A DNA stretch of 64,000 nucleotides from Candidatus Rokuibacteriota bacterium (lineage in GTDB: Bacteria; Methylomirabilota; Methylomirabilia; Rokubacteriales; DASRDR01). Under the pieces are notes generated by a model. It did no database searches and was not told the DNA's origin. It was given only the letters and a program-made list of their open reading frames with translations. The stretch is from contig JBIOVM010000173.1 in the NCBI GenBank assembly GCA_044867785.1, positions 931 to 64,930 on the forward strand, written 5' to 3'. Made by a program: the position numbers and the translations under genes. Of this stretch, positions 1 through 64,000 are shown one piece after another (within the stretch, counting starts at the first letter, position 1; the number at the start of each line of letters is the position of its first letter).

Positions 1-1463
1 GCTTCAAGGAGCGGGGCATCGCCTACACGTTCCTCGGCGCGGAGCTGCCGGGTGACGACCTGCGCGAGAACACGCTCGGCCTCGACGAGATGGTCAAGCT
101 CTACCAGGGCCTCGATGCCTATCTCATCACCAGCCGCTGGGAGGGGGCGCCCAATTCCGTGCTGGAGTGCGCGGCCACCAGGACGTGCGTGGTCAGTACC
201 CGGGTCGGCCAGTCGCCGGACATCCTTCGCCGGGACCAGCTGTTCGACGATGCGGCCGCCGGAGCCGAGCTGCTCCTGCGGGACGTGCGGGAGCGCCACC
301 TCGCGGCGGCCCTCGAGAGTGCCTACGAGCACGTGCAGAAGTTCAACTCCGATGAAGCCATCGCCGGCCGGCTGAAGTGCATCTACGAGCAGGCGCGTCT
401 GAGCGCCTCCCCGAAGCGTGAGCGGCGGGGAACGGCCCCGCGGCCGGCTCGCTGGCGGTCCCTGCTCGGCCGGCGGCCGGTGACGGTGGCGGCTCCGGAC
501 CGTGCGCAGCGCCAGGCGGAGATCACGCGGCGCGTGGCGAGCAAGCGGTCCTTCACCTTCGCCTTGTGGAACGACTTCAAGCCGCCCCCGTACGGTGGCG
601 GCAACCAATTCATGATCGCGCTCGAGGGCGCCATGCGGCGGAAGGGAATGCACACCGTCCGGAACTCCGGGGCCGGCGCGGACGCGCACGTCATCCAGTC
701 CATCTGGTTCGATCACGATCGTCTCCGCCGCGAGCGCGAGCCCGGTTCGATCGTCCTCCACCGGATCGACGGGCCGATCGAGCTGTACCGGGGCGACGAC
801 ACCCGGAGCGACGCCCGGTGCTACGAGCTCAACCGCGAGCTGGCCGACATCACCGTCATGCAGAGCGGCTGGAGCCTGCGCAAGACCTACGACCTGGGCT
901 ACCGACCCTTCCGGCCCGTCCTGATGTGGACCAGCAGCGACCCCCTGATCTTCAATCGCGCGGGCCGCGTGCCGTTCGACCGAAGCCGCAAGGTCCGCCT
1001 GATCTCCACGTCGTGGTCCGACAATCCTCGAAAGGGCCGCGCCACGTACGAATGGATGGACCGGCATCTCGACTGGAGCCGCTACGAGTACACCTTCGTC
1101 GGGCGGGGGGCGGGGGCGTTCGAGCACATCCGCGCCCAGGCGCCCGTGGACTCCGAGACCCTGGCCGGCCTGCTGAAGCAGCACGACATCTATGTCGCCG
1201 CCAGCCAGAGCGATCCGTGCTCCAACGCGCTGGTGGAGGCGCTCTGCTGCGGCCTCCCAGCGGTGTACCGGCACGACGGCGGCCACCCCGAGCTGGTGGA
1301 GTTCGGAGGGATCGGGTTCCGTGCGCCCGAGGAGATCCCCCGGGCTCTGGAACGCCTCGTCGGGTCGTACGAGGCGTTCCAGGGAAGCATCTGGGTGGAC
1401 GGCATCGACGAGCTCGCCCAGAAGTACATCGACTGCGTGCGCCTGGCCGGCGAACTGGATTGA
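1..1463 (+). CDS. Two-module GT-B glycosyltransferase, 5' partial (C-terminal half of a GT1/GT4-like module fused in frame to a second GT1/GT4-like module)
   Basis: Frame 3 is open to the left window edge (FKERGIAYTFLG... precedes the tracked Met). Two copies of the GT-B C-terminal sugar-nucleotide motif are present: SRWEGAPNSVLECAATRTCVVSTRVGQ and SQSDPCSNALVEALCCGLPAVYRHDGGHPELVEFGGIGF. GC3 is high throughout. Confidence 0.7.
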   Translation, partial: FKERGIAYTFLGAELPGDDLRENTLGLDEMVKLYQGLDAYLITSRWEGAPNSVLECAATRTCVVSTRVGQSPDILRRDQLFDDAAAGAELLLRDVRERHLAAALESAYEHVQKFNSDEAIAGRLKCIYEQARLSASPKRERRGTAPRPARWRSLLGRRPVTVAAPDRAQRQAEITRRVASKRSFTFALWNDFKPPPYGGGNQFMIALEGAMRRKGMHTVRNSGAGADAHVIQSIWFDHDRLRREREPGSIVLHRIDGPIELYRGDDTRSDARCYELNRELADITVMQSGWSLRKTYDLGYRPFRPVLMWTSSDPLIFNRAGRVPFDRSRKVRLISTSWSDNPRKGRATYEWMDRHLDWSRYEYTFVGRGAGAFEHIRAQAPVDSETLAGLLKQHDIYVAASQSDPCSNALVEALCCGLPAVYRHDGGHPELVEFGGIGFRAPEEIPRALERLVGSYEAFQGSIWVDGIDELAQKYIDCVRLAGELD

Positions 1464-1876
1464 ACTGGCGACCCGGCCGCGTTCCTTGTGAGGCCATCGT
1501 GTATGGATCGAGGGCGATGACACTTGGTACGGCGAGCGGGTAGTGTCGCTGAACGGCCGGGAGGGCGACCTGCCGTCGCTCGGGGCGCGGCTCAATCGAA
1601 GCGCGGACCGGCTTCGCCCGTGCTGCCCGAATCTCGGGGCGTTGGCCGCGATGGACGTCGCGTTCGTGTCGACGTTCGAGCAGACGGCCTTCCGGCTCTG
1701 CATGTGGCCCATCAAAGCTGCCTTCCTGCTCGGCCACGCGGTGTCCTCCGGGCGGCGGCTCCTGAGAGGCCGGTCCGGCGGCGGATGATCGCGATCAGAA
1801 GCGGCGGCCCCGCGTGCGACCCGCGCCCGTCGCGGCCGGCAGCGCAGTCCGGATGCCGCTGAGGAGGGGCGGGCGC

Positions 1877-3613
1877 ATGGTGCCACCGCCCGAGATCCCG
1901 GAGCCGACCGCCCCGGTCGACTCGACAGTCTCCGGGCGGCGGGTCGTCGGGTGGCGAATCACGGCGGGGGTCGCCATTGCGCTGCTCGTTCTTCCGGTGC
2001 TGCTCGATCTGAGGGCCTCGGGCGACTTCGGAAGCTACCGGTACGTTGCGGCCGATTCCTTCTATTATCTGACCGTCGCCCGCAACGCCGCCATCATGGG
2101 CCGCTTCAGCTTCGATCAGGAGAGGGCGACCAACGGGTTTCAGCCCTTGTGGCAGATGCTCCTGGTTCCCGTATACCACGTGGCCAGATGGGGCGGCATC
2201 TCGGATAGCGGCTTCCTCGGGATCGTGATCGTGCTCAACCTGCTCTTGATCTCGGTGGCGTTGTACTGGACGGCCATCGTCGTGAGAGAGCGGGCGGCCC
2301 TGTCCCCCCTGTTCGTTCTCATGCCGGTGGGGGTCATGGCGCTGCTCATCTCGCCCATGTGGATCACGCTCGGCCCCGTGGGCGTGAGGGCCCAGTCCGC
2401 TGCGGAAGGCGGCCGGCCCCTGTACACGACGCTCTGGAGTTACGCCAACGGCATGGAGAGTAGCCTGGTTCTCCTGATCTACGGCGCCATTGCCGTCGTC
2501 TTCGTCCGGGGCTGGCACACGCGAGGTCCGGCGTCCGGCGCCGCATTCGGCCTGCTCCTGGGCGCGTTCGTGCTCGCGCGCCTGGATCACGCGCCGCTGC
2601 CGCTGCTCGTTATCGGCTGGCTGCTCGTGGCCGCGACGAGGCGCCGGACGGCGCTGGCGGCGGCGCTGGCTGCGACGGTGACGTGTGGGGCGGTGGTGGG
2701 GGCGTACCTTGCGTTCAATCAGATCGCGTTCGGGGACCCGCTCCCGGTGAGTGGACGGCTCAAGACGTCATTTCCACATCTCGTCGACTGGAACCTCAAT
2801 CTCTTGGAGAGAACCATCCGAGGGAAATGGCCCGGCCTTGGCCTGGCGGCCCGTCTGGCGCAAGCCACGATCCCCGCGCTGGCCGCGGGAGTCTACCTCT
2901 CGACGCCTCGGGGACGGCGACCCGGCGCGTCGCCCATCGACGTGTTGTTCACGCTGACCGCAGTTGCCGTGATCGTCATCGCCGCCTACAACGTCTTCTT
3001 CGTCGAGTTCTGGCATCAGGGACACTGGTATTTCCCGATGTCGTCCTTCTGGCTGTCGGCCGTCACGGTGCGCGCACTGGGCCGTCGGCTCGCGCGCGAG
3101 CCCGTGCCGATCGGATCCTGGTGCGCGTGGGCGCTGCCCTCGAGCGCGCTCGTTCTCGCCGTGTTCGTCGCGCTCGGGCGGGATCCCGCCTACCATCGCG
3201 ACTTCGGCGTCTTCCAGTTGGAGGAGGTCCCGCGCATCCAGGCTCACTACGGGACGGAACGACCGCGCCTCGTGGAGTATGACGACGGCATCGTCGCCTA
3301 CGCGACGGGTTATCCGGCAATGTCGGGTACGGGCCTCGCGCTCGACCGTGAAGCCGTACGGTACTTCAAGCAGAAGCGACTGTTCGAGCTGGCGATGGTG
3401 CGGGGCTTCGACCGCGTCGCATCGATCCAGTACTTCAGGCCGCCGGGGGAGATGGTCCCGAAGGCTGGCGAGTCCGCTGACTCGTCACCGGCGCTCCGTC
3501 AGTGGATCGAGTGGAATCTCGGATCGCGCGCCTTGGCCAAGTACGAGTTCCGGGTCGAGTATCGGTCGGAATCCGGTCGCTTCGTCATCTTGCGGGCGAC
3601 CCGTCGTCGGTAG
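1877..3613 (+). CDS. Polytopic membrane protein, GT-C-like putative glycosyltransferase with soluble C-terminal domain
   Basis: GAGGAGG lies 9-10 nt upstream of ATG 1877, which I prefer over the tracked 1814 start. There are about 10 hydrophobic spans. An early loop AADSFYYLTVARN...TNGFQPLW resembles the acidic D-x-x-Y loop of GT-C enzymes. Functional assignment is by resemblance only. Confidence 0.55.
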   Translation: MVPPPEIPEPTAPVDSTVSGRRVVGWRITAGVAIALLVLPVLLDLRASGDFGSYRYVAADSFYYLTVARNAAIMGRFSFDQERATNGFQPLWQMLLVPVYHVARWGGISDSGFLGIVIVLNLLLISVALYWTAIVVRERAALSPLFVLMPVGVMALLISPMWITLGPVGVRAQSAAEGGRPLYTTLWSYANGMESSLVLLIYGAIAVVFVRGWHTRGPASGAAFGLLLGAFVLARLDHAPLPLLVIGWLLVAATRRRTALAAALAATVTCGAVVGAYLAFNQIAFGDPLPVSGRLKTSFPHLVDWNLNLLERTIRGKWPGLGLAARLAQATIPALAAGVYLSTPRGRRPGASPIDVLFTLTAVAVIVIAAYNVFFVEFWHQGHWYFPMSSFWLSAVTVRALGRRLAREPVPIGSWCAWALPSSALVLAVFVALGRDPAYHRDFGVFQLEEVPRIQAHYGTERPRLVEYDDGIVAYATGYPAMSGTGLALDREAVRYFKQKRLFELAMVRGFDRVASIQYFRPPGEMVPKAGESADSSPALRQWIEWNLGSRALAKYEFRVEYRSESGRFVILRATRRR

Positions 3614-3637
3614 GGGCGCGGCGCGCGGGGGGGACGC

Positions 3638-5467
3638 TCAAGGCGAGGGCGTCGACGCGGTCTGGAGCGCGTGGAGACGCCGATAGGTGGGACTGGCTTC
3701 CAGGACCTGCGGGTGCGGGCCGACCGCCTCGATGCGACCGCGGTTCAGGACGACGATGCGGTCGGCGTGGACGACCGTGGACAGGCGGTGCGCGATCACG
3801 ATGATCGTGGTCTCCCGGCCGATCCGGTCGATGGCCTTCTGGACCTCGCGCTCGGCTTCGCTGTCGAGCGCACTCGTGGCCTCGTCGAGGACGAGGAGCG
3901 AGGGTCGGGCATAGATGGCCCGGGCGATGGCGATCCGCTGGCGCTGGCCGCCCGACAAGCGGACGCCGCGATCGCCCAGCGGGGTATCGAGACCCTGGGG
4001 CAGCTCGCGGACGAACTCCTCGGCGTTCGCCGCCCAAAGGGCGTGCGCGAGCGCCTCCGGATCGGCCGGCCGATGAAACGCGACGTTGTCCCGCACGCTG
4101 GCGTTGAAGAGCAACGCCTCCTGCGCCACCACGCCGAAGTGGCCACGGTAGCTCGCCTGCGTGAAGTCGCGGATGTCCACTCCGTCGTACCGGATGGCCC
4201 CGGCGCTGACGTCGAAGAGCCGGAGGACGAGGTCGGCGAGCGTCGTCTTGCCGGAGCCGCTGGGGCCGACGATGGCGACCGTCTCGCCCCGGCGAATCTC
4301 GAGGGAGACGTCGTTCAGCACGGGACGACCGGGCTCGTGTGCGAACGACACGGCGTCCAGCACGATGCTTCCCTGGAGCGGATGGGCCTCCACGGTGCCG
4401 TCCGCCATCCCGCTCTGGGTGGCGAACATGTCCACGATGCGCGCCGCGGTGCCCCGCGTCGCGGCGAGCGTGACGCCCTGCCGGAAGATGATCGACAAGG
4501 GCCCGAGGAACTGCTGCGAGAGATAGAAAAAGAGCGCGGCCGCCTGAAGTGTCAGGCGCCCGCGGCTCACCGCGTGAAAGGTGATGACGAGGACGACGGC
4601 CGCCACGAGCGCGTCGGCCACCATCCGGATGGGGATGTCGGCCTCGCCGACGACGCGGGCGCGCCGGGCCGCGCGACGATAGGCCTCGGCGGTCGTCCAC
4701 ACCTGGCGGGACTCGTGACGCTCGGCGGCGAAGGACTTGATGGCCCGGATGCCCGCGAACGTCTCGAGGATGCGAGCGCCGACGTCGCCCTGGCGGTCGG
4801 CCTGGCGCAGCGAGCGGCGGTAGACCAGATCCCTGAGGCCGCGCGTCACCAGCAGGTGGACCGATCCCATCGTGAGGATGGCGACCGTGAAGAGGGCGTC
4901 GGTGCGGAACATGACGAGGAGGGTGAGCGCGACCTGTGCCGTAGACTGGAGGACTTGGCGCACCATGACATCGAGGGCTCCCGCCACGCGGCCGACGTCG
5001 CCGGTGAGCCGGGTCACCAGCTCTCCGGTCCGGCGCTTGTGGAAGTAGCCGAGTGGCAAGGCCAGCAGGTGAGCATGCAGCGCGACCAGCATGTCGCGCT
5101 GGACCGCGAGCTGCATGTGGGCGAGCAGGATCTGGGCGACCAGGCTCAGGACGGCCACGGCCAGGGTGATCAGGAGAAAGAGCCCGGCGGCGTGGAGCCC
5201 CATTCTGATGGGGTCCGACGGATCGAGCCCGAGGATGGCGGCCAGCGTGGGCCCGACGTTGTTCAGTGTGAGGTCCGACAGGCGGGTCGCGGGCTGGCCC
5301 CGAGCTCCCGTGAACGCATCGAGAGCGGGGGCGAGCACCAGGGGCCGGAGCGTGAAGCCGAAGCCGACCGCCACGTTGAGCGCGACCACGCTCGCCAACC
5401 AGCGGCTGTAGGGGCGCAGGAAGCGCCGGAGGAGACCGCCGATCGCTCTCGGAGCCGGCTCGCTCAT
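3638..5467 (-). CDS. ABC exporter, fused permease/ATPase (MsbA/type I exporter-like)
   Basis: N-terminal 6-TM domain followed by Walker A GPSGSGKTT, signature LSGGQRQR, Walker B LLVLDEATSALD and H-loop IAHRLST. Confidence 0.9.
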   Translation of the reverse strand: MSEPAPRAIGGLLRRFLRPYSRWLASVVALNVAVGFGFTLRPLVLAPALDAFTGARGQPATRLSDLTLNNVGPTLAAILGLDPSDPIRMGLHAAGLFLLITLAVAVLSLVAQILLAHMQLAVQRDMLVALHAHLLALPLGYFHKRRTGELVTRLTGDVGRVAGALDVMVRQVLQSTAQVALTLLVMFRTDALFTVAILTMGSVHLLVTRGLRDLVYRRSLRQADRQGDVGARILETFAGIRAIKSFAAERHESRQVWTTAEAYRRAARRARVVGEADIPIRMVADALVAAVVLVITFHAVSRGRLTLQAAALFFYLSQQFLGPLSIIFRQGVTLAATRGTAARIVDMFATQSGMADGTVEAHPLQGSIVLDAVSFAHEPGRPVLNDVSLEIRRGETVAIVGPSGSGKTTLADLVLRLFDVSAGAIRYDGVDIRDFTQASYRGHFGVVAQEALLFNASVRDNVAFHRPADPEALAHALWAANAEEFVRELPQGLDTPLGDRGVRLSGGQRQRIAIARAIYARPSLLVLDEATSALDSEAEREVQKAIDRIGRETTIIVIAHRLSTVVHADRIVVLNRGRIEAVGPHPQVLEASPTYRRLHALQTASTPSP

Positions 5468-5555
5468 CCGGGACCCATGGGCACGACGCCGGCCGCGGTC
5501 CCGACGGCCGTCGGCGCCGCGTGGAGCGACTTCCGGCGACGGGCCGCCCGTCGGG

Positions 5556-6140
5556 TCACGCGTGAAACGTCACGATCTGCGCCGCGGACAGCCCCTGGGC
5601 GCGCAACCGCGCGACGACGCCGGGCGCGGGCGCGAAGCTGGCGACGATGACCAGCTCGGCGGCGCCCGGGGTCAGCTCGCTGACGGGGTGGACCGGCAGG
5701 CCCAGGAAGGTCTTGGCCGCGGCGTCCTCGCCGAAGACGGCCTTCACGTCCAACCCCAGCTCCCGGAGGGTGAGGAACGCGAGCTCGGCCGCTTCCTCCG
5801 TGCCGTAGAGGGCCACGTCAGGCCGCCCGCGCTGCACGAGGGGACGCAGCTTCTGACGGAGGGCCATCCGCGTCTCCCGGTAGAGCTGGCGCGAATAGTC
5901 CATGTACTCGTACGTGAGCCGCGTCTTCTGCGCCATGCCCCTGGCCGTCAACAAGTACCGGACGCGACGGGGCGAGATCGAGGTGATCTTGATGTAGCCC
6001 TTGCGCGCGAGACGCTTGAGGTAGAGGTTCGTCAGCCCGAGCGCGATGCCCAGCCGCGCCGCGAGCCCCCGCTGGGTGACCTCGTCGCAGAGAGCCAGCT
6101 CGGCTAGGATCTCGAGGTCCCGCAGCGCCTCGCGTTCCAT
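5556..6140 (-). CDS. Winged-helix transcriptional regulator with C-terminal Rossmann-like (CoA-binding-type) domain
   Basis: The N-terminus ILAELALCDEVTQRGLAARLGIALGLTNLYLKRLARKGYIKI is a typical wHTH. The C-terminus DVALYGTEEAAELAFL...LGLPVHPVSEL...ELVIVAS resembles the Rossmann module found at the N-terminus of polysaccharide sugar transferases and dehydratases. Confidence 0.6.
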   Translation of the reverse strand: MEREALRDLEILAELALCDEVTQRGLAARLGIALGLTNLYLKRLARKGYIKITSISPRRVRYLLTARGMAQKTRLTYEYMDYSRQLYRETRMALRQKLRPLVQRGRPDVALYGTEEAAELAFLTLRELGLDVKAVFGEDAAAKTFLGLPVHPVSELTPGAAELVIVASFAPAPGVVARLRAQGLSAAQIVTFHA

Positions 6141-6163
6141 TGATGTTCAGGAGTTGAACATCA
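6141..6163. promoter_or_regulatory. Perfect inverted repeat TGATGTTCA-N5-TGAACATCA abutting the regulator start codon (candidate operator)
   Basis: Arms at 6141-6149 and 6155-6163 are exact reverse complements. The repeat is AT-rich relative to its surroundings and lies directly 5' of the minus-strand ATG at 6140. Confidence 0.5.
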
Positions 6164-6226
6164 GCCCCGCCTCCGTGTCAACGCATATCCGCGGGCCCCC
6201 GCTCCGCGTCGTTCGACGAGCAGCGG

Positions 6227-7600
6227 CTAGTACGGCAGCCCGGGCCGCCGCCCTCGCGAGCCACCGAGCCACACCGACGTTAGATGATGGAAGCCCACTC
6301 CGGCGAGGATCGCGAGCAATGGCGCGATCGGCGCGCGGAAGCGCGGATAGGCCTCCGGTCCGCTCGCCAGCAGCACGAGGTATCCCGTCAGGAATGCTGC
6401 CGCCACGACGAGGAGGCGGGCGGCCCTGGTCTGCCCCGACCAGCCCCACAAGGCGATCATGGCGAGCCCGTACGTGACGACGAGATGCACCAACGCGAGA
6501 GCGAACAACAGGAACTCGCCGGGCCGACCGACCACCCACGCACGCAGGAACGTCGGCACGTCGCCACGCAGCAGATCGCCGGCGGGGCCCGACGGCTGAT
6601 CCACGCCCACCACGTGGAGCAGCGCATTCTCTCCCGGCGCGAGCATCATCCGGGCGAAGCCCTCGGCGACGGTTCTCATCGCCAGCCATGGCTCGGCGCG
6701 GACGATGCGCCGCCCCTCGGCGCCCGCGGCTTCCAGGAACCTGATGCCCTCGAGATGGGGATATCGCTGCTCGATCTCGCGCAGCACCCGGTCCTGAGCG
6801 GCCTCGAACGAAATCCCGTCCCGCAGGGCCACGACGCCGGCGGCCCGGTACCTGAAGAGGTTCACGTTCTTGGTCTGGCTGAACTCCGCTGATCCGCTCA
6901 CCCGCACGTTCCGCACCTGCCACGCGCCGAGGAGCACGAGGGCCGGAAGGAGCACCAAAGCGGCACCGGCCCAGGCGCGCCGAGTGGTCTCCCCATCGCG
7001 GCGCGCCACCAGCACCGTGACCACGGCGGCCAGCGCCGGCAGGTAGTACGCGATCGGTCTCGTCAACGCCATCGTCGCCAGCACGACGCTCGAGAGCGCG
7101 GCCAGCACCAGCCGGCGTGGCCGGTCGGCCCGGGACCGGCACGTCTCGATCCACAGGAAGACGAACCACACGAGCTGAAAGGTGAAGAGCGTTTCCGTCA
7201 GGAGGTACTGGGAGCTGGCGAAGAACACGACGTCCAGGCCAAGCACCACGACCGCCGCCCACGCCGCCGCGACACCCGCCCGCCCGGCCATCCGTCCCAC
7301 GAGAGCCAGGATCGTGCCGCCCATCAGGATCTGGATCCCGACGATGACGGCGGGGTGGCGACCGAAGACCGCATAGCCGGCGGCGATCAGCGCCGGATAG
7401 CCGGGGGTCCGGTGGACTTGCGGCTCACGCGACCCGGGCGCCGTCCAGAACCGGCCGTCGACGAGGAGGGCGAGCGCCGACTTCTCGTAGCTCTCGGTGT
7501 CGGGGGCGATCGCGCGTTGCGGATCGTGATGCTGGACCCAGGCGGCCACGGACACCTGAAGCGCGAGCCACAGCGCGACCGCAGCACCCAGGCGCGTCAT
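6227..7600 (-). CDS. Polytopic membrane protein, ArnT/PMT-like GT-C family putative glycosyltransferase
   Basis: I chose the start at MTRLGAAVALWLALQ (ATG 7600). The upstream part of the tracked 680-aa ORF is Arg/Pro-rich with poor GC3 and runs into the asnB promoter region. The motif PDTESYEKSA...RTPGYPALIA matches the GT-C first-loop pattern. There are more than 10 hydrophobic spans. Confidence 0.6.
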   Translation of the reverse strand: MTRLGAAVALWLALQVSVAAWVQHHDPQRAIAPDTESYEKSALALLVDGRFWTAPGSREPQVHRTPGYPALIAAGYAVFGRHPAVIVGIQILMGGTILALVGRMAGRAGVAAAWAAVVVLGLDVVFFASSQYLLTETLFTFQLVWFVFLWIETCRSRADRPRRLVLAALSSVVLATMALTRPIAYYLPALAAVVTVLVARRDGETTRRAWAGAALVLLPALVLLGAWQVRNVRVSGSAEFSQTKNVNLFRYRAAGVVALRDGISFEAAQDRVLREIEQRYPHLEGIRFLEAAGAEGRRIVRAEPWLAMRTVAEGFARMMLAPGENALLHVVGVDQPSGPAGDLLRGDVPTFLRAWVVGRPGEFLLFALALVHLVVTYGLAMIALWGWSGQTRAARLLVVAAAFLTGYLVLLASGPEAYPRFRAPIAPLLAILAGVGFHHLTSVWLGGSRGRRPGLPY

Positions 7601-8086
7601 CGGACGGTCATCCGCTCCCCCGGGAGCGCCCGCGGCCCGCTGGCGCCGGCGACGCGGAGGATCGAGCGGGTCATTGAGCGCCCCGCTTAGTCTACAGCCT
7701 CGGTACCGTCCGGCTCGGCGGGCGGCTCGAGAAGCCGGTGACGGCCACCGCGGCGGCCGGAAGGCCGTCGCCCGCTCCTGCGCGCGCAGGACGCTCGATC
7801 GCGGAAAGCGCTGGGCTACAATGCGATGTGCGCGACGTGGACGTGTCTCGGTTCGGCCGGCGCTCGCCGCTCGTGAGCCTGACGTGACGGTGACAGCAGG
7901 TGTGGCCGGAAGACGACGGCCGGGGCGCCAGCGGAGAACCGTGATGGAGGAACGTCGGATGCACGTCGCCGTGGCCGTGAGCCGAGCGGGAAGGACGCGG
8001 GGGACCTCGCATGACGAGGGGGATCTCGGGACGCAGATTCGTGGGCGCCCATGCCCGTCCGTGCCAGAGGTGGGGAGCTCTCTAGC

Positions 8087-10009
8087 ATGTGCGGCGTAGC
8101 CGGCAAGCTGTTCCACGATCCCGCCCGGCCCGTCGACGGCGCGCTGCTCGACCGGATGAGCGCGATCCTGGCGCACCGGGGCCCCGACGACAGGGGGATT
8201 CACCACGAGGGCTCGGTGGGCCTCGTCTCGCGACGGCTCGCCATCCAAGACCTCAGCGCCGCCGGGCACCAGCCGATGTCGAGCCCGGACGGCCGGTTCT
8301 GGATCACCTACAACGGCGAGATCTACAACTTTCTGCTCCTGCGGGACGAGCTGGAGCGCGCCGGCGTCCGGTTCCGCTCCCGGAGCGACACCGAGGTCAT
8401 CCTGGCGCTCTACGCGCGGCAGGGGCCGGACTGCCTCGCGCGGCTACGCGGGATGTTCGCCCTCGCCATCTGGGATCGGCAGGAGCGCACGCTGTTCGCC
8501 GCCCGGGATCGTCTGGGCAAGAAGCCGCTCTTCTACTACCAGGACGCCGACCGGTTCGTGTTCGCCTCCGAGCCGAAGGCCATCCTTCAGGACCCCGAGG
8601 TCCCCGTCGCGCCGGACCACGTCGCCCTGCATCACTACCTCACCTACGGATACGTGCCGGGCCCGTGGTCGGCGTTCCGCGGCGTGCGCAAGCTTCCTCC
8701 CGCGCACTACCTCGTGCTCCGGGACGGGCGGACGAGTCTCCACCGCTACTGGGAGCTCCGCCACACGCCCAAGCGGACGGACGGCGAGGCGGCGCTGACC
8801 GAGGAGCTGCTCGCCCGTCTCGGCGAGGCCGTCCGCCTCCGGCTCATCAGCGACGTCCCGGTGGGCGCCTTGCTCAGCGGCGGCCTCGACTCGAGCGCCG
8901 TGGTCGCCATGATCCGCCGCGCGACCAGCGGGCCGATCCGCACGTTCTCGATCGGCTTCGACCGGCCGGACTACGACGAGACTCGGTACGCGCGCCTGGT
9001 GGCGCAGCATCTCGGCACGGAGCATCACGAAGCGGTGGTGAAACCCGACGCCGTGTCCGGCGTGCCGCGGCTCGTGTGGCACTACAACGAGCCGTTCGCC
9101 GACTCCTCGGCCCTGCCGTCGCTGGCGGTCTGCGAGATGGCGCGGGGATTCGTGACGGTCGCGCTCAACGGGGACGGCGGCGACGAGACCTTCCTGGGGT
9201 ATGACCGGTACCTGGCCACGGCGGTCCTGAATCGCCTCGACTGGGTGCCCCGGCCGGTCCGAGCGCTGGCGAGCGCGGCGGGGCGGGGACTGCCGCGAGG
9301 CATGGCCAAGTCGCTCGCCTACCGGCTGCGCCGCGTCACCGACGTGTTGACCCTCGAGCCGCGCGATCGCTACGCGAAGTGGATGACCGCCTTCGGGAAC
9401 GCGGACAAGCGCGAGCTGTATGCGCCGGCGCTCCGGCAGGAGCTCCGCACCACCGACTCCCTGGCCCTCCTGGATCAGGCCTACGAGGCGTCCGACGCCA
9501 CGACGTTCGTCGAGCGCATCGCCCACGCCGACGTCCAGCTCTACCTGCCGGACGACCTCCTGGTCAAGATGGACATCGCCAGCATGGCGCACTCGCTGGA
9601 GGTGCGGTCGCCCTTCCTGGACCACGAGGTCGTCGAGTTCGCCGCCTCGCTGCCGCTCCACCTGAAGCTCCGTGGCTGGACCCAGAAGTACCTGCTGCGG
9701 CGGGCGATGCGCGGCCTCCTGCCGGAAGCGGTGATCCGGCGCCCGAAGATGGGCTTCGGGGTGCCCATCGACCACTGGTTCCGGCACGAGCTCCGCGAGA
9801 TGGCCTACGACGTCCTGCTCGACGCCCGCGCGCAACAGCGCGGGTACTTCCGACCCGAGGTGGTTCGTCGGTACCTGGACGAGCACGTCGAGGGACGCGC
9901 GCACCACCATCCGCGACTGTGGAGCCTTCTGATGCTCGAGCAGTGGCATCGGGTCTTCATCGATGCCCGCCCTGCCCCCTCGGCGGCGCCGGCGGCGTGC
10001 GGGGCCTGA
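8087..10009 (+). CDS. asnB: Asparagine synthase (glutamine-hydrolysing) family amidotransferase
   Basis: MCGVAG provides the N-terminal nucleophile Cys2, so the start is 8087 rather than 8051. GGGGAG lies about 10 nt upstream. The PP-loop LLSGGLDSSAVVA is present and the protein is AsnB-like over its full length. Confidence 0.9.
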   Translation: MCGVAGKLFHDPARPVDGALLDRMSAILAHRGPDDRGIHHEGSVGLVSRRLAIQDLSAAGHQPMSSPDGRFWITYNGEIYNFLLLRDELERAGVRFRSRSDTEVILALYARQGPDCLARLRGMFALAIWDRQERTLFAARDRLGKKPLFYYQDADRFVFASEPKAILQDPEVPVAPDHVALHHYLTYGYVPGPWSAFRGVRKLPPAHYLVLRDGRTSLHRYWELRHTPKRTDGEAALTEELLARLGEAVRLRLISDVPVGALLSGGLDSSAVVAMIRRATSGPIRTFSIGFDRPDYDETRYARLVAQHLGTEHHEAVVKPDAVSGVPRLVWHYNEPFADSSALPSLAVCEMARGFVTVALNGDGGDETFLGYDRYLATAVLNRLDWVPRPVRALASAAGRGLPRGMAKSLAYRLRRVTDVLTLEPRDRYAKWMTAFGNADKRELYAPALRQELRTTDSLALLDQAYEASDATTFVERIAHADVQLYLPDDLLVKMDIASMAHSLEVRSPFLDHEVVEFAASLPLHLKLRGWTQKYLLRRAMRGLLPEAVIRRPKMGFGVPIDHWFRHELREMAYDVLLDARAQQRGYFRPEVVRRYLDEHVEGRAHHHPRLWSLLMLEQWHRVFIDARPAPSAAPAACGA

Positions 10010-10980
10010 CGCCAGCCGCCGACGCGCTGCGGTGCCCCGGCTGCGGGGCCTCGCTGGACGTCACGCCCGGGCCCACGGGGTCGCGGCGCCTTCCGCCCGA
10101 GGGACGTCTCTCGTGCGTGGCGTGCCGCCGGGACTATCCGATCGTGCAAGGCGTGCCGCGCTTCGTCACGACCCCGGCGGGCTACGCCGAGAGCTTCGGG
10201 ATCCAGTGGCGGCGCTACGACGTGCAGCGGCCCCCGGAGGACCGGGCGGTGTTCCTCGCCAAGACCGGGTTCGACCCGGCGGATCTCGACGGGCGTCTCG
10301 TGCTCGATGCCGGCTGCGGGAGCGGACGGTACGCCGCGGTCGCGGCGAGCCTGGGAGCGCAGGTCGCCGCCGTCGACGTCACCGCGGCCGTCGAGCGCGC
10401 CCGGGAGGTCTGCGCCGACCTCCCGACCGTTCAGATCGTCCAGGCGGATCTCCTGCGCCTCCCGTTCGGCCCGGCGACGTTCGACACGGTCTACTCGGTC
10501 GGCGTCCTGCACCATACGGCGGACACCCGCACCGCGTTCGACGCCGTGGTGCGCGTGCTCAAGCCGGGGGGCCGCCTCGCCGTCTGGGTGTATCGGCGGA
10601 ACACCTGGCTGCAGGAGCGGGTGAACGGGGCGCTCCGCGCCGTGGCGCGCCGTCTGTCGGATCGGACGCTCCATCGGCTGGCCGTCGTCGGCGCCCTCGG
10701 CGGCGGCATCCCGCTCGTGCGTCACGCGAACCTCCTCGTGCCGTTCTCCTCGCACCCGGACTGGGACATCCGGGTGTGCGACACGTACGACTGGTACGCC
10801 CCGCGCTTCCAGCACCATCACACCGTCGCCGAGACGGTGGAATGGTTCCGGGCCCGGGGTTTCGAGGACGTCCGGCCTCTCCGCGGCTACCTGCCCCGCG
10901 GGCCCGGGTACGACTGGATGCACGATCGGGGTCTCCTCCCGGGGAGCGGCGTCAGCGTCGTCGGCCGCCGGCCACTCTGA
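9997..10980 (+). CDS. Class I SAM-dependent methyltransferase with N-terminal Trm112-like zinc ribbon
   Basis: RCPGCG...CVACRRDYPIVQGVPRF forms the zinc ribbon. SAM motif I LDAGCGSGRY and LKPGGRLAVWV are present. The GTG 9997 start, which overlaps the asnB stop by 13 nt, is my choice and is uncertain. Confidence 0.75.
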   Translation: MRGLTPAADALRCPGCGASLDVTPGPTGSRRLPPEGRLSCVACRRDYPIVQGVPRFVTTPAGYAESFGIQWRRYDVQRPPEDRAVFLAKTGFDPADLDGRLVLDAGCGSGRYAAVAASLGAQVAAVDVTAAVERAREVCADLPTVQIVQADLLRLPFGPATFDTVYSVGVLHHTADTRTAFDAVVRVLKPGGRLAVWVYRRNTWLQERVNGALRAVARRLSDRTLHRLAVVGALGGGIPLVRHANLLVPFSSHPDWDIRVCDTYDWYAPRFQHHHTVAETVEWFRARGFEDVRPLRGYLPRGPGYDWMHDRGLLPGSGVSVVGRRPL

Positions 10981-12212
10981 TGGGCTCGGGCCGGGATGCG
11001 CGCGCGGCGCCGGCCGGCTCCGCTCGTCGCGCCACGACGCGGAGCGCGGGCGAGTCGGCCGGCCGATGGTCCCTCGAGACGTGGGCGGCCCTGGCCCTCG
11101 CTCTGGCCTTCGTGCTCGTCAACGCGGGTTTCCTCGCGCTGAAGGGCGTGCAGCTGGGCGGCGATTCGATGCGCTACATCGACGGCGCCAAGGCATGGCT
11201 CGAATCGCAACCGCTCGGAGGCTACATCTGGGCGTATCAGGGCTACATCGCCGTGGTCGCCGTCGGGCAGGTGATCGGGGCCGGGCTGCCCGGCGTGGTC
11301 GGCTTTCAGATCGCGGTGGCCGCGATCGCGGGGGCCGCCCTGGTCGCGCTCGGCGCCGCGCTCGGCGGCCGCCTGGCGGGGCTCGTCGGCGCCGCGTTCC
11401 TGCTGGCCAACCCGGACGTGATCCGGTGGCACGGGTACATCTTGACCGATTCCCTGTACATCTCGGCGGTGGTCCTCGTCACCTTCGTGGTCTGGCGCGC
11501 CGCCCAGCGTGGCGGCGCGTGGTACGCCCTGGCGTTGCTCATGCTCCTGTCCGCCGCGACGCTTCGACCGACGGGGCTCGTCCTGCTCCCGGTGGCGGCG
11601 GCGTTCTGGGCTCTTCGAGGAGCCGTGACGCGCGACTGGACCGGAATGGCGCTGGGGATGCTCGTGGCCGTCGTGGTGGTGTGGGTGGTGTTCTCTCCGC
11701 GCGTCCAGGACACCGCCGGCAAGCTGCCCGGTCACACGCTGCGGAGTGGGCGGGTCATCTACCTCCACCCCGCGTTCCGGATGGAGATGCCGAAGGCGGA
11801 GACGCCGGGCGGGGGCGGCTGGGGCAACGACCTTCGTTACATCGCGCGGCATCCCGGAGCGACGCTCGCGCTGGGGGCCCGCCGGATGGCCGTCGAGGTG
11901 GCCCATGTCCGCCCGTACTACCGGACCCGCCACAACGTGCTGATCGTGGCCGTGCTGCTGCCGCTCTACACGCTGGCGGCCATCGGTTTCGTCGCGACGT
12001 GGCGGCACCCTCTGACGCACCTGGTCCTGGGCTTCATCGCCGGGCACTTCCTGCTGGTGGCGGTGTCCCTCGCGGACTACGATGGCCGCTTCCTCCTGTA
12101 CGTGCTGGGTCCGATCGGGATTCTCGCGGCGGCCGGCGTCGGCAGGCTGATGCGCGGCAGAGGTCCGGGTCCCGCTCAACCCGCCGCGCGGGCCGCGATC
12201 GGATCGTCCTGA
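10980..12212 (+). CDS. Polytopic membrane protein, GT-C-like putative glycosyltransferase
   Basis: ATG 10980 shares a base with the TGA stop of the methyltransferase. There are about 10 hydrophobic spans. An early loop LGGDSMRYIDGAKAWL is present. The upstream 340 codons of the tracked ORF are shadow sequence. Confidence 0.55.
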   Translation: MGSGRDARAAPAGSARRATTRSAGESAGRWSLETWAALALALAFVLVNAGFLALKGVQLGGDSMRYIDGAKAWLESQPLGGYIWAYQGYIAVVAVGQVIGAGLPGVVGFQIAVAAIAGAALVALGAALGGRLAGLVGAAFLLANPDVIRWHGYILTDSLYISAVVLVTFVVWRAAQRGGAWYALALLMLLSAATLRPTGLVLLPVAAAFWALRGAVTRDWTGMALGMLVAVVVVWVVFSPRVQDTAGKLPGHTLRSGRVIYLHPAFRMEMPKAETPGGGGWGNDLRYIARHPGATLALGARRMAVEVAHVRPYYRTRHNVLIVAVLLPLYTLAAIGFVATWRHPLTHLVLGFIAGHFLLVAVSLADYDGRFLLYVLGPIGILAAAGVGRLMRGRGPGPAQPAARAAIGSS

Positions 12213-12416
12213 TCGGCCCGGCCGCGGGCCCGTGGCGCTCCGGCGCCGGTGGCGTCCCGGGCCGGCGTTCTCGGCCTGCCGACAGGGCGGCCACTGAGCG
12301 CACCGCGATCGTCCGCGCCCGCCGCGAGCGTCGCCCGGACCCGTCGAGCCTGACCGGGCCGTGACGCGCGTCGCGGCCGGCGCCGACAACATGCCTCGCC
12401 GATCGCGGCGTGCTAG

Positions 12417-13409
<993 letters not shown>

Positions 13410-13527
13410 TCCCTGCTCATCGGCCGACCGGTCGGCGCGGGCAGCCCTGATGCGTCAGGCGCGGGCGGCGAGAGGGCGACCGGAGGCGGGCACGCCGGTC
13501 GCCGGGACGGCGGAGCGCGTGCGGGTC

Positions 13528-14688
13528 ATGCGGATCATCGCGCGTCTCAACGTCGGCGGCCCGGCCCTTCACACGACGCTCCTGACCGAGCGACTCGATC
13601 CGCGCCGGTACGACGCTCGCCTCGTCGCGGGCGCGGAGGCGCCGGGCGAAGGCAACTACGCCGCGCTTCACGGCGCCGTCCCGGAGCGCTTGACGGTCCT
13701 TCCCGCCCTCGGTCGCGAGGTGCGCGGCGTGGCCGACGTGATCGTGTTCGGTCAGCTGCTGCGCCTGATGCGAGCGCAGCGCCCCCACGTCGTGCACACC
13801 CATACCGCCAAGGCCGGGACCCTCGGGCGCCTGGCGGCCCGGGTGGCGCGAGTGCCGCTGGTGGTGCACACGTATCACGGGCACGTGTTCCATGGCTACT
13901 TCCCGCCCGGGCGCACGCGCGCCTTTCTGGCGATCGAGCGGGCCCTCGGACGCTGGACCGATTGCCTGCTCGCGGTCAGCGAGACCGTCCGACGGGAATT
14001 GCTGGCCCTCGGCGTGGGGGCGCCGGACGCCTTCCGAGTGATCCCGTTGGGGCTCGATCTCGACCGGTACGTGACGGCCGACGACCGGCAGGGAGGGCTG
14101 CGTACGGAGCTGGACGTCTCACCGGAGACGCCCCTGGTGGCCATCGTGGCCCGGCTCGTGCCCATCAAGGCCCACGAGGTGTTCCTGCGGGCCGCGAAGC
14201 GCGTCGTCGAGGACGTCCCCGCGACGCAGTTTCTCGTCGTGGGGGACGGGGAGCGCCGCCGCGAGCTCGAGGCGATGGCAGGCGAGCTCGGTCTGGGCGC
14301 GAGCGTCCGCTTTCTCGGCTGGCGCCGGGACCTCGAGCGAGTCTACGCGGACGCGTGGGTCGTCACGCTCACCTCACGCAACGAGGGCTCGCCGGTGTCG
14401 CTCATCGAGGCGATGGCCGCCGGGCGGCCCGTGGTGGCGACCCGGGTGGGGGGCGTCCCCGATCTCGTCGAGGACGGGATCACCGGGCGCCTGGTGCCAT
14501 CGGAGGACGCCGACGCCCTGGCGACGGCGGTGATCGAGCTGCTCCGCGACCCCGGGCGTCGCCGGATCTTCGGCCGGGCCGCGCGCGCCCGCGTGGTGCC
14601 CGCCTTCGGGGCGCGCCGCCTCGTCGCCGACATCGACGCGCTCTACGGAGAGCTGCTCCGGGCCAAGGGCGTCGGGGTGCCGCGATGA
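13528..14688 (+). CDS. GT4-family (GT-B) glycosyltransferase
   Basis: MRIIARLNVGGPALH...HTHTAKAG, and a C-terminal EGSPVSLIEAMAAGRPVVATRVGGVPDLVEDGITGRLV. ATG 13528 is preferred; ATG 13450 is possible. Confidence 0.85.
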   Translation: MRIIARLNVGGPALHTTLLTERLDPRRYDARLVAGAEAPGEGNYAALHGAVPERLTVLPALGREVRGVADVIVFGQLLRLMRAQRPHVVHTHTAKAGTLGRLAARVARVPLVVHTYHGHVFHGYFPPGRTRAFLAIERALGRWTDCLLAVSETVRRELLALGVGAPDAFRVIPLGLDLDRYVTADDRQGGLRTELDVSPETPLVAIVARLVPIKAHEVFLRAAKRVVEDVPATQFLVVGDGERRRELEAMAGELGLGASVRFLGWRRDLERVYADAWVVTLTSRNEGSPVSLIEAMAAGRPVVATRVGGVPDLVEDGITGRLVPSEDADALATAVIELLRDPGRRRIFGRAARARVVPAFGARRLVADIDALYGELLRAKGVGVPR

Positions 14689-15016
14689 AGAGCCCGGGGG
14701 CCGTGGAGGATCTCACGTCGCCGCCCGCTCGTGGGGTGCGCGATCAGAGGTAAGCGGGTGGCCGGCCCCGCGGGCGTGTCGAGCCGCCTGCGGGAAGAGT
14801 CTCCCGGCCGCGCGCGGCGTCCGGGGCTGGGCGGCGTCAGCCGGCCCCGAGCTTGCCCCTCCGATCGGCCGCGTGCTACCTTGGGCGCGCGCAGAAGAGA
14901 GAGGCGGCGGATCGTCCGCGGCCGCGCGGCGCACGAGGAGCGAGGAGCCTTCGGCGCCGGGCGGGGGTCGCGCGCCTCTCCAACGAGCGGCTCCGCCGGA
15001 GCGGATTGATCCGAGC

Positions 15017-16789
15017 ATGACGAGCTGGGGAGCGCTCCTCCCGCCGCTGCTGGTCTCTTTCGTCCTGGCGCTCGGCATGGCCCTCGTCTGCGAGCGGGTC
15101 GCGCCCCGCTTCGGCCTGGTGGTCCGACCCCGCGAAGACCGGTGGCACCAGCGCGCCGTCCCCCTGCTCGGCGGCGTCGCGATCGCGGTCGGTGTCTTGC
15201 CGGTGCTCGGCTGGGTCGGCGGAAGCCCCCGGCTGGTTGCGCTCCTTGCCGTGGCGCTCCTCACGGGAGCCATCGGCCTGGTCGACGACCTGCGGACCCT
15301 GAGCCCGCCCGTCAAGCTCGTGGCCCAGATCGTCGTGGCCGGCATCCTCGTCCAGCTCGGCTTCGTGCTGCGCATCACCCCCTGGCCCTTGGCCGACGTG
15401 CTCCTCACGCTGGTCTGGGTGGTCGGCATCACCAACGCCGTGAATCTGCTCGACAACATGGACGGCCTCGCCGCCGGGATGGCGGTGATCACCGCCGGGT
15501 TCCGTCTGTTCTTCTTTCTCTCCGAGGGAGATGAGTTGGGCGCGACGGTGACGGCGGCGCTGATCGGGGCTCTCCTCGGGTTCCTCGTGCGGAACTTCCC
15601 TCCGGCCAAGATCTTCATGGGCGACGCGGGGAGTCTGTTCGTCGGCCTCCTGCTCAGCGGGCTCTGCCTGGTGTCCGACGCCGCGTACTATTCGCGGGGT
15701 GTCGCCGCCGTCCTGGTCGTGCCCGTGCTCCTCCTCCTGATCCCCATCTTCGACACGACGTTCGTCACGGTGACGCGGCTCATCACGGGGCGCCGAGTGT
15801 CCACGGGCGGCCGGGACCACACGTCGCATCGGCTCGTCGCGTTCGGGATCAGCGAGCGCCGGGCCCTCGGTTTTCTCTATGCGGTCGCGATCCTGTCGGG
15901 GTTCCTCGCCTGGCTCACCTACCGCTACGGGGTCGTCTACACCATCGGCATGCTGGCTTTGCTCCTGGTCGCGCTGGTTCTGCTCGCCGTCCAGTTGAAC
16001 CGGGTCGGAGGGGCGCGGCCCGGCGCGGACGGTCCGGAGGGCCCGATCCTCCGATTGGTGACGGACCTGCCGTTCGGGCGGCAGATGGCGATGGTGCTGG
16101 GCGACCTCGTGCTGATCGTCGTCGCGTACTACAGCGCGTACCTCCTGCGCTTCGAGGATCAGTTCGAAGACTACCGGAGCGTGTTCGTGCAGACGATCTC
16201 CCCCGTCATCGTGCTGCAGATCGCGGCCCTGGCGGTGTGCGGCGCGTACCGCGGCCTGTGGCGCTACACGAGCGTGCCGGACCTCCTCCGGCTCCTGCAG
16301 GGGATCACCCTCGGGGCCGTGGCGACGGTCGCGTACTTCGCCCTGGTCAGCCGGCTCGAGGGACTGTCGCGCGCGGTGTTCATCCTGAACTGGCTTCTCC
16401 TCATCCTGTTGATTTGCGGGAGCCGGCTGTCCTTCCGGATGCTCGAGGCCCTTCGCCGGCCGACCGGCGACGTCCGGCGCGTCCTCGTCTATGGCGCCGG
16501 CGACGGGGGGGACCTGGCGCTGCGCGAGTTTCGGAACAACCCGGCGCTGCGGCGCGAGGCCGTGGGGTTTCTCGACGACGATCGAACGAAGGCCGGCACG
16601 CGGATCCAGGGAGTGCCCGTGCTCGGCTCCGTGGAGAGCCTGCGGGGCATCCTGCAGGACCAGCGGATCGACGAGGTGGTGGTCTCGTCGCGCAAGATCC
16701 CGCCCGAGCGCCTCCAGCAGCTCGAGGCGGTCTGCCGATCCTCCGGGGTTCAGGTGGTGCGAGCGTCCGTCCGGATGGAACCCGCCTAG
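15017..16789 (+). CDS. MraY/WecA-family polyprenyl-phosphate sugar-1-phosphate transferase fused to a 4-TM plus Rossmann module of the CapD/WbpM N-terminal type
   Basis: The PNPT motifs GLVDDL, NAVNLLDNMDGLAAG and IFMGDAGSLFVG are present. After about residue 390 come further TM spans and RVLVYGAGDGGDLALREF...AVGFLDDDRTKAGTRIQGVPVLGS...IDEVVVSS. No dehydratase catalytic domain follows. Confidence 0.75.
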   Translation: MTSWGALLPPLLVSFVLALGMALVCERVAPRFGLVVRPREDRWHQRAVPLLGGVAIAVGVLPVLGWVGGSPRLVALLAVALLTGAIGLVDDLRTLSPPVKLVAQIVVAGILVQLGFVLRITPWPLADVLLTLVWVVGITNAVNLLDNMDGLAAGMAVITAGFRLFFFLSEGDELGATVTAALIGALLGFLVRNFPPAKIFMGDAGSLFVGLLLSGLCLVSDAAYYSRGVAAVLVVPVLLLLIPIFDTTFVTVTRLITGRRVSTGGRDHTSHRLVAFGISERRALGFLYAVAILSGFLAWLTYRYGVVYTIGMLALLLVALVLLAVQLNRVGGARPGADGPEGPILRLVTDLPFGRQMAMVLGDLVLIVVAYYSAYLLRFEDQFEDYRSVFVQTISPVIVLQIAALAVCGAYRGLWRYTSVPDLLRLLQGITLGAVATVAYFALVSRLEGLSRAVFILNWLLLILLICGSRLSFRMLEALRRPTGDVRRVLVYGAGDGGDLALREFRNNPALRREAVGFLDDDRTKAGTRIQGVPVLGSVESLRGILQDQRIDEVVVSSRKIPPERLQQLEAVCRSSGVQVVRASVRMEPA

Positions 16790-16848
16790 CTTTCGACCAC
16801 GCCCGTCGTCGCGCGCCCATGATTCGCGTCGCCGGAGGGGCGCGTTCC

Positions 16849-16877
16849 TTGACAGGTGCGGGATCACCGCCGATAAT
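16849..16877 (+). promoter_or_regulatory. Near-consensus sigma70-type promoter TTGACA-N17-GATAAT
   Basis: TTGACA at 16849-16854, an exact 17-nt spacer, and GATAAT at 16872-16877. It lies in the intergenic region upstream of the SDR and UbiA genes. Such AT-rich hexamers are rare in this GC-rich sequence. Confidence 0.5.
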
Positions 16878-17185
16878 TGCTGCGCCTCACAGGGCCTATC
16901 CGGCCCTCGCCGGCTAGGAGGGGATGTGTCCACTCAGCTGGAGGCGCTCCGTCAGCGTCTCGACGATCGACCGACGGCGATCGGGGTCGGAGCACAGAGC
17001 CGTGAGGCGCCTCCGGCCGTCGAGTTCCCCGGCGCCGGATTCCGCGTACCCCGGACCCCGTCCATCGACCGCGAGCTCCTCGGCGGGCGCGTCCGGTGGG
17101 GATGCGGGACTCTGAGCGTCACGCGGCGCGTCCGGCCGGGCCGGGCGAGGGTCGCGCGGCCCTGACCGCCGCCGGCGGACCACGC

Positions 17186-18157
17186 GTGCGCGCGCTCGTC
17201 ACGGGCGGGGCGGGGTTCATCGGCTCCCATCTCGCCGAGGCCTTGCTGGCCATGGGCCACGAGGTCGTGGCCCTGGACGACCTGTCGACCGGGCGCGCGG
17301 AGAACCTCCAGGCGGTTCACGGGCATCCCCGGCTCGAGATGGTCACGGGCTCGGTCACGGACGAGCCCCTCGTGCGGAAGCTCGTGCTCGGGGCCGATGT
17401 CGTCTACCACCTGGCGGCCGCGGTCGGCGTCCAGCTGATCCTCGACCGGCCCGTGGCGACCATCGAGACCAACATCGTCGGCACCGAGACGGTCCTGCGG
17501 GTGGCGTGCGAGACGCGGCCCCGGGTGGTGATCGCCTCGACCTCGGAGGTCTACGGCAAGAACGACCGCGTGCCCCTGTCCGAAGAGGACGATCGGCTGT
17601 TGGGACCGACGACGAAGAGCCGATGGAGCTACGCCTGCTCGAAGGCGATCGATGAGTTCCTGGCGCTCGCGTACCACCGTGAGCATCAGCTGCCGGTGAC
17701 CGTGGTCCGCTTCTTCAACACGATCGGGCCACGACAGACCGGACGGTACGGCATGGTCGTGCCGCGCTTCGTGCGACAGGCCCTCGACGGGGAGCCCATC
17801 ACCGTCTACGGGGACGGGCGCCAGTCGCGGTGCTTCACCGACGTGGAGGATGCGGTGCGGGCGACGATCGCGCTGTCGCTGGCCCCGGCGGCGATCGGCG
17901 AAGTGTTCAACGTCGGCACCACGCACGAGGTGACGATCGGCGCCCTCGCCGAGCGCGTGCGCGCGCTCGTCGGCAGCGCGTCACCGACCGTGTTCGTGCC
18001 CTACGACCAAGCGTACCAGCCGGGATTCGAGGATCTGCGACGGCGCGTTCCGGACATCCGGAAGGCCGAGCGAGTCGTGGGCTACCGCCCGCGCGTCTCG
18101 CTGGACGATACGCTGGGACGAGTGATCGGCTACCTGCGCGATACCGGGCGAAGGTAG
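17186..18157 (+). CDS. Extended SDR, NAD-dependent sugar epimerase/dehydratase family
   Basis: VTGGAGFIGSHL, catalytic YACSK, and STSEVYG. GTG 17186 gives a typical length of about 323 aa. The tracked ATG 17096 would add an Arg/Gly-rich extension. The start is uncertain. Confidence 0.8.
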   Translation: MRALVTGGAGFIGSHLAEALLAMGHEVVALDDLSTGRAENLQAVHGHPRLEMVTGSVTDEPLVRKLVLGADVVYHLAAAVGVQLILDRPVATIETNIVGTETVLRVACETRPRVVIASTSEVYGKNDRVPLSEEDDRLLGPTTKSRWSYACSKAIDEFLALAYHREHQLPVTVVRFFNTIGPRQTGRYGMVVPRFVRQALDGEPITVYGDGRQSRCFTDVEDAVRATIALSLAPAAIGEVFNVGTTHEVTIGALAERVRALVGSASPTVFVPYDQAYQPGFEDLRRRVPDIRKAERVVGYRPRVSLDDTLGRVIGYLRDTGRR

Positions 18158-18169
18158 GCGGCCGCCGGG

Positions 18170-19045
18170 GTGATCCGCGGCCTTCTCGTCACCCTACGCC
18201 CGCGTCAGTGGTCGAAGAACCTGCTGGTCTTCGCGGGCCTGCTCTTCTCCCGCGGCCTCCTCGAACCCGCCGCCCTGGGCCGCGCCACCCTGGCGTTCCT
18301 GCTCTTCTGCCTCCTCTCGGGCGGCGTCTATCTCATCAACGACGTGGTCGACGCCGAGCGGGATCGGAGCCATCCGCAGAAACGGCATCGGCCGGTCGCC
18401 TCGGGCCGCCTGCCGCCGCGGGTGGCGCTGGGGACGGGAGTCGTCCTCCTGGTGGGAGCCGTGCTGGCGAGCTTCGCGCTCTCCGTCCCGTTCGGCGCGG
18501 TGGCGGTAACGTACGCCGCGCTCCTGACCGCCTACTCGGGCGGCTTGAAGCACATCGTGATCGTGGACACCTTGGTCATCGCCACCGGGTTCGTGCTTCG
18601 CGCCCTGGCCGGGGTGGTGGTCCTCGCCGTCCCCTTCTCTCACTGGTTCCTCCTCTGCACGAGCCTGCTGGCGCTGTTCCTGACGTTCGGCAAGCGGCGC
18701 CACGAGCTGATCGCGCTCGAGGAAGGCGCGGCGGACCATCGACCGATCCTGTCGGAGTACTCGCCGCAGCTCCTGGATCAGATGATCGCGGTCGTCACCG
18801 CCTCGACCCTGATGGCGTACGCCCTGTACACGATGGCGCCCGACACGGAGGCGCGCCTGGGGACCACGCTGCTCCCGCTGACGATCCCCTTCGTCCTCTA
18901 CGGCATCTTCCGCTACCTCTACCTGCTGTACCGCCACGACCTGGGCGGGAACCCCTCGGAGCATCTGCTGACCGACCGGGCGCTGCTGCTCGACATCGCC
19001 CTCTGGGGCGTGACCGTCGTGCTCATCCTCTACGTGGGTCGGTAG
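18170..19045 (+). CDS. UbiA-family prenyltransferase-fold enzyme, decaprenyl-phosphate phosphoribosyltransferase (Rv3806c) like
   Basis: N-terminal LRPRQWSKNLLVF and the Asp-rich motif NDVVDAERDRSHPQKRHRPVASG are present, with about 8 TM spans. The start is GTG, 12 nt after the SDR stop. Confidence 0.7.
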   Translation: MIRGLLVTLRPRQWSKNLLVFAGLLFSRGLLEPAALGRATLAFLLFCLLSGGVYLINDVVDAERDRSHPQKRHRPVASGRLPPRVALGTGVVLLVGAVLASFALSVPFGAVAVTYAALLTAYSGGLKHIVIVDTLVIATGFVLRALAGVVVLAVPFSHWFLLCTSLLALFLTFGKRRHELIALEEGAADHRPILSEYSPQLLDQMIAVVTASTLMAYALYTMAPDTEARLGTTLLPLTIPFVLYGIFRYLYLLYRHDLGGNPSEHLLTDRALLLDIALWGVTVVLILYVGR

Positions 19046-19320
19046 GCCGGCCCGTCGCGCGAGGAGCCGCACCGCGGAGGACGGCCCCAGCGCGCGCTAG
19101 CCCGACCCATTCGTGAACACGGTCGGTGCCGGACGGGTGACGCCGTGAACGGGGCGCCCCACCGCGCGGAGCGCAGGACGACTCAGCCGCCATGCGATCC
19201 CGGCCGCGGCGCGGCCGTCGACACGGGGTCGAACCGCCAGGCGCGTGGTCCGCGTGAGCACGGTGGGGCTGTTCGCGGCGGCCGGCCCCGTCCGGCACCG
19301 GCCGCTCCGAATCGTTCGCG

Positions 19321-20055
19321 CTAGGGCACCGGGATCCCGAAGGTGCGCTCGAAGAGCGTGCCGACGAGCCAACCCGCGAGGGCCGACCCGAGGGCGACCG
19401 CGGCGAACTCGAGACCCGACCGGAGGCGGGGCCGGCCGGTGAGGACGCCCTTCATCACGCCGACGGCCAGCAGCACCGCGATCGACAGTGCCCACGACAA
19501 GGGCAGCGCCGCCCCGCCCCCGACGAGCACCAGCGGCGTGAGCGGGATCGCGGCGCCGAGCACGAACGAGAGGAACATGACGACGCCGGCCTTCACCGGC
19601 TGGGAGATGTCCGCCGACCCGATCCCGAGGACCTTCTCCTGGACCGTCCGGAGCAGGAGGTCCCGGTCCCGGGAGAAGAGCTGGACGACGCGATACGCCG
19701 AGGGCCGGTCGAGCCCCTCCGCGACGAGCGACTCCAGCAAGGCTTCCTGCGCCAGGTGCGGCTGGGCGGCGGTCAGCCGCTGCTGGTCCAGGAGCTCCTT
19801 CTCGAAGATCTCCTGCTCGGTCCGCGCCGCGAGATACGAGCCGGTCGCCATCGAGACGCCGCCGGTGATCGCCGCGGCGACGCCGGTGAGGAGCACGATC
19901 CCGCGGTTCGCGGTCGCCGCCGAGACCCCGCTGAGGAGGCCGACGGTGCTGAGGAGCCCGTCCTGGATGCCGAAGACGAACTCACGGGCGCGGATCTTGC
20001 GCTCGAGCGCGCGCTTCTGGGCGCCGAGCTCCCCCGGTGTCTCGGCGACGCTCAC
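19321..20055 (-). CDS. VIT1/CCC1-family Fe/Mn transporter
   Basis: FGIQDGLLSTVGLLSGV, SMATGSYLAARTEQE and a C-terminal TM bundle are present. The start lies 6 nt after the peroxiredoxin stop. Confidence 0.8.
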   Translation of the reverse strand: MSVAETPGELGAQKRALERKIRAREFVFGIQDGLLSTVGLLSGVSAATANRGIVLLTGVAAAITGGVSMATGSYLAARTEQEIFEKELLDQQRLTAAQPHLAQEALLESLVAEGLDRPSAYRVVQLFSRDRDLLLRTVQEKVLGIGSADISQPVKAGVVMFLSFVLGAAIPLTPLVLVGGGAALPLSWALSIAVLLAVGVMKGVLTGRPRLRSGLEFAAVALGSALAGWLVGTLFERTFGIPVP

Positions 20056-20061
20056 GCCGGG

Positions 20062-20589
20062 TCAGTACTTCAGCGCGGGGTCGAGCGTGGGGTCCCCGGC
20101 TCGCCAGTCCGCGGGGCAGAGTCGCCCGGTCCGGAGCGCGTCGAGGACCCGGAGTGTCTCGTCCACGCTGCGCCCCACGTTCATCGGGCTGACCACGAGG
20201 TAGGCCAGCCGGCCCTCGGGGCCGATGACGAAGGTCGCACGAAACGCCCGGTCGTCCGCCTCGTTGAGGACCTCGTAGGCGCGCGCGGCGACGCGCTCCG
20301 GGTCGCTCAGGAGGGGGAAGCCGACCCCGCCGAGCTCGGTGACCCAAGCGCGGTGGCTTTCGATGTCGTCCACGCTGACCCCGAGGATCTGACAGTCCCG
20401 CTCGGCGAACTCGGCGCGCCGGGCGTGAAACCCCCGGATCTCCGTCGGGCAGACGAAGGTGAAGTCGGCCGGATAGAAGAAGAGCACGACCCAGCGCCCG
20501 TGAAAGGCCGACAGCCGGTACGACCGGACTTGCCCCCCGGCGATCCCGTCGAGGGTGAGCTCCGGGGCCGGCGCGTTCAGTCGGATCAT
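20062..20589 (-). CDS. Typical 2-Cys peroxiredoxin (AhpC/Prx1 family)
   Basis: Peroxidatic FYPADFTFVCPTE and a resolving LCPADW near the C-terminus. Confidence 0.9.
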   Translation of the reverse strand: MIRLNAPAPELTLDGIAGGQVRSYRLSAFHGRWVVLFFYPADFTFVCPTEIRGFHARRAEFAERDCQILGVSVDDIESHRAWVTELGGVGFPLLSDPERVAARAYEVLNEADDRAFRATFVIGPEGRLAYLVVSPMNVGRSVDETLRVLDALRTGRLCPADWRAGDPTLDPALKY

Positions 20590-20607
20590 GGCGGGGGCAC
20601 CGTTCGC

Positions 20608-20636
20608 AGTCTATGGAGTCGACCGCTTCCTGTAAA
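20608..20636 (-). promoter_or_regulatory. Candidate promoter TTTACA-N17-TAGACT for the prx-VIT operon
   Basis: Read on the minus strand: TTTACA at 20636-20631, a 17-nt spacer, TAGACT at 20613-20608, 18 nt upstream of ATG 20589. Confidence 0.4.
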
Positions 20637-20681
20637 CGGCCGGTCGGCGCCACGGCGCGAGGCCGGCGCGCGGCGACGGAG

Positions 20682-20690
20682 TGATAGAAT
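20682..20690 (+). promoter_or_regulatory. Extended -10 box TGATAGAAT, 7 nt upstream of the DUF362 start codon (leaderless arrangement)
   Basis: TG at 20682-83 and TAGAAT at 20685-20690, with ATG at 20698. There is no Shine-Dalgarno sequence in between. Confidence 0.45.
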
Positions 20691-20697
20691 CTTGCCG

Positions 20698-21774
20698 ATG
20701 TCCTCCCGGGTCGCGGTTCTCCGAACGCATCCCGACACCGTCGTCGCCGACTACGGCCGTCTCATGCGGCTGGCGGGCTACGCCGACACCCTGCCGCGGG
20801 ACGGGGAGCTGCTCCTCAAGCTGAACCTCTCGTGGACCAAGTACTTCCCGGCCTGCTCGACGCAGCCGTGGCAGCTGGACGGGGTGGTGCGGACGTTGCT
20901 CGAGGACGGGTACCGCCCCGAGCGCCTCCACCCGGTCGAGAACAAGACCGTGGTGACCAACCCGCGCAAGGGCGTCGTCGCGAACAAGTGGGGCCCGGTC
21001 CTGGACCGGCACGGATTGCCGTTCATTCCGCTGTCGGAGGTCGAGTGGACGGTCTACCGCTTCCGGAGCCCGCTGCTCAAGCTGAACAAGATCTTCCCGG
21101 AGGGGATCGAGATCCCCAAGATGTACATCGGCGCGAGCGTCCTCCACCTGCCGACGGTGAAGACGCACGGGCACAGTGTCACCACGGGGGCCGTCAAGAA
21201 CGCGTTCGGCGGGCTTCTGAAGGAGGTGCGCCACTACGCCCACGAGTTCCTCCACGAGGTGCTGGTGGACCTCCTCTACATGCAGCGGGAGCTTCATCCG
21301 GCGGTCTTCGCCGTGATGGACGGCACCGTCGTGGGGGACGGGGCGGGTCCGCGGACCATGGTGCCGCGCGAGGGGAACCTCATCCTCGCCTCGGCGGATT
21401 CCGTGGCGATCGACGCGATCGCCGCGCGGCTCATGGGCTACGATCCGCTCGGGATCCCGTACCTCCGGATGGCGCACGAGCGGGGGCTCGGCGTCGCCGA
21501 CCCCCGCGAGATCGAGCTGGTCGGGGACGACGTGGCCGACGTGAACTTCCGCTGCCAGACCTCCCGGAGCCTCGTGATCTGGGGGGACCAGCTGATCCGC
21601 AAGGGCCCGCTCCGACCGCTCAAGCGCCTCCTGCTCCACTCGCCCCTCGTGGTGTGGGCGCCGTTTGCGTCGAACGTCTACCACGACGTGCTCTGGTACC
21701 CGACGGTCGGTCAGGGACGCATCCGCGCGTTCGCGGGCTCCGGCTGGGGCCGGCTCTTCGCGCGCTACCAGTGA
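20698..21774 (+). CDS. DUF362 domain protein
   Basis: VAVLRTHPDT..., LHLPTVKTHGHSVTTGAVKNAFGGL, MDGTVVGDGAGP and SADSVAIDAIAARLMG match the DUF362 pattern. The upstream 314 codons of the tracked ORF are the shadow of prx/VIT. Confidence 0.7.
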   Translation: MSSRVAVLRTHPDTVVADYGRLMRLAGYADTLPRDGELLLKLNLSWTKYFPACSTQPWQLDGVVRTLLEDGYRPERLHPVENKTVVTNPRKGVVANKWGPVLDRHGLPFIPLSEVEWTVYRFRSPLLKLNKIFPEGIEIPKMYIGASVLHLPTVKTHGHSVTTGAVKNAFGGLLKEVRHYAHEFLHEVLVDLLYMQRELHPAVFAVMDGTVVGDGAGPRTMVPREGNLILASADSVAIDAIAARLMGYDPLGIPYLRMAHERGLGVADPREIELVGDDVADVNFRCQTSRSLVIWGDQLIRKGPLRPLKRLLLHSPLVVWAPFASNVYHDVLWYPTVGQGRIRAFAGSGWGRLFARYQ

Positions 21775-21848
21775 GCGCCTGAACGGGAGAGACGCGCCGC
21801 ACCCCGGCCGCGCCGGTCGGCCGGCCTGCCTCGGAGGAAGGGCTAGGC

Positions 21849-23858
21849 TTGCCGGACGCGCCGCACGAGCGTGAAGACGGGGCAGAGACGCGCGGCGCGA
21901 CCGCGGACACGGCGTTGCCCCGCGGGCGGGCGACCCGCCCCTCGGTATGGTGGATCCTCGCGGTGTTTGCGGCGGCCGCGCTCGCCGCCGTGGCCGGCGT
22001 GCCGGCCCTGGTGACCGCCGCCGGCCTCGGCCTGGCCCTCCTTGCGCTCATCATCCGGGAGCCCGAGCTCGGCGTCGCCTCGGTGGTCCTCGCCGGCGGC
22101 TTCCTGCTCGGGGAGCACAAGAACCCGTACTTCCTCTTCGCGCACGGCCTCGCCCTGGCCACGCTCGTGAGTGCGTGGGCGCGCGCGAGATCGGAGCCCC
22201 TCGCGGCCGGCCCGGTCCCGTACTGGCTTCCTGTCGTGTTCCTGGTCACCACCATGCTGGCGGTGCCGCTCGATCTGCGGACCCTCCTGGAGGACTTGTG
22301 GCTGGGGCGATGGCTCGACTGGCGGGCGATCCTCTGGCGGGGCCTTCCGGACGCCGCGGCGCTCAAGCCCCTCGAGCGGGCCGGCACCGTCGCCATCGGA
22401 GTGGGCCTGTTCGTCGTCGCGGCCCGGACCGCGCGCTCGTCCCTCCCCACGCGCGTCGTTGCTCCCCTGGCCACCGTGGTTGGTGCGCTCGGGGCGTTCG
22501 GTCTCCTGCGGTTCTTCGGGCTCGTCCGGACCTCCGGCGACTACATGACGCTGTCGTTCTGGACGTGGGAGCACCCCGACCTCCGGCTGACGGCCGTGGC
22601 CTGGAACCCGGACTATCTCGCGCAGTTCCTCGCGTTGAGCGTGCCGGTCGTTCTCACGCTGGCGTGGCGGCGGGGCGCCGCGGCGCCGCGCGTCCTCGGT
22701 GCGGCGGCGGCGGTCCTCGGCGCGGTGGCACTGGTCTTCACGTTCCAGCGCGCCGGTTATGTCGCCCTCACGGTGGCGCTCGGGGCCCTCGCCGGGCTCA
22801 GGATGCTCGGGGCCGCCGAGGGTCGGCGTGCCCGGTGGCGCTGGGTCGGGGCGGGCGCGGCGGGCGGCCTCCTCTTCGTGGCGGTCGTGGCGATGGTCGA
22901 TCACACGTACCTGGGCGGGCGGGTGGCCGGACGGCTCGGTGGATTCGCGACCGACCCGAACCGGCTCACCCTGTGGCAGGCCGCACTCGGCATGAGCCGC
23001 GCGCATCCGGTCCTCGGGGTGGGGACGGGCCGGTATGCGGTCTTCTTTCGCGAGTACGCGGATCCCAAGGCCGTCGTGGGCTTCGGTCCGTTCTGGGGGA
23101 CCGCCCACAGCACGTACCTTCAGCTCCTGGCCGAGCAGGGGATCCTCGGCCTGGCGGGCTTCGCGGTGTGCTTCGGCGGGGTGTGGCTCCGAGCGCTCCG
23201 GGGCCTCGGGGCCGTTCAGGCGGAGCGCCGGCTCGTCGCCGAGGGCCTCGTCGCCGGCTTCACCGGGTGGTTCGTTTACGCGGCTCTGCAGTACGTGTTC
23301 CGCGTCGATGTCCTCCTCTATCTCGCGTTCGCTCTGGCGGGGTGGCTGGCCGGGCTCACTCCGCCGGCCGCCCCCCGGCGGCGGCACCGGTACGCGCGCC
23401 GCCTCGCGTGGACCGCGGCGGCGATCGGGCTGGCGCTGCTCGTCGTGCGCGTCGAGGCGGCGCTCCGCCGGCCGGTGCCGCTCGGCTACGAGGCGGGTTT
23501 CTACCGCTGGGAGCGCCAGCCGGACGGGGCCGGCGCCCGATGGATGGGCGGGCGCGCGGCGATGACCGTGCGGGTCGAGAAGCCGATCCTCGCGCTGTCC
23601 TTCCGAGCTCCCTTGCCGGGCGTCGGGGCCCGACCCCAGATCGTGACGGTCCGGGTAGATGGTCGGCCGGCCGGGTCGGTCCGGCTCGCGACCGACGGTT
23701 GGCATCCGGTGGCCGTTCGAGTCGACCGGCCGGCGAGTGGCCACGTCCTGGTCGAGCTGGAGACGGCGTACACGCTCGTCCCGGCTCGCCTCACGGCCTC
23801 ACGGGACACCCGGCGGCTCGGCGTGATGGTCGGGCCCGTCGTCTGGCGTGACGCGTGA
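21849..23858 (+). CDS. O-antigen ligase/polymerase-like (Wzy_C domain) membrane protein with C-terminal extracytoplasmic domain
   Basis: FTFQRAGYVAL...NRLTLWQAALGMSRAHPVLGVGTGRY...GTAHSTYLQLLAEQGILG is the Wzy_C/O-antigen-ligase signature. The TTG start is preceded by GGAGGAAGG. A non-membrane tail of about 130 aa follows. Confidence 0.7.
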   Translation: MPDAPHEREDGAETRGATADTALPRGRATRPSVWWILAVFAAAALAAVAGVPALVTAAGLGLALLALIIREPELGVASVVLAGGFLLGEHKNPYFLFAHGLALATLVSAWARARSEPLAAGPVPYWLPVVFLVTTMLAVPLDLRTLLEDLWLGRWLDWRAILWRGLPDAAALKPLERAGTVAIGVGLFVVAARTARSSLPTRVVAPLATVVGALGAFGLLRFFGLVRTSGDYMTLSFWTWEHPDLRLTAVAWNPDYLAQFLALSVPVVLTLAWRRGAAAPRVLGAAAAVLGAVALVFTFQRAGYVALTVALGALAGLRMLGAAEGRRARWRWVGAGAAGGLLFVAVVAMVDHTYLGGRVAGRLGGFATDPNRLTLWQAALGMSRAHPVLGVGTGRYAVFFREYADPKAVVGFGPFWGTAHSTYLQLLAEQGILGLAGFAVCFGGVWLRALRGLGAVQAERRLVAEGLVAGFTGWFVYAALQYVFRVDVLLYLAFALAGWLAGLTPPAAPRRRHRYARRLAWTAAAIGLALLVVRVEAALRRPVPLGYEAGFYRWERQPDGAGARWMGGRAAMTVRVEKPILALSFRAPLPGVGARPQIVTVRVDGRPAGSVRLATDGWHPVAVRVDRPASGHVLVELETAYTLVPARLTASRDTRRLGVMVGPVVWRDA

Positions 23859-25348
23859 GCGCATCGGGTCGCGGCCTGATCGTGGCCCTCCTGGGGCTCC
23901 AGCTCGTGCGAGGGCTCCTCTACGCGTTCCTGATCCCTCTCTGGCAACACCCTGACGAGATCGGTCACTTCGAGTACGCACGGCTGATCGCCGACCACCG
24001 CCGCACGCACCTCGACCTGCCGCTCGACGGCACCGTGGCCTACCGCGTCCTCGTGAAGCTGGGCCACGAGGATCCGCCGGCGGGCGGGGGGACGAGCCAC
24101 GCCGAGCTGCGCCGCGCCATCATCGCCTCCCTCGAGCACCATCGGTTCTGGGAGATCCGCCCGCACCTGAACCCGAGCGACACGTTCGCCAACAACGAGC
24201 TCCGTCAGCCGCCGCTCGCCTACCTCGGCGGCGGCGCGATCCTCCGGGCGCTCGGGCCGGGCTCGATCGAGCGGGACCTCTACGCCCTGCGGATCGTGGA
24301 CGTGCTCCTCAGCGTGGTCGTGGTCGCGCTCGCCTGCGGGCTCGGGCGCGCGCTGTTTCCCGGCCGCCCACTGCTCGCGCTCGCGCCGGCCGCCTTCGTC
24401 ACCTTCCTGCCCCAGTACTCGGCGCTGGCCGGCTCGGTGACCAACGACAAGCCGGTCGAGGTCGTCGCGACCGGGATCGCCTGGCTTCTCGTGCGAACGG
24501 CGCGCCGGCCGTCGAGGCTCCGAGACGCGATGCTCGCGGCCGGGCTCGTGGTCGTCGGGCTCCTGACGAAGCTGACGGCGCTGTTCCTCGTCCCGGCGCT
24601 GCTCACCGTATGGGATTGGCGGAGAGCGCGTCGCGCCGGCGCACGGTGGTGGTGGTATGGGGCGACACGGCTCGGGGTCGCCGTCGTCCTCCTGTGGGCA
24701 TTCGCGTGGGCACGACTCTGGCTGCCGGGCTCGGCGCGGGCGGTCGGGACCGCGATCGGCGGATTGCCCGCCGGCGTCGAGCGGCTCGTCCACGGGCTCG
24801 GCCTCGGCCTGCACGAGCTGCTCGCCGGCTCGCTCTCCGAGCAAGTGCTGTACCGGGTCGACTACTTTCCTCCGACCCCGACCTTTCTTCGGCGATACTT
24901 TGCCGTTCTCTTCTCCGGCTTCTGGGGTAACTTCGGGCACATGGAAGCCCCGTTGCCGATCCTGCTCTACGCAGCCCTGGCGCTGGCGTCGGGAGCGGCG
25001 CTCGTCGGGCTGGGCCGGTGCGCCCTCGCGACCCGGCGCGGGCGGGGGCTGGCCGGCTGGCAGGCGGACGCCCTCGTGGCGATGTGTCTCCTCGCGGGCT
25101 GGTCGTTCGCCGTCACCTTCGTCCGTGACGGCCTGGTCCAAAGTTATTCGCAGGGTCGGCATCTCTTTCCCGTCCTCGTGCCGATGGCGGTGCTCTTCGT
25201 GGTGGGGCTCCGGTGGATCGTGCCGCGGCTCGACGATCGCCAGTTCGTGACGGCGATGGTACTGGCCCTGGCGCTGGTCGACGTCCTGGGGCTCGTGCTG
25301 ACGGTGCTCCCGCACTTCTATGGGGTATCCCTCCTGGGAGCTCTATGA
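23855..25348 (+). CDS. Polytopic membrane protein, DUF2142/GT-C-like
   Basis: The GTGA start/stop overlaps the previous gene. The loop PLWQHPDEIGHFEYARLIA and 11-12 hydrophobic spans are present. The family assignment is from memory of the PDE..H loop and is tentative. Confidence 0.5.
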   Translation: MSASGRGLIVALLGLQLVRGLLYAFLIPLWQHPDEIGHFEYARLIADHRRTHLDLPLDGTVAYRVLVKLGHEDPPAGGGTSHAELRRAIIASLEHHRFWEIRPHLNPSDTFANNELRQPPLAYLGGGAILRALGPGSIERDLYALRIVDVLLSVVVVALACGLGRALFPGRPLLALAPAAFVTFLPQYSALAGSVTNDKPVEVVATGIAWLLVRTARRPSRLRDAMLAAGLVVVGLLTKLTALFLVPALLTVWDWRRARRAGARWWWYGATRLGVAVVLLWAFAWARLWLPGSARAVGTAIGGLPAGVERLVHGLGLGLHELLAGSLSEQVLYRVDYFPPTPTFLRRYFAVLFSGFWGNFGHMEAPLPILLYAALALASGAALVGLGRCALATRRGRGLAGWQADALVAMCLLAGWSFAVTFVRDGLVQSYSQGRHLFPVLVPMAVLFVVGLRWIVPRLDDRQFVTAMVLALALVDVLGLVLTVLPHFYGVSLLGAL

Positions 25349-25968
25349 GGCTCGCGGCGGGCATCGTCCTCGCCGCGCTCGGCTTGGTCCTCGTCCTGCC
25401 GGTGGCGACCGTGAGGGTGGAGCAGCAAGCCGACCGGCGCCAGATGATCGCGAACCTCGGGCGCGGGCGCGTGTGGGAGGTCATCGAGGTCCAGGCCCCC
25501 TGGCTCACGGGCCTCGATCTCGCGGTCACGAGCCGGAACCGCCCCGCGCCCTCCGCCCAGGTTCGTGTCAGCGAGTGGCCGGGCGGAGTCGAGCGGATGC
25601 GCCAGCTGCTGCCCCGACGGCTGCCGCCGCCGGGAGCGCACGAGTACACGAGCTTCCGCTTTCCCGCTCTCCGTGACTCGGAGGGCCGCGCGTACGAGGT
25701 GTCCATCGAGCGTCTCGGACCGCCTCCGGAAGGCGAGCTCGTGGTGTGGGGGCGCGTGAGCCAGGCGGCCATCGGGCGGACCGACAGCGCGTTCGCCTAC
25801 CGCGCGTGGCATCGCGCGACGGGGTGGAACGCCCTCGCCCGGCTCGGCGACCGCATCGCGGCGACGCCGCTCGGCGTGGCCGGTGTCGCGGGCGCCGCCG
25901 TGCTCGTCCTCGCGTACGGCGCGGGCCTCGTCCGCTTCCTGGGCCTCCTCCGCGCGAGTCCGGGATGA
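25345..25968 (+). CDS. Hypothetical bitopic membrane protein (N- and C-terminal TM helices)
   Basis: ATGA start/stop overlaps occur at both ends. GC3 is high. There are no recognisable motifs. Confidence 0.5.
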   Translation: MRLAAGIVLAALGLVLVLPVATVRVEQQADRRQMIANLGRGRVWEVIEVQAPWLTGLDLAVTSRNRPAPSAQVRVSEWPGGVERMRQLLPRRLPPPGAHEYTSFRFPALRDSEGRAYEVSIERLGPPPEGELVVWGRVSQAAIGRTDSAFAYRAWHRATGWNALARLGDRIAATPLGVAGVAGAAVLVLAYGAGLVRFLGLLRASPG

Positions 25969-27452
25969 CCCGGCCGGGTGTCGGGCGGATCGGTCACGTC
26001 GCGGCCCTCCTGGCGGCGAGCGCCGTGGGGCGGCTGTGCCAGCTCGCGTACGTCATGATCGTCGCCCGCACGCTGGGTCTCGAGGCCTTCGGCGAGCTGG
26101 CGACGGTGACGGCCTTCCTCGCGATTCTCGGGGTGGTGAGCGATTTCGGGTTGAGCCGCCTCGTCGTGCGCGACGTCGCCCGGGACCCCGTCCTCGGCGG
26201 GAGCTACCTCGTTCAGTCCCTCGCGATCCGGGCCATCCTCGCCGTCGTCGCGGCGCTCGTCCTCGGCCTGACCGTGACACTGCTCGGTTACTCGCCGTCG
26301 ACGCGGCTCGCCGCCTGGGTCGGCGGGCTGTCGCTGGTGACGGGCGCCGCGGCCCTGACGGTCGTCGCCATCCTGAGCGCCCGCGAGCGGATGAGGCAAG
26401 TGGCGATCCTGTCGGCGCTGGTCGGCGTGTTGACCCTCGCGACCGCGTGGCCGGTCCTCGCCGCGGGGTGGGGCGTCGTGGGGCTGCTCGCCGCGCTCGC
26501 CGTCGTCAACCTGGCGCCGGCCGGCCTCGGCGGCTGGTGGATCCGGCGAGACGGCCTCGCGGCCGGCCCGGTCCCCGCGCCCTCGCTCCGCGCCCTCGGG
26601 CGGTTCCTCGCGCTCGGGCTCCCGTATGCGGGCTTCAACCTCTTGAGCATCGTGTACCTGCGCGCGGCGCCCGTGCTCCTGTCGGCGCTCCAGGGCAAGG
26701 AAGCCGTCGGGCTCTACATGGCGGCCTTCCGGCTGGTCGAGGCGTTCGCCCTCGTCCCGCTGGCGGTGGTGACCGCGCTCTTCCCGCTGATGGCGACCCA
26801 GGCGCGATCCGGCGACGGCTCGCTCGGCCGAACCTACGGCCAGGCGATCCGCCTCCTCGGATTGCTGGCCTTCCCCCTCGCCGCCGGCACGACCCTCTTG
26901 GCGGCTCCGCTGGTCGACCTCGTGTACGGAAGCGCCTTCCGCGAGGCGAGCGAGCTCCTGGCGATTCTCGTGTGGGGGCTCGCGTTGCTGTACTTGAACG
27001 CGCCGGTGGGCAACGTGATCCTGGGATCGGACGAGGCCGCCCGATATCTGCCGTGGGCGGCGCTCCACACCGGGGCGAGCGTGATCGTGACCGGGTGGCT
27101 CGCCGCGCGAGCGGGGGTCCGCGGCGCGGCCTGGGGCTTCGTCCTCGCGGAGGCCGCCGGCTTCATTCTCCAGCTGTGGTTCGTTCGCGGACTCGTGGGG
27201 CGGCTGCCGGCGTTCTCCCGCCTTCTCGCGCGTCCGGCCCTCGCGGCGCTCGCCATGAGCGTCGTGGTCGCCGGGCTCCGGGCGCTGGGGACGCCGCTCT
27301 TCCTGGTCATCCCCGCGGGCGCCGCGTCGTACGGGGGCATGCTCCTGGCGCTCGGCGAGCTGCGCGAGGAGGACCGTGAGCGAGTCCGGGGATGGCTCCG
27401 CGAGGTCCGGGCCGGGGCCTTCGCGGGGACGACGGGGGCGGGCGGCGTCTAG
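25965..27452 (+). CDS. Wzx-like flippase (MOP/polysaccharide biosynthesis protein family)
   Basis: About 12-14 TM spans, the N-terminal pattern VGRLCQLAYVMIVARTLGLEAFGE and the mid-protein FPLMATQ are typical for PST/Wzx. The start is at ATG 25965 (ATGA overlap). Confidence 0.7.
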   Translation: MTRPGVGRIGHVAALLAASAVGRLCQLAYVMIVARTLGLEAFGELATVTAFLAILGVVSDFGLSRLVVRDVARDPVLGGSYLVQSLAIRAILAVVAALVLGLTVTLLGYSPSTRLAAWVGGLSLVTGAAALTVVAILSARERMRQVAILSALVGVLTLATAWPVLAAGWGVVGLLAALAVVNLAPAGLGGWWIRRDGLAAGPVPAPSLRALGRFLALGLPYAGFNLLSIVYLRAAPVLLSALQGKEAVGLYMAAFRLVEAFALVPLAVVTALFPLMATQARSGDGSLGRTYGQAIRLLGLLAFPLAAGTTLLAAPLVDLVYGSAFREASELLAILVWGLALLYLNAPVGNVILGSDEAARYLPWAALHTGASVIVTGWLAARAGVRGAAWGFVLAEAAGFILQLWFVRGLVGRLPAFSRLLARPALAALAMSVVVAGLRALGTPLFLVIPAGAASYGGMLLALGELREEDRERVRGWLREVRAGAFAGTTGAGGV

Positions 27453-27453
27453 C

Positions 27454-28776
27454 ATGGCGAGGACCCGAGTCCTCCTGATCTCGGCGGACACGGTCGGTCA
27501 GAGCATGGCCGGGCCCGGCATCCGCTACTGGGAGCTGGCGCGTCAGCTCGCCGGCGAGGCGGAGGTGGTCCTCGCGGTGCCGAACGCACCCACGCTGGAG
27601 GCCGCGACCTTCCGCGTCGTCCGGTACCGCCCGTGGTCGGTCTTCCGACTCGCTCGCGCGGCGGACGTCGTCATTTCTCAGGGCTTCCGGAACCCCCTGG
27701 CCGCCCTCCAGCTCTCCGGGCGCATCGTCCTCGTCGATCTCTACGACCCGGTGCCGCTCGAGCTCGTGGAGCACTACCGGGAAGCGCCCCGGCGTGACGC
27801 GTTGCTCGGCCAGGAGCTGGCCGCGCTGCGCCTCGGCCGCTTGTGCCGCTTGGCCGACGCCGTCCTCGTGACCGGGGAGCGCCAGCGCGACCTGTGGCTG
27901 GGGGCGCTGGCGGCGCAGGGACGCCTCAACTGGGATACCGCCCGCGAGGACCCGCGGCTCGAGCGGCTCTTCCTGGAGGTGCCCTTCGGGCTGCCGGAGA
28001 CGCCGCCGCGAGGAACGCCGCGCGCGTTCCGCCGGCGCTGGCCGGGTCTCCGCGACGGGGACCGGATTCTCCTGTGGGGGGGCGGCGTCTGGAACTGGCT
28101 CGATCCCCTCACCGTGATCCGCGCGATGGGTCGAGTCGCCGCCAAGCGGGACGACGTCAAGCTGGTCTTCCCGGGCGTGCAGCACCCCAACCCCCGCATC
28201 GGGGCCCTCCGGATGGTGGACGAGGCGGTGGGGCTCGCCAAGTCGCTCGATCTCTACGACCGCCACGTCTTCTTCAACTTCGGCTGGACCACGTACGAGG
28301 CTCGCCAGGACGCGCTGGTCGACGCGGACGTGGGCGTGAGCGCTCACCCCGACCACATCGAGGCGCGCTTTGCGTTCCGGACGCGGCTGCTCGACTACTT
28401 GTGGGCAGGCTTGCCGATCCTCGCCACCCGCGGCGACGATCTGGCCGAGGAGGTGCGGGCGCGGGGCATCGGCCTGTGCCTCGAGCCCGGGGACGTCGAC
28501 GGCTGGGCGGCGGCGATCCTGCGCCTCGTCGAGGATCGGCAGCTCCACGCGCAGTGCCGGGCGCAGGCGCTCGAGCTGGCCCGCGAGCTGACCTGGGAGC
28601 GTACGACGGCGACCTTGCGCGCCTTCTGCCGGGCGCCGCGGCCCGCCGCGGACCGGTCGAGGCGCACCCGTCTCGGCGACGTCCTCGATCTCGTCGCCTA
28701 CGGGCTCGGCGTGGGACGCATCGTCCTCCGGTACGGGACCGTCGAGCGCGTCTGGCGGTGGCTCCGGACCCGGTGA
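27454..28776 (+). CDS. GT-B (GT4-like) glycosyltransferase
   Basis: VLLISADTVGQSMAGPGIRYWELARQL, and a C-terminal LDYLWAGLPILATRGDDLAEEV. ATG 27454 lies 2 nt after the flippase stop. Confidence 0.65.
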   Translation: MARTRVLLISADTVGQSMAGPGIRYWELARQLAGEAEVVLAVPNAPTLEAATFRVVRYRPWSVFRLARAADVVISQGFRNPLAALQLSGRIVLVDLYDPVPLELVEHYREAPRRDALLGQELAALRLGRLCRLADAVLVTGERQRDLWLGALAAQGRLNWDTAREDPRLERLFLEVPFGLPETPPRGTPRAFRRRWPGLRDGDRILLWGGGVWNWLDPLTVIRAMGRVAAKRDDVKLVFPGVQHPNPRIGALRMVDEAVGLAKSLDLYDRHVFFNFGWTTYEARQDALVDADVGVSAHPDHIEARFAFRTRLLDYLWAGLPILATRGDDLAEEVRARGIGLCLEPGDVDGWAAAILRLVEDRQLHAQCRAQALELARELTWERTTATLRAFCRAPRPAADRSRRTRLGDVLDLVAYGLGVGRIVLRYGTVERVWRWLRTR

Positions 28777-29729
28777 GGCCGAGCATCTCCGCGCCCCCGG
28801 TGGAGCTGTCCGTCGTCATCGTCAACTTCAACACCGGACGGCTGCTGGGGGAGTGCCTGGCCTCGATCGAGCGCTCGGCCGGCGAGGTCGCGCTCGAGGT
28901 GCTCGTGGTCGACAATGCGTCGACCGACGCGAGCTTCGAGGTGCTGCGCGAGCATCCCGCGGTCCAGGGGACCCGCAACGCCGCGAACGTCGGGTTCGCC
29001 AGGGCCGTGAACCAGGCGCTGGCCGTCGCGAAGGGCCGCTTCGTCCTCCTCCTCAACCCCGACACGCAGGTGCGACCGGGGACCCTCCGGCAGCTGTTGG
29101 CGTTCGCCGACGCGCATCCGACCGCCGGGATCGTGGGGCCTCGCCTCGTGAACCCCGACGGGACGCTCCAGACGTCCGCCTACCGGTTCCCGACCCTCGT
29201 CCAGGCCGCCGGAACCATCCTCGGCGTCAAGCGGCTCGTCCCCGTGCGCTGGCTCCGCGCGCGAGCCGGCCGGTGGCTCGGCTCCCGCTTCGGGCAGCTC
29301 GACCCCCACGAGACGCCCCGACCGGTCGACCTGGTCACGGGCGCCTGCATGCTCGTGCGCCGCCGGGTGCTGGACGCGATCGGCGGCCTCGACCCGCGGT
29401 TCTTCCTCTACTTCGAGGAGAAGGACTTTTGCCTGCGGGCGCGCCGGGCGGGCTTCTCCACGCACTTCGATCCGTCCACGGAGGTGCTCCACGCGATCGC
29501 CGGCTCCTCCCGCGGGGACCCCATGATCACCGTGGTCGAGCGTTGCCGCAGCATGCGCCAGTATCACGACAAGCACGGGGGCGCGGCCACGCGGGTCGCG
29601 CTCCGGGCGCTGTTCCTGGGCGGCGGGGGGCTCCGGCTCGCCGGCGCGCTCGCCGTGGGCGATCGCCGCGCCGCTCGAGCCTGGCGGGAAGTCGTCGGCT
29701 TTGCCTTCCGCCGTCACGTCGACCGCTAG
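28773..29729 (+). CDS. GT2-family glycosyltransferase
   Basis: LSVVIVNFNTGRLL, VVDNASTDAS, NVGFARAVN and LLLNPDT are present. The start/stop overlap is GTGA. Confidence 0.85.
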   Translation: MRPSISAPPVELSVVIVNFNTGRLLGECLASIERSAGEVALEVLVVDNASTDASFEVLREHPAVQGTRNAANVGFARAVNQALAVAKGRFVLLLNPDTQVRPGTLRQLLAFADAHPTAGIVGPRLVNPDGTLQTSAYRFPTLVQAAGTILGVKRLVPVRWLRARAGRWLGSRFGQLDPHETPRPVDLVTGACMLVRRRVLDAIGGLDPRFFLYFEEKDFCLRARRAGFSTHFDPSTEVLHAIAGSSRGDPMITVVERCRSMRQYHDKHGGAATRVALRALFLGGGGLRLAGALAVGDRRAARAWREVVGFAFRRHVDR

Positions 29730-29733
29730 CGCG

Positions 29734-30612
29734 ATGCCGCGGCTCGCTCCGCCCGAGCTCTCGGTCGTGATCGTGAACTACCGCAAGGGGCAACTCCTCC
29801 TCGACTGTCTCGAGTCCGTCTTCCGCACCGCGGACCCGATGCCCGTCGAGGTGATCGTCGTCGACAACGCGTCGCAGGACGAGACGGCCCGGACCGTACC
29901 GGACCGGTTTCCGCAGGTCCGTCTCGTCCTGAACGCGCAGAACGTCGGGTTCGCGCGCGGCACGAACCAGGGATTGGCCCTCGCCACCGCGCCGCTCTGC
30001 CTGTGGCTCAACCCCGACACGGTCCTCCAGCGGGGGGCGCTCCACGAGCTCGTCGACTTCTTCCGCCGGCATCCCGATGCGGCCGCGGTCGGGCCGCGAA
30101 TGATCGGCACCGACGGGCAGCTCCAGTACTCCTGCCGCGCGTTCCCCACGCTCGGGACGGCGTTCTTCACGCGGTATTCGCTCCTGCGGCGCGTGTGGCC
30201 CGGCAATCCCGTGTCCTCGCGCTATCTCCTCTCCGACTGGGACCATGCGGGGGTCCGGCAGGTGGATTGGATCTCGGGGTCGTGCCTGCTCACGTCCCGC
30301 GACGTCCTGAGCCGCGTGGGGCCGCTCGACGAGGCGTACTTCCTGTTCAACGAGGACGTGGACTGGTGTCGGCGGGCCGCCGATGCCGGGCTCCACGTCT
30401 ACTACGACGCCCACGCCGTGGTCGTCCACCACATCGGCGCCAGCAAGGGTCGGCTCCCGGCGTGGCTCGTCCTCGAGCGGCACAAAGGCATGTTCCGCTA
30501 CTATCGGAAGCACATGCGGCGGAGCCGGTGGCTGGACGTCCCGGTGGCCATGGGGATCGCCCTGCGTGCCGGCCTGGAGATCCTGACCAAGTCGACGCGG
30601 CGGTCGGCGTGA
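29734..30612 (+). CDS. GT2-family glycosyltransferase (paralog of the preceding gene)
   Basis: LSVVIVNYRKGQLL, VVDNASQDET, NVGFARGTN, WLNPDT and FNEDVDWCRR are present. Confidence 0.85.
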   Translation: MPRLAPPELSVVIVNYRKGQLLLDCLESVFRTADPMPVEVIVVDNASQDETARTVPDRFPQVRLVLNAQNVGFARGTNQGLALATAPLCLWLNPDTVLQRGALHELVDFFRRHPDAAAVGPRMIGTDGQLQYSCRAFPTLGTAFFTRYSLLRRVWPGNPVSSRYLLSDWDHAGVRQVDWISGSCLLTSRDVLSRVGPLDEAYFLFNEDVDWCRRAADAGLHVYYDAHAVVVHHIGASKGRLPAWLVLERHKGMFRYYRKHMRRSRWLDVPVAMGIALRAGLEILTKSTRRSA

Positions 30613-30658
30613 TCGGCCCGGAGCCGAGGACGGCGGGCGGGCGCGCGAGGCCCGCCGA

Positions 30659-31705
30659 GTGACGCTCGGGTGGGTCGCCGCCCTGATCCTCGTCGCCGCG
30701 CACCTGGGGACGCGCCTCTGGATCGGCGTCGCGCCCACGGACATGCCCGCCGCCGGGAAGATTCACACCCGCCCGATCCCGACCGCCGGCGGCCTGCCCG
30801 TCGTGGTGGCCTTCCTCGGCGGGCTGTGGGCGCTGTGGCGATGGGGCGAGGCGCCGCTCACGACCGAGCACCTGGTCGGGCTCACCGTGGCCGCCGTGCT
30901 GGTCCTCGCCCTCGGCGTCTACGACGATCTCCGCGGGACCAGCGCGTGGGAGAAGCTCGTCGTCGAGGCCGCGGCGGCCGTGGTGCTCTTCGTGGCCGGC
31001 TTCCGCATCGTCGCGCTGACGAATCCACTCGGCGACGCGATACCGCTCGGCTGGCTGGCGTTGCCCGTCACGGTGGGATGGCTTCTGATCGTCACGAACG
31101 CCGTCAACGTGATCGATGGGCTCGACGGCCTCGCCGCCGGCGTCGTGGCCATTGCGGCGCTCACTCTCTTCGGCATCGCCCTGCGCTTCGAGGAGACGAC
31201 CATTGCGGGACTCGCCCTCCCCCTCGCGGCGGCGACGCTCGGCTTCCTCCCGCTCAACTGGCCGCCGGCCCGCGTGTTCCTCGGAGACACGGGGTCGCTC
31301 ACGCTCGGGTTCGTCCTCGGAGCGACCTCGCTCCTCGAGAACCGCAAGGGCACCGTCGCCGTCACCCTCCTCCTGCCCATGGTCCTCTTGGCGATCCCGC
31401 TGCTCGACGCGGCGCTGGCCTTCGTCCGGCGCGTCCGGCGAGGTCGCCACCCGTTCCGGCGGGACACCGAGCATCTGCACCACCGGCTGCTCGGGCTCGG
31501 ACTGACGCCGCGGCAGATCCTCACCGTCGTCTACGGTCTCGCCGTCTGCCTGGGCCTCACCGCCTACCTCATGTCGGTGATGCCGAAGCAGTTCGTGGCG
31601 GTGATCGTGCTGATCCTCGGCATCGGCGGGGTCGTCGGCCTCCGGATGCTCGCGTACCTCGAGGGCGCGGTGGAGCGCACCCGCGGGTCGGGCGGCTCGA
31701 CGTGA
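30659..31705 (+). CDS. MraY/WecA-family polyprenyl-phosphate sugar-1-phosphate transferase (second initiating enzyme)
   Basis: YDDLRG, NAVNVIDGLDGLAAG and VFLGDTGSLTLGF are present. The start is GTG, with GAGG about 7 nt upstream. Confidence 0.8.
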   Translation: MTLGWVAALILVAAHLGTRLWIGVAPTDMPAAGKIHTRPIPTAGGLPVVVAFLGGLWALWRWGEAPLTTEHLVGLTVAAVLVLALGVYDDLRGTSAWEKLVVEAAAAVVLFVAGFRIVALTNPLGDAIPLGWLALPVTVGWLLIVTNAVNVIDGLDGLAAGVVAIAALTLFGIALRFEETTIAGLALPLAAATLGFLPLNWPPARVFLGDTGSLTLGFVLGATSLLENRKGTVAVTLLLPMVLLAIPLLDAALAFVRRVRRGRHPFRRDTEHLHHRLLGLGLTPRQILTVVYGLAVCLGLTAYLMSVMPKQFVAVIVLILGIGGVVGLRMLAYLEGAVERTRGSGGST

Positions 31706-31869
31706 GTCGGGAGGCCGGCGGCCCCCGGGCGGCCGGCGCGGGTCAGCCGGCGCCCGACGCCCCTGGCGGCGGCCCGGGACGCCGGCGGGCGGCCTCGCCC
31801 GTCGGCCGAGAGGTCTCCGCGAGGGGGCCGATCCCGCGGCGTCGAGCGACGGACGCCGTAGCTTCGCGA

Positions 31870-31875
31870 TAGAAT
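31870..31875 (+). promoter_or_regulatory. -10 box TAGAAT 8 nt upstream of the gltX ATG (leaderless or near-leaderless)
   Basis: GATAGAATC is the same 9-mer as upstream of the DUF362 gene. There is no SD before ATG 31884. Confidence 0.4.
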
Positions 31876-31883
31876 CGGGCATC

Positions 31884-33332
31884 ATGCCCGAGTCCGTTCG
31901 TGTGCGCTTCGCGCCCAGCCCCACCGGGCATCTGCACGTCGGAGGCGCCCGCACGGCGCTGTTCAACTGGCTCTTCGCCCGCCATCACGAGGGCGTCTTC
32001 CTCCTCAGGATCGAGGACACCGACCGCGACCGGTCGACGGACGACGCGATCCGCCAGATCCTCGAGGCGATGAGCTGGCTCAAGCTCGACTGGGACCGTG
32101 AAGGGCCCGAAAATGACGGCGAGTACAGCGGATACTTCCGGCAGACGAGCCGTCTCGACGTCTACCGGGCCCACGCCGAGCGCCTGCTCGCCGACGGGCA
32201 CGCCTACCGCTGCTACTGCACGCCGGACGAGCTCGACGCGCGCCGGGCGGCCGCCCAGGCCCGCGGGGAGACCTTCCGCTACGACGGCCGGTGTCGCGAC
32301 GCGCCGCTTCGCCCCGGCGTTCCGGCGGCGCTGCGCCTCCGGATCCCGGATACCGGAACGACGGTCGTGCCCGACCTGATCCACGGGGACGTGACGTTCG
32401 ACCGCGCCACGCTCGACGACTGGATCCTCGTCCGGTCGGACGGGACGCCGACCTACAACTTCTGCGTGGTCGTCGACGACGTGACGATGAAGATCACGCA
32501 CGTGATCCGGGGCAATGACCACCTCTCGAACACGCCCAAGCAGATCCTCTGCTACGAGGCGCTGGGCTACCCGCGGCCGGCGTTCGCCCACATCCCCATG
32601 ATTCTCGGTCCGGACCGGAAGCGCCTCTCGAAGCGCCACGGCGCGACGTCCGTGCTCGCGTTCCGGGAGGAGGGGTTCCTGCCCGCGGCGATGATCAACT
32701 ACCTGGCGCGCCTGGGCTGGGCGCACGGCGACCAGGAGGTCTTCACGCGCGAGGAGCTGATCGCGCTCTTCGACATCGGGCATGTCGGCGCCACGCCCGC
32801 GATCTTCGACCGGACGAAGCTCGAGTGGCTCAATCAAACCTGGGAGAAGCGGCTGGCAGAGAGTCCGGCCGGCCGCGTGGAGTTGGCCGAGGCGTTCATT
32901 CCGCATCTGGAGCGCGCCGGGATCGCCGATCCACCGAAGGTGCGGGTCATCGCGGCCGTCACCCACCTCGCCACGCGCGCCACGACCCTGGCCGCCATGG
33001 TGCCGAAGGCGCGCTTCTACTTCGAGGACCCGACCGAGTACGATCCGACGGCCCTCGGGAAGCTGGCGACCCCGGCGCTCAGGCCGCACCTGGACCGGCT
33101 CCTGGCCCGCCTGTCCGGCCTCGAGCACTGGACGGAGGCGGATCTGGAAGGCGCATGCCGGCAGCTCGCGGGCGAGCTCGGCCTGAAGCTCGTGGATCTC
33201 GCGCAGCCGATCCGCCTGGCACTGACGGGCGAGACCGCGAGCCCCCCGATCTTCGGGGTCATGGCCGCCCTGGGACAAAGGACGACGCTCGGCCGTCTGC
33301 GCGCATTCCTGGATCGCGTGCCCCGGGCCTAG
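31884..33332 (+). CDS. gltX: Glutamate--tRNA ligase
   Basis: PSPTGHLHVGGART (HIGH motif), RLSKRHG (KMSKS-like motif), and full-length GltX resemblance. Confidence 0.95.
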   Translation: MPESVRVRFAPSPTGHLHVGGARTALFNWLFARHHEGVFLLRIEDTDRDRSTDDAIRQILEAMSWLKLDWDREGPENDGEYSGYFRQTSRLDVYRAHAERLLADGHAYRCYCTPDELDARRAAAQARGETFRYDGRCRDAPLRPGVPAALRLRIPDTGTTVVPDLIHGDVTFDRATLDDWILVRSDGTPTYNFCVVVDDVTMKITHVIRGNDHLSNTPKQILCYEALGYPRPAFAHIPMILGPDRKRLSKRHGATSVLAFREEGFLPAAMINYLARLGWAHGDQEVFTREELIALFDIGHVGATPAIFDRTKLEWLNQTWEKRLAESPAGRVELAEAFIPHLERAGIADPPKVRVIAAVTHLATRATTLAAMVPKARFYFEDPTEYDPTALGKLATPALRPHLDRLLARLSGLEHWTEADLEGACRQLAGELGLKLVDLAQPIRLALTGETASPPIFGVMAALGQRTTLGRLRAFLDRVPRA

Positions 33333-33339
33333 CCGCGCG

Positions 33340-33470
33340 ATGGAGCTCTGGCTGGTCCGGCACGGCGAGTCGACCTGGAACTTCACGCGCGTCGACGTGC
33401 CGGAAGGCCGGGTCCTCGCCCTCGACGAGATCGGCCACCTCGCTCGGACGTCGGCCAAGGCCGTGGCGCC

Positions 33471-33474
<4 letters not shown>
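33340..33474 (+). pseudogene. 44-codon relic of a histidine phosphatase (phosphoglycerate-mutase family) gene
   Basis: My translation is MELWLVRHGESTWNFTRVDVPEGRVLALDEIGHLARTSAKAVAP. LVRHGESTWN is the catalytic RHG motif. The remainder is far too short for the roughly 200-aa fold. The ORF is below the length cutoff of the track. Confidence 0.5.
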
Positions 33475-36900
<3,426 letters not shown>

Positions 36901-37062
36901 CCGCTCGTCCGGCCCGCGCCAGGCTCGCCTCCTCGCTCGCCGGGACGGCCGCCCTCGACGGGGATGCCCGGCCGACCATCGCCCCGGCGGACTGGCGGTG
37001 CGTCAGGCACCGGCGACGGTGTCGTGCTGACCGAGCGGACGGCCGCGGCGGCGCTTCCGCCG

Positions 37063-40000
37063 ATGGCCGCGTTTCTCGATCCCGCGGTCCCGCCCCCCGA
37101 CTGTCTCGCGGGCTTGGCGCGCCTCGGCTTCGTCGATCCCAAGGGCGCGCTCGGCAACCTGCGGCGCCTCGCCGAGACGCCCGAGCTCCGCGACGAGCTC
37201 GCCCCGCTGCTCCCGCGACTCCTCCATCATCTCGGCAACTCGGCCGACCCGGACATGGCGCTCAACAATCTCGAGCGGCTGGCGGCGGCGGCGCTCGACC
37301 GCCGGGCCTTCTACGCCCTGCTCGCGCGTCATCCGGAGGGAGTCCCGATCCTCACCACGCTGACCGCCGCGAGCCAGTTCCTGGCCGACGCGCTCGTCCG
37401 CTCGCCGCAGATCGTCCCGTGGCTCCTCGACCCGCGCGTGATGCGGACACGCTCGCCCGAGGCGATGCACGCGGAAGTGGCCGGCGCCTGCCGGCCGTTC
37501 CGGACCGAGGAGGCCCGGCTCAACGCCCTCCGGCGCGTGAAGCGGCGCGAGCTGTGCCGGATCGGGCTCCGCGACCTCCTGGGCGACGCGGACCTGGTCA
37601 CGACGACGCAGGAGCTGTCGGAGCTGGCCGACGCGTGCCTCGCGCAGGCATGGGCGGCGGTCGAGCCGGCGCTCCTCGCCCGCTACGGGCGGCCTCGGCA
37701 CCCGGGCGCGGACGGCCAGCCGACGCCGACCGGGTTCGCGGTGATCGCGCTCGGCAAGCACGGCGGCGTCGAGCTCAATTATTCGTCCGACATCGACCTC
37801 TGCTTCGTCTACGAGACCGAGGGCGAGACGGAGGGGCCCGAGGTCGTGTCGAATCGCACCTACTTCGCGCGCCTGGGCGAGCGGCTCATCGGCGCGCTGA
37901 CCGCCATGACCGAGGAGGGCACGGCGTACCGGGTCGATCTCCGGCTCCGCCCCGAGGGCGCCGGCGGCCCGCTCGCGCTGCCCCTCGAAGCCTACCGCGC
38001 CTACCACACGACGCGCGGCGCGCTCTGGGAGCGCCAGGCCCTCATCAAGGCGCGCGTGGCGACCGGCGACGAGCGGGTCGGCCAGGCGTTCCTGGAGCTG
38101 GCGCAGGAGATCGTCTACCGGCCGGGCCTCGAGCGGGAAGCGCTGGCGGAGATCCGCGCGATGAAGAACCGCATCGACCGGCTCCTTCGCGCGCGGGGCC
38201 AGCAAGAGCGCCACGTCAAGCTCGGCGTCGGCGGCATTCGCGACATCGAGTTCCACATCCAGGCGCTCCAGCTGCTCTACGGGGCCCAGGACCCGTGGCT
38301 CCGCGAGCGGAACAGCCTGCGGGCCCTCCACCGGCTGGCCGAGCGAGGGTATCTCTCGTGGGAGGAGTCGGGTCAGCTGGCCCACGCCTACGAGTTCCTC
38401 CGGCGGATCGAGCACCGGCTCCAGATCCTCCACGCGCTCCAGACCCACACGCTGCCGGCGGACCCGGCGGAGCTCGCCAAGCTCGCCCGCCGCCTGGGCT
38501 ACGGGGGGGACGCGGAGACGGTGGCGCGCCAGCTCGTGGAGGACTACGACCGCACGCGCCGGACGGTGCGCGCCGCCTTCGAGGGCTTCTTCGACGCGGT
38601 GGTGCGGCCGCTCGCGGACACCCCGCCCTGGGACGACCCGAGCCTGGCGGCGGTCGCCTTTGCGGATCCGGATCGCGCCCGCCAGAACTTGCGGCTGCTC
38701 TGGGAGGGGCCGGCTCTCGTGACCGTGCCGGCGGCTGTCCGGGCCGCGCTCCGGACGCTCATTCCCGCCACCCTCGCCGCCCTCCGCGCGGCGCCGGATC
38801 CCGACGCGGCGCTCGACACGCTCGAGCGCTTCGTCGCCGCCGCGGGCCCGCGAACGGCGTACCTCGCCCGCCTGGCCGCGACGCCGGACCTGCTGCGCGG
38901 CGTGCTCGCGTTTTTCACGCGGTCGGAGCGGCTCGCGCAGACGCTGATCGCCCAGCCCGAGCTGCTGGACGAGCTGGGGACGTCGGTCGGCGGCGCGCCG
39001 CGGCCGGCGGGCGTCCTCCGGGCGGCGTTCCACGAGTTCAGCGCGCCCGGACTGGACGAGGCCGATCGGCTGCGCCTCTGGAAGCAGCGGGAAGAGCTCC
39101 GGATCGCCTGGCGCGATCTCATCCTGGGCGAGCGGCCGGGCCGGGTGGGCTGGGCGCTCGGGGAGCTGGCCGAGGCGAGCTTGGCCATCGCCTGGGCACG
39201 CGCGGTGGCCGAGACGCGCGCGATGCTGGGGGCGCCGCTCGCCGGGGGCCGCCCGGTGCCGGCCCTCCTGGTCGGCATGGGGAAGCTCGGGGGCCGCGAG
39301 CTCGACTACGGATCGGACCTCGACCTGGTCGTGCTCTACGGGGGGTCCGGTGACGCCGGCCCGGAGGCGCACGTCTACTTCGACCGCGTCGTCGACCGGC
39401 TGAACACCCTCCTGACGGCCATCACGCGGACCGGCCAGGTCTTCCGGCTGGACCTCCGCCTCCGGCAGGGCGGGAAGGCGACGGCGCTCGCCCACGACCT
39501 CCGGACGCTCGACCGCTATCTCGCGGACGAGGCGGCGCTCTGGGAGCGCCAGGCGCTCGTCCGGGCGCGCCCCCTCCTGGGCGACCCGATGCTGGCTCGC
39601 GGATTCGTCGCGCTCCGGCAGGCGCGCGTCTTCGGGCCGGGGCTCTCCGCCCACGAGCGCGCGGAGATCGACCACGTCCGCGGCCGCATGGAAACGGAGC
39701 TGGGCCGCGAGGGCCCCGGACGCATCCACCTCAAGTTCGGCGCCGGCGGGCTGGTCGACATCGAGTTCCTCACCCAGGTCCTCCAGCTGGCGCACGGCGC
39801 CCGGCATCGGGCCCTTCGGAGCCCGTCGACGCGCCTCGCGCTGACGCGTCTCGGCACGCTGGGCATCCTGCCGGAGGCGACGGCGCGCCGGCTCCTCGAG
39901 GCGTACGAGTTCCTGCGCCGCCTGCTGCGGTCCTTGCGGCTTCGCCAGGCGCGGCCGCCGGACTGCTTGCCCACGACCGGCCACGTGCTCGCGCGCCTCG

Positions 40001-40116
40001 CCCGCGAGATGGGCGCCGAGAGCGGCCGGGCACTGCTCGCGCGCCACCGCGAGGTGGCGGAGATGGTGCGCGCGGAGTATCGTCGGGTGATGGGGGGCGC
40101 GGGAGGGGACGCGTGA
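37063..40116 (+). CDS. glnE: Bifunctional glutamine synthetase adenylyltransferase/adenylyl-removing enzyme
   Basis: Two nucleotidyltransferase cores are present: GKHGGVELNYSSDIDLCFVY and GKLGGRELDYGSDLDLVVLY. The start is uncertain among 36964, 37024 and 37063. Confidence 0.85.
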   Translation: MAAFLDPAVPPPDCLAGLARLGFVDPKGALGNLRRLAETPELRDELAPLLPRLLHHLGNSADPDMALNNLERLAAAALDRRAFYALLARHPEGVPILTTLTAASQFLADALVRSPQIVPWLLDPRVMRTRSPEAMHAEVAGACRPFRTEEARLNALRRVKRRELCRIGLRDLLGDADLVTTTQELSELADACLAQAWAAVEPALLARYGRPRHPGADGQPTPTGFAVIALGKHGGVELNYSSDIDLCFVYETEGETEGPEVVSNRTYFARLGERLIGALTAMTEEGTAYRVDLRLRPEGAGGPLALPLEAYRAYHTTRGALWERQALIKARVATGDERVGQAFLELAQEIVYRPGLEREALAEIRAMKNRIDRLLRARGQQERHVKLGVGGIRDIEFHIQALQLLYGAQDPWLRERNSLRALHRLAERGYLSWEESGQLAHAYEFLRRIEHRLQILHALQTHTLPADPAELAKLARRLGYGGDAETVARQLVEDYDRTRRTVRAAFEGFFDAVVRPLADTPPWDDPSLAAVAFADPDRARQNLRLLWEGPALVTVPAAVRAALRTLIPATLAALRAAPDPDAALDTLERFVAAAGPRTAYLARLAATPDLLRGVLAFFTRSERLAQTLIAQPELLDELGTSVGGAPRPAGVLRAAFHEFSAPGLDEADRLRLWKQREELRIAWRDLILGERPGRVGWALGELAEASLAIAWARAVAETRAMLGAPLAGGRPVPALLVGMGKLGGRELDYGSDLDLVVLYGGSGDAGPEAHVYFDRVVDRLNTLLTAITRTGQVFRLDLRLRQGGKATALAHDLRTLDRYLADEAALWERQALVRARPLLGDPMLARGFVALRQARVFGPGLSAHERAEIDHVRGRMETELGREGPGRIHLKFGAGGLVDIEFLTQVLQLAHGARHRALRSPSTRLALTRLGTLGILPEATARRLLEAYEFLRRLLRSLRLRQARPPDCLPTTGHVLARLAREMGAESGRALLARHREVAEMVRAEYRRVMGGAGGDA

Positions 40117-42716
40117 GCGAGCCGGCCGAGCGCTTCTACCTCGTCGACGGTCCGTCCTACCTGTACCGCGCCTACCACGCCATCGGCCATCTCTCCACGT
40201 CGCGCGGGCTGCCCACCAACGCGACCCTGGGGATGACGATGATGCTCTGGAAGATCCTGCGGGAGGATCGACCGAGCTACATGGGGATCGCCTGGGACGC
40301 GCCGGGCCCGACGTTCCGCCACGAGCAGTTCGGGGCGTACAAGAGCGAGCGCCCCGGCATGCCGAAGGACCTCGTCGAGCAGATCCCCTGGGTGCGGCGC
40401 TCGTTCGAGGCGCTGGGCCTCCCCTTCCTCGAGGCGCCCGGCTACGAGGCGGACGACATCCTGGCCACCGTCGCCGGCCGGCTTCGGGACACCGAGGTCG
40501 AGCTGGTCCTGGTGACGGCGGACAAGGATGCCCTCCAGCTCGTCGGGCCACGCGTCACGGTGCTCTCGGTCCTGGGCCGGACCGGCGAGCGCATCGTCTA
40601 CGACGCGGCGAAGGTCCAGGAGAAGTGGGGCGTCCCGCCCGCGCGCATCCCCGACATCCTGGCGCTGATGGGGGACTCCATCGACAACATTCCCGGCGTG
40701 CCGGGGGTGGGGGAGACCACCGCGCAGAAGCTCCTGCGCGAGTTCGGGAGCCTGGAGGCCCTCTACGCGAACCTGGCGGTCGTCACGGGCCCGAAGCTCC
40801 GCGAGTCGCTGGCGCGCCACCGCGATCAGGCCTTCCTGTCTCGCCAGCTGGCCGTGCTCCAGGACACGCTCCCCGTCGAGCTCGACCTGGGGCGCTTCCG
40901 CGTGCGAGAGCCGGACTGGGAGCGCTTGCGCGCCCTCTGGACCGAGCTCGAGTTCACGTCGCTCCTGCGCCAGGTTCCCGCCCGCACCGTGACCCTGCCC
41001 ACGGAGGCCGTGCCGGTGGTGGACGAGACGGGCTGGCACGAGTTCCTCCGCCGCGCCGGCGACCGGGTCGCCCTCGAGCCGGTCCTGACCGGGAGCCCAC
41101 CGGGCCTGGTGCTCCACGGGCTGGCGGCCTACGCGCCGGAGGCCGGCGTCTGCTACCACCCCGGCCGGCCGGCGCTCCCGCCCGGCCTGCGCCTGATCGG
41201 GCACGACACCAAGGCCCTCGTCGCATGGGCGCGCGAGACCGGCGTCGCGCTGGGCGCGGGGATCGACGACACGGCGGTCGCCGCCTACCTCCTCAACTCG
41301 GGGCGGAGCGGTTATCCGCTCGACCAGCTGTGTGCCGACGCCGGGAGCGCGGGCATCCCGGGCGCCCTCGCGAGCCTCCTCGACGGCGCCCCGGTGGACG
41401 ACGCCGACCCGGCGACGGTCGCGGCCTGGACCGGAGCGCGGGCGGCGGGCGTGTGGCGGCTCGCCGAATGCCAGGCGCCGCTCCTCGCCGAGCACGGGCT
41501 TCAGAGCCTCTACGAGACCCTGGAGGTGCCGCTCGTGCCCGTGCTCGCGGACATGGAGCGGGTCGGGATCCGGGTGGATCCGGAGCGGCTCGCCGCGCTC
41601 ACCAAGGAGCTCGACACGCAGCTGGACGCGCTCTTCCGGGAGATCCACCAGCTCGCCGGCGAGCCGGTCAACCCGAACTCGCCGAAGCAGCTCGCCACCG
41701 TGCTGTTCGAGAAGCTGAAGCTGCCGCCGCTCAAGCGCACGAAGACCGGCTACTCGACCGATGTGGACGTCCTGGAGGAGCTGGCCCTCGGGCACCCGCT
41801 GCCGCGGAAGATCCTGGAGTACCGCCAGCTCGCCAAGCTGAAGGGCACCTACGCCGACGCCCTGCCGGGGCTGATCCACCCCCGCACGGGGCGGATCCAC
41901 ACCTCGTTCAACCAGCTGGTCGCGGCGACGGGCCGGCTCTCGTCGTCCAATCCCAACCTCCAGAACATTCCCATCCGCTCGGAGCTCGGGCGACGCATCC
42001 GCCAGGCGTTCATTCCCGAGGAGGGCTGGCGCTTCGTGGCGGCCGACTACTCGCAGATCGAGCTGCGCATCCTCGCGCACTTCACGGAAGAGCCGGCGCT
42101 GGTCGAGGCCTTCCTCGCGGGCGCCGACATCCACACCCGGACGGCGGCCCAGATCATGGGCGCGGCGCCGGACGCGGTGACGGCCGAGATGCGGCGCCTG
42201 GCCAAGGTGGTCAACTTCGGGATCCTCTACGGGCTGTCGGGATTCGGGCTCTCCCAGGCCGTGTCGATCGGGCGCGCCGAGGCCCAGAAGTTCATCGACG
42301 ACTACTTCGCGGCGCACCCCCGGGTCCGCGCCTACATCGACCGCGTGGTGGCGGAGGGGCGAGCTCAGGGCTACGTCACCACGCTCCTCGGGCGGCGCCG
42401 GTACCTGCCCGAGCTCCACGCGCGGAATCCCGCCGCGCGGGGCGCCGCGGAGCGGATGGCGGCCAACGCGCCCATCCAGGGGACGGCGTCCGACATCATC
42501 AAGCTCGCGATGGTGCGGCTGGCGGAGGTCCTCCCCGCGCGGGGTCTCAGGAGCCGCATGCTGCTCCAGGTGCACGACGAGCTCCTCCTCGAGGTTCCCG
42601 AGCCCGAGGTCAGGACGGTGTGCGCCCTCCTGCCCGAGATCATGGAGGCGGTGGTGGCGCTCGCCGTGCCCCTCCGTGTCGACGTGAAGGCCGGCCGCGA
42701 CTGGTCCGAGGTCTAG
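40113..42716 (+). CDS. polA: DNA polymerase I
   Basis: An N-terminal 5'-3' exonuclease domain, motif A DYSQIELR, motif B RRLAKVVNFGILYG and motif C QVHDELLLE are present. The GTGA overlaps the glnE stop. Confidence 0.95.
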   Translation: MSEPAERFYLVDGPSYLYRAYHAIGHLSTSRGLPTNATLGMTMMLWKILREDRPSYMGIAWDAPGPTFRHEQFGAYKSERPGMPKDLVEQIPWVRRSFEALGLPFLEAPGYEADDILATVAGRLRDTEVELVLVTADKDALQLVGPRVTVLSVLGRTGERIVYDAAKVQEKWGVPPARIPDILALMGDSIDNIPGVPGVGETTAQKLLREFGSLEALYANLAVVTGPKLRESLARHRDQAFLSRQLAVLQDTLPVELDLGRFRVREPDWERLRALWTELEFTSLLRQVPARTVTLPTEAVPVVDETGWHEFLRRAGDRVALEPVLTGSPPGLVLHGLAAYAPEAGVCYHPGRPALPPGLRLIGHDTKALVAWARETGVALGAGIDDTAVAAYLLNSGRSGYPLDQLCADAGSAGIPGALASLLDGAPVDDADPATVAAWTGARAAGVWRLAECQAPLLAEHGLQSLYETLEVPLVPVLADMERVGIRVDPERLAALTKELDTQLDALFREIHQLAGEPVNPNSPKQLATVLFEKLKLPPLKRTKTGYSTDVDVLEELALGHPLPRKILEYRQLAKLKGTYADALPGLIHPRTGRIHTSFNQLVAATGRLSSSNPNLQNIPIRSELGRRIRQAFIPEEGWRFVAADYSQIELRILAHFTEEPALVEAFLAGADIHTRTAAQIMGAAPDAVTAEMRRLAKVVNFGILYGLSGFGLSQAVSIGRAEAQKFIDDYFAAHPRVRAYIDRVVAEGRAQGYVTTLLGRRRYLPELHARNPAARGAAERMAANAPIQGTASDIIKLAMVRLAEVLPARGLRSRMLLQVHDELLLEVPEPEVRTVCALLPEIMEAVVALAVPLRVDVKAGRDWSEV

Positions 42717-42723
42717 CGACCCC

Positions 42724-43575
42724 ATGCCCGAGTTCCGGTACGTGGTGTGCGACGTGTTCACCGAGCGGCCGCTCGAGGGGAACCCGCTGGCCGTGTTCAC
42801 GGACGCGCGGGGCATTCCCGAGGCTCTGCTCCAGCCGCTGGCGCGGGAGCTCCATCTTTCGGAGACGGTCTTCTGCTACCCGGCGCGGGCCGGTGGCCAC
42901 GTGCGGATCCGCATCTTCACGCCGGACCACGAGCTGCCCTTCGCGGGCCATCCCGTGCTGGGCTCCGCGTTCGTCCTCGCCGCGCCGCTCCAGCTGGGGG
43001 AGATCGTCCTCGAGACCGGCGTCGGGCCGGTGCCGGTGCGGCTCGAGCGCGAGGGGGCGCGGATCGTCTTCGGGCGCATGGTCCAGCCGGTGCCGAAGAT
43101 CGAGCCGTTCCCGGACCCGGAGAGCCTCCTCCCGATCCTGGGAGTCGAGCGTGCGACGCTTCCGGTGGAGCTCTACGACAACGGCCCCCGCCACGTGTAC
43201 GTGGCCCTCGGGAGCGAGGCCGAGGTGGCGGCGCTCCGGCCCGACTTTCAGGCGCTGGCGCGTCTCCTGCCGCGCGGGACGACGAACTGCTTCGCGGGGG
43301 CGGGGCGCCGCTGGAAGACCCGCGCCTTCGCCCCGGGCGCCGGGGTCACCGAGGACCCCGCCACGGGCTCCGCCGCCGGGCCGCTGGCCTGTCACCTGGC
43401 GCGCCACGGGCGGATCGCCTTCGGCGAGGAGATCGAGATCCGCCAAGGGGCCGAGATCGGCCGGCCGAGCGTCCTGTTCGCGCGCGCCGACGGCACCGCC
43501 GACCGGATCGAGCGCGTCGAGGTAGGCGGCTCCGCCGTCACGGTCGCGCGCGGCGAGTTCCGGCTGCCGGGCTGA
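42724..43575 (+). CDS. PhzF-family epimerase/isomerase-like protein
   Basis: VCDVFTERPLEGNPLAVF, HLSETVF, EDPATGSAAGPLA. Confidence 0.8.
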   Translation: MPEFRYVVCDVFTERPLEGNPLAVFTDARGIPEALLQPLARELHLSETVFCYPARAGGHVRIRIFTPDHELPFAGHPVLGSAFVLAAPLQLGEIVLETGVGPVPVRLEREGARIVFGRMVQPVPKIEPFPDPESLLPILGVERATLPVELYDNGPRHVYVALGSEAEVAALRPDFQALARLLPRGTTNCFAGAGRRWKTRAFAPGAGVTEDPATGSAAGPLACHLARHGRIAFGEEIEIRQGAEIGRPSVLFARADGTADRIERVEVGGSAVTVARGEFRLPG

Positions 43576-43847
43576 GCGCGTCGGCCCCGATCCTAGTCGC
43601 CGCCTGAACCGCGCCGGGCGACAGGCTGCCGATCGCCCGGAAGACGTCGACCTGGACAGAGAGAGCAATGAAGACCTTGATCGTCTTGGCAGTCGCCACG
43701 CACATCGTGCTTCCGATGTCGTTCCTCGCGTTGGGAGCTCGTCATGGGCGCCCCCCTCGTCTCGATCCTCACGATCATGCTGCAGATGCGAAGATCGGGC
43801 GGAGGAAGGACCTGAGGGTCAACCCCGCACGATCGCCGGCCCATCGC

Positions 43848-43876
43848 TTCTCACCGCTCGCTGGCCAGAGTAGGAT
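43848..43876 (+). promoter_or_regulatory. Candidate promoter TTCTCA-N17-TAGGAT, 8 nt upstream of ATG 43885
   Basis: The hexamers and the exact 17-nt spacer were read directly. There is no SD before the ATG. Confidence 0.35.
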
Positions 43877-43884
43877 GAGGCGCC

Positions 43885-44225
43885 ATGGATCCCGACTTCC
43901 GCGCCGCGGTGGACGAGCTGCGGCGACACGTCGACGCGAATGCCACCGAGACACGGCGGCACTTCGACGTCGTGGGCGAGGCGTTGCGCGCCGAGGTCCG
44001 GCTGGTCGCCGAGGAGATTACCGCCCTCTCGAAGCGGGTCGATCGGGTGAGGCCAACCTCCGGGAGGAGATCCTCCGGGCCCAGCGCGAGCTGAGCGCGA
44101 TGATTCGGTTCTCGTACGCCGAGCTCGATCGGAAGATCCAGGGGCTCGAGGCGCGGGTCAGCGAGCTCGCCCTGCAATACGGTGAGCTCGAATCCCGGTT
44201 GCATCGCCTGGAAGCCCGTCGCTAG
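43885..44225 (+). pseudogene. Small coiled-coil protein gene interrupted by a frameshift near 44047-44050
   Basis: High-GC3 coding runs in the 43885 frame up to about 44048 (MDPDFRAAVDELRRHVDA...ITALSKRVDRV). It then continues with high GC3 in the frame one base behind (-1 relative to the 43885 frame), from 44049 to the TAG at 44225 (EANLREEILRAQRELSAMIRFSYAELDRKIQGLEARV...). The first frame ends in Arg/Ser junk at 44094. Confidence 0.6.
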
Positions 44226-44252
44226 CTCCGGCCGGAGCCGGCGCGCGAAGCA

Positions 44253-44906
44253 GTGGTGGCATCTCGATCCTATCTCCTCGTGGGGCTGACCGGCGGCATT
44301 GCCTCGGGGAAGTCCGCCGTGAGCCGACAGCTCGTGGAGCTCGGCTGCCGGCTGGTCGACGCCGACGTCCTGGCGCGCGAGGTGGTGGAGCCGGGAACGC
44401 CGGCCTTGCGAGCCATCGTCGACGCATTCGGCCCGGACATCGTCGGTGGCGACGGTCGGCTCGACCGGAAGCGCCTCGGCGCCCTCGTCTTTGCCGATCC
44501 CGCGCGGCGGAAGACGCTGGAGGCCATCACGCACCCCGCGATCACCGCGCGACGGCAGGCGATCCTCGACGCCTGGGCCGCCGAGCGCTTCGACGGCATC
44601 GTCGTGCTGGACATCCCGCTCCTGGTCGAGGTCGGCGCCGTGGCGAGCGTCGATCGCGTGGTCCTCGTCTACGCGGAGCCGGCGGCGCAGCTCGAGCGGC
44701 TCATGCGCCGGGAGGGCTTCGACCCGGCCGAGGCCGCGCGGCGGATCGGGAGCCAGATGCCGCTCGGCGAAAAGGTCCGCCACGCGCACTACGTCGTGGA
44801 CAACTCCGGCTCGCCCGACGAGACCGCCGCCCAGGTCCGCGCCGTCCACGCCGCGTTGGTTGCCGAGCACCGCGCGCGACGCCGGGCGGCCGGATCGCCC
44901 CCATGA
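44253..44906 (+). CDS. coaE: Dephospho-CoA kinase
   Basis: GLTGGIASGKS P-loop and VDADVLAREVVEPG are present. The start is GTG. Confidence 0.9.
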   Translation: MVASRSYLLVGLTGGIASGKSAVSRQLVELGCRLVDADVLAREVVEPGTPALRAIVDAFGPDIVGGDGRLDRKRLGALVFADPARRKTLEAITHPAITARRQAILDAWAAERFDGIVVLDIPLLVEVGAVASVDRVVLVYAEPAAQLERLMRREGFDPAEAARRIGSQMPLGEKVRHAHYVVDNSGSPDETAAQVRAVHAALVAEHRARRRAAGSPP

Positions 44907-45760
44907 CCGCCCGGCGCGCCGCGCCGCGCGGGAGCGCGGGGGTTACCGGGCGTCGCCGGCGGGCGCTCGGCCAGCACTTCCTGGCCGATCCCGGCATCGC
45001 GGGCCGGATCGTGGACGCCGTCGGCGCCACCGCCGCCGACGTCGTGTGTGAGATCGGCTCCGGCCCGGGCGTGCTGACCCGCGCCCTCGCCCGGCGGGCG
45101 GGCCGGCTGGTCGCGCTCGAGATCGATCCGGCGCTCCAGGGGGGCCTGGCGCGGGCGGCGCGGCACTGGCCGGAGGCCCCGCAGGTCGAGGTCCGCCTCG
45201 CGGACGCGCGGACCTTCGCCTACGAGACACTGCGGGACCTTCGACCGCACCCCGAGGGCCGGGCCCTCGTCGTGGGGAACCTCCCGTACAGCGTGTCGAA
45301 GCCCATCCTCGAGCGCCTCCTCTCGGCGCACGCGCACCTCGACACCGCGGTCCTCATGCTCCAGCGTGAGGTGGCCGAACGGCTGGCGGCGGCGCCGGGC
45401 GGCCGGGAGTACGGCGCCCTCTCGGTGTTCTGGCAGTGCTGGGCGGACGTGACGCGCCTCCTGACCGTCCCGCCCGCCGCCTTCCGGCCGCCGCCCGCCG
45501 TGGAGTCGGCCGTCATCCGGGCGGTGTTTCGGCCCGCTCCCCGCGTGGCGCTGGCCGATTCGGCCGCCTTCACGCGCTTGGTGCGCGCCGCCTTCGGTCA
45601 GCGGCGGAAGACGCTCGCGAACGCGCTCCGCGGCGGAGGCCTGGGCAGTGCGGAGCGAGTGGGGAGCGCCCTCGCGCAGGCGGGCATCCACGGGGGGCGC
45701 CGGGCCGAGACACTCGCGCTGGAGGAGTTCGCCCGCCTGGCCGACGCTCTCGGGCCCTGA
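44903..45760 (+). CDS. rsmA: 16S rRNA (adenine1518/1519-N6)-dimethyltransferase
   Basis: LGQHFL, EIGSGPGVLT and GNLPYSVS are present. The ATGA overlaps the coaE stop. Confidence 0.9.
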   Translation: MTARRAAPRGSAGVTGRRRRALGQHFLADPGIAGRIVDAVGATAADVVCEIGSGPGVLTRALARRAGRLVALEIDPALQGGLARAARHWPEAPQVEVRLADARTFAYETLRDLRPHPEGRALVVGNLPYSVSKPILERLLSAHAHLDTAVLMLQREVAERLAAAPGGREYGALSVFWQCWADVTRLLTVPPAAFRPPPAVESAVIRAVFRPAPRVALADSAAFTRLVRAAFGQRRKTLANALRGGGLGSAERVGSALAQAGIHGGRRAETLALEEFARLADALGP

Positions 45761-45945
45761 CGGCCGGACGGATTCGCCATCGGGGCGGTCGCCTGGCGGA
45801 GGCCGGGATCCGCGCCACTCCCTCGAACCGGAGGTCGCGGCGAGCAGGCGGTGATCCCGTCGCCGGCCTCGTGCGGATCGCCGGCGTGCATGGCGCTTCC
45901 GGTTTTTGGGCGGCTCCGAGACCGCGTGGTACGCTACCGACAAGT

Positions 45946-47661
45946 ATGACCGACCGCGTCATCCCGGCCGGCGTCCCGGCCGGGGCCCTCGGTGACCCCG
46001 CGATCGAGCCCAGCGTCCGAATCGTCCCCCTCGGCGGCCTCGGCGAGATCGGCCTCAACATGATGCTGATCGAGGCGGGCGAGGATCTCCTGGCCGTCGA
46101 CTGCGGCCTCATGTTCCCGGACGCGACGATGCCGGGCGTCGACTACGTGATCCCCGACTTCACGTACCTCCGCGCCAAGCGAGAACAGGTGCGGGGGGTG
46201 ATCCTCACGCACGCCCACGAGGACCACATCGGAGCGCTCCCGTACCTCCTGCGCGAGCTGGACGTGCCCGTGTACGGGCCACGGATGGCGCTGGCGCTCG
46301 CCGGCGAGCGTCTCCGGGAGCACGGGCGGGAGGATCGCGCGCGGCTGGTGCCGGTCGAGCCTCGCCGCGCATTCCACGTCGGCGGCTTCCGCGTGGAGCC
46401 GATCCGGGTCACGCACTCCGTGGTGGACGGGCTCGGCTACGCCATCGAGACGCCGGTCGGGACGCTCGTCCACACCGGCGACTTCAAGTTCGATCCGCAC
46501 CCGATCGACGGCGAGCGCTCCGACTATCACCGCCTGGCCGAGCTCGGCGAGCGTGGGGTGCTGTGCCTCATGGCCGACTCGACGAACGTCGACCGGCCCG
46601 GCACGACGCCGTCCGAGCGGGAGGTGGGCCGCGCGCTGGCGGAGCGCCTGCGCCGCGCGCGCGGGCGCGTGATCCTCGCGACCTTCGCTTCGCACGTCCA
46701 TCGCATCCAGCAGGTCCTGGACCTCGCCGCCGCGTTCGGGCGAAAGGTCGCGCTCCTCGGCCGGAGCATGGAGACCAACGTGCGCCTGGCCGCGGAGCTC
46801 GGATATCTCCGCGTGCCCGACGGGGCGCTCCTCCCGCTCGAGGAGCTGGCGGCGCTGCCGCCCTACCGCCAGGTGATCGTTTCCACCGGGAGCCAGGGCG
46901 AGCCGAACTCGGCGCTCGCGCTCATGGCGGCCGGGGAGCACAAGTCCCTTCAGGTCGGCGACGGGGACCTCGTCATCCTCTCGGCGCGCGTCATCCCGGG
47001 TCACGAGCGGACGATCACCGGTCTGGTGAACCAGCTCCTCCGTCTCGGCGCCGAGGTGCTCTGGGAAGGGGTCGCGTTCGTCCACGTCTCGGGCCACGCC
47101 TCCCAGGACGAGCTCCGGCTCATGCTGAACCTCGTCCGGCCGCAGTTCTTCGTCCCGGTGCACGGGGAGTACCGGCACCTCGTGGCGCACGCGCGGCTCG
47201 CACGGGACGTCGGGATCCCGGGTGAGCACGTCTTCGTCATCGAGGACGGCCAGGGCCTCGAGCTCACCAAGACGGGGGCGCGCGCGCTCCAGCGATTCCC
47301 GGTGGGCCGGGTGCTGGTCGACGGCAAGGGCGTGGGCGACGTGGGCGCGGTGGTGCTGCGGGACCGCGAGCTCTTGGCCCAGGACGGCATGGTGGTGGTC
47401 GCGGTCACCGTGGACCGCGTCACCGGCGAGGTCCTCGCGGGCCCGGAGCTCGCCTCGCGCGGCTGGGTCTACGAGCGCGAGTCCGAGGGCGTCCTGGAGG
47501 AGGCGAAGGCGGCGCTCCGCGAGGCTCTCGCGGCGCACCCGCGCGAGACCCCGCTCGCGCGGGAGGCGCTCGTCGCGCTCCTCCGCGGCACGCTCCGGCG
47601 CTTCATCACCCAGCGCTACGATCGCAAGCCGATCGTCCTTCCGCTCGTGCTGGACGCGTGA
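45946..47661 (+). CDS. rnj: Ribonuclease J
   Basis: IVPLGGLGEIGLNMM, a metallo-beta-lactamase HAHEDHIG motif, and beta-CASP and C-terminal domains are present. The upstream 170 codons of the tracked ORF are shadow sequence. Confidence 0.9.
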   Translation: MTDRVIPAGVPAGALGDPAIEPSVRIVPLGGLGEIGLNMMLIEAGEDLLAVDCGLMFPDATMPGVDYVIPDFTYLRAKREQVRGVILTHAHEDHIGALPYLLRELDVPVYGPRMALALAGERLREHGREDRARLVPVEPRRAFHVGGFRVEPIRVTHSVVDGLGYAIETPVGTLVHTGDFKFDPHPIDGERSDYHRLAELGERGVLCLMADSTNVDRPGTTPSEREVGRALAERLRRARGRVILATFASHVHRIQQVLDLAAAFGRKVALLGRSMETNVRLAAELGYLRVPDGALLPLEELAALPPYRQVIVSTGSQGEPNSALALMAAGEHKSLQVGDGDLVILSARVIPGHERTITGLVNQLLRLGAEVLWEGVAFVHVSGHASQDELRLMLNLVRPQFFVPVHGEYRHLVAHARLARDVGIPGEHVFVIEDGQGLELTKTGARALQRFPVGRVLVDGKGVGDVGAVVLRDRELLAQDGMVVVAVTVDRVTGEVLAGPELASRGWVYERESEGVLEEAKAALREALAAHPRETPLAREALVALLRGTLRRFITQRYDRKPIVLPLVLDA

Positions 47662-49928
47662 TGGCGAAGGCGAAGAGCCGGCCGAAGATCCCGGCGCGGT
47701 GGCTCCGCGAGGCCCAGGGCGTCGTCGGGCTCGGCCTGGCCGCCTACCTGGGCGTGGTGCTGCTCTCCTACGATCCGGCGCTCCGCTGGGTCGACCAGGG
47801 CGGGCGTGTCGGCGTCGTCGGGCTCTGGGTGGGGTGGGCGCTCTTCACGACGGTCGGCTACGCGGCCTACCTCGTGCCGGTGGTCCTGATGGCCTGGGCG
47901 TTCGCGGCCTTCACGCGCCCGGTCGCCGTCGGGACTCTGTCCCTCGTCGTCGGCGCCGCGCTCGGGCTCGTCGCGCTCACGGGACTCCTGGCCCAGCTGT
48001 CGGGACCGGTCCGGGGCGTGTGGGTTCACCGCGGCGGCTGGCTCGGCTGGGTCGTCCTGGCGACGCTACGCCGGACGCTCGGCGAGGTCGGCGCACTGGT
48101 GCTGCTCGTCACGCTCCTCGCGGTCGCGGGGCTCTGCATCACGCAGGTGTCCTACGCCGGGATCTCCCGCGCCGTCGTCGCGCGCCTGGGCGCGCTCGCC
48201 CGCCGGCGCCGCCCGGCGGCCCGGCCGGCCCCCGCGGCCCCGGTCCCGACCCTCGCCGCTCCGCCAATCGTCGAGCCGCGCCCGCAGCCCCCGGCCCCCG
48301 CGATCGCGCGCCCGGTCGAGGCCCCGGTGCCGTTCCAGGCGGCGGAGCGGCCCCCGGAGCGGCCGCGGCCCGCGCGGAGCGAGGAGCGGCCGCGGCCGAG
48401 CGGCGAGCGCGGAGCGGCCGGCGAGGATCGCCCGCGCCCCACCGAGCGTCGCGGCTCCAAGCAGGAGATCTTCGGCTTCGCGAGACCCGGAGCGACCTTC
48501 CAGCTCCCGCCGGTCTCGCTGCTCAAGGCGCCGGTGAGCGGCGAGCGGCGGCGCACGGAGAGCGAGGAGGAGCTCCGGCAGAACGCCGAGCACCTCCGGA
48601 AGCGCCTCGAGGACTTCGGGGTCAAGGGGCACATCGCGCGGATCAACCCGGGTCCGGTCATCACCGGCTACGAGTTCGAGCCGGGCCCGGGCATCAAGGT
48701 GAACCAGGTCGTGAACCTGGCCGACGACCTGGCGCTCGCGATGAAAGCCGGGGCGGTACGCGTCTACGGGCCCGTGCCGGGGCGCGGGAGCGTCGCGATC
48801 GAGGTCCCGAACCCCGAGCCCTCCATCGTGTACCTCCGGGACATGCTCCTGTCGAAGGAGTTCAAGGAGGCGAAGAGCCCGCTCCCGCTGGCCCTCGGGC
48901 GCGACGCGATCGGGCAAGCGGCGGTCGCCGACCTGGCGGCGATGCCGCACCTCCTCGTCGCGGGGGCGACGGGCACCGGCAAGTCGGCCGGCCTCAACGC
49001 GATGATCTGCTCCATCCTCTTCCGCCGCACGCCGGCCGAGGCGCGCTTCCTCATGATCGATCCGAAGCGCCTCGAGCTCGGCATGTACGACGGTATCCCG
49101 CACCTCCTAGCGCCGGTGGTGACGGACGCGAAGGAGGCGGCGTCGCGCCTGCGCTGGATCGTCGGCCGCATGGACGAGCGCTACAAGCTGCTCGCCGAGA
49201 AGTCGGTCCGGAACATCGAGGGCTACAACCGCGAGGTGGACGAGGCCGAGCGCCTCCCGTACTGGATCATCATCGTGGACGAGCTGGCCGACCTCATGAT
49301 GGTCTCGGCCGGCGAGGTCGAGTCCTCGCTCGCCCGGCTCGCGCAGATCGCGCGCGCGGTGGGCATCCACCTGATCATCGCCACGCAGCGGCCCTCGGTC
49401 GACGTGATCACCGGGCTCATCAAGGCGAACTTCCCGGCCCGGATCGCCTTCCAGGCCGCCACCAAGGTGGACTCCCGCACGATCCTCGACCAGAACGGCG
49501 CCGAGCAGCTCATCGGTCGCGGCGACATGCTCTTCGTGCCCCCGGCGACGTCCCGCCCGGTCAGGATCCACGGCGCCTGGGTCTCCGAGCCCGAGGTGCG
49601 CGACGTGGTCCGCTTCCTCAAGGACCAGGGTCAGGCGGTCTTCGAGCAGGGCCTGCTGCAGCCGGTGCGCGAGGAGCGCGGCGTCAACGGCGGCGGCGGC
49701 GAGGCCGAGCGCGACGACGTCTACTGGCGGGCGGTCGAGCTGATCGTGAGCCAGAAGCAGGCGTCCATCAGCTTCATCCAGCGGCGGATGGGGCTCGGGT
49801 ACCCGAAGGCCGCGCGCTTCATCGACCTGATGGAGCAGGACCGGATCATCGGTCCGGGGGACGGCGCCAAGCCGCGGCAGATCCTCGTCGGCCCGGAGTA
49901 TCTCCTCCGCCGCTCGGCCTCCAGTTAG
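47661..49928 (+). CDS. ftsK: DNA translocase FtsK
   Basis: N-terminal TM helices, a Pro/Ala-rich linker, Walker A GATGTGKS, and a gamma-domain winged helix ISFIQRRMGLGYPKAARFIDLME are present. Confidence 0.95.
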   Translation: MAKAKSRPKIPARWLREAQGVVGLGLAAYLGVVLLSYDPALRWVDQGGRVGVVGLWVGWALFTTVGYAAYLVPVVLMAWAFAAFTRPVAVGTLSLVVGAALGLVALTGLLAQLSGPVRGVWVHRGGWLGWVVLATLRRTLGEVGALVLLVTLLAVAGLCITQVSYAGISRAVVARLGALARRRRPAARPAPAAPVPTLAAPPIVEPRPQPPAPAIARPVEAPVPFQAAERPPERPRPARSEERPRPSGERGAAGEDRPRPTERRGSKQEIFGFARPGATFQLPPVSLLKAPVSGERRRTESEEELRQNAEHLRKRLEDFGVKGHIARINPGPVITGYEFEPGPGIKVNQVVNLADDLALAMKAGAVRVYGPVPGRGSVAIEVPNPEPSIVYLRDMLLSKEFKEAKSPLPLALGRDAIGQAAVADLAAMPHLLVAGATGTGKSAGLNAMICSILFRRTPAEARFLMIDPKRLELGMYDGIPHLLAPVVTDAKEAASRLRWIVGRMDERYKLLAEKSVRNIEGYNREVDEAERLPYWIIIVDELADLMMVSAGEVESSLARLAQIARAVGIHLIIATQRPSVDVITGLIKANFPARIAFQAATKVDSRTILDQNGAEQLIGRGDMLFVPPATSRPVRIHGAWVSEPEVRDVVRFLKDQGQAVFEQGLLQPVREERGVNGGGGEAERDDVYWRAVELIVSQKQASISFIQRRMGLGYPKAARFIDLMEQDRIIGPGDGAKPRQILVGPEYLLRRSASS

Positions 49929-50086
49929 CCGGCGCCGCGCGGCCCCCGGCGACGGGGTGCGCGGACGTCTCGGGCCCCACGGGTGGGGGTCCCGTCGATC
50001 GCGTGCCAGAGTGACACTCCGTCACCCTCCCGAGACGTGCCGATGGTTGACAGTGCCCGGGCCGGTCGGGCATCGTATGGAACGCG

Positions 50087-50419
50087 ATGAAGCTCAGCGA
50101 GTTTCTGCGACAGAGCACGCGCCCGCAGGCCTTCGGGACCTTGACCGACGGCGATCGCGCGTGCGCGGTCGCGCAGATGTTCGAGGAAGCGTTCGGCGTC
50201 CCGACCCAGCGTGTGGGGGTTCGGCGAGAGAGCCAGCTGCTTCGGTGGGTCGTCCAGACCTACCGGATCCAGATCCCGACGCGGCGGGAATGGTGCCGGA
50301 AGTGCGAGATCCCGTTCGAGCTGCCGGAGGGCCTGTCGGGCTACCTGATTCACCTGAATGACGTCCACCTCGCGTCGAAGGCCGTCATCGTCGAGGCTCT
50401 CGAGGAGCTCGGCCTCTAG
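50087..50419 (+). CDS. Hypothetical protein (110 aa), no recognisable motif
   Basis: The high third-position GC throughout supports real coding. It lies between ftsK and lolA. Confidence 0.55.
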   Translation: MKLSEFLRQSTRPQAFGTLTDGDRACAVAQMFEEAFGVPTQRVGVRRESQLLRWVVQTYRIQIPTRREWCRKCEIPFELPEGLSGYLIHLNDVHLASKAVIVEALEELGL

Positions 50420-50458
50420 TCCCACGCCGGTCTCCTGCCGGCGTCTCGCCGCCGCCCG

Positions 50459-51133
50459 ATGCACGTGCGATCCCGCGCGATTCCTCTGATCCTGAGCCTG
50501 GTGGCCGTCCTCTTCGGCCCGGGCCTCGGAGTCGCCGGGGCGGCCCCTTCCCTCGAGGAGGCCGTGAACGCGCTGGAGCAGGCCCAGCGGCGGGTGACCG
50601 ACCTGAAGGCCCCGTTCCGCCAGGCGTCCTACAACCGGACGCTCAACCAGACCGTCGAGGCGCGCGGCACGCTCTACCTGAAGAAGCCGGGGCGCCTGCG
50701 GTGGGAGTACCAGACCCCGACGCCCCAGGAGATCGTGTCCGACGGCGCCAAGCTCTGGATCTACACGCCGGAGCTCAAGCAGGTGAACGTGACGGCCGCG
50801 CCCCAGGCGCTCGCCGGCCCGGCCGGGAGCTTTCTCCAGGGGCTCGGGCAGGTGCGGGAGCACTTCCAGGCGCGCTTCCTGAACCCCGCGCAGCCGACCG
50901 ACGCCGAGGGGCTGCTCGTCCTGGACCTGACGCCCAAGCGGCCCCAACCGCTCCTCGCGCGCCTCATCGTCTCGGTCGACCCGAAGAGCTGGCTCGTGCG
51001 GCAGGCGGTCGTGCACGACGAGCTCGGCAACACCGTGACCGTGCGCTTCGGGGAGACGGTGGTCAACTCAGGGCTGTCCGACGCGCTGTTCGTCTTCGTC
51101 CCGCCGGCGGGCGTCTCGGTGATCCAGCACTGA
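50459..51133 (+). CDS. lolA: Outer-membrane lipoprotein carrier protein LolA
   Basis: A signal peptide, then F.Q......QT.EARGTLYLKKPGRLRWEY and DGAKLWIYTPEL, the LolA pattern. Confidence 0.85.
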   Translation: MHVRSRAIPLILSLVAVLFGPGLGVAGAAPSLEEAVNALEQAQRRVTDLKAPFRQASYNRTLNQTVEARGTLYLKKPGRLRWEYQTPTPQEIVSDGAKLWIYTPELKQVNVTAAPQALAGPAGSFLQGLGQVREHFQARFLNPAQPTDAEGLLVLDLTPKRPQPLLARLIVSVDPKSWLVRQAVVHDELGNTVTVRFGETVVNSGLSDALFVFVPPAGVSVIQH

Positions 51134-51148
51134 CGCCGGGAGAGGAGC

Positions 51149-51649
51149 ATGGCCAAGGGTGACAACTCGTTCGACGTCGCGTGCAAGGTGGACCCGCAGG
51201 CCGTGGCCGACGCGGTCCACCAGGCCACCCGCGAGGTCCAGACGCGCTACGACCTCAAGCAGACGAAGACCCAGCTCGGGCTCGAGAAGGACGCGATCAC
51301 CGTCCACACCGACAACGACTACGTCCTCAAGCAGATCCTCGACGTGCTCCAGTCGAAGCTCCACCGCCGCGGCGTGCCTCTGAAGGCGCTCTCCTACGGC
51401 AAGGTCGAGCCGGCGGCCGGCGGCACCGTGCGCCAGCGGATCGACGTCCAGCAGGGCATTCCGATGGAGAAGGCCAAGGAGATCGTCCGCCTGGTCAAGG
51501 ACTCGAAGCTGAAGGTCCAGGCGCAGATCCAGGAGGACCAAGTCCGGGTGTTCGGCAAGAACCGGGACGACCTCCAGGCGGTGATCAAGCTCCTCCGCGA
51601 GAAGGACCTCGGCATCGAGATGCAGTTCACGAACTACCGCTCGGAGTAG
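51149..51649 (+). CDS. yajQ: YajQ-family nucleotide-binding protein (UPF0234)
   Basis: [27 protein letters not shown] and a C-terminal MQFTNYR, with typical length. GGAGAGGAG serves as SD. Confidence 0.9.
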
Positions 51650-51706
51650 GTCCCCGGCGGCACCGTCCACTCCGTGCCCCGCGGTCGCCGGCGCGTCGGA
51701 GCCCGG

Positions 51707-52075
51707 CTACCGGACGACGACCGCGTCGGGCAGGCCTTCGAAGTCAGCGTCGGCGGTGATGAGCGTCGCGCCTGCCGACGCGCCGTCGCGTAGACGAGCG
51801 AGTCCGCCATCGCGAGGCCGTGGGCGAGGGAGAGATCGGCCGCCTCAAGGGCGAGCGACTTCCTCCACCGGGGCGATGGTCGCCCGACGCAGCGCGGCCA
51901 CCGCAGCGACGGCGCGCTCCTCCGACAGGTCGCGGCGGATGACCTTGTAGATCTCGTAGATCTCGATTGCCGACACGAGCAGCGGTTCCGAGCCTTCAAG
52001 GTCGCGCGCAAAGCGGCTGGCGCGCGGTCGGTCGGCGAGGCACTCGATCCAGCCGCTCGAGTCGACCAGGATCAG
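51707..52075 (-). pseudogene. vapC: PIN-domain toxin vapC, disrupted (frame-shifted internal block with in-frame TGA)
   Basis: My minus-strand translation: frame A gives (L)ILVDSSGWIECLADRPRASRFARDLEGSEPLLVSAIEIYEIYKVIRR...APVEEVARP then TGA at 51847-51845. Frame B gives SLALEAADLSLAHGLAMADSLVYATARRQ. Frame A resumes with GATLITADADFEGLPDAVVVR and TAG at 51709-51707. The third PIN acidic residue (MADS) is only readable in frame B. There is no ATG or GTG start; CTG overlaps the vapB TGA. Confidence 0.65.
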
Positions 52076-52281
52076 AGGCGATCTTTCTTCTCGCGGAGGC
52101 CGCGGTCGCTGGCGCCACGGGCCATGCCCCGGAACGCCCGCATCGGCCGGTCGGGGACCAGAAAGATCACGTCCCCCTTCGCCAGGACGGTGAGCTTCAT
52201 CCCGGGCTGGAGACGAAGGCGCTCCCGGGTCGCGCGCGGGAGCACGAGCTGGAACTTGCTGGACAGGGTCACTGTCTCCAT
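52072..52281 (-). CDS. vapB: AbrB/SpoVT-fold antitoxin VapB
   Basis: METVTLSSKFQLVLPRATRERLRLQPGMKLTVLAKGDVIFLVP is a typical SpoVT-AbrB swapped-hairpin domain. It is 69 aa with GAGGGT as SD, immediately upstream of the PIN remnant. Confidence 0.8.
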   Translation of the reverse strand: METVTLSSKFQLVLPRATRERLRLQPGMKLTVLAKGDVIFLVPDRPMRAFRGMARGASDRGLREKKDRL

Positions 52282-52337
52282 CGTCTTACCCTCAGGCTAT
52301 CGATCGCACTCGCGTAATCTCCGGCTCTTATCGGCCG

Positions 52338-52954
<617 letters not shown>

Positions 52955-52955
<1 letters not shown>

Positions 52956-54457
52956 CAGGCCCTCCCCCCGGTCCGGCCGGCGCGCTCGATCGCCGCCATG
53001 AGCGCTCGGGCCTTGGCGACGCACTCCTCCTGCTCCCGCTCGGGCACCGAGTCGTAGACGATCCCCGCGCCGGCCTGGACGTAGGCCGTGGCGCCCCGCA
53101 CCAGCACGGTGCGGATCGTGATGGCCGTGTTGAGGGACCCGTCGAAGCCGAAGTACCCGACGCAGCCGGCGTACGGCCCCCGCGCCACGGGCTCGAGGGC
53201 GTCGATGATCTCCATCGCGCGCACCTTCGGCGCCCCGCTGACCGTGCCATGAGGGAAGACCGCCTGGAGCACCTCCCACGGCGACCGTTCGGGCGCCAGC
53301 GCGCCCTCGACGTGGGACACGAGGTGCATCACGTGCGAGTAGCGCTCGATCGTGAGGAGCTCGCTCACCCGGACCGAGCCGTAGCGCGCTACCCGACCTA
53401 CGTCGTTCCGCGTGAGGTCGACGAGCATCACGTGCTCGGCGCGCTCCTTGGGGTCGGCGAGGAGCGCCCGGGCCTGCGCCTCGTCCTGGTCACGATCGGG
53501 GCCGCGCGGGCGCGTGCCCGCGAGCGGGCGCATCTCGATCCGTCCCTCCTCGAGGCGTACCAGGCGCTCCGGCGACGAGCCGACCAGGGTCGCCCCGTCT
53601 CCGGCGTCGAGGAGGAACATGTACGGCGAGGGGTTCACCACGCGGAGCGCGCGGTAGATCGCGAGGGGGTCGAGCCCGGGGACCGGCGTCGCGAAGCGCT
53701 GCGAGAGGATCACCTGGTAGATGTCGCCGGCGCGGATGTGCTCCTGCGCCCGCTCGACGGCCGCGCAGTAGGCCTCCGGGGTCCAGTTCGAGCGCGGCGC
53801 CAGGGCCGTGGCCACCGCGGGAGGCTCGGGCGGCCGGGGGCCCCGCAACCGGTCGAGGACCCGGTCGATCCGCTCGCGCGCCCGCCGCTCGGCGGCCTCG
53901 GCGCCCCCGTCCTCGTCCAGGAACGCGTTCGCCACGATGCGCATCGTGTGGCGGCGGTGATCGAAGGCGACGACCGTGTCCATCAAGGCGAGGCGAAAGA
54001 CGGGGAGGCCGAGGTCGTCGGGTGGCCGGTCCGGGAGCCGCTCCCAGAGGCGCACCGCGTCGTACGCCAAATACCCGAGGAAGCCGCCGGTGAGCGGCGG
54101 CAGCTCCGGATCGCGGGCGCTCCGATAGCGGCCGAGATGGCGCGCGAGCGTCTCGAGGGGGCGCCCGCGCTCGACGAGGGTGCCGTCGGGCCGCCGCACC
54201 CGCACCTCCGCCCCGTCGGATTCGAGAATCAGGCGCGGGTCGCCGCCGAGGACCGAGAAGCGCGCGACCTGCTCCGGCCCCTCGACGCTCTCCAGCAGGA
54301 AGCTCGACGGGAGGTCGCGGAGGCGCAGGTAGGCCGAGATCGGCGTCTCGAGGTCGGCGAGCAGCTCGCGCGACACGGGCACCACGTTGGGCGCGTCCAC
54401 CCGCGCAGCGCGCGTTCCCGGGGCGGAGACCAAGGACGGCTCGGCACGGCTCGACAT
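52955..54457 (-). CDS. trpE: Anthranilate synthase component I
   Basis: LLESVEG and [33 protein letters not shown] are present. The start MSSRAEP at 54457 is preceded by GAAGGAG. Confidence 0.9.
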
Positions 54458-54530
54458 CGACGGCTCCTTCCATTCCGGCCGGCGCTTCGGGCCTGTGGCC
54501 TCGGACGCGGCGGCCTCTTGGGGGCACTCG

Positions 54531-54580
54531 AAAACCAAAAGAGCCGGGGCTCGCGGGACCCACCCGCTCGCCTCGGCTCT
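54531..54580 (-). terminator. Intrinsic terminator (attenuator) between the trp leader peptide and trpE
   Basis: The minus-strand RNA reads AGAGCCGAGGCGAGCGGG-UGGGU-CCCGCGAGCCCCGGCUCU (15 of 18 positions pair by hand) followed directly by UUUGGUUUU. It lies 73 nt upstream of the trpE ATG. Confidence 0.7.
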
Positions 54581-54615
54581 GACTGTGTCCTGTTCCTGCT
54601 ACGTTCGTCCGATCG

Positions 54616-54717
54616 CTACGCGGGTCCGAGTCCCTCCTGGGCGGAGAGGCGCCACCAGCGCCACGCCCACCAGCGCTGACCGGTCGGTCGGGAGGCTCCC
54701 GCGACACCGTGGACCAT
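54616..54717 (-). CDS. trpL: trp operon leader peptide, 33 aa, five Trp in seven consecutive codons
   Basis: My translation is MVHGVAGASRPTGQRWWAWRWWRLSAQEGLGPA followed by TAG. TGG codons lie at 54672-54667, 54663-54661 and 54657-54652. The ORF sits between a promoter and the terminator, upstream of trpE. Confidence 0.7.
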   Translation of the reverse strand: MVHGVAGASRPTGQRWWAWRWWRLSAQEGLGPA

Positions 54718-54727
54718 CGTGCGCAGC

Positions 54728-54756
54728 ACCTTAGTGGCCCACCCTGTCCATGTCAA
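54728..54756 (-). promoter_or_regulatory. Promoter TTGACA-N17-TAAGGT for the trp leader/trpEG transcript
   Basis: On the minus strand, TTGACA lies at 54756-54751, followed by an exact 17-nt spacer and TAAGGT at 54733-54728. The leader ATG is 10 nt downstream. Confidence 0.5.
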
Positions 54757-54823
54757 GGGCACAATCCGGCCACCGAGGCATCACGCCATGCAACGTCGCT
54801 CGGGGCGGCACGGCGCTCGGGCC

Positions 54824-55276
54824 TCATCCCTCGTGCTCCTCCAGGCGCTCCACGTCCGCCAGGTCGCGGAGCCGGCCCGTGGCGCGCTTGTTCCGGATGA
54901 GCGTCTCCCGGTCGAGGAACGGGACCTCCAGGGAGCCGATCCGATGCACCACGCGCGAGCGCCACGCGCTCTCGAAGTCGATCCCGGTCAGCTCGGTGAG
55001 GATGTCGATACGCCGCGGCGGCACCCCGATCTGGAGCACGAGACCGGGGCGCGCCAGATCGCTGGGCGCAGCGCCCAACGTATCGACCGGCGCGCCGAAA
55101 CGTCCGAGCGCCGTCCAGACGCGCTCGGCGTTCGCCGGATCCGCCCGGACCCAGATGTCGAGGTCCGCGGTGGCCCGAGGCACCCCGTGGATGGCGAGCG
55201 CATGGGCCCCGACGACCAGGAAGCGCGCGCCGCTCCACAAGAGGGCCGCGAGCATGTCCTGGAAGTCCTCGTTCAC
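54824..55276 (-). CDS. Pol-beta-fold nucleotidyltransferase-like protein (150 aa)
   Basis: VVGAHALAIHGVPRATADLDIWV is a G-x-x-A...HG...D-x-D nucleotidyltransferase signature. The GTG start overlaps the upstream gene stop (GTGA). Confidence 0.6.
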   Translation of the reverse strand: MNEDFQDMLAALLWSGARFLVVGAHALAIHGVPRATADLDIWVRADPANAERVWTALGRFGAPVDTLGAAPSDLARPGLVLQIGVPPRRIDILTELTGIDFESAWRSRVVHRIGSLEVPFLDRETLIRNKRATGRLRDLADVERLEEHEG

Positions 55277-55524
55277 ACCGGGGTCTCGGGCCTCCGACGG
55301 TCCAGCCGGCAGAGCCGTAGCGGCGTGGCCTCGCGCGCGTAGACCGGGATCGACCGCCCCGAGAGCGCCCAGGCCTCCAGCGTCAGAGGCCAGACCATCG
55401 CCACGCGCGCTTCCGGCGTGCCGTAGTGGCCGGAGCCTGGTCTTGCCCCGAGTGCGGCGAGCTGGACCGGCCAGGCGCCCCGGGCCGCCGCTCTCGCCAT
55501 CCTCGCGGCCTCGCCGCTCGACAT
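55273..55524 (-). CDS. Small partner protein (83 aa) of the nucleotidyltransferase, function unknown
   Basis: MSSGEAARMARAAARGAWPV...TPEARVAMVWPLTLEAWALSG. GC3 is high. ATG 55524 is preferred because TATAAT lies 6 nt upstream. The longer tracked start at 55641 would run across the divergent promoter region. Confidence 0.55.
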   Translation of the reverse strand: MSSGEAARMARAAARGAWPVQLAALGARPGSGHYGTPEARVAMVWPLTLEAWALSGRSIPVYAREATPLRLCRLDRRRPETPV

Positions 55525-55530
55525 GCGGGG

Positions 55531-55536
55531 ATTATA
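55531..55536 (-). promoter_or_regulatory. Perfect TATAAT 6 nt upstream of ATG 55524 (leaderless arrangement)
   Basis: The minus strand reads GGAGTATAATCCCCGCATG. Confidence 0.45.
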
Positions 55537-55581
55537 CTCCGCGGGCGCTCGCACCCGGCCGGTGCAAGGCGGTCCCGGCGC

Positions 55582-55587
55582 TATAAT
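55582..55587 (+). promoter_or_regulatory. Perfect TATAAT 17 nt upstream of the sensor kinase ATG
   Basis: GCGCTATAATGAC. I saw no convincing -35 element. Confidence 0.35.
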
Positions 55588-55604
55588 GACGCGACCTTCT
55601 GGCC

Positions 55605-58600
55605 ATGGCCGAAGCGATGCGTTCGAGCCTCGGCCCGCCATGGCGTCCGAGAGGGGCCGAAACGGCGATCGCCGCCATCGGTCCTGTGCGGAGGCGAGCC
55701 ACGCCGTCCTCCCGACCTGCAGGATCGAGCCTCTGGGGCCGCCTAGCGGCGTGCGTGGCCCTCGCCTGCGGGCCGCTCGCCGTGGCGCTCCTCACGGAAG
55801 GCCGCTGGGCGGGTGAGGACTCGCGCGTCGTAGCCCTGCTCGCCCTCGGCCTGGCGCTCGCCACCGGCGCCGTCCTGCTGCTCCGCGCGGGCGCCGCGCG
55901 AGAGGCCCGCGAGGCCGCGGCGCCGGAGCGAGCCCTCCGCCAGGCTCGGGACCAGCAGGCCGCGACCGCGGAGATCCTGGCCGCCATGGCGGCTTCGCCT
56001 CCTGACCTCCAGCGCGTCCTCGACACGATCGCGCGGAACGCCGCGCGTGTCTGCGACGGCCTCTACGCGGTGGTCCTCCGCGTCGCCGGCGCCGAGATCC
56101 GGCTGGCGGCGCATCATGGCCTGTCGCCTGCACGACTGGACGCCCTCAATCAGCGGTATCCCAGACGCCTGGACGATGGAAGCTTGGTGGCTCGCGCGAT
56201 TCGCGACGCCTCCGTGGTCCACTGCCCGGACATCCCGCATGATCCCCGTGTTCCATCCTGGCTTCGCGAGCTCGCGCAGGCCGAGGGGTTCCGCAGCCTC
56301 GTCGTGGTTCCGATGGTCGGGGATGGTCGCACCATCGGCACCCTCAACGTGTCCCGCCCTGAGGGTGCCTTCACGGAGCGCCAGATCCAGTTCCTCCGGA
56401 TCTTCGCCGACCAGGCGGTGATCGCGATCGAGAACGTGCGGCTCTTCCAGGAGCTCCAGGCGCGGAACCGGGAGCTGACCGAATCCTTGGAGCAACAGAC
56501 GGCGACGGCCGAGATCCTGGGGGTGATCAGCCGCTCACCGACAGACACGCAGCCCGTGTTCGATGGCATCGTGGCGAGCGCGGTCCGCCTCTGCGACGCG
56601 CGGATCGGTGCCATCTATCGCATCGAGAACGACGTCATCGACGTCGTCGCCACTGCGGATCACAGTGACGAGGCGCACCGGACGCACGTGACGGCCTACC
56701 CAAGGCCTTTGTCGGACCTTCAGCTGCCGTTCCAGCGGGCCATCTCGACCGCCGCACCGGTCCACGTGGCGGACATAGACGGCGACTTCGAGTTTTCCGA
56801 TACCTTCAAAGAACGCGCGCGGACGCTCGGATATCGGAGTGCCTTGATTGTACCGATGCGCCGAGAGGGCCGGGTGATCGGACTCATCAATGTCGGCCGA
56901 ATTGGCGACGGAGGAGTCTCCAGGCCCTTCTCCGAGCGCGAGATCGGCCTCCTGCAGGTCTTTGCCGGCCAGGCGGTGATCGCTATCGAGAACGTGCGTC
57001 TGTTCCGGGAGCTCGAGGCGAGGAACCGCGAGCTGACGGAGTCGCTCGAGCAGCAGACCGCGACCGGGGCGATTCTCCGGGTCATCAGCGGCTCGCCTAC
57101 CCACATCCAGCCCGTGCTCGATGCGGTGGCCGAGAGCGCGACGCGGCTGTGCGAGGCCAGGGACGTCACGATCGCCCTGGTCGACCAGCATGTGCTGAGA
57201 GTCGTGGCGTCTCATGGCCCGCTGGCGCGCTGGTGGCCTGACGAGGGAATCCCCATCGGCCGAGGATCCGTCACCGGGCGCGCCGTCGTAGAGCGACGGA
57301 CCATCCACATCCACGACCTGGCGTCCGAATCGGAGCTGGAATACCCGGAGGGGAAGGTCTACCAGCGTCAAGGCGGACATCGGACGAACATGGCGGTTCC
57401 GCTCCTCAGAGAGGGAGTCGCGATTGGCGTCATTGCGGTTCGACGGGAAGAGGTCCGGCCCTTCACGAATCGCCAAGTCGGGCTTCTGGAAACGTTCGCC
57501 GACCAGGCGGTCATCGCGATCGAAAACGTGCGGCTATTCCAGGAGCTCGAGGCGCGGAACCGGGACCTGACGGAATCGCTCGAGCAGCAGACGGCGACGG
57601 CCGAGATCCTGGGCGTGATCAGCCGCTCGCCCACGGACCTCGACCCGGTCCTGGACGCGGTCGCCCGGAATGCGTCCCGGTTATGCGGGGCGGCCAACGT
57701 CTCGCTCTATCGCGTCGAAGGCAGCCTGATGCACAAGGTCGCCGAGCAGGGCTTGGCGCTGACGACGCTTGACGTGGGAGAGACGCGGGCCATCACCCGC
57801 ACGACCATAAGCGGCCGGGTCATCACCGACCGGGCGACGATCCACGTGCCCGACTACCAGTCCGCGGATATGGCTCGGGAGTATCCGGACGTGCGGCGCG
57901 ACACGGGCATCCGGACCACGATCGGCATTCCGCTTCTCCGAGAAGGGGCCGCCATCGGTGCCTTCACCGCGTACCGGACCGAATCCCGGCCGTTCTCGCA
58001 GCGCGAGATCGCGTTGCTCCAGACCTTCGCCGACCAGGCGGTGATCGCGATCGAGAACGTCCGGCTCTTCCGGGAGCTCCAGGCGCGGAACCGCGAGCTG
58101 ACGGAGGCGCTCGAGCAGCAGACGGCGACGAGCGAGATCCTACAGGTGATCTCCAGCTCTCCGACCGGTGTCGAGCCGGTGTTCGAAGCGATCGCCCGGT
58201 CCGCGACCGCCCTGTGCGAGGCGGACCTGTCCGGCCTCTACACGTTCGACGGGGAGCTGATCCACCTCGAGGCGAGCCATGGCCGGACGCCCGAAGAGAT
58301 CGACGCTGTCCGCCGTGCGTTCCCGCAGCGTCCCGGCCGCGGCAGCGTGACGGCGCGGGCGATTCTCGAAGCCGCCGCTGTCCAGGTTCCCGACCACAGT
58401 CAGGACCCAGAGGTTGCCGACGCGCTCCGGACGTACCGCACCGTGCTCGCCGTCCCGATGACCCGGGATGGCCGGCCGATCGGTGCCATCTCGGTGGCTC
58501 GGCGCGTCGTCCGGCCCTTCACCGACAAGCAGATCGCGCTGCTGAAGATCTTCGCCGACCAAGCCGTGATCGCCATCGACAACGTCCGGCTCTTCACGGA

Positions 58601-60422
58601 GCTCGAGGTGCGCAACCGCGAGCTGACGGAATCGCTCGAGCAGCAGACCGCGACCGCAGAGATCCTCCACGTCATTTCCCGCTCGCCGACCGACGTCCAG
58701 CCGGTCTTCGACTCCATTCTCGATCGGGCGATCCGGCTCGCGGACGGGCTGTTCGGCGCGGCTTTCTCCTTCGACGGCGAGCTCGTTCACCTCGTCGCGC
58801 ACCATGGTCTCTCTGACGAAGCCCTGGCACTCAACCGGCGCGTCTACCCGATGGCGCCGGGCCCGGGGCAGCTGACGGCCCTAGCTGTGCTCGAGAAGCG
58901 GGTAGTCCATCTCCGGGACGTGGACACGGACACGGACGTGCCCGAAATGACCCGACAGCTGGGTCGAGTGATCGGGTTTCGGTCTCTTTTGGCGGTTCCC
59001 ATGCTCCGTGAGGACCGCGCGGTGGGGGTGCTGACGATCACTCGGGCCGCCGGCGAATTTTCGCCGAGGCACATCGAGCTCGTGAAGACCTTCGCGGACC
59101 AGGCGGTGATCGCGATCGAGAACGTGCGCCTCTTCCAGGAGCTCGAGGCGCGAACTCGGGAGCTGGCGCGGTCGGTGGAGGAGCTCCAGGCACTCAGCGA
59201 GGTCGGGCGGGCGGTCAGCTCGACGCTCGACCTGCCCACGGTGCTCGCCACCATCGTGACGCGAGCTGTCCAGCTGTCCGGCACGAGCAGCGGCGTCCTC
59301 TACGAGTACGACGAAGCGACCCAGACCTTTCACCTGCAGGCCAGCCACCAGACCGAGACCGAGGTGGTCGAGGCCCTGCGGGCGTCACCGATCCAGCTCG
59401 GGGAGGGGGCGACCGGGCGGGCCGTCGTTCGGCGAGGGCCGGTGGAGGTCGTCGACCTCGTCGAGGATCAGCAGTTCAAGCCCGTTCTGAGGACGATCCT
59501 GACGCGGCTGGGCTATCGCTCCATCCTGAGCATTCCGCTTCTGCTCGAGCAGCGGATCCTCGGCGCGCTGACCGTGTCGCGGCGTGAGCCCGGGAGCTTC
59601 CCGCCGGAGACGGTGAGCTTGCTCCAGACTTTCGCGACCCAGTCCGCGCTCGCCATCCAGAACGCCCGCCTGTTCCGGGAGATCGAGGCGAAGAGCCGGG
59701 AGCTCGAGGTGGCGAGCCGCCACAAGAGCCAGTTCCTCGCCAACATGAGCCACGAGCTGCGCACGCCCCTCAACGCGATCCTCGGCTATTCGGAGCTCAT
59801 GGTGGATGGGATCTACGGCGACCTGCCCACGAAGGCCGCGGATGTCATGGCGCGGATCGACCGGAGCGGCAAGCACCTCCTCGGCCTGATCAACGACGTC
59901 CTGGACCTGTCGAAGATCGAGGCCGGCCAGCTCGAGCTCGGCCTCGCCGACTACTCGCTGGCCGAGGTCGTGCACGCCGTGGTCACCCAGGTGGAGTCCC
60001 TGGCGGCGGAGAAAGGCCTCATCCTCCAGGCGACCGTCGCCCCGGACCTGCCCGCGGGGCGAGGCGACGAGCGGCGGCTGGCCCAGGTGCTGCTGAACCT
60101 CGTCGGCAACGCCCTCAAGTTCACCGAGGTGGGATCGGTCCGCATCGTCGCCCACCGGGATGACGACACCTTCGTCGTGTCCGTCGCCGACAGCGGGCCC
60201 GGGATCGCGGAGGCGGACCGGCAGCGCATCTTCGAGGAGTTCCAGCAGGCCGACAGCTCGAGCACCCGGAAGAAGGGCGGGACCGGGCTCGGGCTCTCGA
60301 TTGCCAAGCGCATCATCGAGCTCCACGGCGGCCGGATCTGGGTCGAGTCGACGGTGGGACGCGGATCGGTCTTCAGCTTCCGGGTGCCCGTGCGCGTCGA
60401 GCGCCAGGCCGCGCGAGCCTGA
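55605..60422 (+). CDS. Membrane-anchored sensor histidine kinase with seven tandem GAF modules
   Basis: Two N-terminal hydrophobic helices are followed by seven repeats, each ending in the helix [39 protein letters not shown]. Then come the H-box [15 protein letters not shown], N-box [10 protein letters not shown], G1 DSGPGI and G2 [13 protein letters not shown]. Confidence 0.9.
   Translation: [1605 protein letters not shown]
55960..59700 (+). repeat. Intragenic tandem repeat: seven GAF-plus-linker modules with a period of about 525-560 nt
   Basis: The conserved linker codon (D/G/T of F-A-D-Q) recurs at 56409, 56967, 57501, 58032, 58557, 59097 and 59637. The linker blocks of about 130 nt are clearly similar at DNA level (for example, compare 56409-56540 with 57501-57640). 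Confidence 0.85.
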
Positions 60423-60424
60423 TC

Positions 60425-60790
60425 GTGGCCCAGCGCATCCTGGTCGTCGAGGACCACGAGGAGAACCGCCAGATCCTGCGCGACCTCCTCGGCCACGCCG
60501 GCTACGCGATGCTCGAGGCCCACACGGGGGCGGACGGCGTGGCCGCCGCCGCGCGCGAGCGCCCGGACCTGATCCTGATGGACATCCAGCTGCCCGGGAT
60601 CGACGGCTACGAGGTGACGCGCCGGATCAAGGCGGACCCGGCGCTCCGCGCGATCCCGATCATCGCGGTCACGTCCTACGCGCTCTCCGGCGACGACCAG
60701 AAGGCGCTCGCCGCCGGCTGCGACGCCTACGTGACGAAGCCGTTCAGCCCGCGCGCGCTGCTGGGGAAGATCCGCGAGCTCCTCGGATGA
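60425..60790 (+). CDS. Single-domain response regulator (CheY-like receiver)
   Basis: ILVVEDHEENR, LILMDIQLPGIDG, IIAVTSYA and TKPF are present. The GTG start lies 2 nt after the kinase stop. Confidence 0.9.
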   Translation: MAQRILVVEDHEENRQILRDLLGHAGYAMLEAHTGADGVAAAARERPDLILMDIQLPGIDGYEVTRRIKADPALRAIPIIAVTSYALSGDDQKALAAGCDAYVTKPFSPRALLGKIRELLG

Positions 60791-60794
60791 CGCC

Positions 60795-61910
60795 GTGAGG
60801 ACGCCGCCGCGCCTCCTGGTCGCCGACGACAACCCCCTGAACGTCGACATCCTCCGGACCCGCCTCGGCGCCCAGGGCTACGAGGTCCTCACGGCGACCG
60901 ACGGCGAAGCCGCTCTGGGGCTCGCGCGCGAGCAGCTGCCGGACCTGCTTCTCCTCGACATCATGATGCCGGGACTCGACGGGCTCGAGGTGTGCCGGCG
61001 GCTGAAGGCCGACTCCGCGCTCCCGTTCATGCCCGTCATCCTCGTGACGGCCAAGGCCGACTCCCGGGACGTCGTGGCCGGGCTCGAGGCGGGCGCCGAC
61101 GAGTACCTGACGAAGCCGGTCGACCAGGCCGCGCTCGTCTCGCGGGTCAAGTCCATGCTCCGCATCAAGGCGCTCCACGACACGGTCGAGGAGCAGGCCG
61201 CGGCGCTGGGCGAGTGGAACCGGACGCTCGAGGCCCGGGTCCACGCTCAGGTGGAGCAGCTCGAGCGCCTGGGGCGGCTCAAGCGCTTCTTCTCGCCCCA
61301 GCTCGCGGACGCCATCGTGCAGGGCGGCGCGGAGGACCCGCTGCGGACCCACCGGCGGGAGGTGACGGTGGTGTTCGCGGACCTCCGGGGGTTCACCGCC
61401 TTCGCCGAAGCGGCGGAGCCCGAGGACGTGATGGCGGTCCTCCGCGAGTATCACGGCGAGATGGGCCGCCTGATCCTGACCCACGAGGGCACGCTCGAGC
61501 GGTTCACCGGGGACGGCGTGATGGTCTTCTTCAACGACCCGATCCCCGTGCCCGATGCGCCGGAGCGTGCGGTGCGAATGGCCGTCGCCATGCGGGACCG
61601 CGTCGCCGAGCTCGCCGCCGGCTGGCGCAAGGAGGGCTACGAGCTCGACCTCGGGCTGGGCATCGCGCGAGGCTACGCGACGCTCGGCGCGATCGGCTTC
61701 GAGGGGCGCTGGGACTACGCGGCGCTCGGGACGGTGACGAACCTCGCGGCCCGGCTCTGCGCCGAGGCCCGTCCGGGACAGATCCTGGTCGCCCATCGCG
61801 TGCTGGCGGCCCTCGAGACCCTGGTGGCGGTGGAGCCGCTGGGCGAGCTCCCGCTCAAGGGTTTCCTCCGCCCCGTCCCGGTCTTCAACGTGCTGGGGCT
61901 GCGCGGGTAG
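60795..61910 (+). CDS. Response regulator receiver fused to a class III nucleotidyl cyclase domain
   Basis: The receiver has LLVADDNPLN, LLLLDIMMPGLDG and TKPV. A coiled-coil linker follows. The cyclase core has VTVVFADLRGFT, RFTGDGVMVFF and GTVTNLAARL. Confidence 0.85.
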   Translation: MRTPPRLLVADDNPLNVDILRTRLGAQGYEVLTATDGEAALGLAREQLPDLLLLDIMMPGLDGLEVCRRLKADSALPFMPVILVTAKADSRDVVAGLEAGADEYLTKPVDQAALVSRVKSMLRIKALHDTVEEQAAALGEWNRTLEARVHAQVEQLERLGRLKRFFSPQLADAIVQGGAEDPLRTHRREVTVVFADLRGFTAFAEAAEPEDVMAVLREYHGEMGRLILTHEGTLERFTGDGVMVFFNDPIPVPDAPERAVRMAVAMRDRVAELAAGWRKEGYELDLGLGIARGYATLGAIGFEGRWDYAALGTVTNLAARLCAEARPGQILVAHRVLAALETLVAVEPLGELPLKGFLRPVPVFNVLGLRG

Positions 61911-61984
61911 AATGGGGTCCTGAGCGAGGCGTCGCGAAAGAGGGCTCGCCGCCGATCCCCGGATTGTGGCATCGTAGTCGGCCG

Positions 61985-62770
61985 ATGGACACCGTGACAC
62001 CCGGCCAGCCGTCGTCGTTCTGGGACGACGTCGGCGCGCACTTCCCCTCGCTGAAGGGGGCGCCGTCGACGGCCTACTACTTCGAATGCGAGCGGTGGCT
62101 CTTCGAGACCTTCGCCCCGAAGCTTCGCGACCGCGTCGTGGCGAAAACGGATCTCTGGGACGAGGCGAAGAACACCGAGATCCTGCGCTGGGTGGCCGAG
62201 CAGGGGGCCAGTCCGGCCGGCATCGACGTGTCGCTGCCCACCGTGCGCGCCGCGCGAGGGGTGCTGGCCTCTCACCGGCCTGCGCTCGCGGGCGGGGACG
62301 TGCGGGCGATGCCGTTCCGGACCGGGTCCGTGGACGTCGTCTACTCGATGGGGACGATCGAGCACTTCCCGGAGTACGCGCAGGCCGTCGGCGAGATCTT
62401 CCGCGTGCTCAAGCCGGGCGGCCTGGCCATCGTCGGCGTGCCGAACAAGCTCGATCCGTTCCTCCGGCCCCTCATGGTCCACGTGCTGAACGCGTGCGGG
62501 CTCTACGGCTACGGGATGGAGAAGTCGTTCACGCCCGGCGCGCTCCAGCGGTTGCTGGAATCGGCGGGCTTCCGGGTCACCGCCCGAACGGGGATCCTGT
62601 TCATGCCGGGCTGGCTCCGGATGCTGGAGCTCTGGCTCTACACGCGGCGGTCTCCGCTCACCGGCGTGACGACGCCGCTCGTGCGCCTGTTCGCCTGGCT
62701 CTATCGCCGAGTCCCCGCCGTTCGCCGGCACGGCTACTTGACCGTCTGCGTGGCGGAACGCCCCGCCTGA
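61985..62770 (+). CDS. Class I SAM-dependent methyltransferase
   Basis: GIDVS, DVVYSMGTIEHFPE and LKPGGLAIVGVPN are present. The upstream 330 codons of the tracked ORF are shadow of the cyclase gene. Confidence 0.75.
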   Translation: MDTVTPGQPSSFWDDVGAHFPSLKGAPSTAYYFECERWLFETFAPKLRDRVVAKTDLWDEAKNTEILRWVAEQGASPAGIDVSLPTVRAARGVLASHRPALAGGDVRAMPFRTGSVDVVYSMGTIEHFPEYAQAVGEIFRVLKPGGLAIVGVPNKLDPFLRPLMVHVLNACGLYGYGMEKSFTPGALQRLLESAGFRVTARTGILFMPGWLRMLELWLYTRRSPLTGVTTPLVRLFAWLYRRVPAVRRHGYLTVCVAERPA

Positions 62771-62816
62771 CGGGCCGGTTCGCGCACGTCGCGCGGGGCT
62801 CGCGTCGCGGCCCCGA

Positions 62817-62825
62817 TGCTATACT
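62817..62825 (+). promoter_or_regulatory. Extended -10 box TGCTATACT 12 nt upstream of the rimO ATG
   Basis: Read directly. There is no SD between it and ATG 62838. Confidence 0.4.
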
Positions 62826-62837
62826 CCACGTCTGGCC

Positions 62838-64000
62838 ATGAACGTCCATGTCGTGAACCTCGGGTGCCCGAAGAACCAGGTCGACGGCGAGCTGATGCTC
62901 GGGCTCCTCGCCCGGGACGGCGTGACGCCGGTGGACCGGCCCGAGGCGGCCGACTGCGTCGTCGTGAACACGTGCGCATTCATCGACCGGGCCAAGCGGG
63001 AGTCGATCGAGACGATCCTCGAGCTCGGCGCCTGGAAAGCCGAGGCGTCGGGCCGCCGCCTGGTCGTGACGGGCTGCCTGCCGCAGCGCTACGGCGCCGG
63101 CCTGCTCGCCGAGCTGCCCGAGGTCGACGCGATGGTCGGGACGGGCGAGCTCCCTCGCATCGTGGACGTGGTCCGGCGGCTCGACGCGCGCGAGGCGTGG
63201 GTGACCGGCGCGCCGCCGGGCTACGTGTACCGAGCCGACAGCCCGCGCCATCGCCAGCGGGGCGTGCCGTACGCCTACGTGAAGATCGCCGAGGGGTGCA
63301 ACATGGGCTGCACCTTCTGCGCGATCCCGCTCATGCGCGGCCGTCATCGGAGCCGGGCCCTCGCCGACGTGGTGGCGGAGGTGGAAGCCCTCGCGCGGGA
63401 CGGCCTCCAGGAAGTGGTGCTGGTCTCCCAGGACACGCTGGCCTGGGGCAAGGACCTTCCGGGCCCCGGCCGTCCTGATTTCGGGGATCTCCTCTTGGCG
63501 CTGTCCGAGACGTCGATCCCGTGGCTCCGCTACCTCTACCTCCACCCGGCGCACGTGACCGACGGGCTCGTCCGGAAGCTCGGCCGGGCGCGCGCCCTGC
63601 CGTACCTCGACATGCCGATCCAGCACGCGGACGACGGCGTGCTCCGCGCGATGCGGCGCGGCGTGACCCGTCGACGCATGGCCGAGATCGTCGACGCCCT
63701 CCGGGAGGCGATCCCGGGAGCCACGCTCCGGACGACGGTGCTGGTCGGCTTTCCGGGGGAGACGGAGGCCGCGTTCGAGACGCTGCTCGAGTTCCTGGAA
63801 GAGGCGCGCTTCGACCGTGTCGGGAGCTTCGTCTTCTCCGCCGAGGAGGGGACCCCGGCGGCCGCGCTGCCCGATCCCGTGCCGCCCGACGTCGCCGCGG
63901 AGCGGGCGCGGGTCGTCCAGGAGACCCAGGATCGGCTGATCTGGGAGCGCCCGACCGTCACGGTCGGATCGGTGCACGAGGTGCTGGTCGACGGCCCGAG
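62838..64000 (+). CDS. rimO: Ribosomal protein S12 methylthiotransferase RimO, 3' partial
   Basis: My translation is MNVHVVNLGCPKNQVDGE..., with VVVNTCAFIDRAK and radical-SAM EGCNMGCTFCAIP. It is open to the right window edge, so it is absent from the track, which shows only shadow ORFs here. Confidence 0.85.
   Translation, partial: MNVHVVNLGCPKNQVDGELMLGLLARDGVTPVDRPEAADCVVVNTCAFIDRAKRESIETILELGAWKAEASGRRLVVTGCLPQRYGAGLLAELPEVDAMVGTGELPRIVDVVRRLDAREAWVTGAPPGYVYRADSPRHRQRGVPYAYVKIAEGCNMGCTFCAIPLMRGRHRSRALADVVAEVEALARDGLQEVVLVSQDTLAWGKDLPGPGRPDFGDLLLALSETSIPWLRYLYLHPAHVTDGLVRKLGRARALPYLDMPIQHADDGVLRAMRRGVTRRRMAEIVDALREAIPGATLRTTVLVGFPGETEAAFETLLEFLEEARFDRVGSFVFSAEEGTPAAALPDPVPPDVAAERARVVQETQDRLIWERPTVTVGSVHEVLVDGP

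Follow-up and report, generated by a model that had tools for sequence, protein, structure and literature searches.

A predicted tryptophan attenuator upstream of trpE-trpG in Methylomirabilota and Candidatus Rokubacteria

The anthranilate synthase genes trpE and trpG lie on the minus strand of the window (the whole 64-kb stretch of DNA analyzed here, from an uncultured soil bacterium, with a GC content of ~72%) and are preceded by a promoter, a short open reading frame (ORF) rich in Trp codons that ends in UAG, and a hairpin followed by a T-rich tail. The same elements were found in the same order ahead of trpE in all 16 leaders that we compared. We consider it very probable that they form a ribosome-mediated (leader-peptide) transcription attenuator, which would couple trpE-trpG to the supply of charged tRNA-Trp. 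The original prediction had read the region in this way, and the assignment to the attenuator class is well supported, since trpEG is accompanied by such a promoter, Trp-rich ORF, and terminator throughout the set. See Table 1 for the coordinates of all features.

Table 1. Features of the trpE-trpG leader region, in order of transcription.
Feature	Coordinates	Strand	Remarks
-35 hexamer TTGACA	54751..54756	-	Direct reading; TTGACA in 15/16 leaders, TTGACG in L112
-10 hexamer TAAGGT (TAnnGT type)	54728..54733	-	17-nt spacer after -35
Conserved CA, putative transcription start A 54720	54720..54721	-	5' UTR ~3 nt, no SD
Leader ORF (trpL-like) MVHGVAGASRPTGQRWWAWRWWRLSAQEGLGPA	54616..54717	-	33 codons + UAG; ATG 54717-54715, TAG 54618-54616
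Trp codon run W-W-A-W-R-W-W	54652..54672	-	Five TGG; proposed segment 1
SD-like GGAGGG inside leader ORF	54632..54637	-	13 nt before stop in the window
Segment 2, ACCCGCG-UAG-CGAUCGG	54609..54625	-	Spans the stop; proposed 5' strand of antiterminator
Terminator 5' arm AGAGCCGAGGCGAGCGGG (segment 3)	54563..54580	-	GCGGG 54567-54563 also in candidate antiterminator
Terminator loop UGGGU	54558-54562	-	
Terminator 3' arm CCCGCGAGCCCCGGCUCU (segment 4)	54540..54557	-	
U-tract TTTGGTTTT / UUUGGUUUU	54531..54539	-	Directly after hairpin
Spacer, terminator to SD	54471..54530	-	Holds conserved GC-rich element of ~50 nt
Shine-Dalgarno (SD) GAAGGAG of trpE	54464..54470	-	
trpE, anthranilate synthase component I	52955..54457	-	500 aa; Pfam Chorismate_bind 1.1e-94, Anth_synt_I_N 9.3e-38
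trpG, glutamine amidotransferase component II	52338..52958	-	Start overlaps trpE stop; start position putative

Organization of the leader and the trpE-trpG operon

The promoter TTGACA-N17-TAAGGT was found exactly where the original prediction had put it, at 54756-54728 on the minus strand. Across the 16 leaders, the -10 hexamer takes the forms TAAGGT, TAACGT, TACTGT, TATTGT, and TACCGT with a spacer of 17–18 nt, and no conservation was seen upstream of the -35 hexamer in this comparison. A simple consensus scanner missed both the promoter and the terminator, since TAAGGT agrees with TATAAT at three of six positions and the terminator stem is interrupted.

The gap between the -10 hexamer and the leader ATG is constant at 9–11 nt (10 nt in the window) in 16/16 leaders, each of which lacks an SD sequence at this point and carries a CA dinucleotide 2–3 nt upstream of the ATG. 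From these features, A 54720 is the likely transcription start and the leader peptide would be translated from a near-leaderless RNA. Such a start had been proposed earlier, and the constant gap and missing SD support it, but the accompanying remark that it is less usual did not hold. Leaderless starts are documented for trpL of Sinorhizobium meliloti (PMC7298713) and for trpEGD of Deinococcus deserti (PMC4007540), so a start of this kind is nothing unusual among trp attenuators. Mycobacterial Cys-sensing uORFs are likewise leaderless (10.1101/834739).

The leader ORF begins at ATG 54717, 10 nt after the -10 box, and runs for 33 codons, with five TGG in the run W-W-A-W-R-W-W at 54672-54652; all of this agrees with the original prediction. 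That the Trp density exceeds chance was also borne out, as a six-frame count over the 64-kb window gave a single place with at least five in-frame TGG per seven codons, and 100 second-order Markov simulations gave none. Two other sites in the window have at least four TGG; they lie in short frames, one open for 16 codons and one for 61, and neither has a comparable context.

The terminator starts 35 nt past the leader stop. It had been described as an 18-bp hairpin at 54580-54540 with a U-tract behind it; the position and the U-tract stand, but the stem comes to 15 bp (7 + 3 + 5), with a 1x1 mismatch, a GA/GA internal loop, and a predicted energy of -30.6 kcal/mol. Further downstream, GAAGGAG and the trpE ATG at 54457 are as first described, and Pfam confirms the trpE-trpG assignment. 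The SD region AAGGAGCCGTCGATG is kept in close relatives. For trpG, Pfam GATase matches the C-terminal ~200 residues of ORF 52338-53279 (5.2e-58), and in relatives trpG starts at the trpE stop. Downstream of trpG is a MazE-like ORF, then the convergent genes yajQ, lolA, and ftsK, from which we take the operon to consist of the two anthranilate synthase genes only.

Conservation in relatives

We gathered leaders from the DNA around TrpE homologues and from a metagenome scan with a terminator-only DNA pattern, giving a set of 16 that comprises the window and 15 further non-identical leaders. The further leaders precede TrpE homologues that are ~69–93% identical. The 16 are not independent, as they are related sequences (TrpE 69–99% identical), and eight of them were retrieved by the pattern, which fixes part of the terminator sequence. 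The closest TrpE homologues (93–71% identity) are all metagenomic and all named anthranilate synthase, and those that carry a taxon name belong to Methylomirabilota or Candidatus Rokubacteria. Members carrying the leader are known here from metagenomes only.

The promoter, Trp-rich ORF, UAG, hairpin with T-tail, and trpE follow one another in this order in 16/16 leaders, with 27 to ~200 nt between the hairpin and T-tail and trpE-trpG. An alignment of trpE upstream regions had been suggested as a check on the Trp run and the hairpin, and both are kept throughout the set. The genes further upstream differ from locus to locus: a 150-aa ORF, a methyltransferase (other strand), DAO, Aldedh, and a GAF kinase (other strand). 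The unit of promoter, ORF, and terminator therefore belongs to trpE and not to the upstream gene. At TrpE homologues ~61% identical (L089 and L213), which lie inside an aroF-tyrA-trpEGDC cluster, the leader is absent.

The metagenome scan returned 129 pattern matches, mostly chance matches in GC-rich DNA, which we filtered by T-tail, trpE, and Trp-rich ORF. The 21 matches with a T-rich tail are the trpE-linked ones, and all of these have the Trp-rich ORF except L088 and L096, where the stored upstream sequence ends before the ORF. Among the other ~100 matches, neither a trpE match downstream nor an ORF of this kind was seen.

In every leader the ORF is in frame, with 27–38 codons and 3–6 Trp, and ends in UAG; for comparison, 20 of the window's long high-GC3 ORFs stop at TGA and 16 at TAG. 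The N-terminal half of the peptide is variable in both sequence and length (7 to 18 codons precede the first Trp across the 16 leaders), yet the Trp codons remain in register with the ATG and the stop, both of which are fixed. Related leaders show synonymous changes at codons between the Trp codons (GCG/GCA and TCG/TCA). Toward the end of the ORF, the third base of the codon preceding the last sense codon is C in 16/16 leaders, and 12/16 have GGAGG, with a G-rich variant in the others, 6–13 nt before the stop. In L086 and L167, GGAGGG lies in a different reading frame from that in the window, so the constraint acts on the RNA rather than the peptide. Together, the invariant C and the occurrence of GGAGGG in two frames point to an RNA-level constraint.

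The terminator hairpin is present in the minimum free energy structure (MFE) of 16/16 leaders at -23 to -34 kcal/mol, and its stem is paired in 96.7% of the cells of the 16-leader comparison. Its unpaired nucleotides are invariant across the leaders. Covariation in the terminator was not significant, with one compensatory pair and shuffles that do as well. A T-rich tail follows the hairpin in the relatives and is weaker in L086 and L167. In the spacer beyond it, the GC-rich element of ~50 nt is kept in L081 and L181 and doubled in L112; more distant relatives lack it and have spacers of 27–50 nt. Within the 64-kb window, this element is not a dispersed repeat.

Candidate switching mechanism and alternative readings

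Our model for the leader is as follows. A constitutive sigma-70-type promoter would start transcription ~3 nt upstream of the AUG, which would make translation of the leader essentially leaderless. With Trp plentiful, the ribosome would pass the five Trp codons and reach UAG, where its footprint would mask segment 2; the 3:4 hairpin with its U-tract would then form and transcription would end. The terminated RNA would be ~185 nt long, ending 75–80 nt short of trpE. With Trp scarce, the ribosome would stall on the Trp run, at least 27 nt upstream of segment 2, and segment 2 would be free to pair with the terminator 5' arm (CCCGC:GCGGG and a few flanking pairs). This antiterminator would block the terminator, and RNA polymerase would continue into trpEG.

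For the antiterminator, the best candidate available is CCCGC:GCGGG. When RNAalifold was applied to the transcript before the 3' arm, this was the sole consensus helix. The CCCGC (54624-54620) occupies positions -6 to -2 from the UAG, and its partner GCGGG is the top of the terminator 5' arm. The two are paired in 97.5% of cells, versus 22–56% with the partner slid, and in the transcript before the 3' arm CCCGC is the top partner of GCGGG in 9/16 leaders. For the stop-to-arm segment, it is the closing helix of the MFE in 14/16 leaders, at -11.6 to -27.3 kcal/mol. In the window, the predicted pairing reaches 12 pairs, ACCCGC/GC/UCGG with CCGA/GC/GCGGGU, with a duplex energy of -20.9 kcal/mol. 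Furthermore, the stop-spanning segment CCCGCGUAGC is similar to the terminator 3' arm CCCGCGAGCC, as antiterminator strands usually are. The CCCGC element is missing in L087.

The geometry also fits. Between the end of the last Trp codon and CCCGC there are 27 nt, so a ribosome stalled on the Trp run leaves CCCGC free, and a ribosome on the UAG covers it. In silico, GCGGG becomes less likely to be paired once a ribosome footprint occupies the stop. The original prediction had called for folding to look for mutually exclusive helices, and this gave a divided answer: CCCGC:GCGGG shares GCGGG with the terminator, as exclusive helices should, but the full-length MFE keeps the terminator under every ribosome mask, so any switch must be kinetic, like those of classical attenuators, and folding at equilibrium cannot reveal it.

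Several results bear on how specific this pairing is. In a duplex scan of this 72% GC RNA, the 5' arm finds many possible partners among the leader windows, with energies of -14 to -23 kcal/mol; the stop region comes first among them in only 6/16 leaders, and the corresponding minimum of the meta-profile is shallow, with a mean of -15.6 kcal/mol. No covariation was found for the antiterminator among the 16 leaders. RNAalifold also recovers a weak 1:2 pairing, to which the last two Trp codons contribute GUGG and segment 2 contributes CCGC. The MFEs of 15/16 leaders do pair the stop region with the Trp run, and we discount this as evidence because dinucleotide shuffles match the resulting hairpin in stability (z -2.6 to +2.2). 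Given no significant covariation and a possible 1:2 hairpin no stabler than shuffled sequence, the switching mechanism is one that we infer. What supports the predicted terminator and antiterminator is conserved complementarity, rather than covariation or excess stability.

An attenuator of the same class could instead use another antiterminator, which we regard as unlikely. CGCCUC just after the Trp run would then pair with GAGGCG of the lower 5' arm, or a two-helix form would arise in which GGAGGGAC additionally pairs with the top of the 3' arm. The CGCCUC:GAGGCG complementarity was picked out in the original prediction, and in favor of this reading the duplex meta-profile has a second minimum, at -22 to -26 nt from the stop, where 8/16 leaders reach -15 kcal/mol or lower; the post-Trp segment also ranks first among the partners in L108 and L181. 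Yet this segment has neither positional nor sequence conservation in the distant members, RNAalifold does not recover its pairing, and a ribosome stalled on the last Trp codons would cover it. By local alignment, the segment from GGAGGG to the stop is like the apical half of the terminator in 5/16 leaders (p < 0.05), but this resemblance test is weak, with z of 0–3.

It is very improbable that the leader contains no Trp sensor, with the hairpin serving as a constitutive or leaky terminator or insulator and the ORF being a chance frame or coding for a small functional protein. An ORF of 33 codons is easily open at 72% GC, the TGG run read in another frame is ordinary Gly/Ala/Arg-rich sequence, covariation is absent, and the S. 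meliloti leader peptide has a known trans role (PMC7298713). These points must be set against TGG codons that stay in a single frame, between a fixed ATG and a fixed UAG, over at least seven different N-terminal lengths, against a Trp density unique in the window, and against a unit that is always 5' of trpE, whatever the upstream neighbor. In addition, transcription from a conserved promoter into an essential biosynthetic gene must have some way past a strong terminator that stands between the two.

Control of the terminator by a factor in trans, whether a TRAP-like protein, uncharged tRNA-Trp (T-box), or a Trp riboswitch, appears extremely improbable. Trp operons of Firmicutes use TRAP or T-boxes, which sets a precedent, and the strikingly conserved unpaired nucleotides of the terminator count in its favor. 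TRAP sites have 9–11 spaced (G/U)AG triplets; by inspection, there are two UAG triplets only and no spaced series. No Rfam family, T-box included, matched at E <= 10. We therefore rejected the TRAP, T-box, and riboswitch readings on the missing Rfam match and the lack of regular (G/U)AG repeats; they would also leave the Trp run and the conserved start and stop unexplained.

There is, furthermore, a slim chance that the proposed attenuator is more than a cis switch. The terminated ~185-nt RNA and/or the 33-aa Trp-rich peptide might have targets in trans among other trp operons, like rnTrpL/peTrpL of Sinorhizobium. Or translation termination might be what the attenuator senses, in which case the internal SD would keep the terminating ribosome in place over the antiterminator strand. 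Three features go beyond what a plain hairpin needs, namely the invariant unpaired nucleotides, the GGAGGG before the UAG, and the resemblance of the stop segment to the terminator apex. Possible causes are additional alternative pairings, a hold on the terminating ribosome, or a function in trans of the released RNA like that in S. meliloti (PMC6614838). We also considered the GGAGGG-to-stop segment as a degenerate duplicate of the terminator apex and set this idea aside, as its support was weak (p < 0.05 in 5/16).

Comparison with known trp leaders and wider occurrence

An Rfam cmscan of positions 53500-55500 at E <= 10 returned no leader family, RF00513 (Trp_leader) included; its two matches, to mir-9223 and p27_CRE, are chance matches. 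In its proposed logic, the leader is like E. coli trpL, with Trp codons in a short ORF, a stop beside segment 2, alternative 1:2, 2:3, and 3:4 pairings (predicted ones here), and a terminator before trpE. The E. coli trp leader has an SD sequence and a 14-aa peptide with two Trp, and it controls trpEDCBA in combination with TrpR repression. Compared with E. coli, the 1:2 helix is weak here, and the naked RNA is often predicted as the antiterminator. Streptomyces venezuelae trpEG and Corynebacterium glutamicum trpL, both of high GC, have a Trp-codon leader ORF and a terminator before the anthranilate synthase genes; their leader peptides are shorter than 33 aa and have three tandem Trp.

The closest organization is that of S. 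meliloti trpL-trpE(G), which is leaderless, has a constitutive-type promoter, and concerns anthranilate synthase only. Both systems place a Trp-codon leader ORF and an intrinsic terminator before the anthranilate synthase gene. The S. meliloti attenuator RNA begins with the ATG of trpL, and its promoter is constitutive (PMC7298713); the leader is found only before the anthranilate synthase gene, the other trp genes being elsewhere and without a leader (PMC6614838). The S. meliloti peptide has 14 aa and the RNA 110 nt, in contrast to 33 aa with five Trp and a predicted RNA of ~185 nt here. S. meliloti has the mutually exclusive stem-loops SL1, SL2 (antiterminator), and SL3 (terminator), and alternative pairings are predicted here as well. 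Finally, trpE and trpG are separate here and fused in S. meliloti trpE(G), and the two leaders have no detectable homology in sequence or structure (no Rfam match).

A leaderless leader peptide before trpE-trpG(-D) has been predicted in D. deserti from mapped transcription start sites. There, transcripts of leaderless leader peptides start at, or 1 nt before, the start codon, and in the case of trpEGD the start codon lies 1 nt downstream of the mapped site (PMC4007540). D. deserti differs in belonging to another phylum and in its unrelated sequence, and the start site was measured there, whereas ours is deduced from the promoter.

We found no paper on leader peptides in Methylomirabilota/Rokubacteria. 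The leader described here would extend leader-peptide attenuation of Trp synthesis to Methylomirabilota/Candidatus Rokubacteria, where, in the members bearing the leader, only the first committed step would be under attenuator control. It involves no new mechanism and leaves the concept of attenuation unchanged. For genomes of this group, it offers an annotation rule for trpEG: a promoter, a leaderless Trp-rich ORF, UAG, and a terminator.

Among the matches listed, the distant TrpE loci (<=54% identity, other phyla) include 23 of 82 with at least three in-frame TGG per ten codons upstream, so this kind of leader seems widespread. Candidates in several other phyla speak for a repeated origin of Trp-codon leaders ahead of anthranilate synthase. 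Those that look like leader peptides among the listed distant loci come from Smithella/Syntrophales, Binataceae, and a Glassbacteria MAG.

Conserved element between the terminator and trpE

We found a GC-rich element of ~50 nt between the terminator and the trpE Shine-Dalgarno (SD) sequence that is shared with close relatives and has the consensus GGAGGCCGCYGCGTCCCGAGGGCCnnAGGCCCGAGGCGCGCCGGCCGAG. It is present as a tandem duplicate at L112, one of the relatives' loci, and is missing from more distant relatives. No further copy was found elsewhere in the window. The predicted minimum-energy fold of the window sequence has the element partly paired with the trpE SD region. See the table for the coordinates of this and the other features.

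Features of the leader and its neighborhood (window unless a relative's locus is named)
Feature	Position	Strand	Remarks
Spacer element	54475-54519	-	shared with close relatives
Spacer element, L112	4748-4897
Spacer element, L081	2920-3000
Spacer element, L181	11775-11870
SD-like GGAGGG	54632-54637	-	inside leader ORF; 6-13 nt ahead of the stop in most of 16 relatives
Leader ORF stop, UAG	54616-54618	-	UAG in 16/16 relatives
Small ORF, 150 aa	54824-55276	-	no Pfam match; 5' of leader
Small ORF, 122 aa	55273-55641	-	no Pfam match; 5' of leader
Histidine kinase, 1605 aa	55605-60422	+	seven GAF domains, C-terminal HisKA and HATPase_c; upstream of trpEG unit
MazE-antitoxin-like ORF, 69 aa	52072-52281	-	Pfam E 2.5e-5, just under cut-off; directly 3' of trpG
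ORF, 236 aa, L082	5132-5842		directly 3' of trpG, same direction; matches tRNA-synt_1b (TrpRS/TyrRS class)

The 3' end of the leader ORF

The GGAGGG inside the leader ORF might have a role in holding the terminating ribosome, or in some other pairing. Comparison among the 16 relatives places it in another reading frame at two loci, L086 and L167. As for the invariant stop codon, UAG is unusually common as a stop in the window: of its 36 long ORFs with high GC3, 20 end in TGA, 16 in TAG, and none in TAA.

Genes flanking the trpEG unit

The GAF histidine kinase is opposite in strand to the trpEG unit, with the two small minus-strand ORFs lying between them. The 150-aa ORF is kept at the same position in two relatives, and a kinase similar to that of the window adjoins trpE in two relatives. 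On the 3' side, one relative's contig carries PIN-MazE-PIN at the position matching the MazE-like ORF. The ORF that follows trpG at L082, a relative's locus, is shorter than a full synthetase; it may represent a paralogue of Trp-tRNA synthetase, or a piece of one, transcribed together with trpEG.

At two loci whose TrpE is ~61% identical (L089 and L213), the genes are clustered in the order aroF (DAHP synthase)-tyrA (prephenate dehydrogenase)-trpE-trpG-trpD-trpC; there trpE has no leader and is preceded by a gap of just 9-10 nt. Therefore, the attenuator is associated with the split-off trpEG arrangement.

Trp-rich ORFs before trpE in other phyla

Short Trp-rich ORFs also lie within 500 nt upstream of trpE at eight distant loci from other phyla (L005, L020, L027, L033, L036, L038, L041, and L069). 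These have no sequence kinship to the window's leader. Examples of Trp-rich ORFs before trpE include those of Smithella (...NLNNWWWWNLTGR), Syntrophales (...ALNGWWWWALSGR), a Binataceae/delta-proteobacterial MAG (...CAGWWRWHLDAP), and Glassbacteria (...DWFWLWCAFLW).
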